Shown here: one piece after another, positions 1 through 724 of the stretch | How positions within the stretch are numbered: the stretch's first letter is position 1 | Layout: each line of letters begins with the position of its first letter | Translations under genes and position numbers: made by a program | Notes under the pieces: generated by a model | What the model saw: the letters and a program-made list of their open reading frames with translations, nothing else | Database searches by the model: none | Told to the model about the DNA's origin: nothing | From: Escherichia coli | Lineage (GTDB): Bacteria; Pseudomonadota; Gammaproteobacteria; Enterobacterales; Enterobacteriaceae | Strand: one strand, 5' to 3' | Assembly (NCBI RefSeq): GCF_003334815.1 | Contig: NZ_QOWO01000120.1 | Length of the DNA: 724 nucleotides

Positions 1-724
1 GTAAGTCACTGTGTGGATTATCATAACGGTAGCGGGTGATATCGCCGTCAGGGGCAGTTTCCTGAATCAGACGGCCCCATTCATCATATTCCCGGCGTAT
101 TTCCAGCCCGTCAGGCCCGGTGGCTGACGTTAACTGGCTGTGGTGGTTATAGTAAAACGCCGATGCCCTGCCATCCGGCGTGGTGATGCGCGTGATGAGG
201 CCCGTCACCACATCCGGACTGTATTCTGTTGTCCTGCCTGCGGCATCCGTCTGTGCCCTGAGCCTGCCCACCGCGTCAAACTGACTCTGCGTGACGCTGC
301 CGTCCGCGTGTTCCTTTTTCACCACCCGCTTCAGCCCGCCTTCACCCTGCGTGTGCAGGACTTCACGGCGGTTCAGGCTGTCGGTGATGGTGATGCGGTC
401 CTTCTCATACTGATACGTGTAACTTAAGCCTGCCGGGTTTAGCTGTTCTGTCACCCGCCCGTCGCTGTCGTAACGGTAACAGATTTCCGGTCGGCCCGTG
501 TGACGGTGCGCCACCATCCGGCCCCGGTATTTATCATCGTAAGTAAAGCTGCGCACCTGTGTATTGCTGCGGTCATACACCGCCGCCAGTTCGCCGCGGG
601 GCGTCCAGCCATAGCGCACCAGCGGCGCGGCAGGTAAATTCTCCGGGTATTCCGGGTCGTGCGTCAGCCACACGGCAGACAGACGGATGCCGTTGTCCCG
701 GCCATATTCGGTGTAACCCGGCAG
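1..724 (-). CDS. rhs: Rhs-family YD-repeat protein (polymorphic toxin core), internal fragment, partial at both 5' and 3' ends; codons run 724..722 down to 4..2, with base 1 belonging to the next incomplete codon
   Basis: Seen in sequence: I reverse-complemented and translated the window by hand; this minus-strand frame has 241 sense codons and no stop. The translation carries repeated YD-repeat signatures: FTYDDKYRGRMV (plus-strand coords ~509-544), CYRYDSDGRVTEQ (~449-478), REYDEWGRLIQETAPDGDITRYRYD (~20-91), FDAVGRLRAQTDAAGRTTEY (~221-280) and YGRDNGIRL (680-706). Established knowledge: this YxYDxxGR[LIV] pattern with ~21-residue spacing and elevated GC defines the Rhs/YD-repeat core, and I recognise the sequence from memory as close to the Escherichia coli Rhs core family. 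The family-level symbol is given because the paralog cannot be resolved; no start or stop codon lies in the window. Confidence 0.9.
   Translation of the reverse strand, partial: MPGYTEYGRDNGIRLSAVWLTHDPEYPENLPAAPLVRYGWTPRGELAAVYDRSNTQVRSFTYDDKYRGRMVAHRHTGRPEICYRYDSDGRVTEQLNPAGLSYTYQYEKDRITITDSLNRREVLHTQGEGGLKRVVKKEHADGSVTQSQFDAVGRLRAQTDAAGRTTEYSPDVVTGLITRITTPDGRASAFYYNHHSQLTSATGPDGLEIRREYDEWGRLIQETAPDGDITRYRYDNPHSDL

Follow-up and report, generated by a model that had tools for sequence, protein, structure and literature searches.

The rhs genes were among the first repeated elements described in Escherichia coli K-12 (1984). Rhs proteins have been described as cages that undergo aspartyl autocleavage (PMC8636562), and both the demarcation of the core by a PxxxxDPxGL motif and the occurrence of orphan modules are documented (PMC3150448), as is the displacement of tips into downstream "dissociated" fragments (PMC2935791). 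Here we compare with these systems a stretch of 724 bases from the E. coli contig NZ_QOWO01000120.1 (GCF_003334815.1), which is referred to throughout as the window. Among solved structures, those closest to its translation belong without exception to Rhs cage proteins: Tse5 (8cp6; E=8e-37, residues 189-422), 7pq5, 7q97 and 8qjb-d.

Coding identity of the window

The window has a GC content of 59.9%. Its minus strand is open in frame 0 (first codon 724-722) through 241 codons, with no stop across the 724 bases; the other five frames contain 6-15 stops each. Among 20,000 mononucleotide shuffles of the window, 39 had at least one of the six frames open throughout (p ~0.002), and at this rate (~0.2%) the open frame by itself is suggestive, not decisive. 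The translation, unlike the bare open frame, settles the coding identity of the window. Its 241 residues are all covered by a match to the NCBIfam model NF041261 (RHS_core; E=1.8e-142, 476.6 bits, model positions 285-525 of 1261). It also matched the TIGR01643 YD-repeat model (E=9e-19, 67.2 bits with a cut-off of 15.8), and Pfam PF05593 (RHS_repeat) gave five matches at E<=0.001 plus one weak match. The initial annotation had placed the whole window within a minus-strand Rhs core gene and had read YD repeats in the open frame, and both statements were borne out by these matches and by 100% identity to K-12 rhsC. It is virtually certain that the window is an internal segment of a clade I (rhsA/B/C-type) Rhs core coding sequence, most likely that of rhsC or a close relative. 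The start and stop codons of the gene both lie outside the window. The features assigned are collected in Table 1.

Table 1 Features of the 724-base window and the matches on which they are based
Feature	Position	Strand	Basis and remarks
Rhs core CDS, internal segment	1..724	-	Open frame; RHS_core; 100% identity to K-12 rhsC
RhsC codon register	Codon 277 starts at 724; codon 517 ends at 2; base 1 is the first base of codon 518	-	
Degenerate YD/RHS repeat	500..601	-	PF05593 E=0.12, alone not significant
YD/RHS repeat	377..472	-	PF05593 E=6.4e-6; YRYDSDGR motif at 455-478
YD/RHS repeat	230..328	-	PF05593 E=0.001
YD/RHS repeat	164..280	-	PF05593 E=8.9e-8; overlaps adjacent repeats, as tandem YD repeats usually do
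YD/RHS repeat	107..205	-	PF05593 E=2.5e-5
YD/RHS repeat, partial model match	20..88	-	PF05593 E=4e-6; YRYDNPHS motif (8-31) overlaps its end
Antisense GTG ORF, 95 codons	140-427	+	Without family match or annotation

The window matches rhsC of E. coli K-12

When 5,426 complete E. coli genomes were searched with the window by megablast, 3,885 had a match, and the median was three matching places per genome. The best of these matches, annotated as rhsC, were 100% identical. With rhsC of E. coli K-12 MG1655 (b0700), all 724 of 724 bases were identical, the matching segment being nucleotides 829-1552 of the gene and hence residues 277-517 of 1397. The K-12 RhsC protein (WP_000015200.1 / NP_415229.1), a member of clade I (the rhsA/B/C/F subfamily), has this segment in the same frame and at the same position and shows no difference within the window. 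The full K-12 gene scored 2683.5 bits against RHS_core over 1-1261, the equivalog cut-off being 2000. K-12 rhsA and rhsB differ from the window by 24 mismatches in 724 bases (96.7% identity) and rhsD is only 74.5% identical; therefore, among the K-12 copies the window is specifically rhsC. RhsA and RhsB of K-12 resemble RhsC in core family, length and register, in having identical first 45 residues and in the location of the core-end motif (aa 1238-1247), but carry other tips and have other immunity genes (yibA; yhhH). Exact copies of the window are present in an estimated ~500 genomes, a figure obtained from evenly spaced match rows, the first 8 of 60 of which were 100% identical. Records at least 99% identical to the window numbered 594.

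Organization of the K-12 rhsC locus

The flanks of the window were read from K-12 records that carry an identical copy of it and that stand in here for the source contig. The K-12 gene order is kdpFABC-ybfA-rhsC-ybfB-ybfO-ybfC-ISAs1 remnants-ybgA-phr. To the right of coordinate 724, the ATG of rhsC is 828 nt away, with ybfA and then the kdp operon farther upstream. To the left of coordinate 1, the core extends another 2,189 nt, to the end of the PISNIDPLGL core-end motif (aa 1238-1247), which closes a core of 1,247 aa; the TIGR03696 Rhs_assc_core model matches at aa 1170-1247 (E=1e-23). The tip that follows (RhsC-CT, aa 1248-1397) is 150 aa long and AT-rich, and GC content drops along the locus (core, 61.3%; tip, 41.3%; ybfB, 31.2%). 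The first base of ybfB (108 aa; K-12 locus coordinates L001:12366-12692) is also the final base of the rhsC stop codon. After ybfB comes an orphan 3' core fragment (RHS_core model 908-1261) with its own 152-aa tip, which together form the pseudogene ybfO, and then ybfC (189 aa; K-12 locus coordinates L001:14240-14809). The ISAs1/H-repeat transposase remnants ybfQ, ybfL and ybfD lie 3' of ybfC.

Most of this layout had been anticipated in the initial annotation. The direction it gave, with the tip to the left of coordinate 1 and the N-terminus to the right of 724, is that of K-12 rhsC. The variable tip, small ORF and orphan tip/immunity module expected beyond the core correspond in K-12 to the AT-rich 150-aa tip, ybfB and ybfO/ybfC; its estimate of 2 kb or more of core before the tip agrees with the 2,189 nt found; and the PxxxxDPxGL motif it proposed to look for is present in K-12 as PISNIDPLGL. 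Its placement of the window in roughly the N-terminal third of the core also held up; residues 277-517 of 1,247 (~22-41%) straddle the end of that third. The proposed rightward extension of 1.5 kb is enough to take in the 5' end, whereas the leftward extension of 4 kb reaches ybfB (2,968 nt) but falls short of the end of the orphan module (~5.1 kb).

Identical cores precede different tips

Exact copies of the window are also found in other contexts. Strain 300709 carries one at its rhsC locus (L002:7173-11938), where the core is that of K-12 rhsC, the tip fused to it is that of the K-12 orphan ybfO, and ybfC is directly next. The encoded protein ends in 152 residues that show no difference from the K-12 orphan tip, and both the RhsC tip and ybfB are missing. 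The DNA aligns with that of K-12 (L001:8173-14809) as two blocks, skipping 1,871 bp of the K-12 sequence, and the core-end motif is PVQYIDSMGL, which deviates from PxxxxDPxGL. Recombination of the main core with the orphan fragment would be expected to yield such a layout, and this process has been demonstrated experimentally for main and orphan rhs sequences in Salmonella (PMC3967940). The layout could equally be the state that preceded insertion of the RhsC tip, which the displacement model allows (PMC2935791).

In strain CFSAN061761 (L003:7173-12567) an exact copy of the window is located at the rhsA locus (yibF-rhs-yibA). The replacement there of K-12-type rhsA sequence, which differs at 24 bases, suggests gene conversion between rhs loci. 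The rhs gene of this strain is cut by an IS3 element just past the core end. In strain EC24 (NZ_CP182191.1) an IS1A element is inserted in the stretch that contains the RhsC tip and ybfB, and the match to this stretch is split in two and spans 1,556 bp. The RhsC tip together with ybfB was found in 2,536-2,778 of the 5,426 genomes, and at 99% identity or more in 2,711. As the same 724 bases precede different tips, the core family can be read from the window with certainty, but not the tip. The consequence for use of the window as a marker is that toxin type cannot be predicted from the core, since exact copies of the window are followed by three or more different 3' ends.

These contexts bear directly on where the window comes from. 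It might derive from another copy of the same kind of gene, either an rhsC locus to which the ybfO tip is fused or an rhsA locus after gene conversion, and its tip and immunity gene would then differ from RhsC-CT/YbfB. The exact copies in strains 300709 (ybfO-type tip, ybfC) and CFSAN061761 (rhsA locus) are precedents for both arrangements, and three of eight evenly sampled exact matches had no rhsC annotation and were labelled just "RHS element core protein". However, most of the exact matches among those listed are K-12 derivatives or strains in which the gene is annotated as rhsC, and the frequency of the RhsC tip plus ybfB given above also argues against this origin, which we consider unlikely while giving it real weight. 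Derivation from a disrupted or truncated rhs pseudogene, or from an orphan core fragment, is very improbable. Insertions do occur in these genes, as seen from the IS3 in CFSAN061761 and the IS1 in the tip region of EC24, and rhs genes are often followed by orphan core fragments. The orphans encountered here, however, retain only the 3' core (model positions 908-1261 in ybfO versus 285-525 for the window), the frame is wholly intact within the window and the great majority of exact matches lie within full-length annotated genes. The initial annotation had itself considered that the similarity to Rhs proteins might fail or that the ORF might be a short fragment; neither was borne out, the similarity being significant and the identical copies in annotated genomes lying mostly within full-length rhs genes.

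A separate plus-strand gene or RNA embedded in the core, such as the 95-codon GTG ORF of Table 1, is scarcely credible. The ORF exists, and the signal scan gave one weak antisense sigma-70-like match (9/12) just upstream of it, at 124-153 (+). Against such a gene, Rfam searches of both strands of the window (E<=1) and PADLOC searches with the Rhs fragment and the 95-aa antisense ORF gave no match, the signal scan of the window found no terminator-like site and the RefSeq annotation shows nothing there. Long antisense ORFs are expected in coding regions of 60% GC, and this one most likely arises simply from the GC richness of the coding strand. The window remains best read as an internal part of an rhsC-type core. 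A repeat search of the window returned just short two-copy matches of 14-19 nt, which fit chance or the YD periodicity. The initial annotation had held that any novelty would be found in the flanks, and the Rfam, PADLOC, signal and repeat searches of the window indeed gave nothing new. A defence-system or embedded-gene reading of the window was dropped because PADLOC gave no match for either the Rhs fragment or the antisense ORF.

The RhsC tip and its candidate immunity protein

The gene arrangement makes toxicity of the RhsC tip and immunity by YbfB candidate roles for the two proteins encoded to the left of the window. Pfam searches of the RhsC tip gave no match even at E<=10, LRAT, NLPC_P60 and PPPDE included, and NCBIfam searches of the RhsC tip, YbfB and YbfC gave no match beyond the core. 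When a profile of the tip family was run against PDB sequences, no toxin-domain assignment was obtained, the only matches coming from core-end residues carried by the homologues. Homologues of the RhsC tip are Rhs C-termini from Escherichia, Shigella, Salmonella, Buttiauxella and metagenomes, and by fold, relatives sharing 22-45% identity are also present in the Rhs proteins of distant bacteria. Across 13 tip homologues, H30 (in YHQYLCV) and C118 (in NCQDW) are invariant together with eight further cysteines, giving the tip nine cysteines in total. Foldseek comparison of the tip with the PDB gave nothing significant, and comparison with AFDB50 gave weak PPPDE and amidase matches only. With modest confidence, the tip models as a permuted papain-like (NlpC/P60-LRAT/PPPDE) fold that contains the invariant His and Cys.

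Three long hydrophobic segments are present in YbfB, and YbfC begins with a signal-peptide-like sequence that ends in ...GVIADC. Both immunity candidates look like envelope proteins, suggesting that the tips act outside the cytoplasm. The RhsC-CT/YbfB pair is nearly invariant and occurs in about half of complete E. coli genomes. We tentatively propose, with rather more doubt than confidence, that RhsC-CT founds a widespread family of Rhs-borne toxins, these being permuted NlpC/P60-LRAT-like cysteine hydrolases or acyltransferases with an envelope target (membrane lipid or cell wall), and that RhsC-CT is blocked by the three-segment membrane protein YbfB. Our literature search found no experimental study of RhsC-CT or YbfB. 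The pair is the only thread worth pulling at this locus, and it lies outside the window.

Discussion

The gene, the layout of the locus and the general mechanism have all been published, and nothing inside the window is new. The window itself is of little importance and can be set aside. From analysis of its translation, its roughly seven or eight YD repeats would be beta-hairpin units in the wall of a closed beta-shell, or cage. [quoted passage not shown] The core-end domain of RhsC, again judged by homology, would serve as a plug and as the aspartyl autoprotease that releases the tip. As DNA, the window has another known role. It is one of at least three near-identical core copies per genome, and homologous recombination can act on such copies, both from one rhs locus to another and between a main gene and orphan fragments.

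Delivery by a T6SS is the weakest link of this mechanism. K-12 is not known to have a T6SS, which makes delivery in the K-12 background doubtful, although our literature search found no paper stating explicitly that it lacks one. The initial annotation had noted that the 5' end of such genes often encodes a PAAR or VgrG-interacting domain. In K-12 this expectation held only in part: a DUF6531 domain (E=2.6e-18) and a short PAAR-like segment are found there, and the locus annotation shows no vgrG, hcp or Eag chaperone gene adjoining rhsC. The Pfam PAAR_motif model gave borderline values with the RhsC N-terminus (E=0.12 and 2.4). Residues 2-29 of RhsC align solely with the last PAAR repeat of their matches (9rce_c, E=9e-4; 4jiv, 0.011; 4jiw, 0.27), that is, with the third repeat only of three-repeat PAAR proteins, and so the N-terminus may, judging from these alignments, form a reduced PAAR-like element instead of a complete cone. 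Note that residues 1-47 of RhsC (L001:8173-8313) contain a literal PAAR sequence, KPAARQGD. In strain EDL933, rhsA-C are likewise located outside the vgrG islands, and the long EDL933 rhs genes have been termed PAAR-containing (PMC7216683).

Among known systems, T6SS Rhs effectors of solved structure are close to the window in sequence. The YD cage walls of Tse5 (Pseudomonas aeruginosa, 8cp6), Rhs1/Tre23 (Photorhabdus laumondii, 7pq5), RhsA (P. protegens, 7q97) and the Salmonella bongori Rhs protein (8qjb-d) all align with the window, at E values of 8e-37 to 1e-19. In Tse5 and P. protegens RhsA, the region that follows PAAR aligns with the DUF6531 domain of RhsC. The core-end domain of the solved T6SS effectors is conserved with that of RhsC, whereas their tips are unrelated. 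A further difference is that known T6SS components either deliver the solved effectors or are encoded with them, whereas no vgrG, hcp or Eag chaperone gene lies next to K-12 rhsC. The TcB-TcC cocoon of Tc toxins and the teneurins share with RhsC the principle of a YD-repeat shell and the core-end aspartyl protease region. However, teneurin-like shells show far weaker similarity to the window (E ~3e-11), and delivery differs in both systems, the Tc toxins using the TcA pore and the teneurins being eukaryotic membrane proteins.

Follow-up and report, generated by a model that had tools for sequence, protein, structure and literature searches.

A protein-level YD-repeat array with a period of about 21 residues in an internal rhsC fragment of Escherichia coli

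Introduction

The YD repeat was defined decades ago on the Rhs proteins of Escherichia coli, and a structural explanation for it has been available since 2013. The large, near-identical paralogous cores of the rhs genes are the origin of the name Rhs ('rearrangement hot spot'). The consensus YDxxGRL(I/T) was first established on the E. coli proteins (PMC4436062, PMC10684867, PMC2935791). The Rhs core is built almost wholly of staggered β-hairpins, in which YD marks the transition from a strand to a sharp turn, and together the hairpins make up a single, unbroken curved sheet that closes to form a container (bioRxiv 10.1101/2024.02.26.582050); the strand-to-turn position of YD in shell hairpins has also been described elsewhere (PMC8636562). 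The C-terminal toxin enclosed by the shell is freed after autoproteolysis (PMC8636562, PMC10684867). [quoted passage not shown] Within each Tse5 repeat, D-x-x-G-R makes the turn, glycine provides torsional freedom and tyrosine points toward the cavity and forms bonds with the repeat before it; the tyrosine position is often taken by His, Arg, Trp or Phe (PMC10684867). The same YD-repeat hairpin fold, wound into a spiral shell, is present in TcB/TcC of the ABC insecticidal toxins and in teneurins (PMC8636562).

Here, we analysed a stretch of 724 nucleotides from E. coli (contig NZ_QOWO01000120.1; the whole stretch is referred to below as the window), in which an earlier note, made from the sequence alone, had described a YD-repeat array with a period of about 63 nt (21 residues) along the minus strand. 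Compared with RhsC of E. coli K-12 (rhsABCF subfamily, Rhs core proteins), the window is the same gene and shows no difference. Its YD repeats are therefore already known and are the type example of the repeat, not merely similar to it. The best solved relative was Tse5, both by sequence (E 8.2e-37 for the window) and by fold (E 3.8e-17), with an identity over the window of approximately 29%. The C-terminal toxin of Tse5 is unlike that of RhsC. To our knowledge, K-12 has no T6SS, and therefore any delivery of RhsC in K-12 would be hypothetical, whereas T6SS delivery has been demonstrated for Tse5. Other T6SS Rhs shells share the hairpin-repeat sheet with the window (TM 0.71-0.74, rmsd 2.6-6 Å; sequence E 1e-19 to 1e-22, identity 18-26%) and differ from RhsC in their N-terminal delivery modules (prePAAR/TMD/PAAR or a VgrG fusion) and their toxins. 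They include P. protegens RhsA (7Q97), the Salmonella bongori Rhs core (8QJB/C/D), A. mimigardefordensis VgrG-Rhs (8QJA), P. laumondii Rhs1/Tre23 (7PQ5), A. baumannii Tse15 (8UXT) and RhsP (8H8A/B). TcB/TcC (4IGL, 4O9X) and teneurins (6FB3) were more distant (Foldseek E 1e-9 to 1e-7 against the window model, identity 14-19%) and lie outside the enterobacterial RHS_core family; the Tc shell is made of two proteins and docks on TcA, and the C-terminal domain of teneurins lies outside the shell. As the hairpin-shell role is explained by several solved Rhs, Tc and teneurin shells, the repeats have little discovery value.

Results

The window is an internal fragment of rhsC

Frame 1 of the minus strand (plus positions 724 down to 2) was open over all 241 of its 241 codons, and the longest open reading frame in any other frame of the window was 95 aa. 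All 724 bases matched rhsC of E. coli K-12 MG1655, and that of many other strains, at 100% identity. In the MG1655 record, the window corresponded to residues 277-517 of RhsC (1397 aa, WP_000015200.1); it is an internal rhsC coding fragment (2..724, minus strand), the reading frame of which extends beyond both window ends. The translated window matched the NCBIfam RHS_core profile (NF041261) with 476.6 bits over profile positions 285-525 of 1261, and the parent RhsC matched this equivalog profile over its entire length (positions 1-1261) with 2683.5 bits, at a cut-off of 2000. The window is a piece of the gene for RhsC, which belongs to the Rhs core proteins of K-12.

Of 5426 complete E. coli genomes, 3885 contained DNA similar to the window, with a median of 3 and a maximum of 7 places per genome. 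Two of these match places were located on plasmids. In each listed K-12 record, the 724 bases matched three places, of which the two besides rhsC are presumably the paralogous cores of rhsA and rhsB, as taken from the literature. These near-identical paralogous cores constitute a far stronger DNA repeat than the 63-nt periodicity within the gene.

A periodicity of about 21 residues is carried by the protein sequence

BLOSUM62 autocorrelation of the 241 residues gave peaks at lags of 21 (z 5.4), 22 (z 3.3), 43 (z 3.4) and 64 (z 5.7), and its maximum was not reached by any of 2000 shuffles. The ungapped periodicity was carried by residues 121-241 (z 5.7). Residues 1-120 alone showed no significant periodicity, as 985 of 2000 shuffles reached the observed value; the ungapped signal is lost in this half because the repeats there carry indels. 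A repeat HMM trained solely on nine RhsC repeats located outside the window scored 30.9 bits on the window, versus 8.2 bits for the best of 1000 shuffles. Both the autocorrelation and this independent profile thus returned the significant internal repeat of approximately 21 residues that the earlier note had proposed.

The repeat was also recognised by family profiles. Pfam RHS_repeat (PF05593) had five matches in the window at E <= 0.001, and TIGR01643 (YD_repeat_2x) matched three stretches with 67.2 bits, at a cut-off of 15.8. An iterated repeat HMM placed nine repeats in succession across RhsC 313-506, with spacings of 22, 23, 21, 22, 21, 21, 22 and 21 residues; no longer uninterrupted run occurred among the 24 repeats with a positive score that the iterated HMM found in RhsC, and the array extended beyond both window ends. 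At the family level, 37,853 clusters of family representatives matched the window at E <= 0.001, and many long family proteins did so in 10-36 stretches. The strict consensus YDxxGR[LV] was present in three of the window repeats only. The periodicity in the window is the classical YD (RHS) repeat with the consensus xYxYDxxGRL(I/T).

Eleven repeats are placed in the window

The register of the repeats was set with an alignment (A1) in which the window was combined with 12 stretches from orthologues and 8 from proteins whose YD repeats are very regular. The Y-D columns of A1 resolved the window into 11 repeats (R1-R11, all on the minus strand), in agreement with the structural model described below. 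The first repeat, R1 (617..709, residues 6-36), was degenerate, with the anchor R9-D10 in YGRDNGIRL placed by A1; in the model, it was mostly coil, with residues 1-11 at low confidence. It carried a proline-rich loop insertion of approximately 12 residues, THDPEYPENLPAAP (residues 21-34, 623-664 on the minus strand), which was conserved in close Rhs orthologues and missing from the regular YD proteins of A1. In R2 (551..616, residues 37-58), the anchor W40-T41 lay within RYGWTPRGEL according to A1, and the assignment was backed by an independent HMM match at residues 38-57 and by predicted strands at 36-40 and 46-50. R3 (482..550, residues 59-81; anchor Y62-D63) had a turn two residues longer (YDDKYRGRM), and R4 (419..481, residues 82-102) had the canonical YRYDSDGRV with the anchor Y85-D86, recognised by Pfam RHS_repeat (85-116, E 6.4e-6), the repeat HMM and the model. 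R5 (362..418, residues 103-121) was anchored at Y106-E107 and had a tight, glycine-free turn (YEKDRITIT).

R6 (290..361, residues 122-145) was degenerate, with the anchor T125-Q126 (A1) and a longer turn, GEGGLK; the model showed a strand at 120-126 followed by a short helical turn (HHH) at 129-131. The repeat HMM set this anchor, with no gap, three residues later than A1, so the register of R6 is ambiguous by three residues. A three-residue insertion, GGL (residues 129-131, 332-340), coincided with the predicted helical turn. The proline-rich loop of R1 and the insertion of R6 could be surface loops or plug contacts. R7 (227..289, residues 146-166) was canonical (FDAVGRL, anchor F149-D150) and was matched by Pfam RHS_repeat (149-187, E 8.9e-8), the model and the repeat HMM. 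In the case of R8 (161..226, residues 167-188), YSPD replaced YxYD, giving the anchor P170-D171 (A1) and a turn one residue longer; the predicted strand 165-170 ended at P170, and an HMM repeat was located at RhsC 443. The R9 anchor, Y192-N193 (98..160, residues 189-209), lay at the end of a predicted strand at 187-192, and Y192 was nearly invariant in A1. R10 (35..97, residues 210-230) was canonical (YDEWGRL, anchor Y213-D214), with a Pfam RHS_repeat match at 213-235 and the best score of all the HMM repeats (19.2 bits). R11 (2..34, residues 231-241), placed by A1 with YRYD and the anchor Y234-D235, was clipped by the window end. The strongly degenerate repeats were R1, R5 and R6. The unusual anchor residues R9, W40 and F149 fit the substitutions known for the tyrosine position (PMC10684867).

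This register corrected the anchor list of the earlier note. All eight of its dipeptides were located where it had placed them: YD at residues 50-51 (572-577), 62-63 (536-541), 85-86 (467-472), 213-214 (83-88) and 234-235 (20-25), YE at 106-107 (404-409), FD at 149-150 (275-280) and YY at 191-192 (149-154). Six of them were exact anchors, the YY pair was one residue off (Y192-N193), and Y50-D51 was no anchor at all, as it ends the second strand of the R2 hairpin, at the opposite turn and half a repeat out of phase. The eight anchors also fell short of the full array, having passed over four degenerate repeats, R8 among them. The motifs DSDGRV, DAVGRL, DEWGRL and DNGIRL were found at residues 86, 150, 214 and 10; however, the claim that most of the listed anchors are followed by G-R-[LV] held for three of the eight only, and DNGIRL belongs to an anchor that had not been listed. 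Overall, the observation was confirmed with corrections to the register, and its interpretation as an Rhs-shell repeat was supported by the identity with rhsC, the RHS_repeat and YD_repeat profile matches, the all-β model and the Foldseek matches to Rhs shells. A reading of the raw sequence had been right about both the protein-level nature of the repeat and its family, and the value of the result lies in calibration: spotting anchors by eye errs through a half-repeat phase slip, overlooked degenerate repeats and a harmonic that resembles a super-period.

Each repeat is predicted to form one β-hairpin of an Rhs shell

An AlphaFold2 model of the window fragment, built from the 21 sequences of A1, reached a mean pLDDT of 90.4 and a pTM of 0.71 and presented an array of β-hairpins; only residues 1-11 were below 50, and residues 1-11 and 235-241 were of low confidence. 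The model was all-β, with 19 strands of 3-7 residues each. Strand starts were on average 10.7 residues apart and those of every second strand 21.4 residues apart; therefore, each repeat corresponds in the model to one hairpin. Eight of the ten anchors in the stranded part coincided exactly with the C-terminal end of an odd-numbered strand or preceded it by one residue, and the degenerate T125-Q126 likewise preceded such an end by one residue. Y50-D51 ended an even strand, and Y234 fell in the low-confidence tail. Each repeat is thus predicted to form a β-hairpin with YD at the strand-to-turn transition.

The top Foldseek matches in the PDB were Rhs shells: Tse5 (8cp6, with the E value given above), RhsA (7q97, TM 0.71), the S. 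bongori Rhs core (8qjb, TM 0.74, rmsd 2.6 Å) and A. mimigardefordensis Rhs (8qja, TM 0.74). The TcB/TcC shells and teneurins formed the next tier. At the sequence level, RhsC 48-931 aligned to Tse5-Shell 1-845 (E 1e-125), so that the window falls within the initial part of the barrel, immediately past the N-terminal plug.

Taken jointly, we are nearly certain that the window is RhsC 277-517, that its periodicity is the YD repeat and that the repeats are hairpins building the Rhs shell; none of the results spoke against this reading. According to the model, each repeat would be one β-hairpin with two strands approximately 10.7 residues apart, in which the aromatic-Asp anchor would close the first strand and D-x-x-G-R would make the tight turn. 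By analogy with the solved shells, tyrosine may face the cavity and bond to the preceding repeat, with glycine permitting the turn, and the hairpins would stack side by side into one long antiparallel sheet that winds into a spiral, hollow shell. The stretch encoded by the window would be the start of the barrel wall, right after the N-terminal plug, and the complete shell would enclose the variable C-terminal tip of 150 residues past the PxxxxDPxGL boundary. From the same analogy, we infer toxin enclosure, N- and C-terminal cleavage and delivery of RhsC. The periodicity would be maintained by selection on hairpin geometry and not by recent DNA duplication, which would account for the weak periodicity of the DNA.

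Alternative explanations of the periodicity

A recent duplication array of 63 nt or a minisatellite would produce a periodic protein without selection on its structure. The DNA did show an excess of identity at lags of 63, 66 and 129 (z 3.5-4.2), the maximum of which was reached by 7 of 2000 codon shuffles, and the two YRYD tetrapeptides, at residues 83 and 232, were encoded by 12-mers identical at 10 of 12 positions, TACCGTTACGAC (plus 467-478) and TACCGTTATGAT (plus 20-31). However, the two differences fell exactly at synonymous third positions, and the identity at lag 63 was 33.5% versus 27.2% expected (z 3.5; z 4.2 at lag 66), a signal much weaker than that of the protein. Tandem Repeats Finder found no array with a period near 63, its sole match being an unrelated one of 19 nt with a period of 10, and a repeat search of the window returned only scattered two-copy matches of 12-19 nt with unrelated spacings. 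The faint excess and the missing 63-nt array agree with the degenerate DNA repeats that the earlier note had described, and an origin of the periodicity in DNA-level tandem repetition is highly improbable. Still less credence can be given to the idea that the pattern arises by chance or from the composition of a GC-rich open frame, or that the real gene is on the plus strand, possibilities that we regard as practically negligible: the region is GC-rich (60%) and its plus strand holds a GTG-initiated ORF of 95 aa (140-427), antisense to rhsC, but shuffles that kept the composition never reached the observed periodicity, and the minus frame, uninterrupted through its 241 codons, has the sequence of the annotated rhsC. 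The plus-strand ORF was not credibly matched by any family (the best match had an E value of 0.038 and 13 bits, at a cut-off of 338); it is probably no gene, because long antisense ORFs are expected in a gene of 60% GC. Rfam gave no match on either strand of the window, and a structured RNA in the window was rejected accordingly. A perfect 14-nt inverted repeat, CGGCATCCGTCTGT / ACAGACGGATGCCG (241-254 / 679-692, with arms 424 nt apart), was likewise set aside as compatible with chance, since inverted repeats of at least 14 nt arose in 22 of 300 codon-order shuffles.

The selected hairpin repeat could itself be part of a larger unit of 64 residues, with three hairpins forming the unit of duplication or structure. 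The autocorrelation at lag 64 (z 5.7) was as strong as that at lag 21, the strict YDxxGR[LV] motifs stood at residues 85, 149 and 213 (467-472, 275-280 and 83-88 on the plus strand), exactly 64 apart, and lags of 62 and 64 were also raised in full-length RhsC. A super-repeat should be visible as higher similarity between every third repeat, yet the mean in-register similarity at an index distance of 3 was 1.9, compared to 6.1 at distance 1, 4.2 at distance 2 and 5.4 over all pairs, and the distance-3 value was reached by 4269 of 5000 permutations (RhsC alone, n = 9 pairs). The lag-64 peak is explained by the well-preserved R4, R7 and R10, with intervening lengths that happen to sum to 64. We therefore consider the super-repeat very unlikely, if slightly less so than the DNA-level array.

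Putative shortened Rhs proteins with joins at YD repeats

The hexapeptide EYDEWG occurs in the window (74-91, minus strand; residues 212-217) and again at RhsC 1169-1174 (L001, the MG1655 locus, 8677-8694). In one database protein (P0002, 718 aa), RhsC 1-501 was joined in frame to 1169-1249 within EYDEWG, and the K-12 DNA at the two junction sites was identical at 16 of 17 positions. In a second database protein (P0024, 786 aa), an in-frame join linked RhsC residue 514, approximately, to 939 and lay in a YDxxGRLxEKTD repeat. The two look like repeat-to-repeat deletions of an RhsC-like shell; they may be genuine truncated shells or stem from collapsed assemblies. It is conceivable, though rather doubtful, that shortened Rhs shells arise in nature through recombination or deletion between YD repeats in register, with those of the window serving as breakpoints. 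If P0002 and P0024 were real genes, repeat-to-repeat deletion would be a route to short Rhs proteins; 'short Rhs' proteins unable to enclose a toxin have already been reported (bioRxiv 10.1101/2024.02.26.582050).

Architecture of RhsC and its chromosomal neighbourhood

Outside the window, Pfam identified DUF6531 at RhsC 46-123 and RHS at 1143-1179, and an Rhs_assc_core was found at 1170-1247. The boundary motif PxxxxDPxGL was present as PISNIDPLGL at 1238-1247 and was followed by the 150-residue tip; DPIGL and DPLGL occurred at RhsC 1221 and 1243. The GC content of rhsC was 61.4% in the core versus 41.2% in the tip. At the N-terminus, RhsC begins with MSGKPAARQGD, containing a literal PAAR at residues 5-8 (L001 5185-5196), and a Pfam search of RhsC 1-1200 returned no PAAR domain. 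The sequence PVNPLLGA at RhsC 48-55 (L001 5314-5337) resembles the N-terminal autocleavage motif PVxxxxGE, and P48 is also precisely where the alignment of RhsC to the Tse5 shell begins, in line with the Tse5 cleavage site Lys47-Pro48 (PMC10684867).

In MG1655, rhsC is located between ybfA/kdpFABC and ybfB. None of the genes in the 12.7 kb examined around rhsC was a T6SS gene. The small downstream ORF ybfB (108 aa), which begins at the rhsC stop codon and had no family match, is a candidate immunity gene. The region past rhsC (L001 9366-12724) contained ybfB, an N-terminally truncated 'RHS repeat-associated core' pseudogene, ybfC, a small ORF belonging to this pseudogene, and remnants of an ISAs1 transposase. 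This arrangement is typical of an orphan toxin-immunity cassette. Along the locus, the cores had a GC content of approximately 0.6, which fell to 0.34-0.41 in the tips. A marked positive AT skew of 0.13-0.28, with A over T, further distinguished the coding strand of the rhsC core (L001 6000-8999) from the tip and the neighbouring genes, where it vanished; the skew probably reflects the Asp/Glu/Thr/Arg/Tyr-rich composition of the repeats.

What the first reader, a model, noticed from the sequence alone, without database searches (positions are those of the whole stretch)
1..724. Compositional signature: about 60% GC and frequent rare arginine codons
My hand count gives about 435 G+C in 724 nt (roughly 60%). 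Of 26 arginine codons in the coding frame, 4 are AGG (plus coords 263-265, 257-259, 233-235, 167-169), 6 are CGG and 1 is CGA. These are rare in highly expressed enterobacterial genes, and about 60% GC is well above the roughly 51% typical of an E. coli-like host. This fits the known GC-rich, probably horizontally acquired nature of Rhs cores, and suggests low or tightly regulated expression.
Basis: partly seen in the sequence, partly recalled or inferred. Interest (0 to 1): 0.35.

Follow-up and report, generated by a model that had tools for sequence, protein, structure and literature searches.

The report
GC-rich codon bias of rhsC core
The window is an internal piece of the well-known E. 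coli K-12 toxin gene rhsC, and its 60% GC and odd arginine codons are real, but they are the long-documented compositional signature of enterobacterial Rhs cores, not something new.

Summary
The counts are right. G+C is 434/724 (59.9%). The 26 Arg codons in the minus-strand frame are CGC 9, CGT 6, CGG 6, AGG 4 (at the stated coordinates) and CGA 1.

The window is 100% identical to E. coli K-12 rhsC, codons 277-517, inside the YD-repeat core.

The host flanks are 51.7% GC. Only 0.3% of 724-nt windows in 56 kb of E. coli DNA reach 59.9%. Dinucleotide and tetranucleotide composition of the core also lies outside the background range.

About a third of the GC excess comes from amino-acid content. 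The rest comes from G/C-ending synonymous codons (GC3 0.69, against 0.53 expected).

Relatives in five other enterobacterial genera show the same excess. Distant Rhs proteins in Acinetobacter, cyanobacteria and Streptomyces match their hosts, so the bias belongs to this clade and not to the fold. Substitutions in the rhsA/B/C lineage run 78 GC-to-AT against 40 AT-to-GC, which fits slow decay of an imported composition.

The inference of low expression is weak. CAI is 0.39-0.40, and 14 of 36 ordinary genes sampled score the same or lower.

All of this has been described since the Rhs work of Hill and co-workers. Verdict: observation confirmed, interpretation partly supported, already known, low interest.

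The parts
1..724 (-). Internal fragment of the rhsC core ORF (E. coli K-12 RhsC codons 277-517 plus 1 nt). It encodes YD/RHS repeats of the shell-forming core.
   Evidence: Open frame with no stops. 100% identity to rhsC, placed at 20001-20724 of L001, where the CDS is 19173-23366. NF041261 RHS_core positions 285-525, E = 1.8e-142, and TIGR01643. Five PF05593 RHS_repeat hits with E <= 0.001.
167..265 (-). Cluster of the four AGG arginine codons (263-265, 257-259, 233-235, 167-169; RhsC codons 430, 432, 440, 462). Each encodes the Arg of a Gly-Arg dipeptide in a YD repeat.
   Evidence: Codon list. Positions in the full gene and permutation p = 0.006 for the clustering among the 26 Arg codons, not corrected for multiple tests. 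Alignment with the paralogs: identical in rhsA and rhsB, but only codon 430 stays AGG in rhsD.
491..493 (-). The single CGA arginine codon (RhsC codon 354).
92..700 (-). Span holding the six CGG arginine codons (698-700, 524-526, 518-520, 455-457, 326-328, 92-94).

Best explanation
The window is not a separate functional element. It is 241 codons from the middle of the rhsC core, which encodes the YD-repeat shell of an Rhs polymorphic toxin.

Its 60% GC and unusual Arg codon usage are one local sample of a codon-usage signature that runs through the whole 3.7 kb core (GC 0.615, GC3 0.72) and stops at the PxxxxDPxGL boundary. Beyond that boundary lies the AT-rich toxin tip.

Shown here:
- About one third of the GC excess over ordinary E. 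coli genes comes from the Arg/Gly/Asp/Thr/Tyr-rich repeat composition. About two thirds comes from a preference for G/C-ending synonymous codons.
- The signature is shared by relatives of this Rhs core in several enterobacterial genera, but not by distant Rhs proteins in other phyla.

Inferred: the signature was inherited from a higher-GC source, or from a past regime that favoured GC, and is drifting slowly down towards the host composition. That is the classical horizontal-acquisition view of Hill and co-workers, with the acquisition placed before E. coli existed as a species.

The AGG, CGG and CGA codons are a by-product of that foreign codon usage in a gene under little translational selection. 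They are not a dedicated throttle on expression.
For: Identity and family.

Signature across the gene: 100-codon windows taken every 60 codons give GC 0.57-0.69 and GC3 0.60-0.82 through the core (window starts up to codon 1081), then fall to 0.37-0.46 in the windows starting at codons 1201-1321, around and beyond the PISNIDPLGL motif at residue 1238. The 500-nt profile shows the same drop.

Decomposition: background genes have GC 0.522. The window's amino acids written in background codon usage would give 0.548, and 0.599 is observed. GC3 is 0.693 observed against 0.531 expected.

Atypical k-mers: the core's dinucleotide delta* is 116, against a background of 60 +/- 19 (0 of 226 windows reach it). 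Its tetranucleotide distance is 0.482, against 0.203 +/- 0.039 with a maximum of 0.299.

Clade-wide: the homologous segment in E. albertii, Citrobacter amalonaticus, C. youngae, Superficieibacter, Trabulsiella and Atlantibacter has GC 0.59-0.665 and GC3 0.69-0.80, with flanks mostly at 0.51-0.58. The Serratia marcescens core is 67.7% GC (PMC2935791).

Not fold-intrinsic: YD regions in A. baumannii (0.371 against 0.379 in the flank), Oscillatoria, Calothrix, Undibacterium and Streptomyces lie within about 3 points of their flanks.

Direction of change: polarised substitutions in the rhsA/B/C lineage are S>W 78 against W>S 40. By my own arithmetic on those counts and the 2284 S and 1427 W sites, the implied equilibrium GC is near 45%.

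No position-specific AGG conservation in rhsD.
Against: - The clade is old, and PMC2935791 describes rhs as an ancient core component of enterobacterial genomes. A GC3 of 0.69-0.80 retained across lineages that differ by 35-40% in protein sequence is longer than simple amelioration would predict. Something such as repeated transfer, gene conversion or selection may help to keep GC high.
- An excess of S>W among recent changes is seen in most bacterial genes, so one search is not decisive without control genes.
- No donor was identified.
- Glu and Lys codons stay A-ending (GAA 13: GAG 2), so this is not a uniform GC pressure.
- The background sample is 56 kb, not the whole genome.
Confidence: 0.75

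Rival explanations
1. The high GC is an intrinsic consequence of what the protein is. YD repeats are rich in Arg, Gly, Asp, Thr and Pro, whose codons are GC-rich, so any host would encode them at high GC and no foreign origin is needed.
For: The window has Arg 10.8% against 5.6% in background genes, and it is depleted in Leu, Ile, Phe, Lys and Met. GC1 and GC2 are both elevated. Amino-acid content alone lifts the expected GC from 0.522 to 0.548.
Against: Amino-acid content explains only about 2.6 of the 7.7 points. GC3, which is free of amino-acid constraint, is 0.693 against 0.531 expected. Distant Rhs/YD regions in A. baumannii, cyanobacteria, Undibacterium and Streptomyces match their own flanks to within about 3 points.
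Confidence: 0.1
2. The GC-rich composition is actively maintained and is not a relic. Rhs cores are multi-copy recombination substrates (median 3 copies per E. coli genome), so frequent gene conversion with a GC bias, or selection for GC-rich DNA, keeps GC3 high in every enterobacterial host.
For: There are multiple near-identical copies per genome. rhsA, rhsB and rhsC are 97-99% identical. A mosaic patch in rhsC matches rhsD and not rhsA/B. The excess persists across six species and in Serratia.
Against: Derived changes in the rhsA/B/C lineage are twice as often GC-to-AT as AT-to-GC (78 against 40), so the core is not at equilibrium at its present GC. Glu and Lys codons are not shifted towards G.
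Confidence: 0.12
3. The rare Arg codons, especially the four AGG within 33 codons, act as a translational brake that keeps this toxin gene at a low or conditional level.
For: AGG is enriched about 17-fold over the flanking genes (4/26 against 4/459, p = 4e-4) and is clustered (permutation p = 0.006). The stretch has the lowest CAI of the core, 0.318. AGG is absent from the 26 ribosomal-protein genes.
Against: Codon identity is not conserved. In rhsD only one of the four positions is AGG, two are CGG and one is Thr ACG. Relatives carry 1-8 AGG scattered in the same segment. The overall CAI of 0.39-0.40 is ordinary for weakly expressed E. coli genes (14 of 36 sampled genes are equal or lower). 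From established knowledge, AGG-dependent stalling matters mainly at high mRNA levels. The clustering p-value is post hoc.
Confidence: 0.03

Closest known systems
E. coli K-12 RhsC (b0700, WP_000015200.1), core region
   Same: Identical. The window is the reverse complement of rhsC nt 829-1552.
   Different: Nothing. The window is simply a 724-nt excerpt.
RhsA and RhsB of E. coli K-12 (same subfamily)
   Same: The cores are 97% identical in DNA. All four AGG codons and the overall composition are shared.
   Different: There are a few patches of substitutions, for example rhsC AGCAATACA against AGTGGCAAA in rhsA/B. The C-terminal tips and chromosomal sites differ.
RhsD of E. coli K-12 (second subfamily) and Rhs cores of E. 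albertii, Citrobacter, Atlantibacter, Trabulsiella and Superficieibacter found with a clade-specific motif
   Same: Same YD-repeat core architecture and the same GC excess over the host (segment GC 0.59-0.665, GC3 0.69-0.80), with a raised share of CGG and AGG.
   Different: rhsD is about 78% identical in DNA and most of the others are 60-66% identical in protein. One E. albertii copy is much closer, at 93% protein identity. Individual rare codons are not conserved in position.
Distant Rhs/YD-repeat toxins (the A. baumannii PLSDB record, Ralstonia and Burkholderia replicons, cyanobacterial and Streptomyces plasmids)
   Same: YD repeats, and usually a PxxxxDPxG core end.
   Different: Protein identity is 26-35%. 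In five of the seven hosts sampled their GC tracks the host and does not exceed it. The Ralstonia and B. multivorans copies exceed their flanks by about 6 points. The excess seen in the enterobacterial cores is therefore not a family-wide trait.

Membership tests
RHS element core protein (NCBIfam NF041261, equivalog) | Full-length match above the curated cut-off of 2000 bits | tested here: met
   Full RhsC scores 2683.5 bits over profile positions 1-1261. The window alone aligns to profile positions 285-525 with 476.6 bits, E = 1.8e-142.
RHS element core protein | Tandem YD/RHS repeats (TIGR01643, PF05593) | tested here: met
   TIGR01643 scores 67.2 bits in the window. There are five PF05593 hits with E <= 0.001 in the window.
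RHS element core protein | RHS repeat-associated core domain ending in PxxxxDPxGL, followed by a variable tip | tested here: met
   This lies outside the window but in the same gene. TIGR03696 matches residues 1170-1247. PISNIDPLGL is at residue 1238, and GC drops to 0.37-0.46 from about that point.
RHS element core protein | [quoted passage not shown] | tested here: met
   Core GC is 0.615 and GC3 0.719. The tip has GC 0.416 and GC3 0.313.
RHS element core protein | Downstream small ORF (immunity candidate) and orphan core/tip fragments | tested here: met
   The K-12 annotation shows ybfB directly after rhsC, then a 5'-truncated RHS core pseudogene, ybfC and ISAs1 transposase remnants. The function of these genes was not tested.
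RHS element core protein | Delivery of the toxin tip through a type VI secretion system | not testable with these tools
   This needs experiments. No T6SS genes lie within 20 kb on either side.
Horizontally acquired (compositionally foreign) DNA | Base and k-mer composition outside the host range | tested here: met
   GC z-score is 2.1, and 0.3% of background windows are as high. Delta* is 116 against 60 +/- 19. Tetranucleotide distance is 0.482 against a background maximum of 0.299. GC3 is 0.69 against 0.53 expected.
Horizontally acquired (compositionally foreign) DNA | Variable presence among strains or association with mobility genes | tested here: inconclusive
   3885 of 5426 complete E. 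coli genomes have a match, with 1-7 copies each. ISAs1 remnants lie downstream. However, the clade is also present in several related genera, and PMC2935791 describes it as ancient.
Horizontally acquired (compositionally foreign) DNA | Phylogenetic incongruence or an identified donor | not tested
   No gene tree against species tree was made and no donor search was run.
Lowly expressed gene by codon usage | CAI clearly below the bulk of host genes | tested here: not met
   CAI is 0.391 for the window and 0.401 for the gene. The 36 ordinary genes sampled range from 0.26 to 0.69, and 14 of them are equal or lower. Ribosomal proteins score 0.715.

The most novel reading that the evidence does not exclude
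The GC-rich codon usage of enterobacterial Rhs cores may be a state that is actively maintained, not a fading relic of import. GC-biased gene conversion between the multiple core copies, or selection that keeps the core free of AT-rich, H-NS-bound DNA while the tips stay AT-rich, could hold it in place. That would explain why the excess persists across genera that have diverged by 35-40% in protein sequence.
Probability: 0.1. Interest if true: 0.4.

Novelty: already known. Interest (0 to 1): 0.07.

Why it matters
It matters little beyond annotation. It confirms that a reader working from sequence alone correctly recognised an Rhs core and counted its composition accurately. It also adds measured values to the textbook statement that the core is GC-rich and the tip AT-rich:
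- about one third of the excess is amino-acid driven and about two thirds is synonymous;
- the bias was seen in all the enterobacterial relatives recovered, whereas five of seven distant Rhs proteins sampled match their flanks (the two Burkholderiales copies exceed theirs by about 6 points);
- the substitution pattern fits slow loss of GC.

The practical caution is that rare-codon content and CAI do not by themselves show that rhsC is unusually poorly expressed.

Tried and rejected
- Rfam scan of the window at E <= 1: no hit.
- Promoter and terminator scan: one weak sigma-70-like match on the antisense strand (124-153) and no terminator. Not pursued.
- Chi site (GCTGGTGG): no exact copy. The three one-mismatch matches are not above chance (13 of 200 shuffles reach three).
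- Repeats: a 14-nt perfect inverted repeat (241-254 / 679-692) looked unlikely, but 6% of codon shuffles reach that length, and my reading of the rhsD alignment suggests it is not conserved there. I treat it as chance.
- The genome-contig scan used a single clade-specific peptide pattern and returned only 20 loci, all enterobacterial or contaminant MAG contigs. It could not test hosts with very different GC. I replaced that test with a tblastn against plasmid records.
- Wang, Zhao and Hill 1998 (PMC107404) is not held in the library, so the original acquisition argument is cited second-hand through PMC2935791 and PMC6287321.
- A literature search for direct rhsC expression data gave nothing usable.
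- As a result the ribosomal-protein reference comes from strain SK1144 (L003) and not from MG1655. Its rpsC is 100% identical to that of MG1655.

Full report
**What the window is.** Only one of the six reading frames is open across all 724 bases: the minus strand, starting at base 724 (241 codons, no stop). Its product carries YD repeats. A megablast against complete E. coli genomes gives 100% identity over the full length to rhsC of E. coli K-12 and many other strains. In total, 3885 of 5426 genomes hold a match, with a median of three copies each, which reflects the repeated Rhs core. In the K-12 record the window lies at 20001-20724 of locus L001. The rhsC CDS there is 19173-23366, so the window covers codons 277-517 plus one base. 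The translated window aligns to positions 285-525 of NCBIfam NF041261 (RHS element core protein, E = 1.8e-142). The full protein scores 2683 bits against a cut-off of 2000. Pfam finds five RHS_repeat units with E <= 0.001.

**Checking the observation.** The exact base counts are C 226, G 208, T 173 and A 117, so G+C is 434/724 = 59.94%. The coding frame holds 26 Arg codons: CGC 9, CGT 6, CGG 6, AGG 4, CGA 1 and AGA 0. The AGG codons are at plus-strand 263-265, 257-259, 233-235 and 167-169. Every number in the finding is correct. GC by codon position is 0.622, 0.481 and 0.693.

- Flanking chromosome, excluding the Rhs element: 51.7% GC over 31 kb. The 25 flanking genes pooled have GC 0.534 and GC3 0.574.
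- 724-nt windows in 56 kb of E. coli DNA: mean GC 0.509, sd 0.043. Only 0.3% reach 0.599, all of them in the kdp operon.
- Full rhsC: GC 0.592, GC3 0.672.
- Core, codons 1-1237: GC 0.615, GC3 0.719.
- Tip after the PISNIDPLGL motif at residue 1238: GC 0.416, GC3 0.313.
- Dinucleotide relative-abundance distance of the core from the background: 116 (x1000), against 60 +/- 19 for background windows of the same size. None of 226 windows is as high.
- Tetranucleotide distance: 0.482, against 0.203 +/- 0.039 with a maximum of 0.299.

The refutation condition (a host at about 60% GC, or a count far from 60%) is not met.

**Where the excess GC comes from.** If the window's amino acids are written with the codon usage of 12,146 background codons, the expected GC is 0.548, compared with 0.522 for the background genes themselves. 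The observed value is 0.599. Roughly 2.6 of the 7.7 excess points therefore come from the Arg/Tyr/Thr/Asp/Gly-rich repeat composition, and about 5 points come from synonymous choice (GC3 0.693 against 0.531 expected). The shift is strong for Gln, His, Asp, Pro, Val, Leu and Arg. It is absent for Glu (GAA 13: GAG 2 in the window) and Lys.

**Arg codons.** In 26 ribosomal-protein genes the 321 Arg codons are CGT 216, CGC 99, AGA 4, CGG 2, AGG 0 and CGA 0. Against the flanking genes:

- AGG is 4/26 against 4/459 (Fisher p = 4e-4).
- CGG is 6/26 against 50/459 (p = 0.10, not significant in the window alone).
- The four rare codons together are 11/26 against 96/459 (p = 0.015).
- In the whole gene, AGG plus AGA is 15/125 against 13/459 (p = 1e-4).

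The four AGG codons of the window fall within 33 codons (RhsC 430, 432, 440, 462). The permutation p for this clustering is 0.006, post hoc. Each encodes the Arg of a Gly-Arg dipeptide in a YD repeat. They are identical in rhsA and rhsB. In rhsD only codon 430 is AGG, while 432 is ACG, 440 is CGG and 462 is CGG. Codon identity is therefore not conserved beyond the closest paralogs.

**Expression inference.** CAI against the ribosomal-protein set:

| Sequence | CAI |
|---|---|
| Window | 0.391 |
| rhsC | 0.401 |
| Flanking genes pooled | 0.438 |
| Ribosomal proteins | 0.715 |

Of the 36 ordinary genes scored, 14 have a CAI equal to or lower than the window, for example kdpD 0.377, phrB 0.376, nei 0.382 and abrB 0.317. 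The codon usage fits a gene that is not under translational selection, but it does not mark rhsC as exceptional. The literature I could read says only that the conditions under which rhs genes are expressed have been hard to define (PMC2935791).

**Is the GC excess a property of the protein family or of this clade?** A scan of one genome per species with a clade-specific motif returned 20 loci. In E. albertii, Citrobacter amalonaticus, C. youngae, Superficieibacter, Trabulsiella and Atlantibacter the homologous segment has GC 0.59-0.665 and GC3 0.69-0.80. Protein identity to the window is 60-66%, apart from one E. albertii copy at 93%. The flanks in these loci are mostly at 0.51-0.58. PMC2935791 reports 67.7% for a Serratia marcescens core.

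A tblastn against plasmid records found distant Rhs/YD proteins at 26-35% identity. Their YD regions compare with their own flanks as follows:

| Host | YD region GC | Flank GC |
|---|---|---|
| A. baumannii | 0.371 | 0.379 |
| Oscillatoria | 0.455 | 0.488 |
| Calothrix | 0.408 | 0.383 |
| Undibacterium | 0.466 | 0.449 |
| Streptomyces | 0.665 | 0.679 |
| Ralstonia | 0.705 | 0.641 |
| B. multivorans | 0.647 | 0.581 |

In five of the seven hosts the YD region is within about 3 points of the flank. The excess is therefore not dictated by the YD fold. It is a heritable trait of the enterobacterial cores.

**Direction of change.** I aligned the rhsA, rhsB and rhsC cores with an E. albertii copy and rhsD, and polarised changes at sites where the two outgroups agree. 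Derived changes are S>W 78 and W>S 40. Using the 2284 S sites and 1427 W sites from the same call, my own arithmetic gives about 0.034 S>W changes per S site and 0.028 W>S changes per W site, which implies an equilibrium GC near 45%. The core therefore seems to be losing GC, as expected for sequence that arrived GC-rich and is ameliorating. The caveat is that recent changes are GC-to-AT biased in most bacterial genes, and I had no control set.

**Comparison with what is known.** That Rhs elements have a G+C-rich core of about 1200 residues with YD repeats and an A+T-rich divergent core-extension is stated in PMC2935791 with reference to Hill and co-workers. The proposal that the subfamilies diverged before acquisition by E. 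coli is Wang, Zhao and Hill 1998, cited for exactly that point in PMC6287321. The original paper was not available. PMC2935791 argues that the family is ancient in Enterobacteriaceae, with gains, losses and occasional lateral transfer. This agrees with the clade-wide signature found here. The finding is a correct rediscovery of a documented property of a named gene.

**Verdict.** Novelty: already known. Interest is low. The only reading with some novelty left open is that the GC-rich state is actively maintained, for example by biased gene conversion among core copies. The substitution counts argue against this but do not exclude it.

Noticed in passing
window 167-265 (minus strand; RhsC codons 430-462): All four AGG codons lie within 33 codons, and each encodes the Arg of a Gly-Arg dipeptide in a YD repeat. 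The surrounding 100 codons have the lowest GC3 (0.60-0.63) and lowest CAI (0.318) of the core. Only one of the four is AGG in rhsD.
   Followed up: partly
window 1-724 and the rhsC core (L001 19173-22883): The G/C-ending bias is not uniform. Gln, His, Asp, Pro, Val and Arg are strongly shifted, but Glu (GAA 13 : GAG 2) and Lys remain A-ending as in E. coli. This hints at a gammaproteobacterial style of codon preference in whatever source set the composition.
   Followed up: no
window about 561-570 (minus strand; alignment A1 columns 197-206): rhsC reads AGCAATACA here, as rhsD does, while rhsA and rhsB read AGTGGCAAA. This small mosaic patch suggests gene conversion or retained ancestral sequence among paralogs.
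   Followed up: no
window 140-427, plus strand: A 95-aa ORF runs antisense to rhsC. A weak sigma-70-like match sits just upstream, at 124-153 on the same strand. Nothing is annotated there in K-12, and long antisense ORFs are expected in GC-rich coding DNA.
   Followed up: partly
window 241-254 and 679-692: A perfect 14-nt inverted repeat lies 424 nt apart. 6% of codon-shuffled versions reach this length, and my reading of the rhsD alignment suggests it is not conserved there, so it is probably chance.
   Followed up: yes
L001 23366-28440 (downstream of rhsC): The element continues with ybfB (31% GC), a 5'-truncated RHS core pseudogene with its own GC peak (0.636 at 24001-24500), ybfC (37% GC) and three ISAs1 transposase pseudogenes. 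This is the classic array of an orphan tip and H-repeat remnants.
   Followed up: partly
L007, L009, L016, L020, L021, L026: Enterobacterial-type rhs core pieces (61-98% protein identity to the window) sit on short contigs of genomes labelled Oscillospiraceae, Lentisphaerae, Akkermansia, Collinsella and Methylobacterium. These are most likely binning or assembly contamination, not real occurrences.
   Followed up: no
L027 (NZ_CP064203.1): A PLSDB 'plasmid' of 3.97 Mb from A. baumannii is chromosome-sized and carries almost no gene table. It looks like a mislabelled chromosome.
   Followed up: no
L011, L012, L014, L015, L024 (Citrobacter amalonaticus): Five rhs core copies occur in one genome, and the ORFs containing the match are only about 780-950 codons long. 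The cores may be truncated or frameshifted in this assembly.
   Followed up: no

What the first reader, a model, noticed from the sequence alone, without database searches (positions are those of the whole stretch)
1..724. Probable multi-copy sequence that can drive recombination and confound assembly
Rhs cores usually occur in several near-identical copies per enterobacterial genome, and were first identified as sites of RecA-dependent unequal crossover (rearrangement hot spots). This window is core sequence, so it is likely repeated elsewhere in the same genome. Any assembly or read mapping through it may be collapsed or chimeric, and the locus may mediate duplications or inversions.
Basis: established knowledge. 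Interest (0 to 1): 0.3.

Follow-up and report, generated by a model that had tools for sequence, protein, structure and literature searches.

The report
Repeated Rhs toxin-gene core (rhsC)
The window is an ordinary piece of the E. coli rhsC gene core, a well-known dispersed repeat with three copies over 96% identical in K-12 that does break short-read assemblies; its sister copies rhsA and rhsB do recombine, but this copy shows only local toxin-tip swaps.

Summary
Confirmed, and already known. The window is the reverse complement of nt 829-1552 of E. coli rhsC (100% identical to K-12) and encodes residues 277-517 of the Rhs YD-repeat core.

Copies in MG1655: rhsC 100%, rhsA and rhsB 96.7% each (the same 24 mismatches; A and B are identical to each other here), rhsD 74%. 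rhsE lacks this region. Of 5,426 closed E. coli genomes, 3,885 carry it, with a median of 3 copies (range 1-7). All 50 sampled records at 99% identity or more have at least 3.

- "Near-identical" fits rhsA/rhsB (99.4% over 3.7 kb) better than rhsC (97.2% to either; longest perfect run in the window 125 nt).
- All K-12 copies are direct repeats, so MG1655 cannot invert between them.
- No gross rearrangement involving rhsC turned up, only local C-terminal tip displacement and mosaic cores.

For rhsA x rhsB, closed genomes do hold reciprocal recombinant joints: a J53 subline and FDAARGOS_1249, both combined with IS5. Published 454 assemblies break at rhsC.

Interest is low.

The parts
1..724 (-). 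Internal fragment of the rhsC coding sequence (gene nt 829-1552, codons 277-517 of 1397): YD/RHS-repeat part of the Rhs core. It is one member of the rhsA/rhsB/rhsC dispersed repeat.
   Evidence: Open frame. 100% match to rhsC. Pfam RHS_repeat x5. NCBIfam RHS_core positions 285-525. Homology to solved Rhs shells Tse5, Tre23 and RhsA.
600..724 (.). Longest stretch of the window that is perfectly identical to rhsA and rhsB of MG1655 (125 nt). It continues into the 99.5%-identical 5' part of the core.
   Evidence: Mismatch positions and run lengths. 200-nt identity profile.
1..77 (.). Second-longest perfect match to rhsA/rhsB (77 nt).
561..569 (.). Cluster of 6 substitutions against rhsA/rhsB within 9 nt. 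It changes two adjacent residues (N->G and T->K at window-translation residues 54-55) and marks the rhsC allele.
599..599 (.). Site that distinguishes the paralogues (gene nt 954). MG1655 rhsA and rhsB differ from the window here. Both J53 (CP028702) copies and one J53-p130 copy carry the window's allele.
   Evidence: Either gene conversion or a polishing artefact; unresolved.
481..491 (.). Interval holding a switch between rhsC-type and rhsA/B-type sequence in the kdp-locus rhs gene of E. coli W. That gene is C-type at gene nt 971-1062 and AB-type at 1072-1455.

Best explanation
The window is the reverse complement of nt 829-1552 of rhsC, the Rhs gene between kdp/ybfA and ybgA in E. coli (K-12-type allele).

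As protein, it encodes residues 277-517 of the conserved 1,247-residue Rhs core. This is part of the YD-repeat beta-shell that, in solved homologues, encloses a variable C-terminal toxin. The gene continues through the RHS / Rhs-associated core motif to a 150-residue variable tip, followed by the small gene ybfB.

As DNA, it is one of three dispersed copies over 96% identical (rhsA, rhsB, rhsC) plus a 74% relative (rhsD). All are direct repeats in MG1655. Shared core sequence of this kind is a substrate for homologous recombination.

Shown: rhsA x rhsB crossovers give duplications (literature) and, once an IS5 inversion has put the two copies in opposite orientation, reciprocal inversion joints (closed genomes).

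For rhsC the outcomes seen are local. A new tip plus immunity cassette is recombined onto the core and the old tip is pushed downstream as an orphan. The core also shows patchy, mosaic identity to its paralogues.

Inferred, not shown: RecA dependence in these cases; that the crossovers fell inside the 724 nt; and that 3% divergence plus the megabase direct-repeat geometry explains why rhsC rearrangements are not seen.

The repeat also makes short-read assemblies break or mis-call variants here.
For: Identity and position. Domain map of RhsC (DUF6531 46-123, RHS repeats 318-981, RHS 1143-1179, Rhs_assc_core 1170-1247, tip without a Pfam hit). Solved homologues.

Copies and identity. Same-strand orientation.

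Mosaic divergence between rhsC and rhsA: variance of 100-nt bins 10.6 against 2.8 expected (none of 5,000 random placements as high), also at third codon positions (P=0.0002).

E. coli W: kdp-ybfA | core + rhsB tip-yhhH-HEAT | orphan + ybfB | orphan + ybfC | ybgA, with alternating C-type and AB-type blocks in the core. Strain 0-4: the yibF locus holds stacked tips of rhsC, rhsB and rhsA type.

rhsA x rhsB joints. In J53-p130: yibF|rhs|yhhH-yhhJ-rbbA and nikR|rhs|yibA-mtlA. CP028702 has the parental joints at the same coordinates. The exchange of flanking markers is cleanly reciprocal. The IS5 joint is, and the IS5 inversion is published (PMC5968721). FDAARGOS_1249 is an independent case.

Literature: PMC2935791, PMC4340650, PMC3045373.
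Against: No recombinant joint was mapped inside the window itself. The J53 crossover lies somewhere in gene nt 82-3467.

No gross rearrangement with an rhsC endpoint was found. The server's joining of BLAST pieces undercounts, however: it missed J53 for the nikR|rhs|yibA query.

Mosaic identity could partly reflect uneven selective constraint or recombination with alleles from other strains, not exchange between paralogues.

The source genome is unknown, so its own copy number is inferred from matching genomes.

No PAAR domain was detected by Pfam, and delivery and toxicity of RhsC were not tested.
Confidence: 0.93

Rival explanations
1. The sequence is single-copy in its source genome, so it poses no recombination or assembly problem.
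For: Some closed E. coli genomes have only one megablast place (H64 B strain C2566, H77 XH993, H78 VTB96816v). 1,541 of 5,426 genomes have no match at all.
Against: Those single-copy genomes match the window at only 96.7-97.2%. All 50 sampled records with at least 99% identity have 3 or 5 places, and the window is 100% identical to the K-12 allele.
Confidence: 0.03
2. The repeat is real, but this copy (rhsC) is in practice inert for chromosome rearrangement. Its 3% divergence from rhsA/B would bring mismatch-repair editing into play. Its direct orientation 1.6-2.9 Mb from the other copies would make crossover products huge duplications or lethal deletions. Its only consequences would be local tip exchange, gene conversion and ambiguous short-read mapping.
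For: 24 mismatches in 724 nt, longest perfect run 125 nt, and 341 nt in the whole core against 1,113 nt for rhsA-rhsB. Same-strand orientation. No K-12-lineage hybrid with an rhsC flank; only 3 natural genomes have the rhsC upstream flank fused to an A/B-type tip, and the one inspected (E. coli W) is local. The rhsC-type tips found at the yibF locus in at least 12 genomes are local in the one inspected.
Against: Perfect runs of 125-341 nt are longer than the few tens of bases that established work gives as the minimum for RecA recombination (from my own knowledge, not tested here). In J53, rhsA is inverted relative to rhsC, so an inversion is geometrically possible there. The junction search undercounts. 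Rare or unstable duplications would not appear in reference assemblies.
Confidence: 0.6
3. The allele swaps at paralogue-distinguishing sites among K-12 assemblies (nt 954, 1893, 3108-3231) are short-read polishing artefacts caused by multi-mapping reads, not gene conversion.
For: CP028702 is a Unicycler hybrid assembly polished with 150-bp reads (PMC5968721). Every variant base is one already present in another paralogue, which is what mis-assigned reads would produce. An rhs assembly error that mimicked a polymorphism has been documented (PMC3045373).
Against: Real ectopic conversion predicts the same pattern. The structural difference between the J53 assemblies cannot be a polishing artefact, and it shows that these copies do recombine.
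Confidence: 0.45

Closest known systems
rhsC of Escherichia coli K-12 (b0700; WP_000015200.1), RhsA-B-C subfamily of Hill's Rhs elements, clade I of Jackson et al. 2009
   Same: 100% nucleotide identity over all 724 bases. Same frame and same position in the core.
   Different: Nothing detectable. The window cannot be assigned to K-12 alone, because other strains (300709, CFSAN061761, A14, Z1323HEC0011) carry the identical stretch.
rhsA and rhsB of E. coli K-12, the pair that defined 'rearrangement hot spot' (Lin, Capage and Hill 1984)
   Same: Same gene family and architecture. 96.7% identical to the window and 97.2% over the 3.7-kb core.
   Different: rhsA and rhsB are 99.4% identical to each other, 144 kb apart, and are the copies for which duplications (PMC4340650) and the inversion joints found here are documented. 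rhsC is the diverged copy, 1.6-2.9 Mb away, with no rearrangement found.
C-terminal displacement model of Rhs diversification (Jackson et al. 2009, PMC2935791); orphan-tip recombination in Salmonella (PMC3967940)
   Same: E. coli W and strain 0-4 show the predicted products at the rhsC and rhsA loci: a new tip plus immunity gene fused to the core, and the old tip left as a downstream orphan with a short core fragment.
   Different: In those models the recombining homology is mainly the 3' end of the core. The window lies 2.2-2.9 kb upstream of the tip. It belongs to the shared homology, but it is not present in the orphan fragments.
Structurally solved T6SS Rhs effectors: Tse5 (8cp6), Tre23/Rhs1 (7pq5), P. 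protegens RhsA (7q97), Salmonella bongori Rhs core (8qjd)
   Same: The window's 241 residues align to the YD-repeat shell of these proteins, E=8e-37 to 5e-21.
   Different: This is sequence similarity only; no structure was predicted here. Pfam finds DUF6531 but no PAAR domain in RhsC. From my own knowledge, K-12 lacks a T6SS, so the delivery route of RhsC is unclear.
Other dispersed repeats that break assemblies and mediate rearrangements in E. coli (IS elements, rrn operons)
   Same: A multi-kilobase repeat that causes contig breaks (PMC3045373) and acts as an endpoint of inversions and duplications.
   Different: It is a protein-coding, non-mobile repeat whose copies have diverged by up to 3%. 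In J53 and FDAARGOS_1249 the rhs joints occur together with an IS5 joint.

Membership tests
Rhs core protein (NCBIfam NF041261 RHS_core; Pfam RHS_repeat PF05593) | Tandem YD/RHS repeats | tested here: met
   Five RHS_repeat hits with E<=0.001 in the 241-aa translation. TIGR01643 YD_repeat E=9e-19.
Rhs core protein (NCBIfam NF041261 RHS_core; Pfam RHS_repeat PF05593) | Full-length match to the equivalog model above its curated cut-off | tested here: met
   The containing gene rhsC scores 2683.5 bits against a cut-off of 2000, over model positions 1-1261. The window alone covers positions 285-525 at 476.6 bits, as expected for a fragment.
Rhs core protein (NCBIfam NF041261 RHS_core; Pfam RHS_repeat PF05593) | Core ends in the hyperconserved RHS / Rhs-associated core motif, followed by a variable tip and a small downstream gene | tested here: met
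   PF03527 at residues 1143-1179 and TIGR03696 at 1170-1247. Identity among paralogues collapses after about nt 3700. ybfB is annotated immediately downstream. An immunity function for ybfB was not tested.
Dispersed repeat acting as a homologous-recombination substrate ('rearrangement hot spot' in the sense of Lin et al. 1984) | Two or more copies in one genome with high identity | tested here: met
   rhsC 100%, rhsA 96.7% and rhsB 96.7% in MG1655. Median of 3 places per genome.
Dispersed repeat acting as a homologous-recombination substrate ('rearrangement hot spot' in the sense of Lin et al. 1984) | Uninterrupted identity long enough for RecA-mediated exchange | tested here: met
   Perfect runs of 125 and 77 nt in the window and 341 nt in the core against rhsA/B. 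The threshold of a few tens of bases comes from established knowledge and was not measured here.
Dispersed repeat acting as a homologous-recombination substrate ('rearrangement hot spot' in the sense of Lin et al. 1984) | Recombinant joints between copies that exchange core-genome flanks, for the family (rhsA x rhsB) | tested here: met
   J53-p130 against CP028702. FDAARGOS_1249. 139-kb amplification in evolved lines (PMC4340650).
Dispersed repeat acting as a homologous-recombination substrate ('rearrangement hot spot' in the sense of Lin et al. 1984) | Recombinant joints that exchange core-genome flanks, for this copy (rhsC) | tested here: not met
   Query Q2 (rhsC upstream flank + rhsA or rhsB downstream): 3 of 5,426 genomes. 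The one inspected is a local tip replacement, and all K-12 records are parental. Query Q3 (rhsA or rhsB upstream flank + rhsC tip): only natural isolates, and the one inspected is local. Caveat: the tool undercounts joined places.
Dispersed repeat acting as a homologous-recombination substrate ('rearrangement hot spot' in the sense of Lin et al. 1984) | RecA dependence of the exchange | not testable with these tools
   Known only from the 1984 genetics, as summarised in PMC2935791.
T6SS-delivered PAAR-Rhs effector | N-terminal PAAR domain and a cognate VgrG/T6SS | tested here: inconclusive
   Pfam finds DUF6531 (46-123) but no PAAR_motif in RhsC residues 1-1200. No vgrG or hcp is annotated within the 16.7-kb locus. 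Shell homology to T6SS Rhs effectors is clear.

The most novel reading that the evidence does not exclude
Rhs cores, the repeat family this window belongs to, have produced large reciprocal chromosomal rearrangements that are fixed in closed genomes. A subline of the standard conjugation recipient J53 (at least 15 listed assemblies with several different naming schemes) differs from the published J53 genome. The difference is an inversion whose two endpoints are the rhsA and rhsB cores. It became possible only after the published 825-kb IS5 inversion had turned the two copies into inverted repeats. FDAARGOS_1249 shows an independent rhsA x rhsB + IS5 case. The held literature I searched does not mention this (7 papers hold the terms rhsA, rhsB and inversion; I opened only one of them and the J53 genome announcement). 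It runs against the 2009 statement that no rhs-mediated rearrangement is seen in genome comparisons. A weaker corollary: rhsC itself (window position 599) may exchange short patches with rhsA/rhsB on laboratory time-scales.
Probability: 0.7. Interest if true: 0.35.

Novelty: already known. Interest (0 to 1): 0.15.

Why it matters
For this window the value is practical. Variant calls, read mapping and short-read contigs across rhsC nt 829-1552 need care because of rhsA and rhsB. Reads or k-mers of 127 nt or more are enough to separate rhsC from them.

The broader point is a nuance on a textbook story. The 'rearrangement hot spot' name holds for rhsA/rhsB: duplications in evolution experiments, and inversion joints in J53-derived and one clinical closed genome. 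For rhsC the same homology shows up only as toxin-tip replacement and mosaic cores.

People who use J53 as a reference for transconjugant genomics should know that J53 stocks differ by a megabase-scale rhs-bounded inversion.

Tried and rejected
1. Repeats inside the window. Only 17-19-nt direct matches at 76-79% and a 14-nt inverted pair were found, at chance level. The YD repeats are not repeated at the DNA level.

2. A second copy of the window inside the rhsC locus. There is none. The only rhs-related repeat there is the 3' end of the core against the downstream orphan, 92% over 300 nt, outside the window.

3. ORFs on the plus strand (up to 95 aa). These are treated as antisense artefacts of a GC-rich coding region, because the minus-strand frame is fully open and matches rhsC.

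4. Synthetic junction queries.
- Q1 (rhsA upstream + rhsB downstream) worked as a positive control.
- Q4 (rhsB upstream + rhsA downstream) returned only 3 genomes at 80% coverage or more and missed J53-p130. Local BLAST shows J53-p130 is covered 100%. The orphan core fragment in the query probably upset the joining of pieces, so all the '>=80%' counts are lower bounds.
- Q3 was redesigned without orphan sequence.

5. My first model for J53 was a tandem duplication. I rejected it because the window has only 3 places in J53 and the regions 144 kb on either side of the joint are fec/nan and groL/cad. I replaced it with two nested inversions, IS5 x IS5 then rhs x rhs. That model predicted the nikR|rhs|yibA joint later found at 117-122 kb. 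Excision of the 144-kb interval as a circle followed by reintegration through IS5 would give the same product and is not excluded.

6. PAAR domain: not detected by Pfam, so not claimed.

7. Not attempted: structure prediction, protein-database searches and metagenome scans. The sequence is identical to a named, well-studied gene.

Full report
WHAT THE WINDOW IS

The 724 bases have one fully open frame, on the minus strand starting at base 724, of 241 codons. Its translation has five significant Pfam RHS_repeat matches. It aligns to positions 285-525 of the 1261-position NCBIfam equivalog model RHS_core (NF041261), E=1.8e-142.

Megablast against 5,426 complete E. coli genomes gives 100% identity over all 724 bases to the gene annotated rhsC in K-12 strains. 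A few non-K-12 strains match equally well. In MG1655 record NZ_CP025268.1 the window is 729460-730183, inside rhsC (728632-732825). The neighbours are kdpFABC and ybfA upstream, and ybfB, an orphan Rhs fragment, ybfC and ISAs1 remnants downstream. This corresponds to gene nt 829-1552, codons 277-517 of 1397.

The full RhsC protein scores 2683.5 bits against the RHS_core cut-off of 2000. Its domain map is DUF6531 (46-123), RHS repeats (318-981), RHS PF03527 (1143-1179) and Rhs_assc_core (1170-1247), then a 150-residue tip with no Pfam match.

The window's residues are homologous to the YD-repeat shells of solved Rhs effectors: Tse5 8cp6 at E=8e-37, and Tre23 7pq5, RhsA 7q97 and the S. bongori core 8qjd at about 1e-21.

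COPY NUMBER

I fetched all five rhs loci of one MG1655 record and ran BLAST on them with the window:
- rhsC: 100%.
- rhsA: 96.7%.
- rhsB: 96.7%.
- rhsD: 74.4%.
- rhsE, an N-terminally truncated pseudogene: no match.

rhsA and rhsB are identical to each other across this stretch and differ from the window at the same 24 positions. Genome-wide, K-12 records show 3 places by megablast and 4 by blastn.

Across the collection, 3,885 of 5,426 genomes have a megablast match, median 3 places, range 1-7. At blastn sensitivity 3,901 genomes match, median 6, range 1-9.

An evenly spaced sample of 60 matching records had 3 with one place, 4 with two, 40 with three, 6 with four and 7 with five. The single-copy genomes match the window at only 96.7-97.2%. 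All 50 sampled records at 99% or more have three or five places. The refuting condition (a single copy in a closed genome) is therefore unlikely for whatever genome the window came from, although that genome is not identified.

HOW SIMILAR THE COPIES ARE, AND WHY IT MATTERS

Over the 3.74-kb core:
- rhsA-rhsB: 99.4% identical, longest perfect run 1,113 nt.
- rhsC against either: 97.2% identical, longest perfect run 341 nt.
- rhsC-rhsD: 77%.

Inside the window the perfect runs against rhsA/B are 125 nt (positions 600-724), 77 nt (1-77), then 69, 66, 58 nt and shorter.

K-mer sharing with rhsA/B falls as k rises:

| k | shared window k-mers |
|---|---|
| 21 | 55% |
| 31 | 41% |
| 55 | 19% |
| 77 | 8% |
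| 99 | 4% |
| 127 or more | 0% |

Of reads overlapping the window, 22% at 100 nt and 10% at 150 nt carry no distinguishing base. Every 250-nt read carries at least one.

So the window is a real source of ambiguity for short k-mers and short reads, but it is resolvable. The pair at real risk of collapse is rhsA/rhsB.

The literature agrees. In 454 assemblies of K-12 derivatives, contig breaks common to all strains fell at rhsA, B, C, D and E, including "728806-736085 rhsC and rhs-like". One false polymorphism was traced to an rhs assembly error (PMC3045373).

ORIENTATION

rhsA, rhsB, rhsC and rhsD are all on the same strand of the MG1655 record. Recombination between direct repeats gives duplications or deletions, not inversions. 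For rhsC with rhsA/B the arcs are 1.6 and 2.9 Mb.

DIRECT TEST FOR RECOMBINANT JOINTS IN CLOSED GENOMES

I built synthetic queries that join the unique upstream flank of one locus, the two ends of the core, and the tip and downstream flank of another locus. I then asked how many genomes cover such a query in one place.

Q1 (positive control: rhsA upstream + rhsB downstream). It is covered 80% or more in 825 genomes. In the K-12 derivative J53 and its relatives it is covered 100% at 100% identity.

In J53-p130 the joint runs on into core-genome genes on both sides: lyxK...selB-selA-yibF | rhs | yhhH-ISEc1-yhhJ-rbbA-yhiI. This is not a tandem duplication. The window has only 3 places in J53, and the DNA 144 kb to either side is fec/nan and groL/cad. 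The block ends at an IS5 that joins yhiS' to a truncated yjgL.

The J53 genome paper reports an 825,667-bp IS5-flanked inversion between MG1655 positions 3652638 and 4476957 (PMC5968721). That inversion turns rhsA into an inverted repeat of rhsB. A second inversion between the two cores predicts a reciprocal joint, nikR | rhs | yibA, about 0.11 Mb into the record. It is there, at 117414-121547.

The original J53 record CP028702 has the parental joints at the same coordinates: yibA<-rhsA<-yibF and nikR->rhsB->yhhH. Using those parental alleles, the two J53-p130 genes are cleanly reciprocal. One is A-type up to nt 81 and B-type from nt 3468, and the other is the reverse. The parents are identical from nt 82 to nt 3467.

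FDAARGOS_1249, a clinical isolate, independently carries both joints with core-genome flanks and an IS5 at a different site.

The recombinant joint appears in at least 15 listed J53-derived assemblies with several different naming schemes, so I regard it as real. Only the raw long reads can prove this.

Jackson et al. 2009 stated that no chromosomal rearrangement mediated by rhs had been reported in genome comparisons (PMC2935791). These joints are counter-examples, for rhsA x rhsB. Separately, Chou et al. found the 139-kb rhsB-rhsA amplification in five sequenced evolved isolates (PMC4340650).

Q2 and Q3 (the window's own copy). Q2 joins the rhsC upstream flank to the rhsA or rhsB tip and downstream. 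Only three genomes reach 80% coverage, and every listed K-12-lineage record shows the parental 61%.

In E. coli W both flanks of the locus are intact (kdp/ybfA ... ybgA/phrB). The core is fused to an rhsB-type tip, yhhH and a HEAT-repeat gene. The former rhsC tip with ybfB sits downstream as an orphan. That is the C-terminal displacement of Jackson et al., not a chromosomal rearrangement.

Q3 joins the rhsA or rhsB upstream flank to the rhsC tip and ybfB. It finds natural isolates with an rhsC-type tip at the yibF locus, and no K-12 among the 12 listed. In strain 0-4 that locus holds a stack: core + rhsC tip + ybfB, an orphan rhsB-type tip + yhhH, yibA, further orphans, then yibH. This is again local.

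Caveat. The server's joining of BLAST pieces missed J53-p130 for the nikR|rhs|yibA query, although local BLAST shows 100% coverage. Its counts are lower bounds, so the negative result for rhsC is not absolute.

TRACES OF EXCHANGE WITHIN THE CORE

The 113 differences between rhsC and rhsA in the core are strongly clustered. The variance of 100-nt bins is 10.6 against 2.8 expected, and none of 5,000 random placements reached it. At third codon positions the result is P=0.0002. The longest identical run gives P=0.003.

The kdp-locus gene of E. coli W alternates between K-12 C-type and AB-type blocks. One switch lies between gene nt 1062 and 1072, which is window positions 491 and 481.

Among K-12 assemblies, the paralogue-distinguishing sites at nt 954 (window 599), 1893 and 3108-3231 vary between MG1655, Calgary J53 and J53-p130. 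Every variant is a base already present in another paralogue. This is either ectopic gene conversion or short-read polishing error.

VERDICT

It overstates the case for this particular copy in three ways: identity is 96.7%, not near-identical; the copies are direct repeats; and no rhsC rearrangement was found. Novelty: already known. Interest: low.

The J53 and FDAARGOS_1249 rhs-bounded rearrangements are a modestly interesting by-product.

Noticed in passing
L006 (NZ_CP111008.1 4053802-4058037) and L011 (117414-121547), compared with L013 and L012 (NZ_CP028702.1, same coordinates): Two closed assemblies of the laboratory strain J53 differ by an inversion whose endpoints are the rhsA and rhsB cores. 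J53-p130 has yibF|rhs|yhhH and nikR|rhs|yibA; CP028702 has nikR|rhsB|yhhH and yibF|rhsA|yibA. The J53 genome announcement (PMC5968721) mentions only the IS5-flanked 825-kb inversion. At least 15 listed J53-derived assemblies carry the recombinant joint.
   Followed up: yes
L014 (NZ_CP069459.1 2692294-2714435) and L015 (3313433-3335573): Clinical isolate FDAARGOS_1249 independently carries both reciprocal rhsA x rhsB joints, on opposite strands about 620 kb apart. An IS5 truncates the yhiJ-like gene next to one of them. Its full chromosome structure was not reconstructed.
   Followed up: partly
Gene nt 954 (window position 599), 1893 and 3108-3231 of rhsA/rhsB in L003/L002/L017/L018 (MG1655), L012/L013 (J53) and L006/L011 (J53-p130): Paralogue-distinguishing sites differ among K-12 assemblies, and every variant is a base found in another paralogue. 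At nt 954, J53's rhsA and rhsB carry the rhsC allele. Gene conversion or a polishing artefact; unresolved.
   Followed up: partly
(825 of 5,426 genomes); L016 (NZ_CP076262.1 4014078-4034119); L009 (NC_017635.1 787327-813807): The tip plus immunity cassettes that K-12 has at three separate loci (rhsA-yibA, rhsB-yhhH, rhsC-ybfB) occur at other loci, or stacked in one locus, in natural isolates. For example, the yibF locus carries an rhsB-type tip in 825 genomes. Locus names such as 'rhsB' or 'rhsC' in PGAP annotation follow the tip, not the chromosomal position.
   Followed up: partly
Tool behaviour, one search compared: search_dna_similar did not join the two halves of a synthetic junction query in J53-p130, although local BLAST shows 100% coverage with a 2.9-kb gap. 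The likely cause is that an orphan core fragment repeats part of the query. Counts of 'places covering >=80%' are lower bounds for queries that contain internally repeated sequence.
   Followed up: yes
L001 1-2753 (NZ_CP025268.1 735.4-738.2 kb): Downstream of the rhsC element there are three ISAs1/H-repeat remnants (ybfD, an internal-stop copy, and ybfQ) that are 80-96% identical to each other over 300 nt. This is another local repeat family beside the rhs core.
   Followed up: no
and summaries: A few matches to the window lie on plasmids: 2 places by megablast and 16 by blastn, including a 404-kb record of strain TUM18781 at 74.5%. So Rhs cores are occasionally plasmid-borne in E. coli.
   Followed up: no
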